Shown piece by piece: positions 1 through 64,000 of a DNA stretch of 64,000 nucleotides (the stretch's first letter is position 1; every line of letters begins with the position of its first letter). Position numbers and translations under genes: made by a program. Origin of the DNA: an uncultured Verrucomicrobiae bacterium. Its GTDB lineage: Bacteria; Verrucomicrobiota; Verrucomicrobiia; Limisphaerales; Palsa-1400. Location of the stretch: contig OY969763.1 of assembly GCA_963702845.1 (NCBI GenBank), positions 1,600,001 through 1,664,000 on the forward strand, in the 5' to 3' direction. The notes under the pieces were generated by a model. That model did not search any database. It was not told where the DNA came from and saw only the letters and a program-made list of their open reading frames with translations.

Positions 1-1089
1 TACGGCATCATCGGCGGAGCCCTTGAAGCCGTCGAAAAGCTCGTCAAAAAACTATCTGCACAAAACATTGAACTGCGTTTTGTTTACGAAGCGGGTCCCT
101 GCGGCTTTGTCATTCATCGCTATCTTAAAAGCAAAGGCATCCAATGCGATGTGGTGTCGCCTTCGCTCATTCCCAAAAAGGCTTCCGACCGGGTGAAGAC
201 TGATCGGCGTGATGCCGAGCAACTGGCCCGTCTTTATCGGGCGGGAGAACTGAGGGCCATCTACGTGCCTGATCAGGAGGATGAAGCTATCCGCGATTTG
301 ATCCGGGCCCGCACTGCGGCGGTGTGTGACCAGCGCCAGGCCCGAAATCGTTTGAAAGGCTTTTTGTTGCGACTGGGTTTTCGTTACAGCGGCAAGACCA
401 GTTGGAACGATGCGCACAAGCGTTATCTCTCCGGCTTGCTCATGCCGCAACCGGCGCAGCAAATCGTCTTTCAGGAATGCATTCATACGATCGACGACGC
501 CAGCCAGCGACTGGAACGACTGACTCAAGCAGTGGAAAACTCTTTGTCGGGCTGGAAATGGGAACCGGTGGTGCGCGGGCTGATGAGCTTGCGTGGGGTG
601 CAAGTGCTCAACGGGATGACTTTGGTGGCTGAGGCTGGGGACATGACCCGCTTTACTGAGCCGCGGCAGCTGATGAGTTTTTTTGGACTGACTTCCTGCG
701 AGCACAGCAGCGGCGGAAAACGCAGCCAAGGTGGGATTACTAAATGCGGCAACACCCACTGCCGGCGCGTCCTGACCGAAGCGTCCTGGCATTACCGTCT
801 CAAACCGCAGGTCAGCGAGGTCATGCAAAAATGACAGGAAAAACAAAGCAAAGAAGTCCGCTTGATCGCATGGAAAGCTCAACAGCGACTGCATAAACGG
901 TTCCGCTTCCTATCGGTTCGTAAAAAGAGCGTCGTGGTGGTCACTGCCATTGCGCGTGAACTGACCGGCTTTGTCTGGGCCATCGCCTGCCAGATCAAAG
1001 CGCCGCAAAAACCAGCTGCGCCGGAAATTATCCGGACCTGCCGCGGCCGCGTTTACAAACTGAATCCAACCCGAACTTATAAAAAATAA
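1..1089 (+). pseudogene. IS110-family (DEDD) transposase/recombinase, 5'-truncated by the window edge and interrupted by an in-frame TGA at 832-834
   Basis: Frame 1 is open from base 1: YEAGPCG, PSLIP, KTDRRDA (RuvC-like DEDD) and GLTSCEHSSGG...GGITKCGN (Tnp serine loop). The same frame resumes after the stop as QEKQSKEVRLIAWKAQQRL...AIARELTGFVWAI. Confidence 0.93.
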
Positions 1090-1247
1090 CATTTAAGAAT
1101 GAAGTGGCACGAACCGATTATCAGCAAACCAACTGCTGATGAGCACGTGAGCCGAAGCGCTATCGCGCCAGCTCTCGCTACGCTGCCGCTGCGCTCACCC
1201 GGTCGAATCGCTGGGCAAAACCGAACAAATAAAAAAACTTTAACTTT

Positions 1248-1472
1248 GCAGTGGATTGATGAGTTGGCAGAGAGCAGCTCGGTTAGGCGAACCCTCGTGA
1301 GTGTTAAGAGGAAGTTCCTTGCGAACGAACCCTCGTGCCTAGAGAGAGGAAGCGCCGCGACTCGAACCGTGGTCAGGTCGATAAGTCAGGTCTTCAGACC
1401 CGATGAACTCACGCATATCAGCAGGATCAACCGTCGTTGATTGCTGCTTCTGCCAACTCAACAGTCCATTGC
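1248..1472 (+). ncRNA. Candidate IS110 bridge/seek RNA
   Basis: 1248-1278 (GCAGTGGATTGATGAGTTGGCAGAGAGCAGC) is near-perfectly complementary to 1443-1472, enclosing internal hairpins. It lies in the IS non-coding end. Confidence 0.65.
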
Positions 1473-1483
1473 TCAATGTCAGA

Positions 1484-1564
1484 CGGTGAGTGGCGCCGGG
1501 CCACAGACGTCCGATATGCAAACAGAGCGCGCCACCGGCGTCCACTCCACTGCGCTCGTTAGGC
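1484..1564 (-). mobile_element. attC-like integron recombination site, truncated by the IS110 insertion
   Basis: On the minus strand it begins with inverse core GCCTAAC (RYYYAAC), overlapping the ORF stop codon. Arms AGTGGAGTGGACGCCGG and CCGGCGCCACTCACC pair with two extrahelical bases. The terminal GTTRRRY is replaced by IS sequence. Confidence 0.7.
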
Positions 1565-2107
1565 CAATGGTCCGCCTCTGTATCCAAAATACTCAAAACA
1601 ATTCGTCTCCTCTGAAGTCTCGACCTCATCGTCCTGAAATGCGTTCAGACGCTCATCGGGATTCTTCAACAATCTACGGGCAGCAACGACTTCGGGGTGT
1701 TGAAGAAATCGCTGTACCGCGGCGTGAACAAGCCGGTCAGCCTCCTCAGTAAACATGCCGAACTGCTGCGGCAGCCTATAAGCTCTCACTGGCATTAAGA
1801 AGCTCTTGAGAATCGCAGCATATAGCCTGTCTCGAACTGCTGTATCTCCCAGTTCCCCATGCTTTGCATAGGTCTTATCCAGCGCCGTCAAAAACTGTTT
1901 CAACGCGCTTCTGATAATCCGAGTCTTTTTATCGTAAGCAACGCGCTCCTTATCGCGTCGCTTCTTGAGAGGCTTTTCAGCAATCTCAATCGACAATTTC
2001 ATACTGAAAAGCAGTTTGAGTTTCTCATCGTCGGTCTTAGCCTTCGACAATCGCTCAAGCAATTCACCTAGTTCCGTTATGCGCTTCCTGAGGGGCTTAG
2101 CGCTCAT
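1559..2107 (-). CDS. Hypothetical 182-aa protein, putative integron cassette ORF
   Basis: Clean ORF. ATG lies 3 nt after a GTTAGGC core site and TAA lies inside the GCCTAAC inverse core. Confidence 0.75.
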   Translation of the reverse strand: MSAKPLRKRITELGELLERLSKAKTDDEKLKLLFSMKLSIEIAEKPLKKRRDKERVAYDKKTRIIRSALKQFLTALDKTYAKHGELGDTAVRDRLYAAILKSFLMPVRAYRLPQQFGMFTEEADRLVHAAVQRFLQHPEVVAARRLLKNPDERLNAFQDDEVETSEETNCFEYFGYRGGPLA

Positions 2108-2110
2108 GTG

Positions 2111-2147
2111 GCCTAACTATGATTATGCGACGAGGTGTCGCGGTAAT
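2111..2147 (-). mobile_element. Core recombination site GTTAGGC within an attI-like or degenerate attC site
   Basis: Minus strand reads GTCGCATAATCATAGTTAGGC immediately before the cassette ATG. Imperfect palindrome at 2122-2147; no matching inverse core. Confidence 0.5.
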
Positions 2148-2347
2148 TTTGATATACGAACGGTTGGTTCATATCGGTTGAGGAGACTATTGTTCTGCTG
2201 CCGTTGCCGATCAAGCGCAACAAAACGCATCTCTTCGCCGACGTGATCGACCGCCTGCCGCACGAAAAAGTAAATACCACGGTAAGTGTCCGCGCTTGGT
2301 TAAGGATGTGGATATGTGTAGGACGTGATACCTGCTTCGAATGCAAA

Positions 2348-2842
2348 CTATTTCCTTGCTGACAGCGGCAAGGCCGATTCCTGCAAGAGTGCGCAGAGTT
2401 CAAACGGCTCGGGAGCGGCCATCAGATTGGCCAGGTCGTAGAACCAAATTGTGACCATATTTTTGAGAGCAGCCGGCTGGTAATCCCCACCTATTTTTCC
2501 CGTCACGAACCTCACTGATGCGAAGATGGACCAGCCGCCTTCTTTGGAGTCGAACTCCTCGCGGTTCAAAACAAATTTTGCGAGGTTTGCCTGTCTGTTG
2601 ATCTTGCTCAGGTAAGCGTGTATGGCGCTGGCTTTTTTATCGCGCCGGTTCATCGGTTTCGCCGCGAGCATCGTGCCCAGTTGCAGGTAATATGGATTTA
2701 CCAAAACGTGACTGCGCAACGGCATCTCCGCATGAAAAATCTCGAACTCTGTGCCTTTAAGATCTCGAACCGTGCAATCGGCGGCGCGAATAGTGGACTT
2801 GAGGCGCGCAAGTTGGTTGGGACTCAGCTTCGGTTTTGGCAT
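2348..2842 (-). CDS. Hypothetical 164-aa protein (possibly YbjN/T3SS-chaperone-like fold)
   Basis: ATG-started ORF with protein-like composition. The fold guess is weak. Confidence 0.65.
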   Translation of the reverse strand: MPKPKLSPNQLARLKSTIRAADCTVRDLKGTEFEIFHAEMPLRSHVLVNPYYLQLGTMLAAKPMNRRDKKASAIHAYLSKINRQANLAKFVLNREEFDSKEGGWSIFASVRFVTGKIGGDYQPAALKNMVTIWFYDLANLMAAPEPFELCALLQESALPLSARK

Positions 2843-3010
2843 AGATTGGATTCAGCATGAATCAGTCTCTCCTGCGTTTTCAACTCATTCTGATTCGGTT
2901 ATAATCGGTAGCGGGAGGTCAGAGTCGCCGGGGGAGGATGCCGATGAAGAAATAGATGAACTTTTTGACTCCTGCGTCGCGCTGTCGTGAAACTTCGTTT
3001 GAGGGCTTTG

Positions 3011-3179
3011 ACCCAGGGTAGCGCCCCGCTGCCCTCCGCAACCGTGGGCTGGAGGCTGCAACTCCTTTGGAGTTGTGAAAATGGACGGGGTTCAATCGTC
3101 GCTACGCGACGAAAATTCTTTTGGCTTTCACGGTCCCTGGGATGAATCCCACGGCTGCCTTCGGGAACCGCTACGCGGT
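3011..3179. repeat. Cluster of REP-like extragenic palindromes
   Basis: Hairpins CAACTCC-TTT-GGAGTTG (3059-3075), TCGTCGC-TAC-GCGACGA (3096-3112), TGGGAT-GA-ATCCCA (3138-3151) and ACCGC-TAC-GCGGT (3167-3179). Confidence 0.65.
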
Positions 3180-3198
3180 GCTCCATCGGAACCCTTTC

Positions 3199-4278
3199 TT
3201 ATTGGGGCAGCTTGCCCTGCTTAAAACTCTCCAGCGCTTGCGCGAGCTGGTCTTTGATCCCTGGCTCAGCCCCGCCCAAGGCCTCGGTCTCCAGTTGGAT
3301 GGCTCTCTCTTTTTTGCCTTGTAGGAACGCGAGGCGAGCTTGGGTGTGGAGGAATTCAGGCTCTGGTGCTTTCAATAGGGTGACGGCGCGTTCCATGAGC
3401 AAATTTGCCGTGTTGAGAATAACGTTATTGGTGGGGTTCCGATTGGCTATGGTCCGCGCTATGCGGTTCTGCACATACGGATTATCGCTGTTTTCATCGC
3501 TGAGCTGCATCGCCACCTTGCTGGCAGCGTCGAAGTCTTTCTTGCCCATGAGGACGGTGATGCGAAGGCATTGGGTGACGGGTTTTTTTTGAGGAAAAAT
3601 TTTGTCCAACTCGTCGATTTCCTTCATCGCCTTGTCCCACTGCTTGGTTTTCCAGGCTTGTTTGCCCAATTCATTGTGTGTTTCCCATGCTTCGGATTTG
3701 GTTGGTAACGCTTCCTTCTCGAGTGCCCGCTTCTTTGGGTCGAAGGTGTCTGCGAGAAGATGATCGATGATTTTCTCGTCCAGGTCATTGGGGTGACCGA
3801 TGAAGGCGATTTTTCCCTGTTTATCGATGACGAATGCTATTGGAATACCTTCTTCCGCGGGATTCAGCCAGGTTTCCACCATCTTTCCAAAAAACTTGTT
3901 GGTCACACCGGTACCATCATCAAGCGCAACGCGGTAGGTCATTAAGTCGCCCATTTGTTTTATGAAGGGTTCAACGCGTTTCACGTCTCCCTGCTTGGTG
4001 TTCTGGCCGATGACAACGACTCCCTTGTCCTTGTATTTATTATGGAGTCGATTCAGGTGTGAAATGGCCTCTTTGCAAGGAGCCCACCACGTGGCCCAGA
4101 ATTCGACGATGTAAATTGTCCCTGGTTTGAATTCCTTGACCGGTTCGCCCTGCACCCATTTTGAAACGTAAAGTTTCGGAGCTGCGTCTCCTTCACGGAG
4201 CGTGGCCGCATTGGTCGAAAGAATGGTGGCGGTGAGTGCCGTCAGGGCGGCACACCGGATTATGGCTTTTAGCTTCAT
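3199..4278 (-). CDS. Secreted TlpA/ResA-like redoxin with a C-terminal helical (TPR-like) region; active site reads WxxC
   Basis: Signal peptide, GDAAPKL, IVEFWATWWAPC and GIPIAFVIDKQGKIAFIGHP. Confidence 0.85.
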   Translation of the reverse strand: MKLKAIIRCAALTALTATILSTNAATLREGDAAPKLYVSKWVQGEPVKEFKPGTIYIVEFWATWWAPCKEAISHLNRLHNKYKDKGVVVIGQNTKQGDVKRVEPFIKQMGDLMTYRVALDDGTGVTNKFFGKMVETWLNPAEEGIPIAFVIDKQGKIAFIGHPNDLDEKIIDHLLADTFDPKKRALEKEALPTKSEAWETHNELGKQAWKTKQWDKAMKEIDELDKIFPQKKPVTQCLRITVLMGKKDFDAASKVAMQLSDENSDNPYVQNRIARTIANRNPTNNVILNTANLLMERAVTLLKAPEPEFLHTQARLAFLQGKKERAIQLETEALGGAEPGIKDQLAQALESFKQGKLPQ

Positions 4279-4455
4279 TGGGCAAACAGGGAATTGGTTG
4301 GTATTATCATGCATCTGGCATCGCTGTGTAACACCCTAGATTGAGGGTGTATGAACGTGGTCGTGCCGCTGTTATGGTGACAGTGTTCCACCCGTTATAA
4401 CCTTATAACTAAATCACAGCGGCACTGTGCCGTTAAGCGAAAACCAAACTACATT

Positions 4456-5388
4456 ATGAAAAACGTTCTAGCTCTGGCATCAGCCACATTGTCCTTGCTG
4501 GTCGCAACACCGGCTGTTTACGCCGGGTCTACCGGATTCTTGCGAATCCACATGGTCGCCAGCTCCGACCCAAACCGTCCGCAGGGTTCGCGGGCTGATT
4601 GTTGGATCATCGAGCTTCCTGACAACACCAGAATGGTCGTCGATATTGGCGATGATGGCTATTACGGAGCCGTGACCAGCAGGCTTACGGCGTTGGGGAT
4701 TTCCCAGGTCAAATACCTGGTCGGCACCCATGATCACGTCGATCATATCGGCGATATGAATGCGTTCGTGAGCAACGGGTGGGTCAACAACACGACGATG
4801 TGGTTTCCCAAAGGCGCTATCAATACGCAGACGACTTACTACAGCGACCTGGTGAATGCTTTGAACAACAAAGGCATGTCGATGACGAAGATCGTGGCCG
4901 GCACCTATATCATCAACACGACCTATAGCGGCAAGGCGTTTAAAATTCGCTGCCTCAGCCCGGAGAATTCTAAAGTAGATGGTGGCGCCGATGATTGGGG
5001 TTCCGAAAACGAGGCTTCATTGGTCCTCAAAATCACCTATGGCGCCAAGTCGATCCTGATGCAGGCCGATGCCTATGGAAATGTTGAAGACAGTATTCTT
5101 GCTGGCCCGTATGGGAGCGAAATCAACCTTTGCCAGGTTCTCAAGGTCGGACACCATGGTGTCAACGCCAATGGCGCTATTTCCTGCCGCGAAGCATATC
5201 TGGATGCCGCCGGAGTGAACAAAGCGCTGATCAGCAATGGTAATTTGGCGATCGACCCCACGATCAAAGCCAGACTGCAGGCGAGAAACATCCATTATTT
5301 CTCTACGGGTTTTGGCGACGGCTATTGCTACCTCGAAACCGATGGCTCGTCCAATTGGGTGGAAAGCGAAGCTCCGCAATGGCCTTAA
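4456..5388 (+). CDS. Secreted ComEC/Rec2-type metallo-beta-lactamase-fold hydrolase
   Basis: Signal peptide, THDHVDHIG, NEASLVLKITYG..SILMQADA and LKVGHHG. Confidence 0.85.
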   Translation: MKNVLALASATLSLLVATPAVYAGSTGFLRIHMVASSDPNRPQGSRADCWIIELPDNTRMVVDIGDDGYYGAVTSRLTALGISQVKYLVGTHDHVDHIGDMNAFVSNGWVNNTTMWFPKGAINTQTTYYSDLVNALNNKGMSMTKIVAGTYIINTTYSGKAFKIRCLSPENSKVDGGADDWGSENEASLVLKITYGAKSILMQADAYGNVEDSILAGPYGSEINLCQVLKVGHHGVNANGAISCREAYLDAAGVNKALISNGNLAIDPTIKARLQARNIHYFSTGFGDGYCYLETDGSSNWVESEAPQWP

Positions 5389-5595
5389 GCCATTGAAGGG
5401 GGCACACAGGGGCGTCATTCAATACCTGGATATTTCGGACATCGGGTGGTTCGTCGAGTCCAACGTCCAATTCTGAACGAGGGATAATTCGGAGGGGGGG
5501 CGGCGCGCGCGGAGCCGGAAAGACGGAACAACAGGACTTGATGCACCGCTCAGCGGATGCTGTCCGGTTCGCCAACGCGCCCTACCTGGCACGGC

Positions 5596-6864
5596 TTAGA
5601 GTTCGTCGACGGCGATGACGCGGACGATTTCTTCGAGGGTGGTTTGGCCTGATAATGCGCGGTTTAATCCGCGTTGCCACATGGTGTGCATGCCTTGGCC
5701 GGTCGCGACTTGTTGCAAGGTTTTGGTCGGGAGCTTTTGCATGACGGCGTCACGAACGGGTTGATCGACGGTGAGTAGTTCGACGACGGAAGTTCGTCCG
5801 GAAAAACCTGTGCCGGAGCATTGTTCGCAGCCGGCACCTTTGCGCAAGGTGGCGTTTTCGAGGTCGGCAGTCGGCACGAGTTTGGCAAGGTGCGGGTCGG
5901 GTTCGTAAGGTTGCGCACAATAGGTGCAGTTGGTGCGGATAAGTCGCAGGCCAAGAACACCGCTGATGCTGGAGGAAAGCAGGAATGGTTCGATGTCCAT
6001 ATTGATGAGACGCGCGAAGACGCCGGCGGTGCTGCCCGAGTGAATGGTGCTGATGACCAAGTGTCCGGTGAGGCCGGCCTGAACGGCGATGGCGGCGGTT
6101 TCGGGATCGCGAATTTCGCCGACCATGATGACTTGTGGATCCTGACGCATCAATGAGCGCAATGCTTTTGGATAGGTGAATTCCTGGGCGAGGTTGACCT
6201 GCGCCTGGGCGATCATGGGCAGGTTGAATTCGACGGGGTCTTCGACGGTGGCGATGCTGATGCTGGGGCCGGAGCGTTGGACCAATGTGTAAAGCGCGGA
6301 ATAAATGGCGGTGGTTTTTCCGGAACCGGTCGGGCCGGTGAGGAGAATGAGACCGCTTGGTTTGTTCAGCAGTTTGAGAAATGGCTGGAGGATGTCGTCG
6401 TCGAATCCGAGCGAAGCAAGATCGAAGCTGCGATTGCTGGGGTCGAAGATACGGACGACGATTTTTTCGCCGCGTGTGGTCGGGAAAATGGAAATACGTT
6501 GCTCGACACCGCCGAGCTCGGGGTCGGCGGGCGCATGGCCCTCTTGCGGAAGGCCGTTCTGATAGGTGATGAGGTTGGCCATTACTTTGAAACGGCCGGA
6601 GATTTTTTCCATCAAATCGAGCGGGAGATGGACGAGTTCGGTAAGGACGCCATTAAGACGGATGCGCACGGCGAGGGTGCTTTCCCACGGTTCGATGTGG
6701 ATGTCGCTCGCGCCTGCTTTGACTGCATCGAGCAGGAGATATTTGACGAGTACCGCGATTTCGACACCTTTGTCGGCGGATTCCGATTGGAGATAACGTA
6801 GGGTTTCGCTCATGTTGTTGCCGTCCTTCTTTACTTTGGTATGCCGGTTTTTGGGGCGTGTCAC
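5596..6864 (-). CDS. gspE: GspE/PulE/PilB-family secretion ATPase (start may be 6813)
   Basis: ASDIHIEP, Walker A GPTGSGKT, TVEDPVE, LMRQDPQVIMVGEIRD, TGHLVISTIH and two CxxC zinc motifs. Confidence 0.92.
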   Translation of the reverse strand: MTRPKNRHTKVKKDGNNMSETLRYLQSESADKGVEIAVLVKYLLLDAVKAGASDIHIEPWESTLAVRIRLNGVLTELVHLPLDLMEKISGRFKVMANLITYQNGLPQEGHAPADPELGGVEQRISIFPTTRGEKIVVRIFDPSNRSFDLASLGFDDDILQPFLKLLNKPSGLILLTGPTGSGKTTAIYSALYTLVQRSGPSISIATVEDPVEFNLPMIAQAQVNLAQEFTYPKALRSLMRQDPQVIMVGEIRDPETAAIAVQAGLTGHLVISTIHSGSTAGVFARLINMDIEPFLLSSSISGVLGLRLIRTNCTYCAQPYEPDPHLAKLVPTADLENATLRKGAGCEQCSGTGFSGRTSVVELLTVDQPVRDAVMQKLPTKTLQQVATGQGMHTMWQRGLNRALSGQTTLEEIVRVIAVDEL

Positions 6865-6919
6865 GGGGAAAGTTTCACGATTTACGGTTGAGGGAGTTTG
6901 GAGCGGTCGGAGATTTCGA

Positions 6920-6972
6920 CGGCTGCCGACTTGGAAGTCGGCGATACGGCAGGTTTGGAAACCTGCGATACG
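6920..6972. repeat. REP-like double hairpin
   Basis: GCCGACTT-GG-AAGTCGGC followed by GCAGGTTT-GG-AAACCTGC, between divergent genes. Confidence 0.65.
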
Positions 6973-7023
6973 AGCTGATAAACTTCTCGACGTTGTGGGT
7001 GCTTGTCATTTAAATCGCGGGCA

Positions 7024-9282
7024 ATGAAAGCTCTCGTAAGGTCGTTGAGTTGTTTACTTGTCACGAGCACGTTGGTCTTTGCGGCCAAATCGGATTGGCA
7101 TATCGCGAAGGGTCCGCTGATGACGGAGTGGTCGGAGGACGTCTCGTCAACGCATCCGTGGCCGGAATATCCGCGTCCGCAAATGGAACGTAAGGATTGG
7201 ATGAATCTTAATGGGCTTTGGGACTACGCGATTCTCGAAAAGAAAAACGGGGTGCAAGGACCGTTCGACGGAAAAATTCTCGTGCCGTATCCGATTGAGT
7301 CGGCGCTTTCGGGCGTGATGAAGCGGGTCGGTGAGAATCAGGTGATCGTCTATCATCGCACGTTTCGGCTGCCATCTTCGTGGAAAAATGAGCGCGTGTT
7401 GTTGCACTTTGGCGCGGTCGATTGGGAGACGGTGGTGGTGGTGAATGGCAAGCGCGTGGGCGAACATCGTGGTGGGTTTGATCCGTTTTCGTTTGATATT
7501 ACCGATGTGCTCGCGACTAACGCGCTGCAGCATGTTGAAGTCACTGTTTTTGATCCGACAGACGCAGGTGGCCAACCGCGCGGCAAGCAGGTGAATAAGC
7601 CAGGTGGGATTTACTACACACCGAGTTCAGGGATTTGGCAGACGGTGTGGTTGGAGCCGGTGCCGCGTGCTTACATCGCGGATTTCAAGGTGACGCCTGA
7701 CGTCGATGGCGAAGCGTTGCGTATTACGGTGAATGCGACTGGTGGCGATCTGGTTGAAGCGATCGCGTATTCGCATGGACACGAAGTTGGCCGCGCCACC
7801 GGTGATGCTGGAAAAGAGTTTCGTGTGCCGGTGCCGAAGCCGCGACTTTGGTCGCCGGACAAGCCTCACCTCTACGATCTAAAAATCAATTTGATGAAAG
7901 GATTCGTTCCGCATGAGCGCAAGGGCGATCCAAAATGGGGGCACAACTTCCGCAAGATTGATTCTGTCTCGAGCTATTTTGCGATGCGCAAAGTTTCGCT
8001 GGGCAAAGATGCCAATGGAATTATGCGGCCGATGTTAAACGGAAAATTTATTTTCCAGGCTGGCCCGTTGGATCAAGGGTTTTGGCCGGATGGTTTGTAT
8101 ACGCCGCCGACGGATGAAGCGATGTTGTACGATCTGGAGATGACGAAGGACCTTGGTTTCAACATGACGCGCAAGCACGTGAAGGTTGAACCGGATCGTT
8201 GGTATTACTATTGCGACAAGCTCGGATTGTTGGTCTGGCAGGACATGCCGAGCGGTAACAATAAGACTCCGGAGGACAAGGCAGAGTTTGAACGCGAACT
8301 GAAACAACTCGTCGCGACGCATTACAATCATCCGTCCATATATATGTGGGTGGTGTTCAATGAAGGCTGGGGGCAATACGATACGGAACGCCTGACAGGT
8401 TGGGCGAAGAAAATGGATCCGTCGCGGCTGGTGGATAATGCGACTGGTTGGACCGATATGAAGGTTGGGGACGTCATCGATATGCATAATTATCCCGGGC
8501 CGGGTTCTCCGATGCCGGAAGCGAATCGAGCGGCGGTTTTGGGTGAGTTTGGCGGGCTTGGATTGGGAATCGACGGACACACGTGGACGCAGAAGACGTG
8601 GGGATATCAAGGAATGTCTGATCGCGCGGCGTTGACGCGCCGGTATGTGAGTCTGTTGCGCAAGGCGTGGGCGTTGGAGAAGTCACCGGGATTGAGCGCG
8701 ATTGTTTACACGCAAATCACGGATGTGGAGACGGAATGTAACGGGTTGATGACTTACGATCGAGCCGTGACTAAGCCGGACGTTCGACGCGTTGCGGAAG
8801 CAAATCGCGGCCATGTTCCACCGGAACCGAAGCACACGGTGCTGGTGCCGACTTCAAAGGAAGTTGCGGCGACCTGGAAATATACTTTCAAGAAACCGGC
8901 GGATGATTGGACGAAAACGCACTTTGACGATTCGTCGTGGCACGCAGGACCCGGCGGGTTTGGGACGAAAGGAACTCCGGCTTCGGTGGTGCGAACGGAA
9001 TGGAACACTGGCGATATTTGGCTGCGTCGGACGTTTGAATTGCCGGCGGGCAAGTACGACGAGACGGAACTGGTCGTGCACCACGATGAAGATGCGGAGA
9101 TTTATATCAACGGCGCGCTGGCAACGAAGCTGAGCAGTTTTACGAGCGACTACGGCAGTGAGGGGATTCGCTCGCGCGCGCTGAATTCGTTGCATGCTGG
9201 CGCCAATGTAATGGCGGTGCATTGCCGGAACACGAGCGGTGGCCAATACATCGACGTGGGCCTGGAGAGCGTTGGCCAATAG
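7024..9282 (+). CDS. Glycoside hydrolase family 2 with a C-terminal galactose-binding-like domain
   Basis: Signal peptide, EYPRPQM, NLNGLWDY, LHFGAVDW, SGIWQTVWLE, GFNMTRKHVK, NHPSI..W..FNEGWGQ and VLGEFGG. Confidence 0.93.
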   Translation: MKALVRSLSCLLVTSTLVFAAKSDWHIAKGPLMTEWSEDVSSTHPWPEYPRPQMERKDWMNLNGLWDYAILEKKNGVQGPFDGKILVPYPIESALSGVMKRVGENQVIVYHRTFRLPSSWKNERVLLHFGAVDWETVVVVNGKRVGEHRGGFDPFSFDITDVLATNALQHVEVTVFDPTDAGGQPRGKQVNKPGGIYYTPSSGIWQTVWLEPVPRAYIADFKVTPDVDGEALRITVNATGGDLVEAIAYSHGHEVGRATGDAGKEFRVPVPKPRLWSPDKPHLYDLKINLMKGFVPHERKGDPKWGHNFRKIDSVSSYFAMRKVSLGKDANGIMRPMLNGKFIFQAGPLDQGFWPDGLYTPPTDEAMLYDLEMTKDLGFNMTRKHVKVEPDRWYYYCDKLGLLVWQDMPSGNNKTPEDKAEFERELKQLVATHYNHPSIYMWVVFNEGWGQYDTERLTGWAKKMDPSRLVDNATGWTDMKVGDVIDMHNYPGPGSPMPEANRAAVLGEFGGLGLGIDGHTWTQKTWGYQGMSDRAALTRRYVSLLRKAWALEKSPGLSAIVYTQITDVETECNGLMTYDRAVTKPDVRRVAEANRGHVPPEPKHTVLVPTSKEVAATWKYTFKKPADDWTKTHFDDSSWHAGPGGFGTKGTPASVVRTEWNTGDIWLRRTFELPAGKYDETELVVHHDEDAEIYINGALATKLSSFTSDYGSEGIRSRALNSLHAGANVMAVHCRNTSGGQYIDVGLESVGQ

Positions 9283-9348
9283 ACGTTCAGGGAAAACCGG
9301 ATTGACAGTTTTTTGTGGTGGCAGTTGAGTTGAGCTCTTGTTTGCCCT

Positions 9349-10236
9349 GTGGATCAGACTGCACACATTTCATTTACCGGTGTTCCGGTGCCGAAACGAT
9401 TGCCGTATCGGCGCTCTGTGAAATCACTCGGTGCGGCAGCTCGCCGCGATGAAGAGGGCGAACCGATTTCGCCTTTTATTTGGTGGGTTTTCGAACGGGC
9501 GAAACTCAATTCCTCGGTCTATCGACCTACGTGCTTGAACCGACGGTTAAATGCGTGTTTGCGGCGGTTGCGTGCAGCGACGCCTGATGCGGCGAAAAGA
9601 ATTATAGAGTCCCGGCCGGAACTGCGTAACGCGGCGCTCGATACGTTGCTCTTGGGTGTATCGGAATTTTTTCGTGACCCTGAGGTGTTCCAAAATTTGC
9701 GCGACCAGGTGCTTCCGAGGATGTTGGAACGCGGCGGGCGTTTGCGGATCTTGAGCATGGGAGTTTCAGAGGGGCATGAGTTGTACTCGATTGCAATCCT
9801 GTTGGCGGAAATGGGGGTGTTGGAGAGATGCGAGTTGATAGGAATGGATTGTCGACCGGAGGCAATCAGGCGCGCAGGGCAGGGGCGGTTTAATGATGGC
9901 GATATTGAGGGCGTCGATGATTCGTTGCGGGAGCGGTATTTTTCTTCGGAAGAGAACTGGTGGGTGGTCAAAGAAAGTGTTCGCCAGGCAATCCAGTGGA
10001 GTGTTGGGAATGTTTTGAGTCTTGACGGCTTTGCTCCGAGGGACATTATCTTTTTTCGCAACGTCGCCCTTTATTTGACGGCACGACACGCTGAGTGTGC
10101 GTGGAGTGCGTTGTATGGGCGTTTGAAACCAAATGGGATGCTCGTCGCCGGCAACGCAGACAAACCCCCGGCATCCCTCAAGCTTATTCGCGTTGCGCGG
10201 TGCATTTACGAAAAGCCAGGCCGATTAGCGTTATGA
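9349..10236 (+). CDS. cheR: CheR-family protein-glutamate O-methyltransferase
   Basis: SEFFRDPEVF, RILSMGVSEGHELYSIAI, DIIFFRNVALY and LKPNGMLVAG. Confidence 0.9.
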   Translation: MDQTAHISFTGVPVPKRLPYRRSVKSLGAAARRDEEGEPISPFIWWVFERAKLNSSVYRPTCLNRRLNACLRRLRAATPDAAKRIIESRPELRNAALDTLLLGVSEFFRDPEVFQNLRDQVLPRMLERGGRLRILSMGVSEGHELYSIAILLAEMGVLERCELIGMDCRPEAIRRAGQGRFNDGDIEGVDDSLRERYFSSEENWWVVKESVRQAIQWSVGNVLSLDGFAPRDIIFFRNVALYLTARHAECAWSALYGRLKPNGMLVAGNADKPPASLKLIRVARCIYEKPGRLAL

Positions 10237-12033
10237 CTGTTGGCGAGAAGACATCCAACGGGAAATGGTTCGGGTTGATTTCGATAGCGATCTTTGTCGT
10301 GGCGGTTGCCGCGATGGTGACGTTGCGCTTCGTTGTTTTTCCGCGGGAGTTCCTGACGTTGAGTTATTCGTTGCCGCTGTTGGTTTGTCTGTGGCACCGC
10401 GATCGGCGTTTGCTGTGGAGCATGGCGGCAGTGTTTACCGTGATGGCGATTCTCAAAGGAACGTTTCTTGGACCTGATCCGCAGACAGTAACCGGGTGGG
10501 ACGTGTTGATGTCGTTGATGCATGTTGTGAATATCGCGGCCGTTGGCGGAACTATTCACGCGGTGATCGCTTTGACGGACCGGCTTCGTCGGAAGAACGC
10601 CGAATTGGCGGATGCGAATGATGAGCTTGCGGGGCGAGCGGAAGAAATCGGGCGACAGAATGAGGAGTTGCAACAGCAAGCTGAGGAGCTAGCGCAACAG
10701 AACGAGGAGATTCAAGCGCAAGCGGAGGAGTTCAACCGACAGAACGAAGAACTCAACCAGCAATCGGAAGAATTGCACGCGCAGACTGATGAACTGCAGA
10801 TCACCAATACGGAGTTGGCGGAGCGCGAAGTGATGTTGCAGACGTTGATCGAGTGCGCGCGGGCGCCTGGGTCGGACCGGGATTTTCTCGACCGGATTTG
10901 TCAGTCGGTGGTGAGGCTGTGCGGCAATCGCGCGGCGGGTGCGGCGGTGGTGGAGAAGCAGGAAAATGAATTGTTGGTTCGCGCTTGTTCTGGTGTGGCG
11001 TCGTCGCGCGAGTTGCAATGGCCTTTTGACCAAACGCTGACGGCGATTGTGATGCAGGAGCGGCGCACGGCATTTATTGAGGATGTCGCGAGACGTCCGG
11101 ACATCGTCCTGCCGCCCGGGACGAATGTGAAGTTTCAGTCGGTGATTGCAGCGCCGCTGTTTATCAGTGGTGCGGCGGCCGGCGCTGTGACGGCGTATTC
11201 GCCTGAACCGCAGAAATGGACGACGCGTGATTTTGAATTGTTGGAATGGGTGGCGACGCAGTGTTCGTTTGTCCTGGAAGCACGGCGTTTACGCGAAGCA
11301 ATGGCGCAGGCGAATGCAAATCTTGAATCAATGATTAAAGAGCGGACGACGAAGTTGCAGGAAATGATCAATGAGCTGGAGCATTTCTCGGTACACGATC
11401 ACGCACGATATGCGCGCGCCGCTTCGCGCCATGCAAGGGTTTGCGGTGATTTTAAAAGAGGAGTGCCCGAACCTCGGGACGGAAGCGTCCGAGTATGTTG
11501 ATAATATTATCAACTCGGCGCGCCGAATGGATCGGTTGGTGACGGATGCTTTGAATTATAACAAAGCGGTGCGGCAAGAGATTGCGGCGACGCCGGTGGA
11601 TGTGCGGAAGCTGGTCGATGAAATGTTACCGGCGTATCCGTTGTTTCAGGAGCCGCATGCGCGGGTGGAGATCGCGGGTGAGCTGCCGCACGTCCTGGGA
11701 AATGAAGCGGGTTTGACGCAATGTGTTTCGAATTTTTTGGACAACGCGGTGAAGTTTGCAAAACCGGGGGAACAGCCACGGATCAGAATTTGGGCCGAGA
11801 CGAACGACGATAACGCGAAGATTTGGTTTGAAGATAATGGGATAGGAATTCCTGAAGATTTTCAGCCGCGCGTTTTTGAAATGTTTCAACGCGGCAGCAA
11901 AGCGCATGAAGGCACTGGCATTGGCCTGGCGCTTGTGCGAAAGGTGGTCGAACGAATGGGCGGTAAAGCGGGTTGTGAATCGAAAGTTGGCGAGGGCAGC
12001 CGGTTTTGGATCGAGTTAAAACGTAGTTCATGA
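10233..12033 (+). CDS. Membrane sensor histidine kinase (TM helices, heptad coiled coil, GAF, HisKA, HATPase); +1 frameshift at ~11390
   Basis: Removing one G at 11390-11391 restores ELEHFSYTITHDMRAPLRAM (H-box). Also has NFLDNAVKF, DNGIGIP and GTGIGLA. Confidence 0.9.
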
Positions 12034-12509
12034 GCGCGCGACAGGACAGTCCAGTGATGCTTTACGTCGAAGACGAGGTTTCTGACGTGTACTTTATGCG
12101 CCGCGCGTTCAAGGTCATGTCGGTGGGCTGGCATTTGCAGACGGTGGCGGACGGAAGTGAGGCGATTGCTTACTTAAATGGCGAAGGGAAGTATGCAGAC
12201 CGGCCCCTGTATCCGCAGCCGCAATTTGTGCTGCTGGATTTGAACCTGCCGCTGGTATCTGGATTTGATGTGCTCGCGACAATTCGGCGTCATGCGGATT
12301 ATGTGAATTTGCCTGTAGTCGTGTTTTCTTCGTCGGGCCGGCCTGAAGATCGCCAGCGCGCCAGCCAATTGGGTGCAAACGGCTACATTTTGAAACCTTC
12401 ATCCGGTGCTGATTTTGGCCATACGGTCTCGGAACTTCAGTCCTTCTACGTTGCTTGCGACCGAATTGCGACAGTAGAAGCGCGCCGTGGGTCGATAATC
12501 CGAATTTAG
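12030..12509 (+). CDS. Single-domain response regulator
   Basis: YVEDE, LLDLNLP, VFSSS and GANGYILKP; ATGA overlap with the kinase stop. Confidence 0.92.
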   Translation: MSARQDSPVMLYVEDEVSDVYFMRRAFKVMSVGWHLQTVADGSEAIAYLNGEGKYADRPLYPQPQFVLLDLNLPLVSGFDVLATIRRHADYVNLPVVVFSSSGRPEDRQRASQLGANGYILKPSSGADFGHTVSELQSFYVACDRIATVEARRGSIIRI

Positions 12510-12561
12510 TTCCCACCTCATGCTGGACGGCTGCATTGTCCCGCGTCTACAATGTCTCGCC

Positions 12562-13689
12562 ATGACGCAGCCTGAGAAACTTTTACGGGAATTGATCGCT
12601 TTGCCGAGCGTCAACCCTGCGTTTTTGCCGGCCGGTGATGCCCGGGCGGGGGAGCGGCGCGTCACTGAATTTCTCGCGGCCACGGCTTGTCGGGCGGGGC
12701 TTGATGTGGATTTGCATAAGGTGCTGCCGGGACGTTCGAATTTTTTTGCACGATTGACTCCTGCTGGAACTGCGACACACCGAATTGTTCTCGCGCCGCA
12801 CATGGATACCGTTCCGCCGGTCACGGATAAGCAATTGGTTCCTGTTCGTGAGAATGACCGTTTGTTCGGGCGCGGAGCGTGTGATACGAAGGGTTCGATT
12901 GCAGCGATGCTGAGTGCGTTGATGCATTTGGCTCGTGACAAAAAACGGCCAAAGAAAACGGAAATCGTTTTTGTTGGACTAATCGACGAGGAGAACGCGC
13001 AAGCGGGTTCGCGTGCTTTTGCGGCCAGTGGATTTAAAGCAGACCTGGCGATTGTTGGTGAGCCAACGCGCAATCAGATTGTAACGGCGCACAAAGGAAG
13101 TCTTTGGTTGCTGTTCGAGACAACTGGCAAAGCAGCGCATGGCGCGCGGCCGGAGTTGGGAGTTAATGCAGTGCACGAGATGGCGTGCATTGTCGATATG
13201 TTGCAAACGGACTACGCCAAGATGTTGCGCGGGAGAAAGCATAGGTTGCTTGGGCATCCCACAATTAGTGTTGGTTCGATTCACGGAGGAACTCAGCCGA
13301 ACATTGTTCCGGCGAAATGCGTGGCGAGCGCGGATCGGCGGTTGTTGCCGGGTGAGACGCAGGCGTCAGTATTTGCGGAGATTCAGGCGTTGCTGCGTAA
13401 ACGCGGACTTCGGGCGACTATCGGATGCGCCAAGAATCCCGGGTTGCCGATGGAAGCGGATTTGCGGTTACCGATGGTGCAGCAGTTTCTGAAAACGGCG
13501 CGACAAGCGAAACCGGCGGGGGTTGATTATTTTTGTGACGCTTCGGTGCTTGCCCATGGCGGCATTCCGAGCGTTGTCTTTGGGCCGGGAGACATCGCGC
13601 AGGCGCATACGTCGAATGAATGGATTTCAATTCGGTCGCTTGAGCAGGCCACGGGCTTATTGCTGAAATTTTTGCAGTCGCTCGCTTAG
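12562..13689 (+). CDS. M20-family metallopeptidase/deacylase (ArgE/DapE-like)
   Basis: HMDTV, GRGACDTKG, DEE, VGEPT, GKAAHG and FGPGDIAQAHT. Confidence 0.9.
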   Translation: MTQPEKLLRELIALPSVNPAFLPAGDARAGERRVTEFLAATACRAGLDVDLHKVLPGRSNFFARLTPAGTATHRIVLAPHMDTVPPVTDKQLVPVRENDRLFGRGACDTKGSIAAMLSALMHLARDKKRPKKTEIVFVGLIDEENAQAGSRAFAASGFKADLAIVGEPTRNQIVTAHKGSLWLLFETTGKAAHGARPELGVNAVHEMACIVDMLQTDYAKMLRGRKHRLLGHPTISVGSIHGGTQPNIVPAKCVASADRRLLPGETQASVFAEIQALLRKRGLRATIGCAKNPGLPMEADLRLPMVQQFLKTARQAKPAGVDYFCDASVLAHGGIPSVVFGPGDIAQAHTSNEWISIRSLEQATGLLLKFLQSLA

Positions 13690-13702
13690 TCGCTTTCCCG
13701 CC

Positions 13703-15016
13703 ATGACGACAAATCCTCCTGCCGCAGCCAAGAGTTACGACGCGAAAACGGCGAGTTCTCACCGTTGGGCTTTTTTTAAGCAAAGCGGCTGGATGGTGAT
13801 TGCGACTGTCGGCGGCGGATTGTTCATGACGGCGGTACACACGGTTGCCGGTAAAAAAATGCTGCCCGATGAATACAGCGGGTTTTATGCGTTGCTGCGG
13901 TTTTTTATTTGGATGGGAATTCCTGCCGCTGGTTTGCAGAACGTGTTTGCGCAGCAATCAGCAGCGGCGCTGACGGATGATAAGGAGCACCAGTTAGCTG
14001 GCACGACCCGGGCGATTTTGCGCGCGATGTTTATTCTGTGGCTGGTTACGTCGGTAATTATTTTTGCAGCCAACCGCCAAATTCTTTCGGTATTGAAGGT
14101 CAGTAATCCGGCGGCATTGTGGTTTGCCATTGTGCTTGGGCTGACAACGCTTTGGGTTCCGATTTTCAAGGGACTTCTGCAAGGTAAGCATCACTTCGCC
14201 GGATTTGGTTGGTTGCAAATTGTCGACGGCGTCGGGAGATTCGCGGGTGTGGCTGTGTTGTTACTGGCGTTCGGCGGACAGGCGGCGAGCGGGATGGCTG
14301 GCTGTGTGTCGGGACAAATTGCAACGTTGGCGCTTGGGTTTTGGCTGACGCGCGGAATTTGGACGACTGAAGGCGCGGCGTTCAAATGGCGGCCGTGGTT
14401 GGCTCGAGTGATTCCGCTGACATTTGGTTTGGGCGCAATCCTGTTTATCACCGCGACTGACGCGTTGTTTGTGCAAAGCACGTTTGGTGCGGACACTCGC
14501 CAGTTATATATGGGGGCGAACTTGACTGGTTTTGCGGTGATGCAATTCGTTTCGCCAATCGCAATGGTGATGTTCCCGCGGGTCGTGCGCAGCGTGGCGA
14601 AATCGGAAACGACTGATGCGTTGCGGTTAACGGTTTTGCTGACGGCCGGCGTTGGGATTATGGCGGCGCTCGTCTGCACGGTGATGCCAACGTTGCCGTT
14701 GCGCATCATTTACGCGACATCGCCAAAAATGTTGGGTGCCGCGCCGTTGGTGCCGTGGTTCGCGTGGTCGCTATTGCCTCTAACGGTGAGCAACGTGCTT
14801 CTTACGAACCTGCTCGCACATGAGCGATATCGCGTCGTGCCGTTTGCGGTGGTGATCGCGGTGGCGTATCTCAGCACGTTATTTGCATTCGGCAATCATT
14901 TGGTGCACATGGAGCAGATGCAGGCATTCACGTCGGTCGTTCAACTGCTTGGGGTGTTCAGCCTGGTGCTGGTGGTCGTGTGCGCGTGGTTTACCTGGGG
15001 AGCTTCTCGGAAGTAG
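13703..15016 (+). CDS. Polysaccharide flippase-like (MOP/Wzx) membrane protein
   Basis: About 12 hydrophobic segments, GLLQG..HF and MVMFPRVV; convergent with a GT2. Confidence 0.7.
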   Translation: MTTNPPAAAKSYDAKTASSHRWAFFKQSGWMVIATVGGGLFMTAVHTVAGKKMLPDEYSGFYALLRFFIWMGIPAAGLQNVFAQQSAAALTDDKEHQLAGTTRAILRAMFILWLVTSVIIFAANRQILSVLKVSNPAALWFAIVLGLTTLWVPIFKGLLQGKHHFAGFGWLQIVDGVGRFAGVAVLLLAFGGQAASGMAGCVSGQIATLALGFWLTRGIWTTEGAAFKWRPWLARVIPLTFGLGAILFITATDALFVQSTFGADTRQLYMGANLTGFAVMQFVSPIAMVMFPRVVRSVAKSETTDALRLTVLLTAGVGIMAALVCTVMPTLPLRIIYATSPKMLGAAPLVPWFAWSLLPLTVSNVLLTNLLAHERYRVVPFAVVIAVAYLSTLFAFGNHLVHMEQMQAFTSVVQLLGVFSLVLVVVCAWFTWGASRK

Positions 15017-15839
15017 CGTCAATTTGCGTTTTCGGGTCCGGTGCCGGCGGCGGAGCGTTGAGTTTGCGATAAGCCCAGTTTTCCGCGGGAGCGAAAAATT
15101 TACGCAAAAACGCGAAGGGCGAATAGATCCAGCGCAGGCGAATGACTGATAGCAGCATCGTCAATGACGTTTTTCCCAGTGAAACTTTTGAGCCCACCTT
15201 GTCAGTCCATTCTGTCGGGACTTCGAGGATTTTGTAACCGGCGCGCTTAATCAGGTAGAGAAGATTGATGTCGAACGCCATGTCGGCGATGCAGAGCGAT
15301 GAATGGATACCGTCAACAACCTCTCGGTGCAGAAGCTTAGCGCCGCATTGGGTGTCGCGAATGTTCATCCAAAAGAGTGATTGGACAATGGCGTGAAACA
15401 CGCGACTGGCGAATTGTCGGCGGCCGGTTTGCGATTGGTGGAGAATGGCGCCCTTGATCCAGCGCGAGCCGATGATGCAGTCGGCCTGCGCGGAGTGGTT
15501 CACCAGATCGAGAAAGGCGGCTGGACCAGTGGCACCGTCGGCATCGACGTAGCCGATCAGGTCCGCTCGTGGGGCGAGCTTTAGGCCTTCAATCAGCGCG
15601 CCGCCTTTGCCGATGGGTGCGGGATAATCAAGCACGCTCACTTCGGGGTATTCGGCGTGGACTTTGTTGATGATTCCGACGGTATTGTCGCGACAGCCGT
15701 TTGTTACAACGAGTAGCTGGAAGTTGCCTTTGTAATTTTTGCGAAAGAATTGAGCGAAGTCCCGCAATACAGGCTCAATCCGGCGTTCTTCGTTGTACGC
15801 CGGAATCAGCAATAGCACACTGGGGGATGCCTGACTCAC
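14991..15839 (-). CDS. GT2 glycosyltransferase (polyprenyl-phosphate glycosyltransferase-like)
   Basis: IPAYNEE, GKGGAL, YVDADGA, IGSRW and DTQCGAK. GTG start at 15839 inferred. Confidence 0.9.
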   Translation of the reverse strand: MSQASPSVLLLIPAYNEERRIEPVLRDFAQFFRKNYKGNFQLLVVTNGCRDNTVGIINKVHAEYPEVSVLDYPAPIGKGGALIEGLKLAPRADLIGYVDADGATGPAAFLDLVNHSAQADCIIGSRWIKGAILHQSQTGRRQFASRVFHAIVQSLFWMNIRDTQCGAKLLHREVVDGIHSSLCIADMAFDINLLYLIKRAGYKILEVPTEWTDKVGSKVSLGKTSLTMLLSVIRLRWIYSPFAFLRKFFAPAENWAYRKLNAPPPAPDPKTQIDATSEKLPR

Positions 15840-15980
15840 CTTATTTCGATAGCAGGATACTGCATAAGTGTCGAGGTTTGTAGTCTCACACAACTGGTTT
15901 TTAGGTCTGATGGAAATGAGATGATTCGCGGGGCATTGGACGGGGCGGGTGGGCGCAGGTACGTTACGGCGGAGGTTCAA

Positions 15981-16947
15981 ATGCACGATGTCGTGATTGT
16001 GGGAGCGGGGCCGGCGGGGTTATCGGGGGCAATTTATTTGGGGCGAGCCCTCCGAAGCGTGCTGGTTGTCGATGCGAATAAAACGATGTGCCGATGGGAG
16101 CCTCATGTGGAGAACTATCTTGGGTTTGCCAACGGGATTTCTGGAGATGAATTGTTGCAACGCGGGCGCAAGCAGACAGAACATTACAAAGTTGAATTTG
16201 TCGGAGATGCAGTGGAGACGGCGCATGGCGAGTTGGATAAATTTATTATCGAAGGCAAAAAGGGTGAGTACCCGGGCGCGACGAATACTTTTGGCAACGG
16301 GAATATTTCACATCCCGCCAGCGATTCCCGAACTGGATAGTTGCCTTGGGCACAGCATGTTCTTTTGCAAAGACTGCGATGGGTTCCGAGTGCAAGGGAA
16401 GAAGATTGGAATCGTCGGGACTAACAACGCCACCGTGGAATATGCGCTTGGAATGTTAGCCTATTCACCGTGTGCGTTTGTGCTGACCAATGGGTTTCGA
16501 CCGACCTGGGACAAGCAACACGGCGAATGGCTTACGGAATACAGCATCCGTGTATTCGACGCGCGCATTGATGCGGTACAGCACGAGGAAGGGAAAATTC
16601 GTAGTATCACGTTTGATAAGGGACAGGAGTTGTTGCTCGATACACTTTTCACCACCCGCGGTGATGTTGTTCACAATCGTCTCGCTGACGAACTCGGGGC
16701 GGAACTGGATGATAGCGGCGAGGTCATTGTAGATAGCTGCATGATGACATCGGTGAAAGGGGTGTATGCGGCTGGTTGTATCACACCGGCAAATTGCCAG
16801 ATCATTATTGCGGCCGGACAGGGCGCGATCGCGGCGCAATCTATCAATCGGAATTTGTTTGAGCAGAGTTTAAAGGATCATTCGCTCCTGCGCGTTCGGG
16901 AAGGGCAACTGCAACACGCGTGTACAGAGCCACAGCTTATCCACTAG
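15981..16947 (+). CDS. Thioredoxin-reductase-like NAD(P)/FAD oxidoreductase; +1 frameshift at ~16272
   Basis: GGAGG RBS, DVVIVGAGPAGLS, ILLATG, CKDCDG and TSVKGVYAAG. One extra C in CCC at 16271-16273. Confidence 0.88.
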
Positions 16948-17017
16948 TTTTTGGTCAAATCGTTCCCCAGTTGAAAAAACGGTTGTTCGCTGTTCTGTTG
17001 GAACAGGAGGATGCGCA

Positions 17018-17929
17018 ATGCGACAACTGTCAGTAGTAACCGTCGAAGGGAAGCACCTCCGGGTTTCCAACCTGGACAAAGTTTTGTATCCGCGCGCCGG
17101 GTTCACCAAGGCTCAAGTCATCGATTACTATATTCGGGTTGCGCCGGTGCTGTTGCCGCATTTGAAAGACCGGCCGCTGACGTTGAAGCGTTACCCGGAA
17201 GGCGTTGATCACGAGTTTTTTTACGAGAAACAATGCCCAAGTTATCGACCGGGATGGGTAAAAACCGCGCGAGTTGAGGGCACGCAAAAGGTCATTCACT
17301 ATTGTTTAGCCAATAATCTTTCCACGCTTGTTTGGGCGGCGAATCTCGCCGATCTGGAGATGCACACGTCGTTGTCGCGCGCGCCCGATACTGAGACGCC
17401 CACAATGGTGGTGTTTGATTTGGACCCGGGTTTGCCGGCCGATATCGTTCAATGCTGCAAAGTAGCGTTTTGGCTGAAAGAGAAACTTGAAAAAATTCAG
17501 CTGCAATCTTTTCCCAAGACTTCCGGTTCGAAAGGTTTGCAAATCTATATCCCGCTTAATACGAAGACCAATTACGAAACAACGAAGACGTTCGCCAAGA
17601 ACATGGCTGAGGCGCTGGAGCGCGAGCATCCGCATGACGTTGTTTCGAAAATGGCGAAAGTTTTGCGCGCGGGAAAGGTGTTAGTGGATTGGAGCCAGAA
17701 CGACGTGCATAAGACGACGGTTTGCGTTTATTCCTTGCGAGCTAAAGAACAGCCGACGGTTTCCACGCCTGTCACATGGGACGAAGTTGGAATGGCGTTG
17801 AAAAAGAAGGATCCGAAGCGGCTGACCTTCGTGACTGAAGACACTCTGACGCGTGTCGAGGAGCATGGAGATCTTTTCGAACCAGTCCTCAAGCTCAAGC
17901 AGAAACTCAAATCGGTTGAGGTTGAATGA
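17018..17929 (+). CDS. ligD: NHEJ LigD primase-polymerase domain as a stand-alone protein
   Basis: SNLDKVLYP, LTLKRYPEG, FYEKQ, VFDLDP, KTSGSKGLQ and YSLRA..PTVSTP. Confidence 0.93.
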   Translation: MRQLSVVTVEGKHLRVSNLDKVLYPRAGFTKAQVIDYYIRVAPVLLPHLKDRPLTLKRYPEGVDHEFFYEKQCPSYRPGWVKTARVEGTQKVIHYCLANNLSTLVWAANLADLEMHTSLSRAPDTETPTMVVFDLDPGLPADIVQCCKVAFWLKEKLEKIQLQSFPKTSGSKGLQIYIPLNTKTNYETTKTFAKNMAEALEREHPHDVVSKMAKVLRAGKVLVDWSQNDVHKTTVCVYSLRAKEQPTVSTPVTWDEVGMALKKKDPKRLTFVTEDTLTRVEEHGDLFEPVLKLKQKLKSVEVE

Positions 17930-19623
17930 AACGAAATCCGTTGGAGGAATATGCAGGGAAGCGCGATTTTAAACACACTCGCGAACCGGGTCCTCGCGTC
18001 AAAAAGGCTGCGCCTCAAAAGGCCGGTAATTTGTTCGTAATTCAAAAACACGCAGCGAGTCATCTGCATTATGACTTTCGACTTGAAATGAATGGCGTGC
18101 TGAAATCGTGGGCTGTTCCGAAAGGATTGCCCATGCGCCGCGGCGATAAACGGCTGGCAATGCAGGTGGAAGATCACCCCCTCGATTACGCAGGCTTCGA
18201 AGGCATCATCGCTCCAGGAAATTATGGCGCCGGCACGGTGATGGTTTGGGATACCGGCACGTATGAGGTGAAGGACGCAGAGCCACTGAAGGCGCTGGAA
18301 TCGGGAAAGATTCATTTCATATTACGTGGCAAAAAACTCAAAGGCGAATGGGCCATCATTAAGATCCGTAACCCGAACGAGAAAGGAAAACAGCCGTGGC
18401 TGATTTTCAAAGCCGGGGAAGATTTTCCGGAACTGTCAGCAAAGAAGGAAAACGAATCAGCGGTTTCCGGGCGGACGATGGAGAAGATCGCCAAAGCGCA
18501 AGACGCAGAATGGGAGAGCAACCGAGCGGCTGCTGTTCCAGGGAACGACAGCGTTAAAGCGCGAATCCGTCGTGCTGTTGCACGCGCGAACAAGGAACAT
18601 GAACCCGAAGCTAAAGTTGAAACGTCGCTAAAAAATTTACGTGCGGGAAAGATTGGTTTCGTCGAACCGATGAAGTGCAAATTGCTCGAGGAAATTCCAG
18701 CAGGGGAGGATTGGATTTACGAAATCAAGTTCGACGGTATCAGAGCGCTAACGCTGAAGGACGATGATGAAGTCGAACTGTATTCCCGGCTCAAAAACAA
18801 AATGAGTCACCGCTTTGGTGGTATCGCTGAAGCGATTAAATCGCTTCATTGTAAATCGGCGATTCTCGACGGCGAAATCGTTGCTTTGGAAGAAAGCGGG
18901 CGATCATCATTCCAACTGCTGCAGATGTCACGAATGCCGGGGCAGGCACCGTCGATTTGCTACTACCTTTTCGATATTTTAAACCTTAACGGAAAAGACC
19001 TGAAGAATCTGCCTTTGCACGAGCGGAAAAGGATTTTGCAGAAAGTAGTTCCAGAAGGGAACGATCTATTGCGAATTTCAGATCATCTGGGTGGCCGACC
19101 GGAGCAGTTGTGGACGGAAGTTTGCCATCGCGGACTTGAAGGATTGATTGGAAAACAACGGAATTCCAAATACGAACCGGGGAAGCGGAGCGGAGCGTGG
19201 ATCAAGGTGAAGTGTACCTGTGCGCAGGAATTCGTGATTGGAGGCTACACCGAACCGCAGGGTAGCCGTGAAAAATTTGGTGCGATCATCGTAGGCTACT
19301 ACGAAGGCGGCAGGTTGATGTTCGCGTCAAAGGTCGGATCGGGATTTGACCGGCGCGTGCTCGAATCGCTTTACAAACAATTTCAAAAGCTAAAACAACC
19401 AGAGTGTCCTTTTGCCAATTTGCCTGAAAAACGCCCAGGACGTTGGGGGCAGGGCATAACAGCCAGTCAAATGAAACGTTGCACGTGGGTGAAGCCGCAG
19501 TTGGTGGCACAGGTGCGGTTCACCGAGTGGACGATGGACGGCGGTTTGCGTCATCCCGTCTTCATGGGTTTGCGCGAAGACAAACAACCCAGCGAAGTCG
19601 TAAGAGAAAAATCAGAGCATTAG
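17926..19623 (+). CDS. ligD: NHEJ LigD 3'-phosphoesterase plus ATP-dependent ligase domains
   Basis: FVIQKHAASHLHYDFRLE, SWAVPKG, VEDHPLDY, YEIKFDGIR, LDGEIV, LEGLIGK and LRHPVFMGLREDK. Confidence 0.94.
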   Translation: MKRNPLEEYAGKRDFKHTREPGPRVKKAAPQKAGNLFVIQKHAASHLHYDFRLEMNGVLKSWAVPKGLPMRRGDKRLAMQVEDHPLDYAGFEGIIAPGNYGAGTVMVWDTGTYEVKDAEPLKALESGKIHFILRGKKLKGEWAIIKIRNPNEKGKQPWLIFKAGEDFPELSAKKENESAVSGRTMEKIAKAQDAEWESNRAAAVPGNDSVKARIRRAVARANKEHEPEAKVETSLKNLRAGKIGFVEPMKCKLLEEIPAGEDWIYEIKFDGIRALTLKDDDEVELYSRLKNKMSHRFGGIAEAIKSLHCKSAILDGEIVALEESGRSSFQLLQMSRMPGQAPSICYYLFDILNLNGKDLKNLPLHERKRILQKVVPEGNDLLRISDHLGGRPEQLWTEVCHRGLEGLIGKQRNSKYEPGKRSGAWIKVKCTCAQEFVIGGYTEPQGSREKFGAIIVGYYEGGRLMFASKVGSGFDRRVLESLYKQFQKLKQPECPFANLPEKRPGRWGQGITASQMKRCTWVKPQLVAQVRFTEWTMDGGLRHPVFMGLREDKQPSEVVREKSEH

Positions 19624-19638
19624 CCAAAGGAGGATTCT

Positions 19639-20085
19639 ATGTCGAAGAAGAATGAAAAGGCGAAGAATAGTTTGAACGACACCTTTCACAATTTTGCGCA
19701 TAGCATCTCGGTTGCTGTGGGACACCCATTGGCTTTTTTAGCGGCGATTCTATTGATTCTCGGTTGGGCGGTGACCGGTCCGATGTTCCATTTCTCCGAT
19801 ACGTGGCAGTTGGTGATTAATACCGGGACGACAATCGTCACCTTTCTAATGGTTTTCCTGATTCAAAACACGCAAAACCGCGATGCACGTGCAATCCATC
19901 TGAAGGTTGACGAATTACTCAGAACCGGCGAAAAAGCCAGGAACTATTTGATTGACTTGCAAAACATGTCGGACGAGGAACTTGATGAACTGGAACGCCA
20001 ATTTGAAATTTGCCGAAAAAAGCGGGACCCTGTGCCCGAACCGCCGAGAAATGGTGCTCAACGAACCGAAACGGCGAAGCACTAG
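19639..20085 (+). CDS. Low-affinity iron permease (Fet4-like) family protein
   Basis: FSDTWQLVINTGTTIVTFLMVFLIQNTQNRD..AIHLKVDELL. Confidence 0.9.
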   Translation: MSKKNEKAKNSLNDTFHNFAHSISVAVGHPLAFLAAILLILGWAVTGPMFHFSDTWQLVINTGTTIVTFLMVFLIQNTQNRDARAIHLKVDELLRTGEKARNYLIDLQNMSDEELDELERQFEICRKKRDPVPEPPRNGAQRTETAKH

Positions 20086-20757
20086 TCGACGGACTTCGGC
20101 AAGTTGGGTGGCGATCACGATCGTAGCTTTCGCTCTCCAAGTGACGGAGACCCTCGCAGACTCAACATCTGATTCGAGTCAGGGGAAAGGCTCGAAGTTC
20201 AACTTCGATTCGGTCCGCAACTGCGTTTGGGATACAGACGTAGGAAATGGCTTTCGTAAACATGCGACTGAAGCGGGAATTCTTGTCGGCGGGGGATTTG
20301 GAATGCGCGTTTTTGGCGGGACCGAGGATCATAACATGGTGCTCGGGACAGTTCATGTCGGCACGATGTTGTCCGGCCTGGTCGCAAGGGAGCATTTCTG
20401 GCGTGGCAACTTCGAATTGCTTGGTGATTTCTTCGGTGGCGAGCAGTACAATTCCCACACCTCGTTTGTCATCGGTCTTGCGCCAATTCTTCGGTATAAT
20501 TTCGCAACGGGCAGTCCATTCGTGCCGTATATTGGAGGTGGCGCCGGTGCATCTCTTACTGATATTCGTCATCCCGAACTCGGTACCGACTTCAACTTCA
20601 ACGTGCAGGTTTAGCCGGGGTGCATTGGTTTTTCAAACCTAATGTAGCAGCGACACTCGAAGGTCGATGGTTGCATCTTTCCAACGCAGGCATCAAGGAT
20701 CCGAACAAAGGGGTCAACACAGGTTTAATTCTCATCGGCGCGAACTGGTTTTTTTAA
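20051..20757 (+). CDS. Acyloxyacyl hydrolase/PagL-like outer-membrane beta-barrel; -1 frameshift at ~20611
   Basis: Alternating beta-strands. Adding one base at TTT 20610-20612 continues the frame as AGVHWFF...RWLHLSNAGIKDPNKGVN...NWFF-stop (HxSNA motif, terminal Phe). Confidence 0.8.
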
Positions 20758-20856
20758 CAGTTTGTTGTGCCGAGTAATCGGTAAACAGCAATCAGGTTCA
20801 ATCGTTGGCGCTTTGTTACTGTTTACTGTTTCCGGCATACTGTTTACAGTGCTCCA

Positions 20857-21640
20857 GTGAACGTTCTCTTCATCGGCGACATCGTTGGCGAGCCTGGGCG
20901 CCGCGCCGTCAAGGAACTGGTTCCGAAGCTTCGTCGCGAGCACGAACTCGATATCGTCATCGCCAATGGCGAAAATTCAGCCGGGGGGTCTGGCATAACT
21001 CCCAACACGGCTCGTGAAATTTTCGATGCGGGCGTCGACGTCATTACCACAGGCGACCATTTGTTCGACCAAAGGGAAGTGATGACACTGTTACAAAACG
21101 AACCGCGTTTTTTACGGCCATTGAACTACCCTACGGGGACAGCTGGTCAAGGCAGTGCGATATTCCGTTTTGAAAAATTGCCGCCTATCGCTGTGATGAA
21201 TTTGCAGGGCCGATCATTCATGGCTGCGCTCGAAAATCCCTTTACGATGGCGCGAGCGGAAGTGGACCGGCTGCGTCAGCATACGCATATTATTTTTATC
21301 GACATGCACGCGGAAGCGACATCGGAAAAAATTGCGATCGCGCGCATGTTGGACGGGCAGGTGAGTGCGGTCGTCGGGACACATACCCATGTCCAAACCG
21401 GCGACGAACAGATTTTCCCGGGCGGGACGGCGTATCCTTTGTGACGCCGGATTTACTGGCCCGCACGAAAGCGTTCTTGGTCGCGAGATCCAGCCGATCA
21501 TTCAACGATTCATGACCAATATGCCGCAGAAATTCGGAGTCGCTTCCGAACGTATCCTGCTTCAGGGCGCATTGATCGACATCGATCCAAATACCGGCCG
21601 AGCGGTCAGCATCAAGCGCATTTCTGAGCCGCTGAAGTAA
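20857..21640 (+). CDS. ymdB: YmdB/TIGR00282 metallophosphoesterase; +1 frameshift at ~21436
   Basis: LFIGDIVG, IANGEN, TTGDH, DMHAEATSEK and GTHTHVQT. Removing one C restores TAYLCDAGFTGP. Confidence 0.92.
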
Positions 21641-24083
21641 CTAGGATTCGCGCACCGTGGCTTGCAGCGTCTGCTTCAGATTTTGCACAACTTTTTCGTG
21701 CGCGCTGTTTACTTCGACATCGGTCAGTGTCTTCTCAGCGCTACGATAGGTAAACGCGTAAGCCAGGCTTTTCTGACCTGCGGGAATGTTTTTACCGCGG
21801 AAGACGTCGAAGACTTCAACCGATTCGAGGTTTGCCGGTTTGGTCTGACGAACGACATTGAGCACCGCATCGTGCGTTGCCGATTCGGGAACGATCATGG
21901 CGACGTCGCGACGAATGGATGGGAAGGCCGGTAGCGATTTGAAAGATTTTTCGCGGTTACGACGCGCGAGCAGAAGGTCGAAATTGAGCTCGGCCAAAAA
22001 CGCGGCGTGACGGAGGTCGTATCGTTTAGCGAGGGCAGGGGTGACCTGGCCGATTTCGCCAAGGGTCATTTTGCCGAGTTGCACACCGGCTGATTCGAGG
22101 AAAAACGTATTCGCGTTTTCGCGGCGGACGTAAGTCATTCCTTTGAGGCCGAATTGTTGAAGGAAATCTTCGAGCATGCCTTTGAGATCGTAGGCGTCGA
22201 AGGTGGCTTCGCGATCGTCGCCGCTCCAGAAGCCGGCCAATCTGCGGCCGGTGAGCGCGATGCCAAGGCGGCGTTCTTCTTTGGTCTTTCCGTCAACCAA
22301 CGAAAATACGCGGCCGATTTCAAATAATGCAACGTCGTCGTTTTTGTGGCTGACGTTGTGTCGTAAAGCGTCGAGCAGGCCGGGCAGAACACTCGGACGA
22401 AGAACGTTCATGTCGCTGCTGAGCGGGTTTTCCAGATAGACGAGATTTTCCGCCGTGACCCCGCTGATGAACTTGGCGGCGGCGTCGGAAATGAGAGTTT
22501 GACCTTGAGCTTCGCTGAGCCCGAGACCAGCGAGAATTTGTCGTGATTCGGTGAGTTGATCGTGAATCGAGTCGTAAGCGTTCGTGCCAATCGCCCCGCG
22601 CGGCGGAGTGGAAGGAATCTTGTCGATTCCGTAAAGGCGGACGATTTCTTCAATCAGATCGACTTCACGTTTGATATCGACGCGGAAAGTGGGGATTCGG
22701 AAAATGGGCTGATCGCCAGCAACGGACCAATCGGTTAGCAGTCCGAGACGACGGAGCGACTCGATTTGCTGCTCGTGCGGAATTTGCAATCCGACGAGTT
22801 CTTCAGTCTTGTCCAAACGAAGAGTGATTTCCTTCGCCGTTGGCGGGTTTGGAAATACGTCGATGGATTGTTCGAGCACATTTCCGCCCGCGGTTTCGAC
22901 GATCAGTTGCGCAGCGCGCCGGCTGGCCCAATCACAAATTCCAATGTCGCCGCCGCGTTCGAATCGATAGGACGAGTCGGTGCGCAGTTCCAATTTCTTG
23001 GATGTCGCACGGATGTTTTGAGGTTTGAAGTAGGCGCTCTCGATCAAGAACGTCCGAAGTATTCGGATTAATCTCACTATTCTGACCGCCCATGACGCCG
23101 GCCAATGCAACCGCCTTTGTTTCGTCGGCGATGAGGAGCACGTTGTTGGTCAGCGTGTGTTTCTTGTCGTCCAGCGTGGTGAACGATTCGCCTTCACTCG
23201 CGCGACGAACGACAATCGTGGGCGGCTTGCCTGAAAGCAGGTGGTGATCAAACGCGTGCAGCGGTTGGCCGATTTCGAGCATGACGTAGTTTGTTACATC
23301 GACAACGTTGTTGATGCTACGAAGACCGACGCTTTCCAGAATTTGGCGCATCCAGTCGGGGCTTGGACCGATCTTCACGCCGCGAACAACTCGCGCAGTG
23401 TAACGGGGACAAAGCTCTGGATCATCCAGGCGAACGCGTGCCAGTGAATCAATAGGCTCGGTGCTGACGTTTGCTTGCGAAACGGAAACGTCAGGCATGC
23501 GCAATGGATTGCCCGTTAGTGCGCTGATATCGCGAGCAATGCCGATGACGCTATTCCAGTCAGGGCGGTTCGGCGTAATTTCCAAATCGTAAACGACATC
23601 GCCTGATTTGCGTCCGAGATATTCAGCGAACGGTTGGCCAGCTTTTGCGTCCTCGCGCAAAATCAACAGGCCATCGATTTGATCGGGTAACCCAAGTTCT
23701 TGAGGCGAGCACAGCATGCCGTGTGATTCCACACCCATGACCTTGCGTACTTTTATCGTGAAAGGTTCCTTTTCGCCGGGCTTCAACGGCAGTGACGCGC
23801 CTGGGATGACCAATGGAACTTTGTCGCCTGCTTTGTAATTTTGTGCACCGCAGATAACCTGACGTTCGCCTTTGCCATCTGCAACCTTGCAGACGGAGAG
23901 CTTGTCGGACCCGGCGACTTTATCACGCGTGAGCACTTGCCCAACGACGATTCCCTCGAACTCGCCGCTGACCTTGTGCACGCCTTCGACTTCCAGGCCG
24001 AGCATGGTGAGGCGCTCGGACAACTCGTCCGGTGACCAGTCGAAGTCGACGTATTGTTTGAGCCAATTATAAGTAAGCTTCAT
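21641..24083 (-). CDS. pheT: Phenylalanine-tRNA ligase beta subunit; +1 frameshift at ~23049
   Basis: MKLTYNWL, ICGAQN, EITPNRPD, INNVVDVTNY, LAGVMGG, ESAYF, SYRFERG, DLIEEIVRLYG and RRDVA. Confidence 0.96.
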
Positions 24084-24670
24084 TTCTCGCTGTGATATTG
24101 CGTCCGCAGAAAATTCTCGCACAAAGCGGCCATCTCGACCGCAAAACGTTCGACTTTTTTATTGTAGTAGCTCCAGGCAATCAACGACGGAATGGCTGTG
24201 AGCAAGCCGAGAAGGGTTGAGTTGAGCGCGATGGCGATGCCTTTTGCGACTTCTTTGCTATCGCCCAGACCCGCATCGCTCATACCGCCGAACAGAATGA
24301 TCAGGCCGTAAATAGTGCCGACCAATCCGAGCAATGGCGCGACGCCGACGACGATCTCGAGGATGACAAGACCTCGCTCGAGTTTTGAGACTTCGTGACG
24401 TGCACTGGTTTCCAGTGCACCGATGTTTTCGGCCCGTGGCCAGCTACGGTGTTTCTCGGCAAGTAAGAGTAGACGGCTTAAGGGCGAGGGGTGTTGCTCG
24501 CAAAGCCGGTGCAGCATTGGCACATCCGCTTCGGTGCGGCAGGTTTCTAGGGCGGCCTCAACTTGAGCCGGAATGACTTTCTGCGACCGTAATGCGAGGC
24601 CGCGTTCGACGATAAACGTCAAGCCGACGACCGACGCAAGAATCAGAACGGCAATGATGAACAGTTCCAT
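24080..24670 (-). CDS. MotA/TolQ/ExbB proton-channel family protein
   Basis: APLLGLVGTIYGLI, GIAIALNSTLLGL and AIPSLIAWSYY. Confidence 0.9.
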   Translation of the reverse strand: MELFIIAVLILASVVGLTFIVERGLALRSQKVIPAQVEAALETCRTEADVPMLHRLCEQHPSPLSRLLLLAEKHRSWPRAENIGALETSARHEVSKLERGLVILEIVVGVAPLLGLVGTIYGLIILFGGMSDAGLGDSKEVAKGIAIALNSTLLGLLTAIPSLIAWSYYNKKVERFAVEMAALCENFLRTQYHSEK

Positions 24671-24691
24671 TAGGTGTATTGTTACGAGGAA

Positions 24692-25705
24692 TTACTCGTA
24701 AAAAAAAGTAAAAGTGACATCTCTCGTGTCTCCCGCAAGTTCTCGCCGCATCTCCGTTGTCCAACGCGGATAGGGGGAGTTGTCGAGAATTGCTTTTTGG
24801 CAGAGCAAGGAAAAGAAAGAATCGACGGTGTTGCGGATTATTTTCACGTCGGTGACTCGACCGTCGAAGTGCAGCTTAAATTCCAGCCGAACTTCGCCTT
24901 GCGGAGTTGGCTGTTGGTTTTGCAGAAGAAAATCCCAGCGAGCCTGCACGGCATTGACGAACAACCGGTCATAATCACCGGTCAAAGTGCGGCGCACATC
25001 GAGGCTTGAGGATAATCCGACGTGCGACCCGCCACCGTTGTGTTTCATCTTGTCGCCGGTGATACCCTGGAGCGCCTTAGCTTCTTCGACGCTTGCCGGG
25101 CGGCGATGGGGTTGAACTTCTGGCTGCTCGGATTTGCTGTCGTTTGCTTTGTTGCTGGGTTTCGCAATCGCGAGGTCGCCGGGCGTGTAGGATTTTGGCG
25201 CTGGTGAAGGTTTTTTCTCTTCGACCTTTTGCTCAGGCGTGGGCTGAAGTGGTTTTGCCTCGGGTTTCGGACGGCTGTTCTCAGTGGTCTTTAGAACCTT
25301 TTGTTGTTTCCCAGTCAGTTCGGGCAACTCGGATTCAGCTTTCTTAGTGCTGGACGCAACCGTGTTGGCAGAACTTGTGAACTTTGCGTTTTTCGGCGGT
25401 TCAACGACCGCGAGTGTGGGATCGACATCGACAAATGTGAGCGTGATGGGCTGCTGTGGCTGTGTTCGCGGCGGAATTGTTTTAGCAATTCGTTTAATGA
25501 GGCTGCTGCGGGCGGTTTGTAGCCAATTTGGCAAATGCGATTCCTTCCACCAGCCGTGCGTCTGCCCGAATTTCCAGCCGCCAAAAGCAACCAGATGGAG
25601 GACAAGGGAAATCACCAATGCTCGAACGAGCAAATCCAAACTGGTGTCCTTGGCCACGACGTCTCTCACGGGTTGAGGATGCGCGATTTCAGGCGACGGT
25701 GACAA
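24692..25705 (-). CDS. TonB/TolA-like energy transducer
   Basis: N-terminal SLVLH TM anchor, Pro/Lys/Glu-rich linker and a TonB-C-like domain (GEVRLEFKLHFDGRVTDVKI). Confidence 0.8.
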   Translation of the reverse strand: MSPSPEIAHPQPVRDVVAKDTSLDLLVRALVISLVLHLVAFGGWKFGQTHGWWKESHLPNWLQTARSSLIKRIAKTIPPRTQPQQPITLTFVDVDPTLAVVEPPKNAKFTSSANTVASSTKKAESELPELTGKQQKVLKTTENSRPKPEAKPLQPTPEQKVEEKKPSPAPKSYTPGDLAIAKPSNKANDSKSEQPEVQPHRRPASVEEAKALQGITGDKMKHNGGGSHVGLSSSLDVRRTLTGDYDRLFVNAVQARWDFLLQNQQPTPQGEVRLEFKLHFDGRVTDVKIIRNTVDSFFSLLCQKAILDNSPYPRWTTEMRRELAGDTRDVTFTFFYE

Positions 25706-25718
25706 GGATTGATCGGTG

Positions 25719-26993
25719 TTACTCGTCGCCCGCGTTGTTGGCGATGTTGAATTTGCGCGGGCTGTGATTGGTGATGCGGACGGTGCCTTTCATCACGTTG
25801 TCGGAAATGACGGCGCGAGCGACGTTTGTGCCGAGTTCAATCTGGGCTTTGTTCTCTTGAAACTCACAACCGCGCACCAACAAAGTCCCGCTTTCGCATT
25901 GGATAGCATGGCGCTTTTCGTTTTTGCGATCCCATTGGCAGAACGTGCAATCGGAAAAACCAATCGTGCCTTTACCTGCGATTTTGGCGATTTGAAAGCA
26001 AGGTCCCCAGAACGCGGAGTTCACAAATCGAACGCTCCCGGAGTTTGTTGCGCCAACTTCGACCATGGTTGGGTTCGGGCCTTCGAAGGACGTGAATTCG
26101 CCATTCGATATCAGGATTCCAAATGGCGCAGAATTTTCTACGAGGACTGAGGTGTAGCACGCATCGGCGCCAATGCCGAGGAAGTTGCCGTTACAAACGC
26201 CGCCGTGAGTTTGGATGAATTTGTATCCGACATTGTAGCCAAAACAAAACGTGTTGAACACATATTGCCAATCGCTGCGGCCGAAGATGAAGGCTTCACC
26301 GTGCTCCTTCTGCCATTTGTAGAGTTTGGGTTTCATGCTCCACCATGGGTTGAAATGCACATTTTCAATGCGGCCGATATCATAAATTACATCGACATAA
26401 ATGCCGCGTCGCAGCGGTTGGCCTTGAACGTTGCGGATCAGGTGACGCTCGTTTTTTGACGCGTCGATTCCGTTATATGAATTGAGCAGTTCCACATCCA
26501 ACACCGCTGGGTTTTGTCCACGCATCGCGATCGTCCATGGGAAAGGCTTAGGCTCGCCATCGTCGTTTTGGTTGGGATAGTAAATGACGATACCCTTCAA
26601 CGTGCTATTCGCGTTCAGGGTAATGAACGGTGGTCCATTTTCGTCTCCGGCGTCGGCGTTTACGATGAAAGTCGTGCCATCATCGGTGGGTTTTGGGGGG
26701 CCTTCGCTCCGCAAGCCGATGTGGGACGGCACCGATTCCCATACACCCTTCAACGTCACCCCGCTCGGCACATTTAAATGGCGGGCGAGAAAATAATTTC
26801 CGCACGGGGCATAAACAATGCCACCTCCGGCTTTGCCAACGGCATCCAACGCCCGTTGAATCGCAGAGGTGTCATCGGTTTTGCCATCGCCTTTTGCGCC
26901 GAATGCCGTCACGGCGTAGACGTCGTTTGTTGTAGCCCGGGCCGAAATTGCGTAGCCGAGCAGAAGCGCGCACAAAAGTAGTTTTCGATTCAT
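25719..26993 (-). CDS. Secreted pectate-lyase-3/GH28-related beta-helix protein
   Basis: Signal peptide, VTAFGAKGDGKTDDTSAIQRALD..GGGIVYAP. Confidence 0.85.
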   Translation of the reverse strand: MNRKLLLCALLLGYAISARATTNDVYAVTAFGAKGDGKTDDTSAIQRALDAVGKAGGGIVYAPCGNYFLARHLNVPSGVTLKGVWESVPSHIGLRSEGPPKPTDDGTTFIVNADAGDENGPPFITLNANSTLKGIVIYYPNQNDDGEPKPFPWTIAMRGQNPAVLDVELLNSYNGIDASKNERHLIRNVQGQPLRRGIYVDVIYDIGRIENVHFNPWWSMKPKLYKWQKEHGEAFIFGRSDWQYVFNTFCFGYNVGYKFIQTHGGVCNGNFLGIGADACYTSVLVENSAPFGILISNGEFTSFEGPNPTMVEVGATNSGSVRFVNSAFWGPCFQIAKIAGKGTIGFSDCTFCQWDRKNEKRHAIQCESGTLLVRGCEFQENKAQIELGTNVARAVISDNVMKGTVRITNHSPRKFNIANNAGDE

Positions 26994-26995
26994 AA

Positions 26996-28423
26996 TTATT
27001 TCAAAGGCAGCAAAAGTGAGAACACGAATGTTGTTACAAATCCAATTACGGAGATAGCCGCCAAAAGAACTGACCAACTGGACAAGGTTTCGCGCTCGGT
27101 AAATCCAGTTAATTTGCTGACGACCCAAAATCCGCTGTCATTCATCCAGGACACGCCCATCGCACCAAAGCCGATCGACAGGAATAGATAGATGGGATGA
27201 TACGGCAACGGGCTTGCTGTCATGATTGGGTAGATCATCGAACTGGTCGCCAACATGGCCACGGTCGCTGACCCTTGTGCGATACGAAGGACCAAAGCAA
27301 TTGCGTAGGAAAGGACGACGAGGTTGATGTGATGGTCTTTGGTCATGAACTGAATGGCATCACCGACTCCAGCGTTTTTCAGCATCAACCCAAATGCGCC
27401 CCCAGCGCTCGTAATGAGGATAACGACGCCAGCAGTTTGCAAAGGCGGATCGAGGAGTTCGCCGATTTGGCGGAGCGACATTTTTTTGAAGCGTGCCAGA
27501 ACGATCACGGCTATGACTGCTCCGACGAGCAGCGCGATATTTTTGTTCCCGATGAATTCCATAAAATGCCAAGGAGAATTCAAAGGGGCGATTACCTTTA
27601 CCAGAGATGCTCCGCCTATAAGCAGAATCGGAAGTATAACGGGAAGAATTGATGGGATGAATCCGGGCAGTTCCGATTCCGGGCGCGCGATACTTTTATG
27701 CAGGTCTTTCCACGGAAATCCGGGAGTTTCACGTAATTGAAAGTTGAGCCTTTTGTTCAGTCGCCGGGCGACCAGCCAGCCCCCAAAAGCCGGGACGATG
27801 CCGACAAGAAGTCCTGCAACGACCGAGAAGCCGACATCAATTTTTAAATTGTCGACCATCGCCATGGGCCCGGGGTGCGGGACGATCATCGAATGTGTCA
27901 CAACGCCGCCCGCGCAAATCGCGAGGACATAGAGCAAATAATCTTTGCCCGTGCGCAGCGCCAACGTCATTGCCAGCGGCAACATCAGCAAAAACATGGT
28001 ATCGAAGAAAATCGGGATCGAGAGAACGTAAGTGCTCAATAAAAGCGCAAGGCTTGCCTGGTTTTCACCGAACACTGCAAGAAACCTGCGCACGACTTTA
28101 TCGGCGGCACCACTTTCCATCAGGCACACGGCGATAACACACGCCAAGCCGATAGCGATCCCTATCGCGCCAGCAGTGCGTCCGAATTCGGTGGTAGTCA
28201 GTTCCACAGCGCGAACGCAGTGTTCAACGACCGAATGTCCGGTCTCGTCCGGTAGACGGCTGGACAGAATTCCGGCAATCAGCGCAGCCGCAATCAGCGC
28301 CAGGAACGCATGGATGCGCAACACAGAAATTGCCGTGATGACGAACACCAACGATACAATCAAAACGACAAATGGCCAAAGCGCCCCGTGCTCAAGAGGT
28401 GTCACTGCCAGTTCAGAAAACAT
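26996..28423 (-). CDS. GntP-family (gluconate:H+ symporter-like) permease
   Basis: RIHAFLAL, MESGAA, VPHPGP, ITSAGGAFG, RIAQGSATVA and SWMNDSGFW. Start is uncertain (28423 or upstream). Confidence 0.92.
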   Translation of the reverse strand: MFSELAVTPLEHGALWPFVVLIVSLVFVITAISVLRIHAFLALIAAALIAGILSSRLPDETGHSVVEHCVRAVELTTTEFGRTAGAIGIAIGLACVIAVCLMESGAADKVVRRFLAVFGENQASLALLLSTYVLSIPIFFDTMFLLMLPLAMTLALRTGKDYLLYVLAICAGGVVTHSMIVPHPGPMAMVDNLKIDVGFSVVAGLLVGIVPAFGGWLVARRLNKRLNFQLRETPGFPWKDLHKSIARPESELPGFIPSILPVILPILLIGGASLVKVIAPLNSPWHFMEFIGNKNIALLVGAVIAVIVLARFKKMSLRQIGELLDPPLQTAGVVILITSAGGAFGLMLKNAGVGDAIQFMTKDHHINLVVLSYAIALVLRIAQGSATVAMLATSSMIYPIMTASPLPYHPIYLFLSIGFGAMGVSWMNDSGFWVVSKLTGFTERETLSSWSVLLAAISVIGFVTTFVFSLLLPLK

Positions 28424-28650
28424 CGATGGCTGAGTATGACCAGACTGCCTCTGGTTTTGCCAATGCCGTTTTAGCGTGCGGGACAGGCGTGATTCGTCAT
28501 CAGGTTTTTCTCGGACGGTGTAATCGGACAAACTACTTATTGAACGCAGTAGAGGAGCGCCTAGGTTCGTACTAGGAAAAGGTGAAAATGATAGTCAGAG
28601 GAACCTTCCGCCGAGGACCTTCCTTTGGCGCATATGAAAGGAGTAAGTAT

Positions 28651-29295
28651 ATGGCTATCGAAACTAACAGAGTTGCTTACGAAGATGAAATTGCATCAAA
28701 AACTTCATCTCTACGTGAGCCGGAACATCACGGAACTTACGAATCGGAGCGCACAGAGCATAAAATTGCAGCGGGAGGGATTGGATTGGCGGCCCTGCTG
28801 GGGTTGGTGTCCGTTGTGCTAGCGATCGTTGGGTTGGTGAATGTTGCGCCATTCTATATGGCTGGCATCAGCGCGGTCGCGTTAGGGGTCGCTTGGTTGT
28901 TGGCGGGGGGATTCAGCAGGGAATGGTTTACCTCGCCGCGCGAACACTTCTTCTATGAAGGCGAAGGTGCGATGAGCACAGAGGTGATGGCGGGCGTGGC
29001 CGGAATCGTTCTGGGAATCCTCGCGTTAATGGGAGTGGTTCCTGGCATCTTGCTGCCAGTCGCAGTGTTGGCATTTGGCATATCGTTGTTTATGTCCAGC
29101 TGGGTGAGTGCAACTCAGTTCTCTGGCATCAAATGTCTGACCGGCTTGTCTGGAATTGTGCTTGGTATTCTTGCGCTCACTGTTGCGTCGCCCCTGGCTT
29201 TGATCCTTGTGGGCTTTTTGACACTTGGATTTGGCACGTTGTTTAGCGGCTCAATGATGAGCAGCAGATATATGTTCGCCGCACACGGCGCATAA
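28651..29295 (+). CDS. Hypothetical multi-pass membrane protein
   Basis: AAGGAG RBS and repeated GIVLGILAL hydrophobic helices. Confidence 0.8.
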   Translation: MAIETNRVAYEDEIASKTSSLREPEHHGTYESERTEHKIAAGGIGLAALLGLVSVVLAIVGLVNVAPFYMAGISAVALGVAWLLAGGFSREWFTSPREHFFYEGEGAMSTEVMAGVAGIVLGILALMGVVPGILLPVAVLAFGISLFMSSWVSATQFSGIKCLTGLSGIVLGILALTVASPLALILVGFLTLGFGTLFSGSMMSSRYMFAAHGA

Positions 29296-29314
29296 TTACT
29301 GAAAAGTTCCTCGC

Positions 29315-29352
29315 AACCCCTTTCGCCTCGACGGCGAAAGGGGTTTTTATTT
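29315..29352 (+). terminator. Intrinsic terminator
   Basis: AACCCCTTTCGCC-TCGAC-GGCGAAAGGGGTT followed by TTTATTT. Confidence 0.85.
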
Positions 29353-29388
29353 GCTTCCAACCTTCCGCCTGAGCCAACATCGGCCGCC

Positions 29389-31071
29389 ATGTTGAGACTC
29401 GTTGCTGTTGTTGTAATAACATTCGTTTGCATTGTCTGCTCGTTTGCCTCAGACCTCGCGAGCGGCACTAATGGCATTGTAGCCAGTGTAAACGACGTTG
29501 CGACGCTCGCCGGAATCGATGCGATGAAACGCGGTGGCAATGCTGTGGATGCGGCGGTAGCGACGGCGCTGACGTTGGGCGTGGTCGACGGTTTTAATTC
29601 GGGTATCGGCGGTGGATGTTTCATGCTCATCCGCCGCAGCAATGGTAAAATCCTGGCGATTGACGGTCGCGAAATGGCGCCTTCCGCAGCAACACGTGAC
29701 ATGTTCGTCCGCAATGGCACAGGCGACACTGAGTTGAGTCAGATAGGGCCATTGGCCAGCGGTGTTCCCGGCGCGTTGGCGGCCTACGATTTAGCTTTGC
29801 GGAAAGCGGGAAAACTCAGTCTTCGCGATCACTTGCTTCACGCAGCGCAACTCGCGGAAGATGGTTTTCGGATTGATCGCGGATATGCCAGCACGTTGCA
29901 GCACACGACAAATGAGCTGGTTAAATTCGATGGATCTCGCGCGGTATTTTTCAAACCTGATGGGACAACTTATGCAAAGGGCGATCTGTTCCGGCAGCCG
30001 GATCTGGCCAACACTTACCGACAGGTTGCAACGCATGGATTAAAATGGTTCTACGGTGGACCCTTCGCGCAGTCGACAGAAGCCTGGATGAAACGTAATG
30101 GCGGGATCATGACGGCGCGCGATCTTTCGAATTACAAGGCTATCATTCGTGAGCCGATTTCAACGACGTATCGCGGGTATGAAGTTGTCTCTTTTCCACC
30201 GCCCAGTTCGGGCGGAGTCCATCTGTTGGAGATGCTAAACATCCTTGAAACGAAAAACGTAAAAGCGTTGGGGTCCGAAACGGTCGACAGCCTGCACCTG
30301 ATTGCTGAATCGATGAAGCTGGCATTTGCGGATCGCGCCTACTGGTTAGGGGACCCGGATTTTACAAAGGTTCCGCGCGGTTTAGTTGCGAAGGACTACG
30401 CGCACAAACTTGCTGCAAAAATCGACATGCAACACGCGATCACCGTTGCAGGTCATAGTACTCCGGACGATGCGAGTGAGAACGTGTTTCGAAAGCACAC
30501 CACCCATTTTTCGACCGCCGATCGCGAAGGCAATTGGGTCGCTTGCACGGCGACGGTGAATACGAGCTTCGGTTCGAAAGTGGTCATCCCTGGCACTGGC
30601 GTCGTGTTGAATAACGAAATGGATGACTTTTCGGTTCAGCCCGGCGTTGCCAATTTCTTTGGTTTGGTGGGCAACGAAGCTAACGCGGTCGCTCCGGGAA
30701 AACGTCCACTCTCCAGCATGACTCCAACGATCGTGCTGAAGGACAGCCAGCCTATCATGTCGGTTGGAGCCGCTGGCGGCCCGACGATTATTAGCCAGAC
30801 GTTGTTGAACATCGTCAACGTGCTCGATTTTGGCATGCCTCTCGACAAAGCCCTCGCTGCGCCGCGAATTCATCATCAATGGAGTCCTGATGAACTGCGC
30901 GTTGAAAAAAGCGTCAGCACAATCGCGGTAGATGGACTTGAGGAACGCGGCCACAAAGTGAAAGTGGTGTCAGGCCTGGGGGTTTCCCAAGCGGTGATGA
31001 GAGCAGCAGATGGGAAGACGTTCGTGGGTGTGGCGGATCCGAGGGCAGGGGGAACAGCTCGCGGTTGGTAG
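29389..31071 (+). CDS. ggt: Gamma-glutamyltransferase
   Basis: GGNAVDAAVA, SGIGGG, IDGRE, PPPSSGG, HTTHFS (Thr nucleophile), LNNEMDDF and KRPLSSMTP. Confidence 0.95.
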   Translation: MLRLVAVVVITFVCIVCSFASDLASGTNGIVASVNDVATLAGIDAMKRGGNAVDAAVATALTLGVVDGFNSGIGGGCFMLIRRSNGKILAIDGREMAPSAATRDMFVRNGTGDTELSQIGPLASGVPGALAAYDLALRKAGKLSLRDHLLHAAQLAEDGFRIDRGYASTLQHTTNELVKFDGSRAVFFKPDGTTYAKGDLFRQPDLANTYRQVATHGLKWFYGGPFAQSTEAWMKRNGGIMTARDLSNYKAIIREPISTTYRGYEVVSFPPPSSGGVHLLEMLNILETKNVKALGSETVDSLHLIAESMKLAFADRAYWLGDPDFTKVPRGLVAKDYAHKLAAKIDMQHAITVAGHSTPDDASENVFRKHTTHFSTADREGNWVACTATVNTSFGSKVVIPGTGVVLNNEMDDFSVQPGVANFFGLVGNEANAVAPGKRPLSSMTPTIVLKDSQPIMSVGAAGGPTIISQTLLNIVNVLDFGMPLDKALAAPRIHHQWSPDELRVEKSVSTIAVDGLEERGHKVKVVSGLGVSQAVMRAADGKTFVGVADPRAGGTARGW

Positions 31072-31094
31072 CTACCAATAGCGTTTTTTGCTAA

Positions 31095-31598
31095 CTACTT
31101 CGCCGGAAGGCCATGCTTCCTCACGATGGCCTGAACGGCTTCGTGCAGGATGTGCATTTTGAACGGCTTCCAGAGGATCATTCCGCGTACTTCACGGATG
31201 AACTCGGTAACCTTGGTATCGTTATGGTTGCCGGTCATGAAAATGAACCGTTTGCAGAGCTGCGGCTTAACCCGCTCAACGGCTTTGTAAAACATGTCGC
31301 CGGCGAGGTTCGGCATGAGCATGTCGCAAAGGACGATTGAAAAGTCTTCGTGGATAACTCGTTTAATCCCTTCGACGCCATCTTTCGCATAAACTACCGA
31401 AAAGCCCCAATCTTCGAAATATTCACGCACGATACTGGCGAAGTCAAAATCGTCCTCGAGAATCAGAACCTTATGCAAACCCGACGTGCGCGCAAATTTC
31501 TCAAGGTCATGGCGTTGCTCGCCAAAAATCTTGATAACGTGCCGTTGGCCAGATTTTTTCTCGTCCATCCCTCTATTTGTGGTGTTTTCGGTCGGCAT
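31095..31598 (-). CDS. Single-domain response regulator
   Basis: LILEDD, LCDMLMP, FMTG and WKPF. Confidence 0.88.
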   Translation of the reverse strand: MPTENTTNRGMDEKKSGQRHVIKIFGEQRHDLEKFARTSGLHKVLILEDDFDFASIVREYFEDWGFSVVYAKDGVEGIKRVIHEDFSIVLCDMLMPNLAGDMFYKAVERVKPQLCKRFIFMTGNHNDTKVTEFIREVRGMILWKPFKMHILHEAVQAIVRKHGLPAK

Positions 31599-31672
31599 GT
31601 CAATTCTGCGAATTATGCCTAAAAGCAATTTTTCTGCCTACCTGCTCGGGTTTTCGCTATCGTAGATTATTT

Positions 31673-32762
31673 ATGAGGCCGCGCGTTATTTTGCATTTGG
31701 ATATGGACGCGTTCTATGCCTCCGTCGAGCAGCGGGACAATCCGGAACTGCGTGGCAAGCCGGTTATTGTGGGCAGCCCTCCAACCCAACGCGGTGTTGT
31801 CGCTGCGGCAAGCTACGAAGCACGCAAGTTTGGCGTTCGATCGGCTCTCCCAAGCGTCACAGCCGGACGCCTTTGCCCTAACGGTGTTTTCATTCGGCCG
31901 CGAATGGAGCATTATCGTGCTGAATCGCACCACATCATGGCGATTTTGGCGGATTGTGGCGCCGATGTGGAACGGACGTCGATCGATGAAGCGTATCTGG
32001 ATGTCTCGCTGATTTTGCCCGAAACGTCCGATGTCGATGCGGCATTGGAGGCTGCTATTCCGATCGCCTGCGGGTTAAAAGAGCGCATTCGAAACGAACG
32101 CAACCTTTCCGCCACTGTTGGCATCGGTTCAAATAAGTTGCTGGCGAAGATTGCGAGTGACTTCAAGAAGCCGGATGGACTGACGCTCATACCCGAGCGA
32201 GATAAGGCCGCATTCTTGCGGCCGATTTCAGTTCGAGCGATTCCAGGAGTCGGCCGCGTCACCGAAGAGATTCTTAATGGTGTAAACATTAGAACGATCG
32301 CCGACGTGCAGGATTACGCTGGCGATTTGCGTGCCTTGGTGGGCTCGTACGGGCCCGTCCTGAAAAAAGGCCGCGTTCGGAGAAGATGAACGCATTTTAG
32401 ACCTGGGTGATGAGATCAAGAGCGTCAGTAGCGAGGAAACGTTTGGCCGCGACACGGACGATCGCCGCATCCTAAGGCAATCGTTGCGGGCGCAAGCGGA
32501 AGATGTCGCGACACGACTAAAGAAAAGGCATCTTGGCGCACGCACGGTGCAGGTCAAAATTCGCTATGGCGACTTCACTACATTGACCCGTCAATTCTCT
32601 GTGGAAGAGCCGATCAGCGAGCCGGGCGACATCTATCGATTGGGTTGCTTTTTGCTCGCGCGAGAGCGGTTGGTCAATCGTCCACTGCGCTTGATTGGAT
32701 TAGGCGTGAGCGGATTGACTGAATCTGTTAATACGCAACTGACGTTAAAAGAAATGTTATGA
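31673..32762 (+). CDS. dinB: DNA polymerase IV; +1 frameshift at ~32363-32370
   Basis: HLDMDAFYASVE, ASYEARKFG, SIDEAYLD and AKIASDFKKPDG. The frame resumes as AAFGEDER...KSVSSEETF...LRLIGLG. Confidence 0.94.
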
Positions 32763-33343
32763 GCGAATCGTATTGGGAAGAACGTTACCGAACAGCCGAT
32801 ATGCCATGGGAAAAGGGCGAGCCCTCACCCGGGTTGGTCGATTTCATTACGCAACATCCTGAACTGAAACGCGGGAGCGTTTTGGTTCCCGGTTGTGGGA
32901 CGGGTCATGACGTTCGGGTTTGGGCGAAAGGCGGATTTGCTGCGACCGGCATGGACCTCGCGCCGAGCGCAATTGATTTAGCGCGCGAAAAAACCTCCGC
33001 TGCTCATTTGAGCGCGGAGTTCGTCCAACGTGATTTCCTGCGAGATCAACCGGATCAATTGTTTGATTGGTTGTTCGAACACACGTTGTTTTGTGCAATC
33101 CAGTTAATCGATAGGGATCTTTACGTTGAAGCGGTGCGGCGCTGGCTGAAGCCTGGTGGAAATTATTTGGCGGTATTTTACATGATCGATGAGGAGGATG
33201 GACCTCCGTTCGGGACGAAACGTGAGGAATTGGTGAAACGGTTTTCACCACACTTTAACTTGCTGAAGGACTGGGTTCCACGGTCGTATCCCAATCGCAC
33301 GGGGCTGGAACTGATGATGTGGTGGCAAAAGAAACAACCGTAA
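32759..33343 (+). CDS. TPMT/thiol-methyltransferase-like SAM methyltransferase
   Basis: YWEERY..PWEKG, LVPGCGTGHD and FEHTLFCAI. Confidence 0.88.
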   Translation: MSESYWEERYRTADMPWEKGEPSPGLVDFITQHPELKRGSVLVPGCGTGHDVRVWAKGGFAATGMDLAPSAIDLAREKTSAAHLSAEFVQRDFLRDQPDQLFDWLFEHTLFCAIQLIDRDLYVEAVRRWLKPGGNYLAVFYMIDEEDGPPFGTKREELVKRFSPHFNLLKDWVPRSYPNRTGLELMMWWQKKQP

Positions 33344-33353
33344 TCGCAGTCGA

Positions 33354-34250
33354 TCAATCGAGGCGGACAGGTTTGAGTCGGGCAACACGAATGTCGGATT
33401 TGCGGTGGCGATAGACCGCAATCGCGGCGACCACCATCACAACGCTGATGAGTTGCGATAACGTAAGGCCTGCATAGGCCGCTGGATTATCGGCGCGGAA
33501 AAATTCCAGGCAAAAGCGAATCACGCCGTATCCAAGTACGAATTGCCAAATGATTTCGCCTTCCCATTCACGTCGTTTGAATGCGCGGTGCAAATACACG
33601 CACAGCAGTAACGCAAAAGCTGTTTCGTAAAGCTGCACCGGATGAACCGGCAGCGACTGCGTAGCGTCTTTTGGAATCAGTCCGAGTTCACGCTGTTGTT
33701 CGGCTGCGCTGGCTTCTGCAGGAAAGCGCACCGCGAATGGATATGTGCCCGGCGACAACAATGCAAATGTGCGCACTTGCCGAAGCGCGCCAGGATCATG
33801 AATTGCCGATGCCTGCGCGTCGTTGATGCAAACGTCGCCCCAGCAACACCCAGCCATAAAGCACCCGATGCGGCCAATCGCCAATCCCAGCGCGAGCCCG
33901 GGTGCGCACGCGTCCGCGAGCGTGCCTAAAGATAAACATGTGCAGGCGGCGTAGGCGATCAGGGCGAGCACGCCAAAAATCATTCCGCCATAAAACACCA
34001 TGCCACCACTGGCAGTAGTCAGCGCGCTCCAAAGACTGACACCTTCCGGAAATTCGAACCACCAACTGAAGATGCGCGCACCAAACAAACTGCTGATGGC
34101 GATCAGCAAGGTCAGGTTATCGATGTGCGCGCCCTCGATACCGGTGCGAACGGCACGCCAGCGGCTGATTACATATCCTCCAATGAGCGCAAGAAGAAGG
34201 AACGCGGAGTACGACGCAATGTGTGGCTCCGATATAAGAACTTTGTGCAT
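33354..34250 (-). CDS. lgt: Prolipoprotein diacylglyceryl transferase family protein
   Basis: GGMVFYGG, IGRIGCFMAGCCWG, HPVQLYE and YGVIRFCLEFFR. Confidence 0.88.
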   Translation of the reverse strand: MHKVLISEPHIASYSAFLLLALIGGYVISRWRAVRTGIEGAHIDNLTLLIAISSLFGARIFSWWFEFPEGVSLWSALTTASGGMVFYGGMIFGVLALIAYAACTCLSLGTLADACAPGLALGLAIGRIGCFMAGCCWGDVCINDAQASAIHDPGALRQVRTFALLSPGTYPFAVRFPAEASAAEQQRELGLIPKDATQSLPVHPVQLYETAFALLLCVYLHRAFKRREWEGEIIWQFVLGYGVIRFCLEFFRADNPAAYAGLTLSQLISVVMVVAAIAVYRHRKSDIRVARLKPVRLD

Positions 34251-34342
34251 ACCCGATTGCGAATATTACTTAGGAGGAAGAAGAAGAGTAGGTAGGGAAT
34301 CTGCTCTTCTTCGCACCGGTCGTTTGGCTAATCAGTTGTCGA

Positions 34343-34510
34343 TCACGACGGCGTTTTTGCTTTGCATTCGCAGCTATCGGAATGCGGCACCAGTTGCGGA
34401 GCCGCTGCCTTAGCTTTGCATTCGCACGTATCTGCGCGAGGCGTGAAGCCAGGCGAGAGGACTCCCAGTGCGATCGCCGCACCGGCCAGTAGTTTTATTA
34501 TTGTGATCAT
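34343..34510 (-). CDS. Small secreted 55-aa peptide with two D[T/S]CECKAK repeats (below the ORF-track cutoff)
   Basis: Manual translation: MITIIKLLAGAAIALGVLSPGFTPRADTCECKAKAAAPQLVPHSDSCECKAKTPS-stop. Confidence 0.7.
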   Translation of the reverse strand: MITIIKLLAGAAIALGVLSPGFTPRADTCECKAKAAAPQLVPHSDSCECKAKTPS

Positions 34511-34862
34511 ACCCAATCCGAGGACTCAGTGTGGACGGTCGCCGTACTCCGACAACCTATCCACCACCTGCAGTCGTCCGCGCTGCGGCTACTTTAAAAT
34601 AACTTGTCAATCGCATGACGCAATGGATGGCGACGCTTGATGATTAATTAGGGCTTTCGCTGAGAGAGCAATACGCGATGAGCTTTTGGCAACTTACGTG
34701 TAGTCAATGCTCGTAGAAGCGACGGTAGATCATAAGGCCCCGGAAAGTGTCGGGCCTCCAAGGGCGACCCTTTCGAGACCGGTGAGAAATGCGTTATGGA
34801 TGTCTGTACCCAATTGGATCAGAAAAAGCCCCCAAACGACGCGGAGCAAAGCAACACGCAGA

Positions 34863-36947
34863 TCAGTGGGCGGCGTGTGCTTCTGCTTTCTTCTTCTTCA
34901 CATCTTCGATGACTTTCGTTTCCATGTCTCGCGGCATCTCTTCGTAATGATCGAAACTCTCCGTGTGAATTCCGCGGCCGCCCGTCAGTGAGCGCAAGTT
35001 GCTCGAGTATCTGTGCAACTCACGCGCCGGGACCTGCGCTTTGATGACTTGGAATTGTCCTTCGACTTCGATGCCGACGATTCGACCCCGGCGGCTCGAA
35101 ATGTCGCCCATGACTTTGCCCAGGCAATCTTCGGGGATGTGCACTTCGATATTATGAATCGGTTCGAGCAGGCAAGGCTTCGCTTTCAGGAACGCCTCTT
35201 TGAATGCAAAGTAACCGGCGATTTGGAACGCAATGTCCTTTGAATCGACCGGGTGCATTTTGCCGTCGTAGAAATCAATCTTTACATCCATGACGCGGTA
35301 GCCCGCGAGGATACCTTCTTTACACGCTTGATTAACGCCGTCTTCGACCGATGGGACGAACACGCGATCAACGTTTTGCCCGCTGAGCGATTCCGTAAAT
35401 TCCACACCGGTCTCACGCGGCAAAGGTTCAATTTTCATCCAGACTTCCGCGAATTGACCTGCACCACCGGTTTGCTTCTTGTGACGGTATTTGGAATCGC
35501 TGCTCGTGCGAATTGTTTCGCGGAATGGAATGCGCGGTTCGCCAAGCTCGACGTGTGTGTTGAAACGGCGGCGCAGCCGATCAACGATCACTTCGAGGTG
35601 CAACTCGCCTTGCGCAGAAATGATTGTCTGGTGTAGTTCGGAATCTACCCGGTGAACAAACGTCGGATCTTCTTCGTGCAACGCAGCTAGTCCGGCCGCG
35701 ACTTTGTCTTCTTCTCCTTTGACGGCGATATTCAGGGACGCGTGGATGGTCGGTTTCGGGTAAGTGACTTTCGCGAGTCTCACCGGACGTGAGGGGGAAC
35801 AGAGTGTATTCCCGGTGTGGGTGTCTTTAAGTTTTACAACAGCTCCGATCTCCCCGGGGCCAAGCTCAGGGATGGGTTTGCGATCGTGCCCGTTCAGGAC
35901 GTAAATCTGGCCGACGCGTTCGGTAATGCTGCGGTCGCTGTTATATAGCTCCGAGCCGCTCTTCACAGTGCCGGAGTAGACGCGGAAAAAGGAAAGTTCA
36001 CCGAAATGCGCTTCGGCCATTGTTTTGAAAACAAATGCCGATGTCTCTGGATCGGTAAGGCGAACTTCGGTGGGTTGTCCATTTGCGTCGAGGGCTGCGT
36101 AACGTTTTCGATCGACCGGAGAAGAACCATATTTGGCGATGAAGTCCATCAGTCGGGCGACGCCGACATTTGTTTCGGCGGAGGTGCAGAACAGCGGAAT
36201 GAAGTGCTGCTTCTGCACCGCTTCGTGTATGCCCGCCCGGAACTCCTCTTCCGACAAGCCGCCCTGGTCGAAATATTTCGACAACAACGTGTCATCGGAC
36301 TCGGCTATGTGCTCGATCATCTCGGTGTGGAGTTGTTTGACTTTGGCTTCCCAGAAACCGGTCGCCGGAACTTCTTTGTATTGGCCGCGACCACCTTCGT
36401 AGGTGCAGATATCATTGCGTAAAACGTCGAGGATCTGGTTGAAACCCGTTCCCGGGTTGATCGGGACGTTCATTGGAAATACGCCCGCGCCGTAACTTTT
36501 TCGGATTTCATCGAGAATTTCGTCAAAGTGCGTGTTCGGTTTATCAAATTCATTCATCACAAGGATTTTAGGGATGTTCAATTCAGTGGCGTAGTTCCAG
36601 ACGCGTTGCGTGCCCACGCCCACGCCATGCTGCGCGTTGACCACGACAACGGCGAAATCCGAAACGCGCAGAGCGCTGAAGGCTTCGCTGATGAAATCCA
36701 CGTAACCGGGAGTGTCGAGAATGTTGAACCGTTTGCCTTGCCATTCGGCGCGGAGCAATGATGCGTGAATAGAAATCTGCCGCTGCTGTTCGCTGGCGTG
36801 ATAGTCGGACACGGTCGTGCCGTGGGCAATTTTCCCCATTCGATTAATGGCACCGCTGCACGCGAGCATAGCTTCGCTCAACATGGTTTTGCCACTCGAG
36901 GCATGGCCGACAATGGAAAAATTACGGATGTCTGCTGGTGTTTGCAT
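34863..36947 (-). CDS. fusA: Elongation factor G paralogue (EF-G2-like)
   Basis: GHASSGKT, RQISI, DTPGYVDF, EEDPT, GELHLE, KKQTGGAGQF, DGKMHPVDS and LLEPI. Confidence 0.93.
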   Translation of the reverse strand: MQTPADIRNFSIVGHASSGKTMLSEAMLACSGAINRMGKIAHGTTVSDYHASEQQRQISIHASLLRAEWQGKRFNILDTPGYVDFISEAFSALRVSDFAVVVVNAQHGVGVGTQRVWNYATELNIPKILVMNEFDKPNTHFDEILDEIRKSYGAGVFPMNVPINPGTGFNQILDVLRNDICTYEGGRGQYKEVPATGFWEAKVKQLHTEMIEHIAESDDTLLSKYFDQGGLSEEEFRAGIHEAVQKQHFIPLFCTSAETNVGVARLMDFIAKYGSSPVDRKRYAALDANGQPTEVRLTDPETSAFVFKTMAEAHFGELSFFRVYSGTVKSGSELYNSDRSITERVGQIYVLNGHDRKPIPELGPGEIGAVVKLKDTHTGNTLCSPSRPVRLAKVTYPKPTIHASLNIAVKGEEDKVAAGLAALHEEDPTFVHRVDSELHQTIISAQGELHLEVIVDRLRRRFNTHVELGEPRIPFRETIRTSSDSKYRHKKQTGGAGQFAEVWMKIEPLPRETGVEFTESLSGQNVDRVFVPSVEDGVNQACKEGILAGYRVMDVKIDFYDGKMHPVDSKDIAFQIAGYFAFKEAFLKAKPCLLEPIHNIEVHIPEDCLGKVMGDISSRRGRIVGIEVEGQFQVIKAQVPARELHRYSSNLRSLTGGRGIHTESFDHYEEMPRDMETKVIEDVKKKKAEAHAAH

Positions 36948-37296
36948 ACGTGTGTAGAAGGTTTGCGCTTTTCATAATTGAAACTCGCTGCGGTCACCGG
37001 TGTGGGGAGGCGCCGGTATACCGCCTGTGAAGAGTTAAACACAGAGTGAATTGATTGCCAATAGGGGGAAGAAGGAAGTTTTGACGTGTGTCAACTATGC
37101 GTCAGGTTGAAGTCTCCCTGCCGTCGATTCTTGCGAATTTGTCAGGGAAGGAACGACCTGCCTAGTCCCGTGGGAAAACGTCACATAAAACTAGTGCGTG
37201 CGATGATGACGGGGATTTACGGGGAATTGCTGACTTGCTGCAAACAGCAATCGCGCGAAGGTTGCGAGCCTGGAGAATGGTTTTTCGGGATTTATT

Positions 37297-37563
37297 ATGA
37301 CCTATACGGAATTTAAAAGGCACGTGGCAAGAATCTCAAGGCAGGAGTTCTTGAGCAGCCAATTCAACCCCCTTCAATACGGCATCGAACGCACCCGTTT
37401 TGAGGAGCGCAAGCTCAGACAATTGATCGCGCTGGCAAAGCGCACGCAGTTCCTGACCGCCCAACGCAAGGTCGCTGGATGGGAACGCAAATTGCAACGC
37501 ATGCAAGAGAAGCGCGCGCGCTTTGAGCAGACGACGCGAGCGGCTGCGGTAGTTAGCGCCTAG
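37297..37563 (+). CDS. Hypothetical basic 88-aa protein
   Basis: ATG ORF with helical Arg/Lys-rich composition, co-oriented with the next gene. Confidence 0.55.
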   Translation: MTYTEFKRHVARISRQEFLSSQFNPLQYGIERTRFEERKLRQLIALAKRTQFLTAQRKVAGWERKLQRMQEKRARFEQTTRAAAVVSA

Positions 37564-37640
37564 CAACACCTTTCCCGCCATCGAAAGACACCTTTGCACG
37601 AATCGAGGCATTCGCGCCTGGTCGTGCGAGGGTCTATAGT

Positions 37641-38783
37641 ATGAACGTGCCAACCAACGGGAACGGGCATGTAACGGTCGAGCAAATGAACGGGCACGAC
37701 CATCGCCCGATTCTTATTACGGGCGGCGCCGGTTTTATCGGCACGAACGTAGCCCACCGATTTTTGCAGTCGGGTCAGCGCGTGATTATTTACGATAACT
37801 TGTCGCGTGATGGGGTGGAACGAAATCTGGCGTGGCTGGAATGTAATTACGGCGACTTGGTTCAGGTAGAAATCGGTGACGTTCGAAATGAGAATGCGTT
37901 ACGCAAGTTGGTGCGTGGTGTGTCAAAAGTGTTCCATTTCGCAGCGCAGGTTGATGTCCCTGCCAGTCTGGAAAACCCAATTGAAGACTTCGAGGTCAAT
38001 GCGCGTGGGACTCTTAATCTACTGGAGGCCATCCGCACACTGCCCGCACCGCCACAATTGATCTACACATCGAGCAACAAGGTTTACGGGGACCTCTCGA
38101 ATGTGAAAACGGTTGATGAAGGCATGCGTTACGCAGCGGTGAATCAGCGTATTCGCTCCTTTGGCTTCAGCGAAGCGCGGCCCTTGAGCTTTCATAGTCC
38201 ATATGACTGTTCGAAAGGGTCGGCTGCCCAATTCGTGCTCGGCTACGCACGCACGTTCCGGATTCCTGCGGTGGTGTTCCACATGAGTTGCATTTATGGA
38301 CCTCACCAGTTCGGCAATGAAGACCAGGGATGGGTTACGCACTTTCTCATTCGTTCCATTTCTGATCTACCGCTGACCATCTACGGCGATGGAAAACAAG
38401 TTCGCGACATTCTGCTTGTTGAAGATCTGGTCGACGCATCCCTGCTCGCGCATCAAAACATGCGTCGACTTTCCGGCCAGGCGTTTAATATCGGCGGCGG
38501 TCCGGCTAACACGATTAGCCCTTTGGAATTGCTAAAATTCATCGAAGAAATTCAGGGCAAGTGTCCCGAGATTCGTTTTGCGGATTGGCGTTTTGACGAC
38601 CAGAAATATTACGTGTCCGACATTCGCAAATTCAGAAAGGCCACGGGTTGGATTCCGAAGACCACCAGTCGCGACGGCATCCGCCAGCTTTACCAATGGC
38701 TGATTGAAAACGCGGTCGCGGTGCCCCGCGTTGAAACAAACGTTGCTCGCCACCGTCATCCCGCAATGGCTCAATCTGTCTGA
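37641..38783 (+). CDS. NAD-dependent epimerase/dehydratase (CDP-paratose 2-epimerase-like)
   Basis: ITGGAGFIG, FHFAAQV, NKVYG, YDCSK, SCIYGPHQFGNEDQGWV and GDGKQVRD. Confidence 0.9.
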   Translation: MNVPTNGNGHVTVEQMNGHDHRPILITGGAGFIGTNVAHRFLQSGQRVIIYDNLSRDGVERNLAWLECNYGDLVQVEIGDVRNENALRKLVRGVSKVFHFAAQVDVPASLENPIEDFEVNARGTLNLLEAIRTLPAPPQLIYTSSNKVYGDLSNVKTVDEGMRYAAVNQRIRSFGFSEARPLSFHSPYDCSKGSAAQFVLGYARTFRIPAVVFHMSCIYGPHQFGNEDQGWVTHFLIRSISDLPLTIYGDGKQVRDILLVEDLVDASLLAHQNMRRLSGQAFNIGGGPANTISPLELLKFIEEIQGKCPEIRFADWRFDDQKYYVSDIRKFRKATGWIPKTTSRDGIRQLYQWLIENAVAVPRVETNVARHRHPAMAQSV

Positions 38784-38851
38784 GACCACTCCGATGCGCT
38801 AGTGTCTAATTTGAGACTCGTCTCAGCAACTCCTACGCATATTGTTTTCCT

Positions 38852-39442
38852 GTGACAACCTTTTACCTCGTGCGTCACGGCACGAACGATTTCATCGGCA
38901 AAGCCATCGCTGGTCGCACGCCGGGCGTCCACTTGAACTCCGCAGGCCGCGAACAAGCCCAGCGCATCGCTGATCGCCTTTGCACCGAGGGTATCCAACG
39001 CATCATTTGCAGCCCTATGGAACGCTGCCGCGAAACAGCCATGCCGCTTTCCTCGCGCATCAACACCCCGATCGAAACGTCCGACGCCGTCATCGAAATC
39101 AACTTTGGCGATTACAACGGCAAACTGTTGAAAGAACTCGAACCTTTGCCCGAGTGGAAAAAGTGGAACACCAACCGCACGCTCATGCATCTTCCCAACG
39201 GCGAAAACATCCATGAAGTGCAGGCTCGCATGATTCGCGAAGTCCTTCGTCTGCGTCATGAATCTGCCGAACAAAAAATTGCGATCTTCAGCCACGGTGA
39301 CCCGCTGCGCTCCATCGTCTGCTATTTCCTCGGCATCTCGCTCGACATCATGTCGCGCGTCGAAATAAATCCCGGTTCTCTCAGCATCGTCACGCTGTTC
39401 GAGAACGATGTCCGAATCAATCTCCTCAACAGCATGCCGTAA
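38852..39442 (+). CDS. Histidine phosphatase (phosphoglycerate mutase) family protein
   Basis: LVRHG, SPMERCRETA, EINFGDY and FSHGD. Confidence 0.9.
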   Translation: MTTFYLVRHGTNDFIGKAIAGRTPGVHLNSAGREQAQRIADRLCTEGIQRIICSPMERCRETAMPLSSRINTPIETSDAVIEINFGDYNGKLLKELEPLPEWKKWNTNRTLMHLPNGENIHEVQARMIREVLRLRHESAEQKIAIFSHGDPLRSIVCYFLGISLDIMSRVEINPGSLSIVTLFENDVRINLLNSMP

Positions 39443-39468
39443 CGGTCCTCTGCCGGCCCAATCAAGCT

Positions 39469-40524
39469 CTATTGCGTCACCCGATAAAACCTCGTCGCCG
39501 TCCCCACCACGTCGCTGTAAGTTCCCAGTCCCGCCTTCGGCGTCACCACCGCTACATCCGTCCACGAATCCGCAAGATCCTGTTTCCGTTGGATGTGATA
39601 CGAATGGCCCGGTACCGCATTCCACGAAAAACTCACACTCCCGCTGCTCGCTGCATTCAACTGAATGATCGTCGGAGAAACCGTGAAGATCGTGTTCAAC
39701 AAATCTGCCAAGCGATGTCCGCCCTGCGCCAGCCGACTTTCCGCTGTCTGTTGTGCGCTGCTAATATAACTGCTCGAAGGCGTGTCCCCCTGATTTATCC
39801 CAATGTATGCAACCGTCCGCGCGAGATTCCATCCCTCAATTGCCCAGTCCGTCGGATTGGGAAATCCGCCGGGGCCCGCAGTATAAGGATAATCCGCTTC
39901 GATCACTGCCACCTTATTGCTCAACGTCGTTTTGCTGGAGGCACTCAATGGCCGGCCCAACGACGCCCCCACAAATCCACCGCCCGAATCCCATAGCGAA
40001 TGCAAATTACCCCCGTTACCCGTGATTACAAAGCCGTTGCCCCCTCCGTCGCCAGCGCTCGACCCGCCGGAAAGTTCCGTCGCGGCATGCAACGGCTGAT
40101 GGATGTCGCCGACAAAATGGAGCAAGTACCGCAAATAAATCGCCTGATTACTTTGCGTAGTCGACGGACTTGCCAGCTGCTGCACGCACAAATTAATCGC
40201 CTTCACCACATCAAACGAAGCCGGCGAAAATCCATTCGTCGGGGTGCCATCGAAACTGAATGGAATATCGATGTAGTGCCAAATTGCCGTGCCTAAATTC
40301 GCTTTGAAGTCATCTGCCCAACAGGCCGCCGTAATAAAATTCGTCGTGCCCGTATTTGTGTAACTTATCGGCACCGCAATCAACGCATCGCAGTTCGACT
40401 TCACCGAATCCGTCAGGTGACTATAAGCAATCTGCGCGACGACCATATGCCCCTCCGCATTCCAGGCACGAGAGCAGGGGACTAGGGCAAAAGCGGCAAA
40501 GATGACGGCACAAAAGTTTTTCAT
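39469..40524 (-). CDS. Secreted S1/P1 nuclease with a C-terminal accessory domain
   Basis: Signal peptide, WNAEGH, WADD, WHYID, HFVGDIHQPLH, GGN and NLHSLWDS. Confidence 0.92.
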   Translation of the reverse strand: MKNFCAVIFAAFALVPCSRAWNAEGHMVVAQIAYSHLTDSVKSNCDALIAVPISYTNTGTTNFITAACWADDFKANLGTAIWHYIDIPFSFDGTPTNGFSPASFDVVKAINLCVQQLASPSTTQSNQAIYLRYLLHFVGDIHQPLHAATELSGGSSAGDGGGNGFVITGNGGNLHSLWDSGGGFVGASLGRPLSASSKTTLSNKVAVIEADYPYTAGPGGFPNPTDWAIEGWNLARTVAYIGINQGDTPSSSYISSAQQTAESRLAQGGHRLADLLNTIFTVSPTIIQLNAASSGSVSFSWNAVPGHSYHIQRKQDLADSWTDVAVVTPKAGLGTYSDVVGTATRFYRVTQ

Positions 40525-40897
40525 TAATCAACGGGACCACCCAGGACGCAATCCCACTCTTTCTTATAGCAGCCTCCCGCCCTGCAATCAATTGACTAAC
40601 GTCATGTAAATGACAGCCGCCGGTATATCCGCTGGCTGGAAAACCAAGCAAATGTCGTCCTCCGGCACGCCGTGAATCAAAAATATCATCGGAATGTTTC
40701 TACTTCTGGCAACTTTCTTCTACTTCCGGCAATTAGTTGCCAAACGGAGAAAGTTAGTAGAAGGAAATGTTTCTACTTTTATCAAAGATCATCTCCGGTT
40801 TGCACTGCACCGGAAACCGGTAAGGACCGGCGGCTGAAGAGATTATACAGTGAAGCTGCGGCGTGTCAATATTATGTAGCAAACGCGTCACGAAACG

Positions 40898-41653
40898 TTA
40901 TCGCGCTGGTTGCTGGAGCGATTCCGCGAGACTTTCGAGGTTCACGGGCCTGACTTCGATAAGCCCTCGCCGTGGGCTGTCAATGTCCGCAATGAGAAAG
41001 AGGGCTATGGAAAGGACCGTGGGCAGAATCAGCAAAAGATAGGGGCTTCTTCCCTGCGCCGCATAACCCAACATCAGGTTGCAAAACATGGCGATCACCG
41101 CCATTAGAACCCAGGCTTCAGTTGGGACGCGATTCCGCCACGCGGCCTGGGTGTATCCTTGCGAGTTCAAGACATCGTTCATCCCGGATAGAACGAGCGC
41201 TCTGACAGGGTTCGGTTGTGCGATAGCAGGTGCAATGACGGCGGACCACATCTGCGTCTGCAAGGTGGCGGTTTGGACGTCAATATGGTGAAGCACTTTA
41301 CTGTCTCGCGATCCGTAATCGCTTATACGTTTCGCTAGATAGTCCTTCAGCAGTTTGCGAACATTCGCCGCGTCGGCAGCAGGCAACGCGTCCGCACGGA
41401 CATATTCGGTCCCGATGGCATTGGCTTCTTCTTCCTCGTAATTCTTACGTTGATCGTATCTCGCAACAGCCATCGAGAAGGTGAATCCGATGATTAAGCC
41501 CAGTAATGTCAGGGTCCCGCCGAGGAGGAATTTGAAATCTTCGCGGCTTTCGTCTTCCAGCATGCGCATTCTTGTCCTAAGTCGGTAGCCAATCAGTGAG
41601 GAAAGCCAAAAGGCGGCCAGCGCGACCACAAAAATGACAACTGGTTGTTTCAC
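40898..41653 (-). CDS. DUF4239-like membrane protein
   Basis: LLGLIIGFTFSMAVARYDQR..EEANAIGTEY and FLIADIDSPRRGLI. Confidence 0.8.
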   Translation of the reverse strand: MKQPVVIFVVALAAFWLSSLIGYRLRTRMRMLEDESREDFKFLLGGTLTLLGLIIGFTFSMAVARYDQRKNYEEEEANAIGTEYVRADALPAADAANVRKLLKDYLAKRISDYGSRDSKVLHHIDVQTATLQTQMWSAVIAPAIAQPNPVRALVLSGMNDVLNSQGYTQAAWRNRVPTEAWVLMAVIAMFCNLMLGYAAQGRSPYLLLILPTVLSIALFLIADIDSPRRGLIEVRPVNLESLAESLQQPAR

Positions 41654-41804
41654 TGAGTCAACAAGAGTGCGAATAAAACTAGGTCACGGTTTGACGTTTG
41701 GCAAACCGCTCGCCGAACCGGGAGACTGCTGCAAACAGTGCGCAAACAACGGGATTGAAAACGTCCGCTGCTCATATAATAATTACCGTTAATAGCCCCA
41801 ATCA

Positions 41805-42533
41805 ATGAACATCGAGGACTCGCGACTGGTGAAGATGGCCGCTACCGCCGGCTCAAGAACAGATTTCTGGATCCAATGGCTGCCCGACGCAAACGTTCGG
41901 GTCATGCTTGAAATCGGCGTATGGAAGGGAGACTACGCTAAAGAAATCCTCCAACGCTGTGAATTTATTGATCGTTATTACATGATTGACCCATGGGCCA
42001 ATCTTGCGGACTGGAACAAACCCCTTAACGTGAAACAGCAGGTGTTCGATGACGTTCATGCCGAGGCAATGGAGAAAACGGCGTTCGCGGCCCAAAAGCG
42101 TCTGGTGCTGCGAGGCAGAACCAAGGATGTGATCGACGAAATTCCCGACGGATCGCTGGACTTTGCCTATATTGATGGCGATCACACCTTGCGCGGGATA
42201 ACGATCGATTTAATTCAAGTCCTGCCCAAAATAAAGGTGGGCGGCTTCATCGGCGGCGACGACTTCTGCAGTTCCCCATGGCAGCACGATGTGCGGTTCG
42301 AGCCAACATTGGTGTGTCCGTTCAGTATTTATTTCGCGGAGGCCATGGCGTTGCCCATCGTGGCTTTGCCGTTTGATCAGTTTCTCATCCAAAAACGAAG
42401 CGACGTCTCCTTTTCGTTCACGGACCCAACTGCAAAGTATGCCGACCTTTCTCTCAATAGACTGGCCATTCCGGAGGAAAAGAATGGCATGATCCACCGG
42501 GCAAAACGGAAGATAGCAAAGCTTGTCGGATAG
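41805..42533 (+). CDS. Class I SAM-dependent methyltransferase (Methyltransf_24-like)
   Basis: LEIGVWKG, IDPW, LDFAYIDGDH and GGFIGGDD. Confidence 0.85.
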   Translation: MNIEDSRLVKMAATAGSRTDFWIQWLPDANVRVMLEIGVWKGDYAKEILQRCEFIDRYYMIDPWANLADWNKPLNVKQQVFDDVHAEAMEKTAFAAQKRLVLRGRTKDVIDEIPDGSLDFAYIDGDHTLRGITIDLIQVLPKIKVGGFIGGDDFCSSPWQHDVRFEPTLVCPFSIYFAEAMALPIVALPFDQFLIQKRSDVSFSFTDPTAKYADLSLNRLAIPEEKNGMIHRAKRKIAKLVG

Positions 42534-42554
42534 TCGCTGATTTCGGTCCACCGA

Positions 42555-43454
42555 TTAAGAACGTATCCTTACGTAGGTAAGGTAGGAGTAGGAGAATGCG
42601 CCGTAGCGGGTTGGCCCGGAAACATCGGGGAATATTTCGTGTTGTTGAATGACTTTTCGCGCCGCTTCGGCTTCAGCGCGGTCAAACTTATAGCTCATTT
42701 CCTTCTTGTGCCAACGCCACTTAATTTCGGGTAGATCGAGCCCGATGCCGCTGTTGAGCATGTTAGCGGTGGGAAAGCCGGGCATGCCATAGGAGTAAAG
42801 TTTATGAACGGCGGGATTGTCGTCGAAAATAACGTGTTTAAAGCCCTTGGCTTTTGCTTCGAGAAGGCGGCGCGCGTGGTTGAAGTGACAATCAAAATAG
42901 ACGAACGATTTGTCCGGGTTGATTTTTCCAAGATCAAAACTCGACCAATCGTGCTCATGAAATTCCGCCCGGCCGCCTTTGTATTCGAGACATGCGAGAC
43001 TGATGTCAAAGCCGTGAATCTTCGCAGTGGGACAGATTTGTCCGAGCATGTGCGTGGTGTGACCTTTCCAGACGCCGCTCTCGACGATTAATTCGGGCTG
43101 GAGCGCTTTGGTGAAAAGATAAATCCAAAAGGTGTTGTGAAAGCCGCTGCCGCCGACGTTGTTTTCGTGATCGCGAGCGGAATACATCGTCAGGAACGAT
43201 TCGGCTTCGCGTTGAAAATTGAAGTCCTTCGGGGCGATGTTCGCCAGGTGTTGCGAAAAAAAGGTGCGCGCAATTTCCGCGAGTTCGTCCGTCAGCATTT
43301 TTCGCAGGGCCGGATTATCCATGTAGCAGGTCGAAGGATCGCGACGTTCTGAATTGGCGACCGACGGTGCAGGAAAATTGCCGAGTCTTGTGATCTGCGC
43401 GCCAAAAGGGCGAAGGAGCGAATTAGCAGTGTGAACAAGGGTGCGCTTGAACAT
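42555..43454 (-). CDS. Hypothetical protein with methyltransferase-like motifs
   Basis: IVESGVWKGHTT, HGFDI, YFDCH and IFDDN. Confidence 0.7.
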   Translation of the reverse strand: MFKRTLVHTANSLLRPFGAQITRLGNFPAPSVANSERRDPSTCYMDNPALRKMLTDELAEIARTFFSQHLANIAPKDFNFQREAESFLTMYSARDHENNVGGSGFHNTFWIYLFTKALQPELIVESGVWKGHTTHMLGQICPTAKIHGFDISLACLEYKGGRAEFHEHDWSSFDLGKINPDKSFVYFDCHFNHARRLLEAKAKGFKHVIFDDNPAVHKLYSYGMPGFPTANMLNSGIGLDLPEIKWRWHKKEMSYKFDRAEAEAARKVIQQHEIFPDVSGPTRYGAFSYSYLTYVRIRS

Positions 43455-43576
43455 AGATTTGATGATTAACGCTGGTTGCGGTGCGAATGGCGGACAGTTT
43501 CGTTTGCGCGAAGTCTCTAGTCAACTTTGAATGTCAAAACTGGGTTCCATGAGCGTTTGCTCGACCCGGCCCGCCG

Positions 43577-44362
43577 CTAAATATAACCAAGGCGCTTCAT
43601 GGCCGCGCCTTGCGCCTTCATGAACTGCCCGCTCAGTTCTTTATCAAAATATTCGTCGTAATTCGTTCCGCCCTCACGCACGAACAACTGATTTTTCTCC
43701 TTTGGTTGAATGCCGCGCCGCGGTTGTTCAACGTCCAGTTTCGACATGCTTTCGAATTTTGAAGCGTCCACCGCAAATTTTATCCGGGCCAGATCGACTT
43801 CAATTTTTGCGAACACACAAATCTTGATCAACTCGCCCACCGGATTCGTTTTCAGATCCTCGTAGCGCACAAAAAGAAAACGTGCCGGCCCCTTATCCAG
43901 CCACGAATCGACGTGCGTTCCCCATTTGCCGAACTCCACCTCACCACCATTGAATTTGCGCAGGAATTCACCAAACGTGCACGACTCCGGGATCAGCTTC
44001 ATGCGACGGTGGAAATGAAAATAGGAAACCGCGACATCCTTTCCGTTGCGCACCAGGCAGATGACATTTTTAAATTCCGGACAAAATGGTAGATGGCTTT
44101 TAATGATGCGCGGGCGCGACGTGATCTTCCCGATTTCCTCCGCCTGATAGTGCATATCCGGCATGAACGAAGAGACGTTTAGAAAATCGATTTTTCCGCC
44201 GCTCAAATAATTCCCGATCAGAAAACGCATCCACGTGTTCCCGGATCGCGGATACGAAACCAGAAAAATATCGTCTTCCAGCATCGCGAACGGAACTTTT
44301 GCCCCTTTTGCCGTAATGGGCTGTTCAGATCCTTTAAATAATTTCGACACGGCAAGTTTCAT
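43577..44362 (-). CDS. Sulfotransferase domain protein
   Basis: VSYPRSGNTW (5'-PSB loop), IIKSH, VRNGKDVAVS and RYEDL. Confidence 0.92.
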   Translation of the reverse strand: MKLAVSKLFKGSEQPITAKGAKVPFAMLEDDIFLVSYPRSGNTWMRFLIGNYLSGGKIDFLNVSSFMPDMHYQAEEIGKITSRPRIIKSHLPFCPEFKNVICLVRNGKDVAVSYFHFHRRMKLIPESCTFGEFLRKFNGGEVEFGKWGTHVDSWLDKGPARFLFVRYEDLKTNPVGELIKICVFAKIEVDLARIKFAVDASKFESMSKLDVEQPRRGIQPKEKNQLFVREGGTNYDEYFDKELSGQFMKAQGAAMKRLGYI

Positions 44363-44693
44363 AATTCGGTGTGACGGCGTCTGCGCTGGCTATAATTTGT
44401 ATATATTCACATCGACGTATCCGCAGGAAAAGTTTTTTCTGTTTGGCCTCCGCAACTCTGTGGTTTCCGATCCGATCCCTAAAGTTCGCCCTCCATCACG
44501 GCGGATTCTTTGTGGACGTCCAGGCCATTGTGGTCGACGGTTTTCTTAAGGCGCGACAAGTGCCTCACATATTGCGGACGGGCCGGCACACGCCGAAAAC
44601 CCACGCTAAACCGGGATCAAATACCTTTTGATTTTTTCGTTCGGCCACAGGGCTTGGGCGTAGCTCACGTCTCGAACTAATTCTGACCAAATC

Positions 44694-45179
44694 ATGAATG
44701 ACTGGGATATTCTCGAAACGATTCGCAGCGAAATACACGCTGAACACAACTTTCTCTCCCATCGGATGGCGTGGTATGCCGCCTCGCAGTCCTTTCTGAT
44801 GACTGCATACGCTATTGCCTGGGGCACGGACCATGCAATAGCTTGGCCGCTATTCTTTCAACACGGCATTCCACTTCTTGGGGTCTTACTCAGCATCGGG
44901 ACTTGGCTAGGGATATTCTCCGCTGTTCGAGTCCAGAACAATGTGATTGGCGAGCAGGCTGATTTTATCGAGGAGATGGGAAAGTGTTTTGAGGACGCAA
45001 AGGACACGGCCGCCATCAAGAGACTGGAGCGATACCAGAAGTTTACCTGCTCAGGCCGGGAGGGCGGAAGCGCTTATCATTGGATGGCTATGGTTCCGCC
45101 ATGCGTCATCCCATTTATCTTTGTTGCCACCTGGTTGACTGCGTGGCTCATCAGCATCCTCCACCGGGGACCTGTTTGA
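44694..45179 (+). CDS. Small membrane protein (three hydrophobic segments), function unknown
   Basis: EHNFLSHRMAWYAASQSFLMTAY followed by two further TM-like helices. Confidence 0.7.
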   Translation: MNDWDILETIRSEIHAEHNFLSHRMAWYAASQSFLMTAYAIAWGTDHAIAWPLFFQHGIPLLGVLLSIGTWLGIFSAVRVQNNVIGEQADFIEEMGKCFEDAKDTAAIKRLERYQKFTCSGREGGSAYHWMAMVPPCVIPFIFVATWLTAWLISILHRGPV

Positions 45180-45810
45180 AATTATGAATTAAAAACGAAG
45201 CGAGATAATGAGCATAATCCAAAAAGCGGGGGGAGTCGCTCAGTCAAGGAATGCAGAGGGCAGCGCGGTGCTTCCCGGGGTTAAAAAGGAAAACAAAGTT
45301 TCACATTCTGTTCCCCGTAGCTTTAGTGAAGGTGAAATCACGAAGCGGCGACGAAGGAGTTAAATGTTAGATGTCAGAGATTTCCGCTCTTTCCGTTATC
45401 TCCAATAAAATCTCGAGCTCAGCGGAACCTATCGGATGTTCCTTTAGAAGGCCCTGAACGCCGTTTCGCTGCAGCGTGGCGGGCGGTACGCTAACCCGCA
45501 AATTTTGGACAGTCATAAATGAAAAGCGCATGGTTTCTTTTCGCCGCCGGTTTTCGATGATGACGAACATGCACGCTTGACTGTTGGGTTTTCTCTGAAG
45601 TTTGGTGTGCGAGCTCGACGTTCGGGTTGAAATTTGAATTTTCTCCACCTGCATCCAAGCCTCATTGCAGGTGTATTTTAATCGTGCCGGAAATACGTTG
45701 AACTACGCCGAAATACACCTAACTACACCTTTAACAAAAAAGATAATTCGGGGCAGCGACCGCTTGAAATTTCTCGCGCAAACCCCCTCACATCCGTTAA
45801 ACGAATACTC

Positions 45811-47226
45811 ATGCACCGCCTGTTCAAGACAGCTCGAAACCTCGTTTGCGCGATCTTACTGCTGCTGCCGCTGCTCGCGACCGCCGCCGAGCGCCCGAAC
45901 ATTCTCTATTGCCTGGCTGATGATTGGTCGTATCCGCATGCAGGTGTTTACGGTGACAAAGTCATTCACACACCGAATTTCGACCGCATCGCACACGAAG
46001 GCGCGCTCTTCACCCACGCGTTTTCCTCCGCGCCAAGCTGCACGCCATCGCGCGCCGCCATGCTGACTGGCCGGCCGGTCCACCAACTTCGCGAAGGCGC
46101 GAACCTCTATGGCTTTCTGCCCAAACAGTTCCAGGTCTATCCCAACATCCTCGAACGGGCCGGTTACGTCGTCGGTTTCACTGGCAAAGGCTGGGCGCCG
46201 GGCAACAATGAAGCCTCAAATCGGACACGCAATCCGGCCGGGCCGCACTTTGGCAACTTCGAGGGCTTCCTGAAAACCGTTCCAAAAGACAAACCATTCT
46301 GCTTTTGGTTCGGCAGCCATTACCCGCATCGCCCGTACAAAAAAGGCCAGGGCCTCGCCGCGGGACTAAAACTTGAAGATGTCAAAGTCCCGCCGTTCTG
46401 GCCTGACACAAAGGAAACCCGCAGCGACATTCTCGATTACTACGAAGCGTCCCAGCAATTCGACCGTCAGGTTGGCGAATGTTTGGCGCTCTTGGAAAAA
46501 AATGGCTTCGCGAAAAACACCGTCATCGTTATCAGCGGCGACAACGGCTGGCCCTTTCCACGCGGCAAAGCAAATCTTCACGATGCCGGCACGCGTCAAC
46601 CGCTCGCTGTGCGCTGGCCCGGCGTCGTCAAACCCGGCCAAACCATCGATGCACTCGTCAACCTCTACGATCTCGCGCCGACATTTGTGGACATCGCCGG
46701 CATACAACCGTTCTCCTTCATGACTGGCCAAAGCTGGGTGCCGTTGCTCAAAGGTCAACCACAGACCGGACGTACCTACGTTTATCTCGAGCGCGAACGC
46801 CACGCGAACTGCCGCAAAGGCGATCTCAGCTATCCCGCTCGCGCCATTCGCAATGATTCTTACCTCTACATCCAAAACCTGCGTCCTGAACGCTGGCCCG
46901 CTGGTGATCCGGAAAAGTATGTTGCCGTCGGTCCATACGGCGATTGTGATGACGGCCCAACCAAGCACGAAATCATCGACAATCACACCGAACCATTCTT
47001 CCAGTTGGCTTTTGCTAAACGACCCGGTGAAGAACTCTACGATTTAAAGAAGGATCCCGATCAACTCACGAACGTTGCCGATCGCGCTGAATACGCCAAA
47101 GCGAAAAAAGAAATGCGCGTGAACCTGATAAACTGGATGAGCAAGACCGATGACCCGCGTTACGATCACGACGACGATCATTGGGATAAATACGAATATT
47201 TCGGTGGCGGGCCCAAGTCGAAGTAG
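45811..47226 (+). CDS. Secreted formylglycine-dependent sulfatase
   Basis: RPNIL..LADD, CTPSRAAMLTG, PHRPY, GDNG and ELYDLKKDP. Confidence 0.94.
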   Translation: MHRLFKTARNLVCAILLLLPLLATAAERPNILYCLADDWSYPHAGVYGDKVIHTPNFDRIAHEGALFTHAFSSAPSCTPSRAAMLTGRPVHQLREGANLYGFLPKQFQVYPNILERAGYVVGFTGKGWAPGNNEASNRTRNPAGPHFGNFEGFLKTVPKDKPFCFWFGSHYPHRPYKKGQGLAAGLKLEDVKVPPFWPDTKETRSDILDYYEASQQFDRQVGECLALLEKNGFAKNTVIVISGDNGWPFPRGKANLHDAGTRQPLAVRWPGVVKPGQTIDALVNLYDLAPTFVDIAGIQPFSFMTGQSWVPLLKGQPQTGRTYVYLERERHANCRKGDLSYPARAIRNDSYLYIQNLRPERWPAGDPEKYVAVGPYGDCDDGPTKHEIIDNHTEPFFQLAFAKRPGEELYDLKKDPDQLTNVADRAEYAKAKKEMRVNLINWMSKTDDPRYDHDDDHWDKYEYFGGGPKSK

Positions 47227-47229
47227 CGT

Positions 47230-48522
47230 TTATTCGCCCTTCGCCAGTTCCGGCAGGAACCACGAAACGACCGCAGCCACGGCGAACAATCCGCCGATGG
47301 CGAGCAGCGCGATTCGGAAATCACCAACGGGCGAATAAAGCCCGAACACTACGGTTCCGATACCGGCAGCAATGCGGCCGATGTTGTAGCAAAACCCGGC
47401 TCCAGTCGTGCGCAGCAGAGTAGGGAAGAGCGGTGGCATGTACATTGTAAACAGCCCGAACATGCCCGAGCAGAATCCGATGATTGGTAGATAAATTTGC
47501 AGTTCCTCCGGCCCGCGCGGAATCCGAAACGCCTGCCAGAACGCGAACACAAACGCGATGCACGATAAAAAAATCGTTCGTCGATAACCGATAAATGTCG
47601 CGATCCACGACGAAAAATAATTTCCAAATATCGAGATCCCAACGACGAGGAAGAATATCTTCGAAATAAACTGCTGCTTCTCCAGCGCGCTCCAGTTCGC
47701 CAGTTGCGGCAGATTGCGCAGGTGTTGCGGATGCCAAAACATGAACGCCCACCAACCGGTCAACGTGAACGAGCACACCGCGATCGTCAGCAACGTCGTC
47801 TTGAGAATCTCTCCTTTGAACAGCTCGCGCACTTTTGGCTTATGCTGTGCCTTCAGATTCGCTTCACGCCATTCATCGGGTTCCGGAACATTGCGGCGAA
47901 TCCAAAACACGATCAGCGCGGGCAACACGCCAATCAGAAATACATAACGCTCTGGCTGGCCCGCGAGTTTATAGACCACATAACACGCGCATAGAATGCC
48001 AACATTCACACCGGTCTGCAAAACCGCTGCAATCCAAGGGCGCCACTGTTTCGGCCACGTTTCAGAAAGCAAGCTCGCGCCGACCGCCCATTCACCGCCG
48101 ATACCGAGAGCCGACACAAAACGGAAAATCAACAACTGCCACCAGGTGTGCGCAAAAAACGAGACGCCCGTAAAGACCGCATAAGTTAATATCGTGAGAC
48201 TCAGCGCACGGCTGCGTCCCAGTTTATCTCCGAGTCGTCCAAAGAATCCGCCACCGAGGGCCCATCCAATCAAAAATGCCGCCTGAATCCAGGCGCTATA
48301 TTTCTTCACCAACGGATCGGCTGTGCTCTCCACATTGATTAAGTGCGCCACAAACGGGGCCGCAACCAACGTGTAGAGATGCATGTCCAGGCCATCGAAG
48401 AACCATCCCAGCCAAGCCGCGATTCCCGATTTCCATTGTCGTGACGAAAGCCCTCCAACACCTGTTGGCGCGATCGCGATATCGCGAGACGTCACCGCAG
48501 CGGGTTGTTCGGATGAGGGCAT
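47230..48522 (-). CDS. MFS transporter
   Basis: GWFFDGLD, GRLGDKLGR, GIGGEW, ETWP and FPTLLRTTGAG..YNIGR. Confidence 0.92.
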   Translation of the reverse strand: MPSSEQPAAVTSRDIAIAPTGVGGLSSRQWKSGIAAWLGWFFDGLDMHLYTLVAAPFVAHLINVESTADPLVKKYSAWIQAAFLIGWALGGGFFGRLGDKLGRSRALSLTILTYAVFTGVSFFAHTWWQLLIFRFVSALGIGGEWAVGASLLSETWPKQWRPWIAAVLQTGVNVGILCACYVVYKLAGQPERYVFLIGVLPALIVFWIRRNVPEPDEWREANLKAQHKPKVRELFKGEILKTTLLTIAVCSFTLTGWWAFMFWHPQHLRNLPQLANWSALEKQQFISKIFFLVVGISIFGNYFSSWIATFIGYRRTIFLSCIAFVFAFWQAFRIPRGPEELQIYLPIIGFCSGMFGLFTMYMPPLFPTLLRTTGAGFCYNIGRIAAGIGTVVFGLYSPVGDFRIALLAIGGLFAVAAVVSWFLPELAKGE

Positions 48523-48560
48523 GCGCGCGCAGTTTAAACAGGCAATCGCCGCAGCGGAAT

Positions 48561-48590
48561 AAAAAAGAGCCCCGGACTAAGCCGGGGCTT
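48561..48590 (-). terminator. Intrinsic terminator of the upstream minus-strand gene
   Basis: AGCCCCGG-N6-CCGGGGCT hairpin followed by a T6 tract on the minus strand. Confidence 0.75.
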
Positions 48591-48617
48591 GTTTCACAAC
48601 TCAACTATGCAACCAAC

Positions 48618-48956
48618 TTACCTGCGGTAGTAGCCGTGTTCGTATCCATGACCGTAATAACCGCGGCCGGCATACGCATACCGATGGGGATAGTAGTATT
48701 GCGGCGCGACATACACGCGGGCGGGAGGGCATGTCGGAGCCACGACCACCGACGGGTAGGCGGGCTGATAAACCACTTGGGGGGCTGGTGCGCAATAGTC
48801 AGACTGCGCGTAGACCACCGGCGCTGGATGGGACACGACCACCGTTGGCACTGGGATCGGCAAGGGAAGACCGAACCCAAAACCGACGTGCACTCCTGCA
48901 TGCGCGGCGGAAGCGGCTCCGATTAGAATTGCTGACAGTAAGAATAATTTTTTCAT
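48618..48956 (-). CDS. Small secreted Pro/Tyr-rich protein
   Basis: MKKLFLLSAILIGAASAAHA signal peptide, then PVVYA/PxVY repeats and a Gly/Tyr/His/Arg tail. Confidence 0.8.
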   Translation of the reverse strand: MKKLFLLSAILIGAASAAHAGVHVGFGFGLPLPIPVPTVVVSHPAPVVYAQSDYCAPAPQVVYQPAYPSVVVAPTCPPARVYVAPQYYYPHRYAYAGRGYYGHGYEHGYYRR

Positions 48957-49193
48957 ACAACCTTTCGACGACAGTATAGGCGATTTATTGAGCAAAAATG
49001 CGATTTTTTGAGCGTTTTTCTTTGAATAAATCGGAGGCTAAAGAGTCTGACATCGCCGCAGATACTTAAGGCAGGCTTATGGGTGTTTGTATCTTAGACT
49101 CCGGGTCGCAACCCAAATTAGACGGACGAAAATGGATTGGTGTTAATTGGCATTTGTAACTTTCTGCGCATCTGAGGTATCTATCAGCGCGAA

Positions 49194-52100
49194 ATGAACC
49201 TCGTTTCCCCCGCGATGCGTCGCCCGATCACCACATTGGTGATCATTCTGGGGGTCTGCCTGGGAGGTGTGCTGGCCTGGCGACAAATGGCGCGGGATAT
49301 TTTTCCGCCGCTCGGGGTTCCAACAATTTACGTGGCGCAGCCCTACGGAGGAATGGACCCGGCGCAGATGGAGGGGTATCTCACGTATTATTACGAGTAC
49401 CACTTTCTTTACATCACGGGCATCGAACACGTTGAATCGAAGTCCATTCAGGGTGCGGCGATCATCAAACTGCAATTTCACCCCGACATGGATATGTCGC
49501 AGGCGATGGCGGAAACGATTTCGTATGTGAATCGCGCCCGTGCGTTCATGCCGCCTGGAACGGTGCCGCCGTTCGTAATGCGCTTCGATGCTGGAAGCGT
49601 GCCGGTTGGACAACTCGTGTTTTCGAGCGAAACGAAGACTGTTGGACAAATGCAGGACGCAGCGTTGAATTTGGTGCGTCCGTTGTTTGCGACTTTGCCT
49701 GGTGTCTCGGCGCCGCCGCCTTTTGGTGGCAGTGCTCGTTCGATCGTCGTCAATCTGAAGCCGGATCGGTTGCGTGCATATAATATGTCGCCCGACGAAG
49801 TCGTCGGAGCCATCTCAACGGCTAACACGATCAGCCCGTCCGGCAACATGCGTTTGCAGGACAAATATCCAATGGTTCCTGCCAATGCGGTTGCGAAAAA
49901 TTTTAAAGATCTCGAAACTGTCCCGATTCGCACGGGGACGTTCCCAACTGTTTTCGTTCGCGACGTCGGTGAAGTGATCGATGGGTCTGACATCGTCACG
50001 AGTATCGCTCTGGTGAACGGGCGTCGCACGGTTTACATCCCGGTGACGAAGCGTTCGGATGCGTCCACGTTGTCGGTTGTCGAGCTGGTTAAAAAGAACC
50101 TGCCTAAGTTTCAGAGCGTTTTGCCGGACGACGTGAAGGTCAGCTATGAGTTCGATCAATCGCCGTATGTGACGCGCGCGATTGATTCGCTGCTGCGCGA
50201 AGGTTTGCTCGGCGCAATTCTGACAGGGGTGATGGTGTTGTTGTTTTTGCGTGATTGGCGAAGCGCATTGATTGTTGTGCTCAACATTCCGATTTCGCTG
50301 ATTGCAGCGTTGTGCGCGCTTTCGATTACGAAACAGAACATCAACCTGATGACGCTGGGTGGTTTGGCGCTAGCGGTCGGCATCCTTGTTGACGAAGCGA
50401 CTGTCACAATTGAGAACATCCACACGCACAGGGCGAACGGAGAACCGCTCGCGCACGCTGCTTTCAACGCAACCAACGAAACGGCCATTCCGCGCTTTCT
50501 TGCGATGCTCTGCGTGCTCGCCGTTTTCATCCCGGCATTTTTCATGGTGGGTGCGGCGAAGGCGTTGTTTGTTCCATTATCGCTCGCGGTCGGGTTCTCG
50601 ATGATTGCGTCGTTTTTGCTCTCCAGTTCGCTCGTGCCGATTTTGTCGGTGTGGGTTGGGAACAAATCGAGCGGCGAACACAAGCCAGGTGCGTTTGCGA
50701 GATTCCAAAGTGGTTATGCCCGCGTTGCGCGAGGTCTTGTGCGCGTGCGTTGGATTATTATGTTGGTCTATTTGTTGGTCGCGGCCGCGGTAATTTATTT
50801 TGTTGGTGGCGGGCTCGGCACTGAAATCTTTCCTCGAGTCGAAGCCGGCCAATTACAGCTAAGACTGCGCGGGCCAACCGGAACGCTGGTCGAAAAAACT
50901 GAAACCACAGCGCTGGCGGTGCTAAACAGCATCAAGGAGGAAGTCGGGGCCACGAATATCGAAACGACGATCGGCCTGCTTGGCGTTCACAGTTCAGCTT
51001 ATCCGGTCAATTTCATCCACCTTTGGAATAGCGGTCCCGAAGAAGGCGTGCTCCAGGTGCAATTCAACCGCGGTTCAGGAATTCAAAGCGAACAATTAAA
51101 AGAAAATCTTCGCGCAAAATTTGCGAGGGAATTTCCTGATGTTACGTTTTCCTTTGAACCCGCCGACATCGTCAGTCGCGTGATGAGCATGGGCGCGAGC
51201 ACCCCGATTGAAGTCGCGGTGAGTGGTCCAAACCTCGTCGCCAGCCGAGAATACGCGGAGAAAATCAGGGAGCAACTGGTGAAAATCCCGGCGTTGCGCG
51301 ATATCCGTTTCGCTCAGGCGCTCGATTATCCGACGGTGGAAGTTGCGATCGATCGGGAACGTGCCGGGCTGATTGGTGTGAAGACGGCCGATGCGACTCG
51401 CTCGCTTGTGGAGGCTACTACTTCAAGTCGTTTCACCGTGCCGAATTATTGGGCGGATCCGAACACCGGTGTCAGTTACCTGCTTCAAGTGCAAATTCCG
51501 CAGGACAAGATGACGTCGATCGAGGATTTGAAGAACGTTCCGGTCATCGGCAAGAACGGCCAGCCGGTGCTCTTGCGGTCAGTAGCAAATATCACCAGCG
51601 GCACGGCTGTTGGTGAATACGACCGCTACAACATGCAACGGATGATTACACTGACCGCAAACCTGCATGACTCGGATCTCGGAACGGTGGCGCGCCAGAT
51701 CAATGCTGCGTTGCAAAAAGTCGGTAATCCACCCCCGAAATCGCGCGTCGATGTGCGCGGTCAAACTGTTCCGTTGGAACAAATGTTGAGCGGATTGCAA
51801 ACCGGATTGCTGCTCGCAATCGTCGTTATTTTTCTACTGCTTGCGGCGTATTTCGAATCGGTGTTGCTGGCTCTGATTGTTATTTCGACAATTCCCGCAG
51901 TGGTCGCCGGAGTGGCGCTGAGCCTTTGGCTGACGGGCACGACGATCAATATCCAATCATTTATGGGCGCAATTATGGCGGTGGGCGTTGCCGTCGCTAA
52001 CGCAATCCTGCTTGTGACATTCGCTGAACGTGCTCGCGTGGGTGGCGCTGATTCGAATGCAGCCGCTGTTGAAGGCGCCAGCAGTCGTTTGCGGCCGATT

Positions 52101-52340
52101 CTCATGACGAGTCTGGCGATGATTGCGGGTATGTTGCCGATGGCGCTTGGGATTGGCGAAGGATCCGAACAAACAGCGCCGCTGGGTCGCGCGGTTATTG
52201 GCGGGTTGATTGCCGGGACGATTGCGACCTTGCTCGTATTGTCGTCGGTATTCAGCATCATGCGCGCGCGGAGCAGTCGAAAATCAAATTCTTTGGATCC
52301 GAATGATCCGCAAAGCGGTTATGCCGCAGTTCGATCATGA
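49194..52340 (+). CDS. RND efflux permease (AcrB/AcrD/AcrF family)
   Basis: 1048 aa; NLMTLGGLALAVGILVDEA and RLRPILMTSLAMIAGMLP. Confidence 0.95.
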   Translation: MNLVSPAMRRPITTLVIILGVCLGGVLAWRQMARDIFPPLGVPTIYVAQPYGGMDPAQMEGYLTYYYEYHFLYITGIEHVESKSIQGAAIIKLQFHPDMDMSQAMAETISYVNRARAFMPPGTVPPFVMRFDAGSVPVGQLVFSSETKTVGQMQDAALNLVRPLFATLPGVSAPPPFGGSARSIVVNLKPDRLRAYNMSPDEVVGAISTANTISPSGNMRLQDKYPMVPANAVAKNFKDLETVPIRTGTFPTVFVRDVGEVIDGSDIVTSIALVNGRRTVYIPVTKRSDASTLSVVELVKKNLPKFQSVLPDDVKVSYEFDQSPYVTRAIDSLLREGLLGAILTGVMVLLFLRDWRSALIVVLNIPISLIAALCALSITKQNINLMTLGGLALAVGILVDEATVTIENIHTHRANGEPLAHAAFNATNETAIPRFLAMLCVLAVFIPAFFMVGAAKALFVPLSLAVGFSMIASFLLSSSLVPILSVWVGNKSSGEHKPGAFARFQSGYARVARGLVRVRWIIMLVYLLVAAAVIYFVGGGLGTEIFPRVEAGQLQLRLRGPTGTLVEKTETTALAVLNSIKEEVGATNIETTIGLLGVHSSAYPVNFIHLWNSGPEEGVLQVQFNRGSGIQSEQLKENLRAKFAREFPDVTFSFEPADIVSRVMSMGASTPIEVAVSGPNLVASREYAEKIREQLVKIPALRDIRFAQALDYPTVEVAIDRERAGLIGVKTADATRSLVEATTSSRFTVPNYWADPNTGVSYLLQVQIPQDKMTSIEDLKNVPVIGKNGQPVLLRSVANITSGTAVGEYDRYNMQRMITLTANLHDSDLGTVARQINAALQKVGNPPPKSRVDVRGQTVPLEQMLSGLQTGLLLAIVVIFLLLAAYFESVLLALIVISTIPAVVAGVALSLWLTGTTINIQSFMGAIMAVGVAVANAILLVTFAERARVGGADSNAAAVEGASSRLRPILMTSLAMIAGMLPMALGIGEGSEQTAPLGRAVIGGLIAGTIATLLVLSSVFSIMRARSSRKSNSLDPNDPQSGYAAVRS

Positions 52341-53419
52341 AACTTGAACGTTCACTAATCAAAATCACGCTACGAATTGTTGCGGTGTTATACGTAGCGG
52401 CTGTGTTTGGCTGCAAACCCGAGGCGCCCGTTACAACCAAAAAGGCTGAGCCACCCGTCACAGTAAAACTCGTTAAAACCAGCAAAGGCGATATCGCTCG
52501 TTCTGTGTCGCTGCCCGCTCTTATCGTCGCGAATCAGCACGCAATCCTTTATTCCAAAGCCACTGGATACGTGAAAAGAATTGCAGTCGACAAGGGAGAT
52601 CAGGTCAAAGAAGGCGATGTTCTTGCCGAATTGGAAGTGCCCGAACTGACTGCTGATGCGGCGCGATACAAAGCCGATGCTCAAATTGCGAATCTTGATT
52701 TTCAACGCGCATCTGACGCGCAGAAAAAGGCGCCAGACTTGATTCCAGCGCAAACAATCGACACTGCCAAAGCGAAATCAGAAAGCGCGAAAGCAAATCT
52801 CGAACGCGCGGAGACGTTGTTAAGCTATACGAAAATCACTGCTCCGTTCGCTGGAACTGTTACCCGACGATTCGTCGATCCGGGAGCGTTTGTGCCTGCG
52901 GCGACCGGCAGCAGCCCTGCGTCGAGCGCGGCGGTGGTGACTCTGGATGACTTCAATGTCGTTCGCGTGCAAATCCACGTTCCTGAAGCTGAAGTTCCTT
53001 TGATCCGGACCGGGTTGCCGGTGAAGACGTCGTTCGATGAATTGCCCAACAAAGTTTTTCCGGGAGAAATTACGCGTTCGTCGCAAGCTCTGGACGAATC
53101 AACACGGACGATGCTCGTGGAAGTGGATTTGAAAAACGACAACGGCCCGCTGCGTCCTGGAATGTTTGCTGCGGCGAAGATTGCAATTGAAAAGCATACG
53201 AACACTTCGCTCGCACCGATTGAAGCAGTGATGGTTGAAAAATCCGGATCGTCCATTTTTGTCGTGGCTGATGGTGTCGCGAAAAAGATTCCGGTGAAGA
53301 CCGGGTTTAACGACGGGCAGAATGTTGAAATCTTAGACCCGCCTTCGCCGCCCGCAGAGATCATCGCTGTTGGTAAAACGGTTTTGGCAACTGGTCAGGC
53401 GGTCACTGTTACTCAATGA
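52337..53419 (+). CDS. RND periplasmic adaptor (MFP), lipoprotein
   Basis: VFGC lipobox, VDKGDQVKEGD, ITAPFAG and LRPGMF. Confidence 0.93.
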   Translation: MKLERSLIKITLRIVAVLYVAAVFGCKPEAPVTTKKAEPPVTVKLVKTSKGDIARSVSLPALIVANQHAILYSKATGYVKRIAVDKGDQVKEGDVLAELEVPELTADAARYKADAQIANLDFQRASDAQKKAPDLIPAQTIDTAKAKSESAKANLERAETLLSYTKITAPFAGTVTRRFVDPGAFVPAATGSSPASSAAVVTLDDFNVVRVQIHVPEAEVPLIRTGLPVKTSFDELPNKVFPGEITRSSQALDESTRTMLVEVDLKNDNGPLRPGMFAAAKIAIEKHTNTSLAPIEAVMVEKSGSSIFVVADGVAKKIPVKTGFNDGQNVEILDPPSPPAEIIAVGKTVLATGQAVTVTQ

Positions 53420-54777
53420 AAGCTTTTCAACGAAGAGACGCAAAGAGCGCAGAGACTCGCAGAGCGGAGTTTGGATTTGTTTCATTTCTGTGCGTCTCCT
53501 TTTTTGTATGGTTATTCATCGGATTTACCGCTGAAGCTCAAACTAACGCCATCAATCTCGAAGCCGTTCTGCGCCTCGCGAAAGCGCGGAACCTTGATGT
53601 CCAAATCGCTCGTGCCCGACTGGCTGAAGCCAAGGCAATCCACGAGTCGGCTCGCGCACAATTCTTTCCGTGGCTTTCGCCCGGCATCAGTTATCGCCGG
53701 CACGACAACCTGATTCAGGACGTTTCCGGAACCATTATCGACGTTCACAAACAATCCTACTCACCGGGAGCGACGCTTGGTCTACAGCTCGATATTGGGG
53801 ATGCGCTTTTCAAATCGCTCGTGACGAAACAGCAGGCCGAAGCCGCCGCGCATTTCACGGAGGGTCAACGTCAGGCCATAGTTTTCATCGCCGCCCAGAA
53901 CTATTTTGATTTGCTCTTTGCTCAAGCCGCCGTTCACGTCGCCGAGCAGGCGAGTAATATTTCGACCAATTACGTATCGCAAATCACCCGAGCGGTCGAA
54001 GCGGGCCTTGCGTTCAAGGGCGACCAACTTCGGGTGCGTGTGCAGTCTGAAAATGATCAGGTTGCGCTCCGTCGCGCCCGCGAAGGGCAACGCCTCGCCG
54101 CCGCGCAACTTGCCCAAACTCTCCACCTCGACGCCACTGTCGAATTGTTTGGCGACGAAAGTGAATTAGTCCCTGTCGTGATCACTGAAACCAACGCCGC
54201 TCTGGGGTCACTGGTTCAGCAAGCGCTTGCCGCTCGTCCGGAAATCAAACAGAGCAAAGCCACCATTGCCGCGGCAACCCAGGAGAAAAAAGGTGCGACT
54301 TTCGGCCCGCTCATTCCTTCATTGGGCGCACAAGTGTTTGGAGGCGCGCTCGGTGGCGACAGCGACGCCGGCCCGTCCCGTTTCGGTGGGCAGGAAGATG
54401 TCTTTGCCAGCTTGAGCTGGAAGATTGGTCCCGGTGGCCTGTTTGATTTCAGCCGAGAACGCACCGCGCAAGCGCGCCTCGACACCGCAAAACTTTCCTC
54501 TGCCAAAACCGCCGATCAAGTTGCGCGCGAAGTTGTAGATGCCGCTGTTCGCGTGCAATCGCTGAACGAGCAGCTTGGTTCGGCTCAACGCGCCGTCGAA
54601 GCGTCTGAAGAAGGTTTGCGCCTCACGCAGCTCCGCAAAGAATTTGCCGTCGGTATCGTTCTCGAAAATATTCAGGCCGAACAGGACCTGACGCGCGCCC
54701 GCGCCGATTATCTCAGGACAATCGCCAATCTCGACAAAGCGCAATACGCCTTGCGATACGCTCTCGGTAAGTTGTAG
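53416..54777 (+). CDS. TolC-family outer-membrane channel
   Basis: Outer-membrane efflux protein helical repeats (ARAQFFP, ALAARPEI, YALRYALG); in an operon with the RND genes. Confidence 0.9.
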   Translation: MKAFQRRDAKSAETRRAEFGFVSFLCVSFFVWLFIGFTAEAQTNAINLEAVLRLAKARNLDVQIARARLAEAKAIHESARAQFFPWLSPGISYRRHDNLIQDVSGTIIDVHKQSYSPGATLGLQLDIGDALFKSLVTKQQAEAAAHFTEGQRQAIVFIAAQNYFDLLFAQAAVHVAEQASNISTNYVSQITRAVEAGLAFKGDQLRVRVQSENDQVALRRAREGQRLAAAQLAQTLHLDATVELFGDESELVPVVITETNAALGSLVQQALAARPEIKQSKATIAAATQEKKGATFGPLIPSLGAQVFGGALGGDSDAGPSRFGGQEDVFASLSWKIGPGGLFDFSRERTAQARLDTAKLSSAKTADQVAREVVDAAVRVQSLNEQLGSAQRAVEASEEGLRLTQLRKEFAVGIVLENIQAEQDLTRARADYLRTIANLDKAQYALRYALGKL

Positions 54778-54787
54778 GTTGCGCGAT

Positions 54788-55927
54788 ATGTTGAAGCGCA
54801 CACCACTTTACAGCGCGCACCAAAAACTCGGCGCGCGGCTCATCGAATTCGGCGGTTGGGAAATGCCGGTGCAATACACCAGCATCATCGATGAACATCA
54901 GGCTGTGCGCGCGGCTGCGGGCATTTTCGATATCGCACACATGGGCGAAGTTCTCGTGAATGGCCCGGGCGCAGCGGAGTTTCTCAATGGCATCCTGACG
55001 AACGATATTCGCAAGCTCGAACCAGGTCTCGGCCAATACACAATTTTGTGCAACGAGCAGGGTGGGGCGGTGGACGACCTGTATGCTTATCGTTTGTCCG
55101 AAAACGAATATCTCCTCATCATTAACGCGTCGCGAATCGACAATGACGTGCCGTGGATGCAGCAGCAACTCGCGAAATTTGCAAACAGCTCGAATGTGAA
55201 ACTGGAAAACGTTTGCGACATTACCGCTGCGATCGCGGTGCAGGGGCCGCGCGTGAAAGAGTTTATTGACCAATGCTTCCCAGGTAATTCGCTCGGTGGC
55301 ACGAAGGTTTCGAAAGCAAGCGAATTGAAAAAGAATCAGATCGCAAAGTATTCATGGGGTGCCGAAAAAAGCAGCGTTTGGGTTGCTCGCACCGGCTACA
55401 CCGGCGAAGACGGTTTTGAAATCGTTGCGCCGTCCAATATTATTGAATCGATTTGGGATCGAATCCTCGAAGCCGGCAAAACGGTCGGAATCAAACCCGC
55501 CGGTCTCGGCGCGCGCGACACGTTGCGCACTGAAGTTTGTTATCCACTTTACGGTCACGAACTCGACGAGTATACAACGCCAATTGATGCGGGCGTCGGC
55601 TTTTTCGTCGCGCTCGAAAAGGGCAACTTCGTTGGCCGCTCCGTTCTTGCTCAACAAAAAGCTGAGGGTGCAAAGAAGAAACTCGTCGCATTCAAAATGT
55701 CCGATAAGAGCGCGCCGCCGCGTCCGCATTATCCTATTTGGAATGGGGACATGAAAATTGGTGAAGTCACCAGCGGGACGCAGAGCCCGTCACTGGGACT
55801 CGGTATCGGTTTAGGCTACGTCACTCCTGAATTCGCAAAAGTTGGCACGGCAATTGAAATTGAAATCCGGGGTCGTCGTTTTCCGGCGCAGGTCGTGCAG
55901 AAACCTATTTATCGCAAACCGGCCTAA
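54788..55927 (+). CDS. gcvT: Glycine cleavage system aminomethyltransferase T
   Basis: LKRTPLY, FGGWEMPVQY, FDIAHMGE, RTGYTGEDGFE and GLGARDTLRTE. Confidence 0.95.
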   Translation: MLKRTPLYSAHQKLGARLIEFGGWEMPVQYTSIIDEHQAVRAAAGIFDIAHMGEVLVNGPGAAEFLNGILTNDIRKLEPGLGQYTILCNEQGGAVDDLYAYRLSENEYLLIINASRIDNDVPWMQQQLAKFANSSNVKLENVCDITAAIAVQGPRVKEFIDQCFPGNSLGGTKVSKASELKKNQIAKYSWGAEKSSVWVARTGYTGEDGFEIVAPSNIIESIWDRILEAGKTVGIKPAGLGARDTLRTEVCYPLYGHELDEYTTPIDAGVGFFVALEKGNFVGRSVLAQQKAEGAKKKLVAFKMSDKSAPPRPHYPIWNGDMKIGEVTSGTQSPSLGLGIGLGYVTPEFAKVGTAIEIEIRGRRFPAQVVQKPIYRKPA

Positions 55928-57546
55928 GTTTTTGAAAACTGTTCCGTTGCCAATCGTCGAAAGTTGCGGGTCAAGTTGGCTGACGCCCACAGGAAAACGA
56001 TGGCATCGAACAAAAGTGTTCCGAGGGTGACGAATTGAACACGCATACGTTCGACACTCGCGTAAGGGGCACCGCCGCCCACCATCACCCCAAAGCCAGT
56101 CGTCCAGAGGCCGACAAACTGCGCAGTCACGAAGTCGACGAGGACGGGGACGAATAATACCAGGGCTAAGGCTGTAATCATGACGCGAATGCGTCCTCTG
56201 AATTTCAGTCCAAGCCACATTCCGACTCCAATCAACGCCAGCGAATCTGCTATCAAGAAGAGCGGGGTTCGGGTCCCGATGAAGTGCGTTCCTTCAAACC
56301 GCGAAACCATTCGCTGTGTGATTAACCACTCGCTCATTGCGACGGCGAGCACTGGCCATCCGAACAGGTTCCACAACGCCTTTGATTGACCACGCAGCAC
56401 GTCGCGCTGAGTCAGCGGGGTGGAGAGAAGGAATTCGAGAGCGTTGGTTTGCCTGTCTTCGATAAATCTGCGCGTTGCTTCACCCACGATCCAAATCTTC
56501 AAGAACGTGTTGATAATGACGATCGTTGGAATGAGCACATCGGGATCCAACATGTAATTGCCGTATTTCATAACGGCAACACCCCAGATGGCGAACATCG
56601 CAATTGTGAATCCCCAAACGGCGCGCGGTGTCGTTTCGCCCCGCATCGCGAGCCAGTGGTAAGGATTGAAATCCAACAACGCACGTGCGGGTTTCCATTT
56701 GCGAAAACGCACTTTCAGCGGCGCAGAGAAGATGGTTGGCGAGCGTTCGACTTGTTGCCATGAAACGGGCGCTTTGCGCGATGCGCGGATGAGAAGCCAT
56801 GCAATGAGCAGCCAGAGCCAACCTAATGTAATCAAAACGTGACACTGCCAGAACACTCCCGAAAACCCCATCCCCGACATCCTGGGTAGCACGAACACGA
56901 ATGCCATCGAAACGACCGGACTGAAGTTGCCGATCTTCATCGCGGCTTCTTCCGCGAGCATGTCTTGATTCTCCAAAACGGCTGCCGCGAAAATCGGCAG
57001 AAAGCAAATGCCCAACATAGCGAGGACCGCGAAAACCATCGCCTTCCGGTCGTTGTAACTGTGAGTTGAAATAAAAATTCCCAGCGAACACGACAAAGCG
57101 AGCACTGTCAGCAACAGCAATACCACTTTAACAAATTCCATCGGGCCAACACCGCCCATCAAAATCGGCAGGCTTAGAATGGGCACGCTCGCGACCAGTC
57201 CGTAAATGACGGAAACTGAATTGGCGGCTAACTTGCCACAAATGACGTCGTAGCCTTTTAAGTCGGTAAGAAACAACAACCCCAAAGTGCCTTCACGTTT
57301 TTCAGAGCTCATGCAATCAGCGGTTCCGATCAAACCAACGAGTGCTGCGAATGCGAATGCCAGCCATGAGAAGATTTGGAAGAGCAATCGTCCTTGTTCG
57401 GCGGCGCTCGGATTTCGGCTGAGGAATTCAATTTCTGCAAAACCAAACCCGGCAAGCATCAGGACCACGGCAATCAGGCGAGTGCGGTAGGTCGAACGTC
57501 GGCGCGACGCAACGCGCAACTCTCGCTCAACTACGGGAAGAACCAT
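55924..57546 (-). CDS. ABC-2-type permease-like membrane protein
   Basis: PVVERELRVASRR, EKREGTLGLLFLTDL and EFLLSTPL. Confidence 0.85.
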   Translation of the reverse strand: MVLPVVERELRVASRRRSTYRTRLIAVVLMLAGFGFAEIEFLSRNPSAAEQGRLLFQIFSWLAFAFAALVGLIGTADCMSSEKREGTLGLLFLTDLKGYDVICGKLAANSVSVIYGLVASVPILSLPILMGGVGPMEFVKVVLLLLTVLALSCSLGIFISTHSYNDRKAMVFAVLAMLGICFLPIFAAAVLENQDMLAEEAAMKIGNFSPVVSMAFVFVLPRMSGMGFSGVFWQCHVLITLGWLWLLIAWLLIRASRKAPVSWQQVERSPTIFSAPLKVRFRKWKPARALLDFNPYHWLAMRGETTPRAVWGFTIAMFAIWGVAVMKYGNYMLDPDVLIPTIVIINTFLKIWIVGEATRRFIEDRQTNALEFLLSTPLTQRDVLRGQSKALWNLFGWPVLAVAMSEWLITQRMVSRFEGTHFIGTRTPLFLIADSLALIGVGMWLGLKFRGRIRVMITALALVLFVPVLVDFVTAQFVGLWTTGFGVMVGGGAPYASVERMRVQFVTLGTLLFDAIVFLWASANLTRNFRRLATEQFSKT

Positions 57547-57606
57547 GGCAAAGCCAGTTTAGCTCTCTGGCTAATGGTGTGACAAGGGAACTTTAGCAGG
57601 TGTCGA

Positions 57607-58377
57607 TTATGCAATGACCGTGCTAGCGACGACCACTTGCACTCCCTTTTGTTGGAGAGCGCAGACGAGTTCTGTCGGAGCGCCCGCATCGGTCACGATG
57701 GTGTCGATGCAATCGAGGTCGCACAAAAACGAAACGGATTTACGACCGATTTTCGTGCTGTCGAAACAGAAGATGACGCGTTGCGCGGCGCGAATCATGG
57801 CGAGTTGGATTTCGATGAGCAGGCCGTGAGAGTTGGTAATGCCTTCCAACGTGATTCCACCGGCGCTCATGATCGCAACATCGGCGTGAATTTTTGAAAA
57901 CGCTTCAACGGCGAGTGGGCCGACCAGGACACCAAGACGAGGATAGATCACGCCACCGGAGACAACTAACTCCACCCGGTTTGCGGCGGCGAAGTGGTTT
58001 GCGATCGGCAAAGAGTTCGTGATGATCTGCGGCGTTTTCGGTTCAAGATGTCGCGCGACGTGATAAGTCGTTGTGCCAGCGTCGAGGATGACCGTTTCGT
58101 TTGGCTTGATCAGTTCGGCGCAGGCTTTGCCAATCGCTTCTTTTTCGGCGAGTTGACGGGTGTCGCGAAATGAGAAGGTAAATTCTTCCGAAGCAGGATT
58201 CGCTACGCGCGCGCCGCCGTGGGTGCGACGAATTTGGCCGGTGCCTTCCAAGGAATCAAGGTCACGTCGAACGGTCGAAACCGAGGCTTCGACATGTTTT
58301 GCAAGCTCTTCCAGGGACGCGAACTCCACCTTGTGCAGGTAGTCACTTATCCGTTTATGGCGTGCTTCTGCTTGCAT
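57607..58377 (-). CDS. DeoR/GlpR-family regulator of the microcompartment locus
   Basis: SVSTVRRDL..LE, RTHGGA, EKEAIG, LDAGTT, ITNSL and DSTKIG. Confidence 0.94.
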   Translation of the reverse strand: MQAEARHKRISDYLHKVEFASLEELAKHVEASVSTVRRDLDSLEGTGQIRRTHGGARVANPASEEFTFSFRDTRQLAEKEAIGKACAELIKPNETVILDAGTTTYHVARHLEPKTPQIITNSLPIANHFAAANRVELVVSGGVIYPRLGVLVGPLAVEAFSKIHADVAIMSAGGITLEGITNSHGLLIEIQLAMIRAAQRVIFCFDSTKIGRKSVSFLCDLDCIDTIVTDAGAPTELVCALQQKGVQVVVASTVIA

Positions 58378-58380
58378 TTG

Positions 58381-58458
58381 ACTATGTTTTGGCATGTTTT
58401 GATAGATTTTGCAACATTTATGTTGACGTTATGTCAAAAAGTTTCTAAAACATGCCAA
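58381..58458. promoter_or_regulatory. Divergent promoter region with candidate DeoR operators
   Basis: 12-bp inverted repeat TTGGCATGTTTT (58389-58400) / AAAACATGCCAA (58447-58458), plus palindromes CAACAT-TT-ATGTTG and TTGAC-N5-GTCAA. Confidence 0.6.
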
Positions 58459-59141
58459 GTTATATGGTTGCCCCAAATAACACACTTCATCGAGCAGTGG
58501 TGGAACACCACGTTAGACAGGCCGTTTATCAACGGCTTGGCAAGCCCATGCCGCGCACCGCGTCGGCGCCGAACGCTTTAATTGTCAATGTCAGTGCGCG
58601 TCACTGTCATCTTACACAAGAGGTCGTCGAAATTCTTTTTGGCAAAGGTCATAAGCTGACTCCATTCAAGTGGCTTTATCAGGAAGGGCAGTTTGCCGCG
58701 AAAGAGACGCTAACTTTGATCGGGCCACGCAGTCGCGTGATTTCGAATCTTCGTATCCTCGGCCCGTGCCGAAATATCAACCAGGTTGAATTGGCATATA
58801 CCGATGCAATCGCGCTCGGCTTCGATATTCCCTTGCGCAGTTCCGGCGACATTAAAGGAACGATCGGCGGGATGTTGATGGGCCCTGCAGGATTTTTTGA
58901 AATGCCGGACGGCGTTATCCGTGCGATGCGCCATGTTCATATGCATCCGGATGATACGGCGTTCTATGGAGTCAAAGCAGGCGAGCACATGAAATTGAAA
59001 ATCGGCGGCCCGTGCGGGCTGACGCTCGACAAGATGCTCGTGCGTGTTGATCCGTCGTTCAAGTTGGAGGTGCATATCGATACCGATGAAGGTAACGCGT
59101 GCAATCTTCAGCCGAACACTCCATGCGAGCTAATTAAGTAA
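58452..59141 (+). CDS. pduL: PduL-type phosphate acyltransferase
   Basis: NVSARHCHL, RILGPCR..QVEL, RHVHM and HIDTDEGNA, with an N-terminal encapsulation-like helix. Confidence 0.93.
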   Translation: MPSYMVAPNNTLHRAVVEHHVRQAVYQRLGKPMPRTASAPNALIVNVSARHCHLTQEVVEILFGKGHKLTPFKWLYQEGQFAAKETLTLIGPRSRVISNLRILGPCRNINQVELAYTDAIALGFDIPLRSSGDIKGTIGGMLMGPAGFFEMPDGVIRAMRHVHMHPDDTAFYGVKAGEHMKLKIGGPCGLTLDKMLVRVDPSFKLEVHIDTDEGNACNLQPNTPCELIK

Positions 59142-59178
59142 TTTAACAATCACCAACCCCTAAAACAGGAGATATAAA

Positions 59179-59463
59179 ATGCAAGAAGCACTAGGCATGA
59201 TCGAAACGAAGGGTTACGTCGGCAGCGTCGAAGCAAGCGACGCCATGGTTAAAGCCGCCAATGTAACGCTCGTCAAAACAATCCCCATCGGCGGCGGTTT
59301 GATTACCGTTCTCTGCTGCGGCGACGTCGGCAGCGTCAAAGCTGCGGTAGACGCTGGATCCAAGGCAGCCGGAAAAATCGGCGAACTGATCAGTTCCCAC
59401 ATCATCGCGCGTCCGCACGAAGATTTGGTCAAAGGGTTCCTCGATAACGGCGCCAAGAAATAA
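59179..59463 (+). CDS. BMC-H shell protein
   Basis: [38 protein letters not shown]. Confidence 0.96.
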
Positions 59464-59489
59464 CTTTCAACAATCAACTTTCAAAAATT

Positions 59490-59768
59490 ATGGCCTTACA
59501 AGCATTAGGAATGATCGAAACAAAAGGTCTGTGCGCTTTGCTCGAAGCGATCGACAGCGCCCTGAAGTCCGCCAACGTCCAATTCACGGGTTGGGAAAAA
59601 ATCGGCAGCGGCTATTGCACTGCATTCTTCCGCGGCGACGTCGCAGCGGTGAAAGCGGCAACTGACGCCGGCACAGCAGCAGCTGCGCAAGTCGGCAGCG
59701 TCGTGAGCGTGCAAGTGATTCCGCGCCCGCATGAAGGATTGGTGGCGTTGGGTAAGTGGCTGCAATAA
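59490..59768 (+). CDS. BMC-H shell protein
   Basis: [29 protein letters not shown]. Confidence 0.96.
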
Positions 59769-59790
59769 ACCTGCGGCTCGTAAACCGCCA

Positions 59791-60978
59791 ATGAAGATTC
59801 TTGTCGCCAATCTCGGTTCTACTTCGCTGAAATATCGGCTCTTCGATTTTTCAGGCGGCAAGGAAGAACTGTTGACGCGCGGCGGTTATGAGCGCGTGGC
59901 GGATTACGCGCAAACGATTGACGGTTGTCTCGCAGACCTGAAGAACGGCGGGTTCATTAAGGACGACAGCGACCTCGCTGCCGTCGGTTTCAAAACGATC
60001 ATGGCGCACGACGTCAATGGTTGTGTGCGGCTCGATGAAAAAACCGTCCAGGCGATGGAGTTCTACAACAACGTCGCCCCTGCGCACAATCCGCCTTACA
60101 TCACTGGCATTCGCCTGTTTGCCAAACGCATGCCGAAGATGCCGCTCGTCGGCTTGTTTGAAACAGCGTTTTACCAATGGGCGCCCGAAGCCGCAATGCG
60201 CTACGCCGTGCCCGATGCATGGCACAAAGCGGGCGTGCGACGCTGGGGCTTCCACGGCGCGAGTCACAAATTCATTGCTGAACGCAGTGCCGAAATGCTC
60301 TGCCGCGACGACGTTGCGGAACGCGCGCGGCAACTCTATGTGGACGGCGGAACGAGCCCAGTGCGCAAACCAAATTTGCGCGTCATCTCCTGTCACCTGG
60401 GCGGAAGTTCTTCCATCACTGGAATTCTCAACGGCGTCGCGATCGGCAACAGCATGGGTTTGAGCCCGCAATCCGGTTTGCCGCACAACAATCGGGTCGG
60501 TGATCTCGATTCCTTCGCGCTTCCATTTTTAATGCGTTCCACCGGGCTGACACTCGATGAGGCTGAACGTCTCATGTGCAAAGAGTCAGGCCTGAAAGCC
60601 TTGTCCGGTGGCGCAAATGATCTTCGCGATATTTCCGCGAAAGCAGAGCAGGGGGACGCGCGAGCTCAACTCGCTCTTGATGTGTTGGTGCATCAAGCGC
60701 GGCATTGGATTGGCGCGTATTACCTGCAATTGAACGGGCTCGACGCTTTGGTTTTCACAGCGGGAATCGGCGAAAATCAGCCGGGTTTGCGCGATGCCGT
60801 CTGCAAAGATCTCGATCAACTCGGAATCGTTCTTGATCCGAAGCTCAGCAGAGAAGCCGGCGCGCAAGAGAGCGTTATCAGCGCCGCAGATTCACGTGTG
60901 AAAGTGATGATCATTCCGACAAACGAGGAATTGGTCGTAGCGCGTGAAGTAAAACGATTTTTAGATAAACAGAATTAG
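59791..60978 (+). CDS. ackA: Acetate/propionate-kinase family protein (BMC-associated)
   Basis: ILVANLGSTSLKY, APAHNP, WGFHGASH, CHLGG, FTAGIGEN and IPTNEE. Confidence 0.93.
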   Translation: MKILVANLGSTSLKYRLFDFSGGKEELLTRGGYERVADYAQTIDGCLADLKNGGFIKDDSDLAAVGFKTIMAHDVNGCVRLDEKTVQAMEFYNNVAPAHNPPYITGIRLFAKRMPKMPLVGLFETAFYQWAPEAAMRYAVPDAWHKAGVRRWGFHGASHKFIAERSAEMLCRDDVAERARQLYVDGGTSPVRKPNLRVISCHLGGSSSITGILNGVAIGNSMGLSPQSGLPHNNRVGDLDSFALPFLMRSTGLTLDEAERLMCKESGLKALSGGANDLRDISAKAEQGDARAQLALDVLVHQARHWIGAYYLQLNGLDALVFTAGIGENQPGLRDAVCKDLDQLGIVLDPKLSREAGAQESVISAADSRVKVMIIPTNEELVVAREVKRFLDKQN

Positions 60979-60998
60979 CAATTAACGAAAGAAAACAT

Positions 60999-61292
60999 AT
61001 GCCACCACAAGCAATCGGTATGATCGAAACCCGCGGTCTCGTCTCGCTCGTCGAAGCGACCGACGCCATGCTCAAAGCCGCCAATGTCGAATTGGCCGGC
61101 CCCATGCAATCAGTCGGCAACGCGCTCGTCACGGCCGTGGTCGTTGGCGATGTCGCTGCTGTTAAAGCTGCGACTGATGCCGGCGCACAAGCTATCAAAG
61201 CCAACAAAGGCGAATTGGTTAGCGTGCACGTGATCGCGCGTCCGCATGGCGACGTTGAAGCCGTCTTGCCGCGCAAACCTCAAGCTAAGTAA
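60999..61292 (+). CDS. BMC-H shell protein
   Basis: [38 protein letters not shown]. Confidence 0.96.
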   Translation: MPPQAIGMIETRGLVSLVEATDAMLKAANVELAGPMQSVGNALVTAVVVGDVAAVKAATDAGAQAIKANKGELVSVHVIARPHGDVEAVLPRKPQAK

Positions 61293-61293
61293 T

Positions 61294-61605
61294 ATGTTCC
61301 TCGCACGCGTCGAGGGCTCAGTCGTCGCGACAAAGAAGGATCCTTCGATGTCGGGACGCAAGCTGTTGGTTTTGCGACCGCAGCTCGTTGACGAAAAGGA
61401 CCCGAGCAAATTCCGTCCGGGATCGAACACGATAATCGCCGTCGACAGTGTTGGCGCAGGTATCGGCGAACTCGTTTTGTTTTGCCAGGGCAGTTCCGCA
61501 CGCCTCGCGGCGAATTTGAAAGAAGCACCAGTCGACGCCGTCATCATCGGAATCGTTGATGCTGTTGATGTGCTCGGAAAAGAAATTTACAACGCACGAA
61601 CTTAA
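61294..61605 (+). CDS. eutN: BMC-P vertex protein (EutN/CcmL family)
   Basis: MFLARVEGSVVATKK..AVDSVGAGIGE..GSSAR..PVDAVIIGIVD. Confidence 0.95.
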   Translation: MFLARVEGSVVATKKDPSMSGRKLLVLRPQLVDEKDPSKFRPGSNTIIAVDSVGAGIGELVLFCQGSSARLAANLKEAPVDAVIIGIVDAVDVLGKEIYNART

Positions 61606-61612
61606 TTGAGTT

Positions 61613-63115
61613 ATGGCAGCGACAATGAATGAACAATTAATCCGCGACGTCGTTGCGGATGTGCTGAGCCGAATCGGCGCCCCTGCGCCTGTCGTGGCAC
61701 CCGTGCCTGCGCCAGCCGCGAAAGCGGATTGCGGATGTCACAATAAGAACAACGGCAACGGTGCCGCCATTTCGCGCGGTGGACAACATGGAGTTTTCCA
61801 AACCGCCGCCGAAGCATGCGAAGCCGCCGCGGCATCATTTGTGAAATTGCAACAAGGCGGTGTTGCCGCACGCCGCAAGGTTATCGACGTCGTCAAAACG
61901 ATGTGCGACGCCAATGCCGCGGAGTGGGGCCGCATCGAACTTGAAGAAACCAAGATCGGACGTCTCGATCATAAGATCGAAAAGCTGCAGGGCATCAAGA
62001 ACGTTCCGGGTATCGAATGGTTACAGCCGAGAGGATTTAGCGGCGATCACGGCATTAGTCTGGAAGAATTTACTCCGTTTGGCGTGGTGGGAGCCGTGAC
62101 GCCATCAACGCACTCCATTCCTACGCTCGCGTGCAATGTCGTCAACATGGTTGCTGCGGGTAACTCCGTCGTATTCAATGCGCATCCGAACGCTTCAAAA
62201 TGCGCCGCGATGGCGGTTCGCGAATTCAATAAAGCAATTCAGCGTGAAACCGGAATCGACAACGTTTTTTGCATCATCGAGCAGCCTACTTTTGATTCAT
62301 TCAAAGAGATGTGCGCGCACGAAGCCGTCCGCTTGCTATGCGTCACCGGCGGTCCTGCTGTGGTGAAAGCTGCCATGCAAACCGGTAAGCGCGCGATTTG
62401 CGCCGGCCCTGGTAATCCTCCTGTATTCGTTGACGACACGCCGTGCATGAAGCGCGCAGCGACCTCGATCATCAAAGGAGCAGCTTACGACAACAACTTG
62501 CTGTGCATCGGCGAAAAAGAAGTCTTCGCGCTCGACAAGATCGCGGACGAACTCATGGGGCAGATGGAGAAGAATGGCGCTGTTCGCCTGAACGCGTCGC
62601 AACTCGATGCGCTCACCAAAGCAGCATTCACATTCAAACCCGGTCACGGTGGCGGCTGCGCTGAACCGAGCGTGAATAGAGATTTCATCGGCAAAGATCC
62701 ATCGGTGTTAGCGAAAGCCGCTGGAATTAATTTGCCGGCTGGCACTCAACTCTTGTTCGCAGAAACCGACGCAAAACATCCGTTTGTCGTCGAAGAGCAA
62801 ATGATGCCGTTCATTCCAGTCGTTCGCGTCAAGAGCGTCGAAGATGGAATCGAAGCTTCGAAAGCTGCTGAACACAATTACAAGCACACCGCGATCATCC
62901 ACTCGCACGATATTGAAAATATCACCGCGATGGGACGCGCGTTGGACACGACTTTATACGTCAAAAATGGCCCATGCATGGCTGGTCTGGGCGCAGGTGG
63001 CGAAGGTTACCTGAGCTTCTCCATCGCCACGCCAACCGGTGAAGGCGTGACGAACCCCGGAACATTCACCCGCGTCCGCCGCTGCATCATGGTCGACAAT
63101 TTGAGGATTTACTAA
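61613..63115 (+). CDS. CoA-acylating aldehyde dehydrogenase (EutE/PduP-like) with an N-terminal encapsulation peptide
   Basis: NEQLIRDVVADVLSRI helix, PFGVVGAVTPST, TGGPAVV, AGPGNPP, LCIGEKE and IATPTGEG. Confidence 0.94.
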   Translation: MAATMNEQLIRDVVADVLSRIGAPAPVVAPVPAPAAKADCGCHNKNNGNGAAISRGGQHGVFQTAAEACEAAAASFVKLQQGGVAARRKVIDVVKTMCDANAAEWGRIELEETKIGRLDHKIEKLQGIKNVPGIEWLQPRGFSGDHGISLEEFTPFGVVGAVTPSTHSIPTLACNVVNMVAAGNSVVFNAHPNASKCAAMAVREFNKAIQRETGIDNVFCIIEQPTFDSFKEMCAHEAVRLLCVTGGPAVVKAAMQTGKRAICAGPGNPPVFVDDTPCMKRAATSIIKGAAYDNNLLCIGEKEVFALDKIADELMGQMEKNGAVRLNASQLDALTKAAFTFKPGHGGGCAEPSVNRDFIGKDPSVLAKAAGINLPAGTQLLFAETDAKHPFVVEEQMMPFIPVVRVKSVEDGIEASKAAEHNYKHTAIIHSHDIENITAMGRALDTTLYVKNGPCMAGLGAGGEGYLSFSIATPTGEGVTNPGTFTRVRRCIMVDNLRIY

Positions 63116-63394
63116 ATGTTACTCGCTCGCGTCGAAGGCAATTTGATTGCGACTCGGAAACATCCGAGCTTCGAAGGCTGGCGTTTAGTCATTTGTCAGC
63201 CCATCGATCTGACCGGCAAGCCCGAAGGCGTGCCGCAAATTGCTATCGACGCACACGGTGCGGGCATGCATCAGCAGGTGGTGATTTCGTCTGACGGTTC
63301 GGCAGCGCGCAATGCTGTCGGCGACCCCAAAAGCCCAGTCCGCTGGATGGTAGTCGGAATCGTCGACGAAAAAGAACCGGGGGTGGCCGTATGA
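63116..63394 (+). CDS. eutN: BMC-P vertex protein (EutN/CcmL family)
   Basis: MLLARVEG..ATRKH..AIDAHGAG..SDGSAAR..VGIVD. Confidence 0.93.
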   Translation: MLLARVEGNLIATRKHPSFEGWRLVICQPIDLTGKPEGVPQIAIDAHGAGMHQQVVISSDGSAARNAVGDPKSPVRWMVVGIVDEKEPGVAV

Positions 63395-63651
63395 CCCTCG
63401 CAAGCGGCTTTCTTAATATGAACCCGATTTCGCTAAGAAGCGTTTCCATTTGCTCCTCCTTAAACTGCGGCGTGATGAAGTATAGAGCTTTATTGAACAA
63501 CTTGGGAAAAATGGCGAGTGCGACCCACTGCGACTGGGGTGCGACTACAATTGAATTTGTCGCACCCAGTAACACCCAGTCGCACCTAGTCGCGCCCAGT
63601 CGCAGTAGTTTTTTTTCGCTTTTTTTCGCGGCAATTGGAGGTGCGTCATGA
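63391..63651 (+). CDS. Doubtful 86-aa ORF containing 10-bp repeats
   Basis: ATGA overlaps at both ends suggest translational coupling, but the composition is atypical. Confidence 0.35.
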   Translation: MTLASGFLNMNPISLRSVSICSSLNCGVMKYRALLNNLGKMASATHCDWGATTIEFVAPSNTQSHLVAPSRSSFFSLFFAAIGGAS

Positions 63652-63950
63652 GACTCGGTGCTGTCATAGGTCGCGTAACTTTAAGCAAGACCGTGGACGA
63701 ACTCCGCGGCGCTCGCTGGCTCATCGTCAGCCCATTCACGCACGAACATTTTCAACAGGGCGAAAACACGCCAGTCGGCTTGAGCAAGGATCCAAGCCTG
63801 GTCATTTACGATGACCTCGGCGGCGGTGTGGGCCAGACCGTGGGTTTCGTGGAAGGCCGCGAAGCTGCCCAACCATTCGATAAACCAACTCCTATCGACG
63901 CGATCAATGCCGCGTTGGTGGACAACATTTTCTACTCACCGTTTAAATGA
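63648..63950 (+). CDS. eutN: BMC-P vertex protein (EutN/CcmL family, divergent)
   Basis: GGAGG RBS, MRLGAVIGRVTLS..YDDLGGG.G..EGREAAQPF..PIDA. Confidence 0.88.
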   Translation: MRLGAVIGRVTLSKTVDELRGARWLIVSPFTHEHFQQGENTPVGLSKDPSLVIYDDLGGGVGQTVGFVEGREAAQPFDKPTPIDAINAALVDNIFYSPFK

Positions 63951-64000
63951 AACAAATTATCAGCGTTAAGGACTTAGAAGAGATGTCGCGCAACGGAGGT
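63947..64000 (+). CDS. Next BMC-locus gene, N-terminus only (MKQIISVKDLEEMSRNGG...)
   Basis: ATGA overlap with the previous stop; open to the window edge. Confidence 0.65.
   Translation, partial: MKQIISVKDLEEMSRNGG

Follow-up and report, generated by a model that had tools for sequence, protein, structure and literature searches.

Near one end of a 64,000-nt stretch of a verrucomicrobial contig (the window; positions below 1 lie outside it), an IS110-family transposase gene is followed by a long non-coding region. Does this region encode a guide RNA, and if so, which sequences would that RNA recognise? Our analysis indicates that window positions 1248-1472 very probably encode a bridge RNA (seekRNA), and that the insertion sequence (IS) to which it belongs is of the IS1111 type within the IS110 family. 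The kind of RNA is not new (Durrant 2024; Siddiquee 2024): RNA-guided IS110/IS1111 recombinases with 3'-encoded guides are already published, and attC-targeting members have been shown by experiment. The initial annotation of the locus had proposed such a 3'-encoded structured guide on the basis of a closing stem, a 7-nt identity between GTGAGTG at 1297-1303 and 1486-1492, a near match between ATATCAG and ATGTCAG, and a direct repeat. All four are present in the sequence, and the general proposal is borne out by a covarying fold and by covariation between guide and insertion flank. The same cannot be said of the ends and partners that it assigned to the element.

The transposase open reading frame (ORF) comprises 393 codons, starting at about -92, outside the window, and ending at 1089 (genome positions 1599908-1601086 by tblastn). 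It matches PF01548 (E 1.1e-13) and PF02371 (E 8.3e-19), giving a DEDD (RuvC-like) N-terminal domain and a C-terminal domain, and its nearest named relatives are ISSfr2-family transposases (52-53% identical). The left end is short (about 145 nt, -237 to -93) and the non-coding right end, 3' of the transposase gene, is long (394 nt here, compared with 460 nt where the copy is intact), which is the IS110/IS1111 layout. The genome contains three copies of the IS: the window copy (L001), L002, which differs from it at 1 position in 1723 nt, and L003, which is about 98.6% identical. The block common to all three runs from -239 to 1483. Codon 309 of the transposase is a stop in L001 and L002 and arginine (in the context QK-R-QE) in L003 and the homologues, so the TGA is a nonsense mutation that the window copy has in common with one other copy. 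The frame of L003 is open over 393 aa, and this copy could provide transposase in trans.

To place the ends of the element, we used homologues. A search of one genome per species yielded 18 related loci, mostly from Verrucomicrobiota MAGs, and a metagenome scan added 80 loci. For seven of the 18 genome-contig loci, the alignment with the window element begins at -239/-238 and breaks off precisely at 1483. Past the equivalent of 1483, these seven loci as well as L002 and L003 continue into a conserved 66-nt tail, which reads AAGAA..CCGTGAAAAAACGG..ACTGCCCGCTTGACA..GAGCCATATCA, and their flanks diverge only after it. Among the elements with the conserved hairpin anchor, the tail is complete in 67, interrupted by a contig end in four and different in L018, a distant relative. 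Of the 68 elements whose sequence extends far enough, L001 alone has no tail. We therefore place the family's right end at ...CCATATCA, 66 nt beyond 1483, and regard the window copy as truncated there. The initial annotation had taken 1483 as the IS boundary; IS-derived sequence does stop at this position in L001, where identity to L002 ends, but as a truncation, and the terminus seen in the 67 homologues, L002 and L003 lies far from it; for the family, this is one of the outcomes named at the outset as counting against the proposal.

An intact copy is thus about 1.79 kb long, from GACC... to ...CCATATCA. The tail holds the right sub-terminal repeat AGCCATA, whose counterpart near the left end is TATGGCT. 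In intact copies the distance to the respective end is 5-7 nt for TATGGCT and 3 nt for AGCCATA, with the lengths of the terminal extensions hinging on the assignment of ambiguous TA/AC bases; at 7-8 bp the repeats are at the lower limit of the 7-17 bp IS1111 repeats. A TTGACA hexamer 16-17 nt from the right terminus is kept even in relatives with 48-50% protein identity, and the -10 that the left end would supply to a junction promoter is poor. The window copy is without the right sub-terminal repeat. A candidate right inverted repeat at 1555-1572, matched by the left end at 17 of 18 positions, was dropped once the homologues had shown the true tail; the match itself reflects a left end that resembles the box plus the end of the ORF found there. 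The left junction of L001 is canonical (-238/-237, outside the window; ..GCGGCCTA|GACC..), and at its right junction 0 to about 9 nt of attC may also have been lost. With neither the terminal 66 nt nor an uninterrupted transposase frame, the window copy is defective and should be annotated as a defective IS with an intact guide-RNA region. A different form of decay is seen in L015, in which the IS breaks off precisely at the GCCTA that encodes the guide, with AC and attC sequence joined on.

The region between the transposase gene and 1483 is structured. The minimum free energy (MFE) z-score is -3.7 for 1090-1500, and an inverted repeat of 24 nt (1248-1271 with 1449-1472) is 88% complementary. 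We aligned 63 distinct homologous 3' regions and computed a consensus fold with RNAalifold. Of its 50 pairs, 14 have changed at both positions. The fold scores 0.118 for covariation, compared with 0.057 in shuffles (0/500 reach it) and 0.014-0.038 in slid controls, and none of five fold measures was reached by any of the 500 shuffles. In the closing stem, P1, compensatory changes occur in 12 of 24 pairs across the 63 homologues, and 98.4% of the cells are paired against 94.4% in shuffles, again with 0/500 reaching the observed values. Because of these compensatory changes, selection appears to act on pairing within one strand, and the closing stem of the initial annotation is indeed beyond chance. 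Most internal helices are invariant and give no covariation signal, and an Rfam scan of 1-4000 at E up to 1 returned zero matches.

Inside P1 (Table 1), P4 forms the outer closure of a target-binding loop, and P5 carries as its cap a variable hairpin (1312-1330) whose length and sequence differ by clade. The direct repeat CGAACCCTCGTG (1288-1299 and 1326-1337) corresponds to the two ..CCCUCG entries, each on the 5' side, into the strands of this one internal loop. Further 3', the arms of the variable hairpin at 1384-1403 vary by clade and are still complementary by eye, and the hairpin is absent from the RNAalifold consensus. Upstream of P1, the segment following the transposase gene is partly conserved (about 1150-1215) and may be part of a longer precursor RNA. 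Contigs assembled from metatranscriptomes of relatives (160-234 nt; 4 of 4 runs, from 4 studies) cover the equivalents of 1257-1480, 1263-1480, 1329-1470 and 1338-1483; in assembled contigs RNA ends, strand and level are unreadable and uncovered parts are uninformative, so that these RNA-library contigs give a weak hint of expression of the RNA in relatives.

Table 1. Features of the window copy and of the adjoining cassette, in window coordinates.
Feature	Position	Strand	Basis or remark
Transposase gene, IS110-family DEDD	1..1089	+	Pfam PF01548 and PF02371; translation; tblastn
In-frame TGA, nonsense codon, transposase codon 309	832..834	+	Stop in L001 and L002, Arg in others
3' non-coding region, upstream part	1090..1247	+	Alignment of 10 elements; separate MFE domain
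P1 closing stem, 5' half	1250..1277	+	Pairs with 1444-1470
P3	GGCG 1286-1289 with CGCC 1353-1356	+	Consensus fold
P4, CCUC 5' half	1293..1296	+	Pairs with GAGG 1346-1349; invariant in 63/63
Putative target-binding loop, 5' strand, GUGAGUGUUAA	1297..1307	+	Guide-flank covariation
P5, GAGG 1308-1311 with CCUC 1331-1334	1308..1334	+	Compensatory change in 2/4 pairs
Putative target-binding loop, 3' strand, GUGCCUAGAGA	1335..1345	+	Flank consensus; L079 variant
Small hairpin ACC-GUGGUCA-GGU	1366..1378	+	Invariant in 63 sequences
Variable hairpin between two candidate donor-guide segments	1384..1403	+	Alignment by eye
Candidate left donor guide CAUAUCAG	1414..1421	+	8/8 match to rebuilt junction
P8 hairpin AUCAAC-CGUC-GUUGAU, conserved	1426..1441	+	Consensus fold
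P1 closing stem, 3' half	1444..1470	+	RNAalifold consensus; covariation
Last IS-derived bases of L001; truncation junction 1483/1484	1471..1483	+	Identity to L002 stops; tail in others
attC-like site remainder of right-hand cassette	1484..1564	-	Boxes; arms 1485-1499 and 1534-1550
Cassette ORF, 182 aa, no Pfam family; stop within box	1559..2107	-	ORF list; Pfam

Evidence of what the RNA would recognise comes from the target-binding loop. Its 6-mer at 1298-1303 (TGAGTG in the window) is the most variable part of a nearly invariant stretch, with 13 variants in 62 distinct element/site pairs. We compared this 6-mer with the right flanks of these 62 pairs at six offsets (0 to 5), both as identity and as reverse complement, with 5000 permutations. 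The reverse complement agrees with flank positions +2..+7 after ...ATATCA at 239 of 372 comparisons (permutation mean 206.7; 0/5000 reach it). The other five reverse-complement offsets gave no significant signal in these pairs, and identity-type matches gave nothing at any of the six offsets. The agreement is complete (6/6) for the rare guides, TTGTTG with flank CAACAA (L088), GGAATG with CATTCC (L089 and L090) and TTGGCG with CGCCAA (L041 and L053), and reaches 5/6 in L070, L091, L056 and L096 with various guides and flanks. With the common guide TTGTCG, the match is 4/6 in 21 elements, 3/6 in 9, 5/6 in 4 and 0/6 in 1. Thus the 6-mer at 1298-1303 most likely acts as a programmable target guide by complementarity to the flank of the true right end, which is in line with the initial assignment of 1297-1303 as such a guide. 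The alignment of homologous 3' tails that had been suggested as a check accordingly gave both a covarying structure in 63 homologues and a guide column that is variable and tracks the flank.

The right target guide would consist of this 6-mer and the following UUA (1304-1306), which is complementary to TAA of the box at the target. On the other strand of the loop, the left target guide would be GCCUA (1337-1341), which equals the left flank; the lone informative variant is L079, with GCUUA and flank GCTTA. The adjacent GA (1342-1343) is identical to the bases with which the IS left end begins. TA is where the two guides overlap, and the complement of the top strand comes ahead of that of the bottom strand. 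For L001 itself, the guide predicts the target TAA-CACTCA, which is matched at 3/6 positions at L002 and 1/6 at L003; the L001 site has been lost. A genome search with TAACACTCA and looser forms found no perfect target for the element's own guide at a cassette box. All 16 matches to TAACACTCA in the genome were inspected, and three of them are the guide DNA of the IS itself.

The insertions are site- and orientation-specific, with no consistent target duplication. The left-flank consensus over 76 elements is G-[C/G]-C-T-A, with A at -1 in 76/76, T before it in 69/76 (else C), C at -3 in 71/76 and G at -5 in 59/76, and 53 of 64 right flanks start with ACG. Joined, the flanks give GCCTA|AC-G (the bar marks the insertion point), a box of the RYYYAAC/GTTRRRY type found in attC sites. 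Uninterrupted paralogous sites in the same genome read ..CCTAAC-GTTTCAGCTCAGCC...GGTTAGGC. The box that is struck adjoins the start codon of the following reverse-strand ORF (start codons lie 10-40 nt from the left junction). It marks the R' (3') end, and the orientation of the element is antisense to that of the cassettes.

An attC site of an integron cassette has R'' RYYYAAC and R' GTTRRRY boxes on either side of an imperfect hairpin, placed at the 3' end of an ORF without its own promoter, in arrays that run in one direction. GCCTAAC and GTTAGGC boxes with ORFs on the same strand are attC-like features, and the target appears to be attC-like by resemblance, judged from the boxes and imperfect hairpins. 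To the right of the window copy, the remainder of such a site (1484-1564) has an R''-type box GCCTAAC on the minus strand at 1564-1558; the AC half-box is gone, and a few further bases may be absent too. Of four site folds, two do not improve on shuffled sequence. The DNA fold of the truncated window site pairs the two arms with an energy not better than shuffles (z -0.16), the repeat at 2104-2245 is likewise no better (z 0.03), and the complete site of L003 folds as a bulged hairpin that is modestly better (z -1.8). The best TIGR02249 score for an integron integrase in the genome is 85.9 bits against a cut-off of 265. Since none reaches the cut-off, we class these arrays as integrase-less, and we take them to be of the CALIN kind. 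The guide had initially been described as programmed for a verrucomicrobial attC arm; the attC-like site and the Verrucomicrobiota hosts agree with this, but the guides would mainly address the R'-type box GCCTA|AC, which is conserved, together with about 6 nt of the arm.

Evidence on the donor side is less consistent. When the junction is rebuilt from L002 and L003, so that CCATATCA at the right terminus is followed by the G with which the left end GACC starts, the segment CAUAUCAG (1414-1421) matches it at 8 of 8 positions, and this is the junction expected in a circle. The Luteolibacter-type relatives, whose terminus is CATAGCA, have CACAGCAG in their non-coding region. In conflict with this, all 10 aligned elements with the terminus CCATGTCA carry CAUCUCAG, so that the A-to-G change in the terminus is accompanied by C, not G, in the RNA, and five elements with the RNA variant CAUCUCAG keep the terminus CCATATCA. 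UGGUC (1370-1374), in the loop of the small hairpin, is complementary to the left end GACCA and invariant in 63 sequences. We consider UGGUC a candidate right donor guide and CAUAUCAG a candidate left donor guide, and the assignment is weak because the right candidate is invariant and the CCATGTCA variant conflicts. Mutual information between RNA columns and end or flank positions is dominated by clade structure and does not resolve the donor guides.

Taken together, the proposed bridge RNA would have a long closing stem that encloses a target-binding loop between two CCUC/GAGG stems, followed by a multi-hairpin region with donor-matching segments. GCCUA in the 3' strand of the loop has the sequence of the top strand on the left side of the insertion point, so its pairing partner would be the bottom strand, and the 6-mer plus UUA in the 5' strand would pair with the top strand to the right (TAA and 6 nt). 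The element would target attC-like cassette sites at their R' (3') end, where the box GCCTA|AC lies, and it sits antisense to the cassettes. By analogy with published work on IS621, ISEc11 and ISKpn4, the RNA would be made, bind the recombinase and direct recombination of a circular intermediate.

How the junction at 1483 arose is a separate matter. One possibility is that RNA-guided recombination itself produced it by using AATGTCAG (1475-1482) as a pseudo right end, leaving a short tail-less module beside a half-matching flank. This segment resembles the donor guide's match CATATCAG at 1414-1421 in 6 of 8 positions, position 1481 is A in L001 and L002 and G in 9 of the 10 other aligned elements, and the guide match at 1486-1492 is unexpected. 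Recombination at half-matching sites is reported for IS621, and modular circles for ISPpu9, in the literature on these elements, and the cut in L015 falls on guide-coding DNA. Against this stand the presence of the tail in all but one of the 68 informative elements, a junction on the opposite side of the 7-mer to the crossover expected for the family, and a strand inverted relative to the canonical geometry. Ordinary deletion accounts for the junction equally well, and we regard a pseudo right end as improbable. Origins by IntI or by slippage were weighed by eye and neither could be demonstrated.

Still less probable is the original version of the ends and matches, in which the IS ends at 1483, GTGAGTG in the guide recognises the identical GTGAGTG at 1486-1492, and ATATCAG recognises ATGTCAG at 1476-1482. 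Both matches exist and the identity between copies does stop at 1483. Given that 1298-1303 is known as the guide, shuffles yield a P of about 0.002-0.006 for the occurrence of a guide 7-mer, or the complement of one, within 20 nt of the junction. On the other hand, 67 homologues and both other copies reach 66 nt further, and the covariation lies in the reverse complement at offset 1, with no signal for identity at offsets 0-5. The GTGAGTG pair is an identity and not a complement; it falls at flank offset 4, and neither its strand nor its register fits the geometry of the family. ATGTCAG is not conserved, homologues having ATGTCGG or AGGTCGG at 1476-1482, and CATATCAG, which includes ATATCAG, finds its better partner in CCATATCA plus the G of GACC. 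The flank has two identity and three reverse-complement 7-mer matches to 1248-1472, and at least one 7-mer identity with this region occurs in 60% of shuffled flanks. As first found, the two 7-nt matches thus do not exceed chance, a possibility raised at the outset, and this version is largely refuted. A purely DNA-level element (recombinase binding sites or a terminator) or a 3' UTR that regulates the transposase, with no guide RNA at all, would fit the invariant internal helices and the empty Rfam scan, but it is very hard to reconcile with the compensatory changes in half of the closing-stem pairs, leaves the register-specific complementarity between loop and flank unexplained, and runs against the experimental demonstration that homologous systems are RNA-guided.

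The preferred reading, a bridge RNA encoded at 1248-1472, fits what has been described for related systems. Durrant et al. (2024, PMC11208160) report that 93% of IS1111 elements are predicted to encode a bridge RNA in the right end, in many cases with the donor-binding bases in a multi-loop, and include ISCARN28 and ISAzs32 in a set of six elements for which such RNAs are predicted. As reported by Siddiquee et al. (2024, PMC11187229), 3' seekRNAs were demonstrated for ISEc11, ISPa11 and the attC-targeting ISKpn4 and ISPst6; ISKpn4, ISPst6 and ISPa25 target attC with a 3' seekRNA; and in IS1111-type seekRNAs the top-strand complement comes before the bottom-strand complement. The element described here resembles the attC-targeting ISKpn4, ISPst6 and ISPa25, as they are described there, in its DEDD transposase followed by a long 3' non-coding region encoding a guide RNA, in the top-strand complement lying 5' of the bottom-strand complement, and in insertion into attC-like sites antisense to the cassettes.

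It differs from the IS1111-attC group (ISPa21, ISPst6 and ISKpn4) in three respects. First, the transposase is of another lineage, judged by pairwise identity: the closest named transposases belong to the ISSfr2/ISCARN28/ISAzs32 subgroup (ISfinder IS1111 group), and ISSfr2, itself classed under IS1111, is 23.7-24% identical to ISPst6, ISKpn4 and ISPa21 (Siddiquee source data, PMC11187229). Second, the site described for the known group is near the 5' end of attC, also with antisense insertion (PMC3001079), whereas here it is the R' (3') box beside the next start codon. Third, the hosts are Verrucomicrobiota, with arrays that are without an integron integrase. Since the nearest relatives are of the ISSfr2 family (52-53%), ISSfr2 is only about 24% identical to the attC group and the 3' box is used, the element appears to belong to a lineage apart from the known attC-targeting group, set apart by transposase identity and by the described insertion site.

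Compared with IS621, the RNA is likewise predicted to have a stem-flanked internal loop whose two strands pair with opposite DNA strands about a short shared core, and a second region that matches the element's own joined ends, and its guides are naturally reprogrammed. In contrast to IS621, where it is encoded in the left end, the RNA is encoded here in the right end, 3' of the gene. The donor-matching bases lie in small hairpin loops or a multi-loop and not in a simple internal loop, as noted by Durrant et al. (2024, PMC11208160) for many IS1111 elements. The left target guide is nearly fixed on GCCUA, and the overlaps are TA (target) and CA (donor), compared with an identical CT core in IS621.

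What is added to the published systems is a well-sampled natural series: about 60 elements carry between them 13 right-guide 6-mers, guide and target covary in one register, and the left guide is fixed on the cassette box. To this come a lineage that is distinct from the IS1111-attC group and strikes the opposite end of attC-like sites, and instances of decay, among them a copy broken at the DNA that encodes its guide. For engineers of bridge recombinases, the series offers rules for a short right guide and for mismatch tolerance; for students of integrase-less cassette arrays, it bears on how such arrays are remodelled. A far more speculative reading, which we think unlikely at present, is that attC-addressing bridge recombinases evolved a second time, independently, in the Verrucomicrobiota clade, and that this lineage persists and moves in arrays that have lost their integrase, perhaps rearranging or deleting cassettes. 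It is just as doubtful a part of this reading that the left guide would be locked on the universal box GCCTA|AC while the 6-nt right guide picks among attC arms. If this were true, the guide-identical flank of L001 and the cut in L015 would be footprints of guide-directed side reactions.

The left end of the IS1111-type element (GACCATATGGCTTAACGAG, window -237 to -219) has a 17/18 inverted match to CTCGTTAGGCCAATGGTC (window 1555-1572), which is the end of a cassette ORF together with its R'' box, and thus the IS left end mimics the box with its upstream context. The box GCCTAAC also lies at the end of a 115-130-nt repeat (window 2100-2240) that is present in around 30 copies clustered in several genomic arrays. 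Folding of this repeat gave no hairpin (z 0.03). The genome further contains six copies (see table) of a second IS110-family transposase with about 28% identity, and several of these copies fall within clusters of the cassette-boundary repeats.

The C-terminus of the secreted protein encoded by the neighbouring cassette looks, by eye, like a PEP-CTERM sorting signal. At L003, another genomic copy of the element, an ORF end reading ..DMPEIRDWKWSA* lies 17 nt before the insertion (left flank, genome about 2836290-2836420) and resembles a phosphoketolase C-terminus. The L003 transposase frame is open (393-aa), and its codon 309 encodes Arg, as in the homologues; in the window copy and in L002, the third genomic copy, this codon is a TGA nonsense codon (window 832-834).

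Features in the window and elsewhere in the genome
Feature	Position	Strand	Remark
Cassette ORF, 213-aa secreted protein	L001 (window copy of the element):588-1229 = window -912 to -271	-	immediately after the interrupted site
Left-end-like stretch	window 44564-44690	-	preceded by ..cgcc|CA
Another left-end-like stretch	genome 1159666-1159756		
Second IS110-family transposase	genome 443376, 1729347, 2187405, 3667160, 4072484, 4308516		outside the window

The left-end-like stretch in the window shows 79% likeness to the IS left end over 85 nt, and after it a related transposase motif begins (..GLDVHKE). This stretch probably represents either a remnant or a diverged relative. A homologous IS from another Verrucomicrobiae MAG (L015:3540-3760) ends exactly after the GCCTA that encodes the left target guide, and beyond the cut the sequence continues with AC and an attC-like site (..GCTGAGCCAC...GTGTTAGGC). 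This appears to be an excision-like deletion in which the guide DNA served as a pseudo left junction.

Within the guide RNA, elements with the right terminus CCATGTCA (L026, L031, L032, L034, L038, L066, L067, L082, L094, and L100) always carry C instead of G at the corresponding position of the RNA (CAUCUCAG, column at window 1417), a pattern that fits neither simple identity nor complementarity. The guide CGUGAGU (window 1296-1302) is the exact complement of ACUCACG (1407-1413), an invariant segment in the donor region, and this complementarity was found only in this IS. The guide of this IS lineage could therefore be sequestered inside its own RNA.

Follow-up and report, generated by a model that had tools for sequence, protein, structure and literature searches.

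An IS110-family element of the YEAGP clade in the R′ box of attC sites, with a predicted downstream guide RNA

The window, a stretch of 64,000 nucleotides from a Verrucomicrobiae genome, opens inside an IS110-family element that abuts the remains of an integron attC site. The genome holds three copies of this element: copy A, at the edge of the window, and copies B and C elsewhere. The features are listed below in window coordinates unless stated otherwise; negative positions lie to the left of the window.

-238 to 1483 (genome 1599762-1601483), + strand: element copy A, delimited by its left end and by alignment of the copies
1 to 1483, + strand: in-window part of copy A; compared with the intact element (1787 bp) it lacks 65 bp at its right end
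1 to 1089, + strand, starting at -92: DEDD/serine transposase gene with a YEAGPCG motif (393 aa in the intact copy C)
1286 to 1446, + strand: predicted RNA of bridge/seek type within the 3′ non-coding region, a target-binding loop followed by a donor-binding region
1297 to 1305, + strand: right-target guide (reverse complement AACACTCAC), from covariation, predicted to pair with AAC and spacer of the attC R′ box
1335 to 1343, + strand: left-target guide, from covariation, including GCCTA (RYYY-A of R′)
1369 to 1377, + strand: candidate right-donor guide, complementary to the left end of the element, weak covariation
1414 to 1421, + strand: candidate left-donor guide (CATATCAG), with the sequence of the circle junction between right end and left end, small covariation
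1483 to 1484, no strand: deletion scar, placed by copies B and C, the homologous locus L173 and contig X1-6
1484 to 1564, - strand: attC remnant, with the L′ arm from 1484, R″ at 1558-1564 and R′ destroyed
1559 to 2107, - strand: cassette ORF of 182 aa, its stop codon inside R″
2111 to 2160, - strand: attI-like site at the head of the array, with a 19-nt core
Genome 98459-96673: element copy B, with full right end
Genome 2836284-2834488: element copy C, intact, with full right end

The remnant retains features by which the accessible text of PMC5027507 defines attC sites, namely an R″ box, paired L boxes and extrahelical bases. The R″ box reads GCCTAAC on the minus strand (1558-1564), and in the predicted fold the arm beyond it pairs with 1484-1500, leaving two extrahelical bases, T1541 and C1547/1548, 6 bp apart; a first reading made from the letters alone (the sequence-only reading) had correctly described this core and these arms. 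The AAC triplet of R′ is deleted at copy A, and is retained with a 5-nt spacer in a homologous attC of another genome (L173 in G019). The folding energy of the remnant is ordinary (z -0.05 for 1470-1566, with about 10% of 500 shuffles as stable), and its arm-pairing score of 10 lies at the 99th percentile of the scores of 400 random AAC sites, in a search that was not identically anchored. This anchored arm score was used in place of a first heuristic attC scan, which was insensitive (13 matches genome-wide). Of the 23 matches to a pattern for this attC family, most were due to chance and a few represented homologous attC arms, with an intact AAC only in L173. The attC of L173 (about 2300-2451 of G019:C446) is preceded by only an 8-nt match to the right end of the element, which is possibly the footprint of a lost element.

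The 182-aa cassette ORF has no Pfam or NCBIfam match. The 19-nt core of the attI-like site has 21 matches in the genome with up to 2 mismatches, and none of the three IS copies is located in the attI-like site. Further cassettes were predicted to the left, and indeed six more attC-like sites are found there, at about -999, -1476, -1821, -2288, -2494 and -2956. The corresponding stretch (L003, genome 1592000-1599760) has six further cassettes, among them one glyoxalase-family gene and one encoding a 211-aa protein. The latter has no Pfam match and carries near its C-terminus what we take to be a VPEP sorting-like motif. A search of this genome (a single contig, 89.8% complete) with the IntI model TIGR02249 gave no match over the cut-off, and such a match is present in 7 of 40 relatives; on this result the array is CALIN-like, with no sign of the IntI gene of a complete integron. 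A thioredoxin-like protein gene (3199-4314, minus strand) has a ResA-like match below cut-off, and its CxxC-type motif reads WWAPC, without the first cysteine.

The three copies share the left end AGACCAT-ATGGCT. At the right, copies B and C have a TTGACA box, AGCCAT and ATC, followed by the AAC flank; the right end before AAC in these copies and in relatives reads TTGACA...GCCATATC. The intact element is 1787 bp long. Extensions of 7 nt on the left and 3 nt on the right lie outside the inverted repeat (AGACCAT/ATGGCT ... AGCCAT/ATC), as in the IS1111 family, but the subterminal inverted repeat in this 7/3 register is 6 bp, short of the about 11-13 bp typical of IS1111; that of ISSso6 is about 13 bp. 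The empty sites read GAAT/AAC for copy B and GTCT/AAC for copy C, and the left flank of copy A is GCCT. From these flanks, the insertion point is the R′ box of attC on the bottom strand, RYYY/AAC, two bases from the integrase crossover, which is placed between A and C in the available sections of PMC5027507 and PMC7439510. Copy C lies in a complete attC (arm score 10), and copy B in an R′/L′ half-site (arm score 4) for which no partner arm was found. At the window the element is on the plus strand and the cassette on the minus strand, confirming the antiparallel orientation noted earlier, which is also that of IS1111-attC elements.

The left end was considered as a mini-attC and rejected, since the feature is not conserved among relatives. 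No relative of the element was found in viral contigs. Two degenerate left-end relics of related elements occur in the genome, one within the window (44495-44650, minus strand) with a trace of the first transposase codons, and a second at genome 1159666-1159761, preceded by GCCTA. Seven other IS110-family transposase matches lie at genome positions 442519, 1729971, 2186551, 3666306, 4071630, 4307662 and 4397021; six of the seven share a 391-aa frame, with 29% identity to the YEAGP transposase studied here.

The element at the window had been taken to be inserted directly at 1483/1484, a claim that the other copies overturn. Past this point copies B and C run on into a conserved, normal right end, and so does contig X1-6 (independent run X1), which parts from copy A exactly at 1483; 1483/1484 is therefore, by alignment of the copies, a secondary deletion scar and not the insertion point. 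Missing at the scar are at least 65 bp of the right end (TTGACA box, inverted repeat and terminal ATC) and, by analogy with L173, about 8 bp of attC, comprising AAC and about 5 nt of spacer. Because the visible junction is a secondary deletion, the left flank of copy A does not rebuild the complete attC expected there; of the core, it has just the RYYY part, GCCT. A search of sequencing runs listed no RNA run carrying the stretch and none with half of it, and the contigs of four runs contain no piece spanning the copy A junction, a circle or an empty site; since no read spans the junction, it may include a local assembly error.

The scar might also exceed 73 bp, if the element became joined to a different, upstream attC with loss of one or more cassettes, or if the junction is an aberrant product of recombinase or integrase. 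We consider this rather unlikely but worth keeping in view, and it concerns only the origin of the scar. The spacer originally targeted is no longer visible, and in one related locus (L040) an element cut off within its own left guide, inside the guide RNA, is joined directly to the AAC of a complete attC. On the other side, the minimal deletion suffices for the data, and an integrase crossover at the IS-internal GCTCAAT, a candidate that we rejected, should have left AAC rather than AAT at the junction. In another related locus (L068), the last 9 nt of the right end are present as a tandem duplicate before AAC. The original proposal, a complete element inserted directly in the right arm at 1483/1484 with the rest of attC in the left flank, can be dismissed: IS sequence does meet L′ exactly, and GCTTAAC followed by GTCAGA left of the window mimics a rebuilt R′ with a duplicated core, but this GCTTAAC lies within the element in all three copies and was rejected as the missing R′, and copies B and C, which with relatives have 65 more bases before AAC, already refute it.

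Copy A carries a second lesion, in that TGA at 832-834 replaces R309, a residue that is invariant in 16 of 16 aligned sequences and is kept in copy C. The transposase gene of copy A is thus, as read, a pseudogene. The same TGA is found in copy B, so the nonsense mutation is probably older than the split of A and B.

Related loci were drawn from genomes of the order (301, of which 17 have a match at E<=1e-60), genomes of the phylum (401, of which 7 have one), a genome collection (18 loci), metagenomes (the best 80 of 584) and plasmids (20 regions, taken for relatives and references). The resulting 142 loci with a transposase match are redundant, include the genome's own copies and form a sample biased toward the query. 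The RNA profile described below matched in 112 of the 142, and 71 provided a non-redundant right junction. The right flank starts with AAC in 43 of these 71 insertions, and RYYY left flanks are present at 22 of the 34 AAC sites that have a left flank, compared to 6 of 26 others. An attC hairpin score of at least 9, applied to flanks of at least 100 nt (four AAC flanks were too short), was reached in 24 of 39 AAC flanks but in only 11 of 400 random AAC sites. The 15 flanks below this score, copy B among them, include some damaged or variant attC sites, some half-sites and one non-attC plasmid site; since these insertions fail the score, targeting would appear to read the sequence of R′ and spacer without requiring a whole attC. 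Many YEAGP relatives target sites other than attC R′. Two different elements (L025 and L031, G224) have near-identical right flanks and different left flanks; the shared right flank is a collapsed site, with GTTAGGC only 7 nt past AAC.

The 3′ non-coding region of relatives contains a conserved predicted RNA of about 160-180 nt, whose consensus fold (39 sequences picked from 103 distinct ones) has two outer stems, an internal loop and an inner stem. The stems of the target loop covary, with two-sided changes in 9 of 12 pairs, and 96.8% of paired cells are compatible with pairing, compared to 41-52% in slid controls, for a structure derived from the same alignment. A single-sequence fold is no stabler than shuffles (z -0.02), and Rfam gave no match at E<=1 in window positions 1-4000. 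The loop sequence changes with the flanks of the insertions. On its 5′ side, 5.13 of 7 positions are complementary to the right flank (2.82 shuffled, n = 71), and on its 3′ side 3.12 of 4 are identical to the left flank (2.17 shuffled, n = 60). Within AAC sites, the five positions past AAC also match (3.17 of 5 versus 2.16 shuffled, n = 42; 3.28 versus 1.95 when collapsed to 25 distinct guides). In each of the three uncollapsed comparisons 0 of 5000 shuffles were as high, although kinship among the relatives, which are not independent, makes these permutation P values overstate the significance. Covariation of the candidate donor guides is small (7.07 versus 6.69 of 8, and 4.26 versus 3.92 of 7), and the right guide of this element itself is a poor match to the two targets that can be seen, with agreement at 2 of 7 positions for copy C and 4 of 7 for copy B.

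The element thus has the non-coding RNA with guides for target and donor that is characteristic of IS110, the RNA being predicted and the guides identified by sequence covariation. It lies in a long non-coding region downstream of the transposase gene, with the top-strand guide before the bottom-strand guide, an order that the accessible text of PMC11187229 reports for IS1111-type seekRNAs. The TTGA box is conserved in right ends, and the -10 at the junction is weak in this element. On the covariation of guides and flanks, it is this downstream RNA, overlooked in the sequence-only reading, that explains the targeting. We consider it very improbable that protein recognition or the hairpin fold of attC determines the choice of target instead, with incidental RNA matches. 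Copy C, which is in a full attC despite a 2/7 match of its spacer to the right guide, is consistent with such a choice, but guides also follow flanks in the 28 non-AAC relatives (e.g. L048, L052, L099 and L126), they follow flanks past the triplet within AAC sites, and several insertions are in half-sites without a partner arm.

The transposase scores 197 bits against NF033542 (cut-off 140), exceeds the cut-offs of PF01548 and PF02371, and has RuvC and serine domains in comparison with the IS621 and ISCro4 structures (PDB 8wt6 and 9t56; E about 1e-6). Among named elements, it is 52% identical to that of ISSfr2 and 46% to that of ISSso6, and its closest relatives with named records are from Verrucomicrobiota. 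The YEAGP motif is present in seven ISfinder entries (ISSso6, ISSfr2, ISEc45, ISCARN28, ISPye17, ISSph13 and ISVisp2) in the available part of PMC11187229 (supplement 6). In our trees, which were built without ISCARN28, the transposase falls outside the IS1111 clade (100% SH-aLRT for that clade), and its 393 aa compare with 330-350 aa for that group.

IS1111-attC elements (ISKpn4, ISPst6, ISPa21, ISPa25 and ISPa62) resemble the element studied here in their DEDD transposase, a guide RNA in the non-coding region downstream with the same strand order of guides, the absence of a target duplication, 7/3 terminal extensions starting ATGG, and antiparallel insertion into attC. That the element belongs to their group is nevertheless hardly tenable. 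Its transposase is of an unrelated clade (21-23% identity to ISKpn4, ISPa21, ISPa62 and ISPa25) with an EAGP rather than an EACG motif, its inverted repeat is 6 bp rather than about 12 bp, and a topology test (47 rows, on a quick tree without a mixture model, with three long branches excluded) rejects a joint clade of the R′-targeters and the IS1111-attC elements (AU p 6.6e-6). The insertion position also differs. Mapped copies of ISPa62, ISKpn4 and ISPa25 lie between L″ and the spacer, at the gene-proximal end and 6 nt from the GTT of R″, and split the hairpin, in agreement with the insertion ‘near the 5′ end’ given in the accessible text of PMC3001079, whereas the YEAGP lineage inserts at R′, 2 nt from the crossover, and leaves both arms and AAC/GTT. 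An ISPa21-family copy lies on a plasmid after dndB, outside attC (L162); the ISPa21 copy was used in the tree only, and not in the position comparison. Phylogeny and insertion position (R′ versus L″) both set this YEAGP-clade member of the IS110 family apart from IS1111-attC.

The earlier suggestion of a separate attC-targeting lineage therefore holds as regards its distinctness from IS1111-attC, but probably not as regards a single lineage. R′-targeters are spread over several supported subclades and require 5 label changes; a tree with all of them in one clade is rejected, though weakly (AU p 0.031), so that they are probably not one clade. Either R′ was an ancestral target that was lost repeatedly or it was gained repeatedly; the tree root is too weak to choose.

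Taken together, it is highly probable that a YEAGP-clade element of IS1111-style architecture was guided by its RNA into attC R′, and that copy A was then hit by a nonsense mutation and a deletion. By analogy with work on IS621 and IS1111 (available sections of PMC11208160 and PMC13626964), the RNA would be expressed, a circle formed and the reaction catalysed by the transposase. Once the ends are joined in the circle, the TTGACA of the right end would lie beside a weak -10 of the left end, and the two may form a junction promoter. The donor loop of the RNA would pair with the circle junction, while the target loop would pair with both strands of attC R′, the left guide with GCCT-A and the right guide with AAC and spacer. 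The RuvC/serine recombinase would then insert the element at RYYY/AAC, possibly with one A as a shared core and always in the orientation opposite to the cassette genes, such that the element ends up just inside the next cassette. In copy A, the nonsense mutation and the deletion of the right end with AAC would be secondary events after insertion. Movement after the split of A and B would require the copy C enzyme in trans, and the lesions of copy A would leave that element unable to move and the cassette at 1559-2107 without a working attC.

Other members of the YEAGP clade share the catalytic motif, the ends and the downstream RNA scaffold (46-52% identity for ISSso6 and ISSfr2), and the accessible text of PMC11208160 predicts a bridge RNA for ISCARN28; the ISSfr2 and ISSso6 copies examined differ in having other guides and non-attC sites. 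IS621 and ISCro4 likewise have a two-loop RNA, with four guides for target and donor, and RuvC and serine domains, but in the available portions of PMC11208160 and PMC13626964 their RNA comes from the left end, its left guide precedes the right one and the core is CT, whereas the YEAGP element has its RNA in the right end, with the right guide first and at most one A shared. Group IIC-attC introns are likewise mobile and parasitic on the bottom strand of attC, and run antiparallel to the cassettes; they are retroelements with another mechanism, and the example cited in the accessible text of PMC3001079 is at the gene-proximal end and separates the gene from its attC. In the literature searched, which comprised few subscription papers and text without figures (a target logo could be in print), we found neither insertion at R′ nor attC targeting by YEAGP-clade elements described, and no experimental study of the right-end bridge RNA scaffold. 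The mechanism is already known; the R′ target position is new relative to the literature searched.

Insertion at R′ is predicted to affect the site. In 19 intact insertions with both flanks, outer R-box pairing drops from 2.84 to 0.42 of 4 when the element end replaces RYYY, and the predicted probability of the crossover pair drops from 0.75 to 0.35. Intact insertions keep AAC/GTT, both arms and the bulges; triplet, stem and bulges are the essential attC features listed in the available part of PMC7439510. Since outer pairing is lost while triplet, arms and bulges are kept, intact insertions probably weaken the site. At copy A the triplet is gone, and this attC is most likely dead. Thus, the idea that the element immobilises cassettes is plausible for copy A, which has lost AAC, and unproven where the insertion is intact. 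As no IntI was found, the array would in any case be static unless an integrase were acquired. Even for IS1111-group elements, the experimental evidence on effects on integrons is limited, according to the accessible text of PMC11616780.

In formal terms the element is added to the downstream cassette, with which it could move. In flanks inspected by eye, we saw no sign of cassette-borne movement (an element beside attI, or the same left flank with different right flanks). It is conceivable, though on balance we doubt it, that attC R′ is an old, widespread and possibly ancestral YEAGP target, that the element is carried by integrase as a passenger of the downstream cassette between arrays and genomes, and that its variable right guide co-evolves with the attC spacers of its hosts. 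If so, insertion two bases outside the crossover would spare AAC/GTT of the upstream hairpin, unlike insertion of the hairpin-breaking IS1111-attC elements.

Copy A itself is ordinary debris. The wider set of insertions points to an independent aiming of RNA-guided recombinases at integron sites, beside the integrase cut, at a target (R′) that is the one motif common to all attC sites. The 71 guide-target pairs define the guide positions of the right-end bridge RNA scaffold. The R′ position predicts another effect on cassette shuffling, a weakened site and possible hitch-hiking rather than a split hairpin, and the effect of attC-targeting IS on integrons, little tested so far, becomes directly testable.
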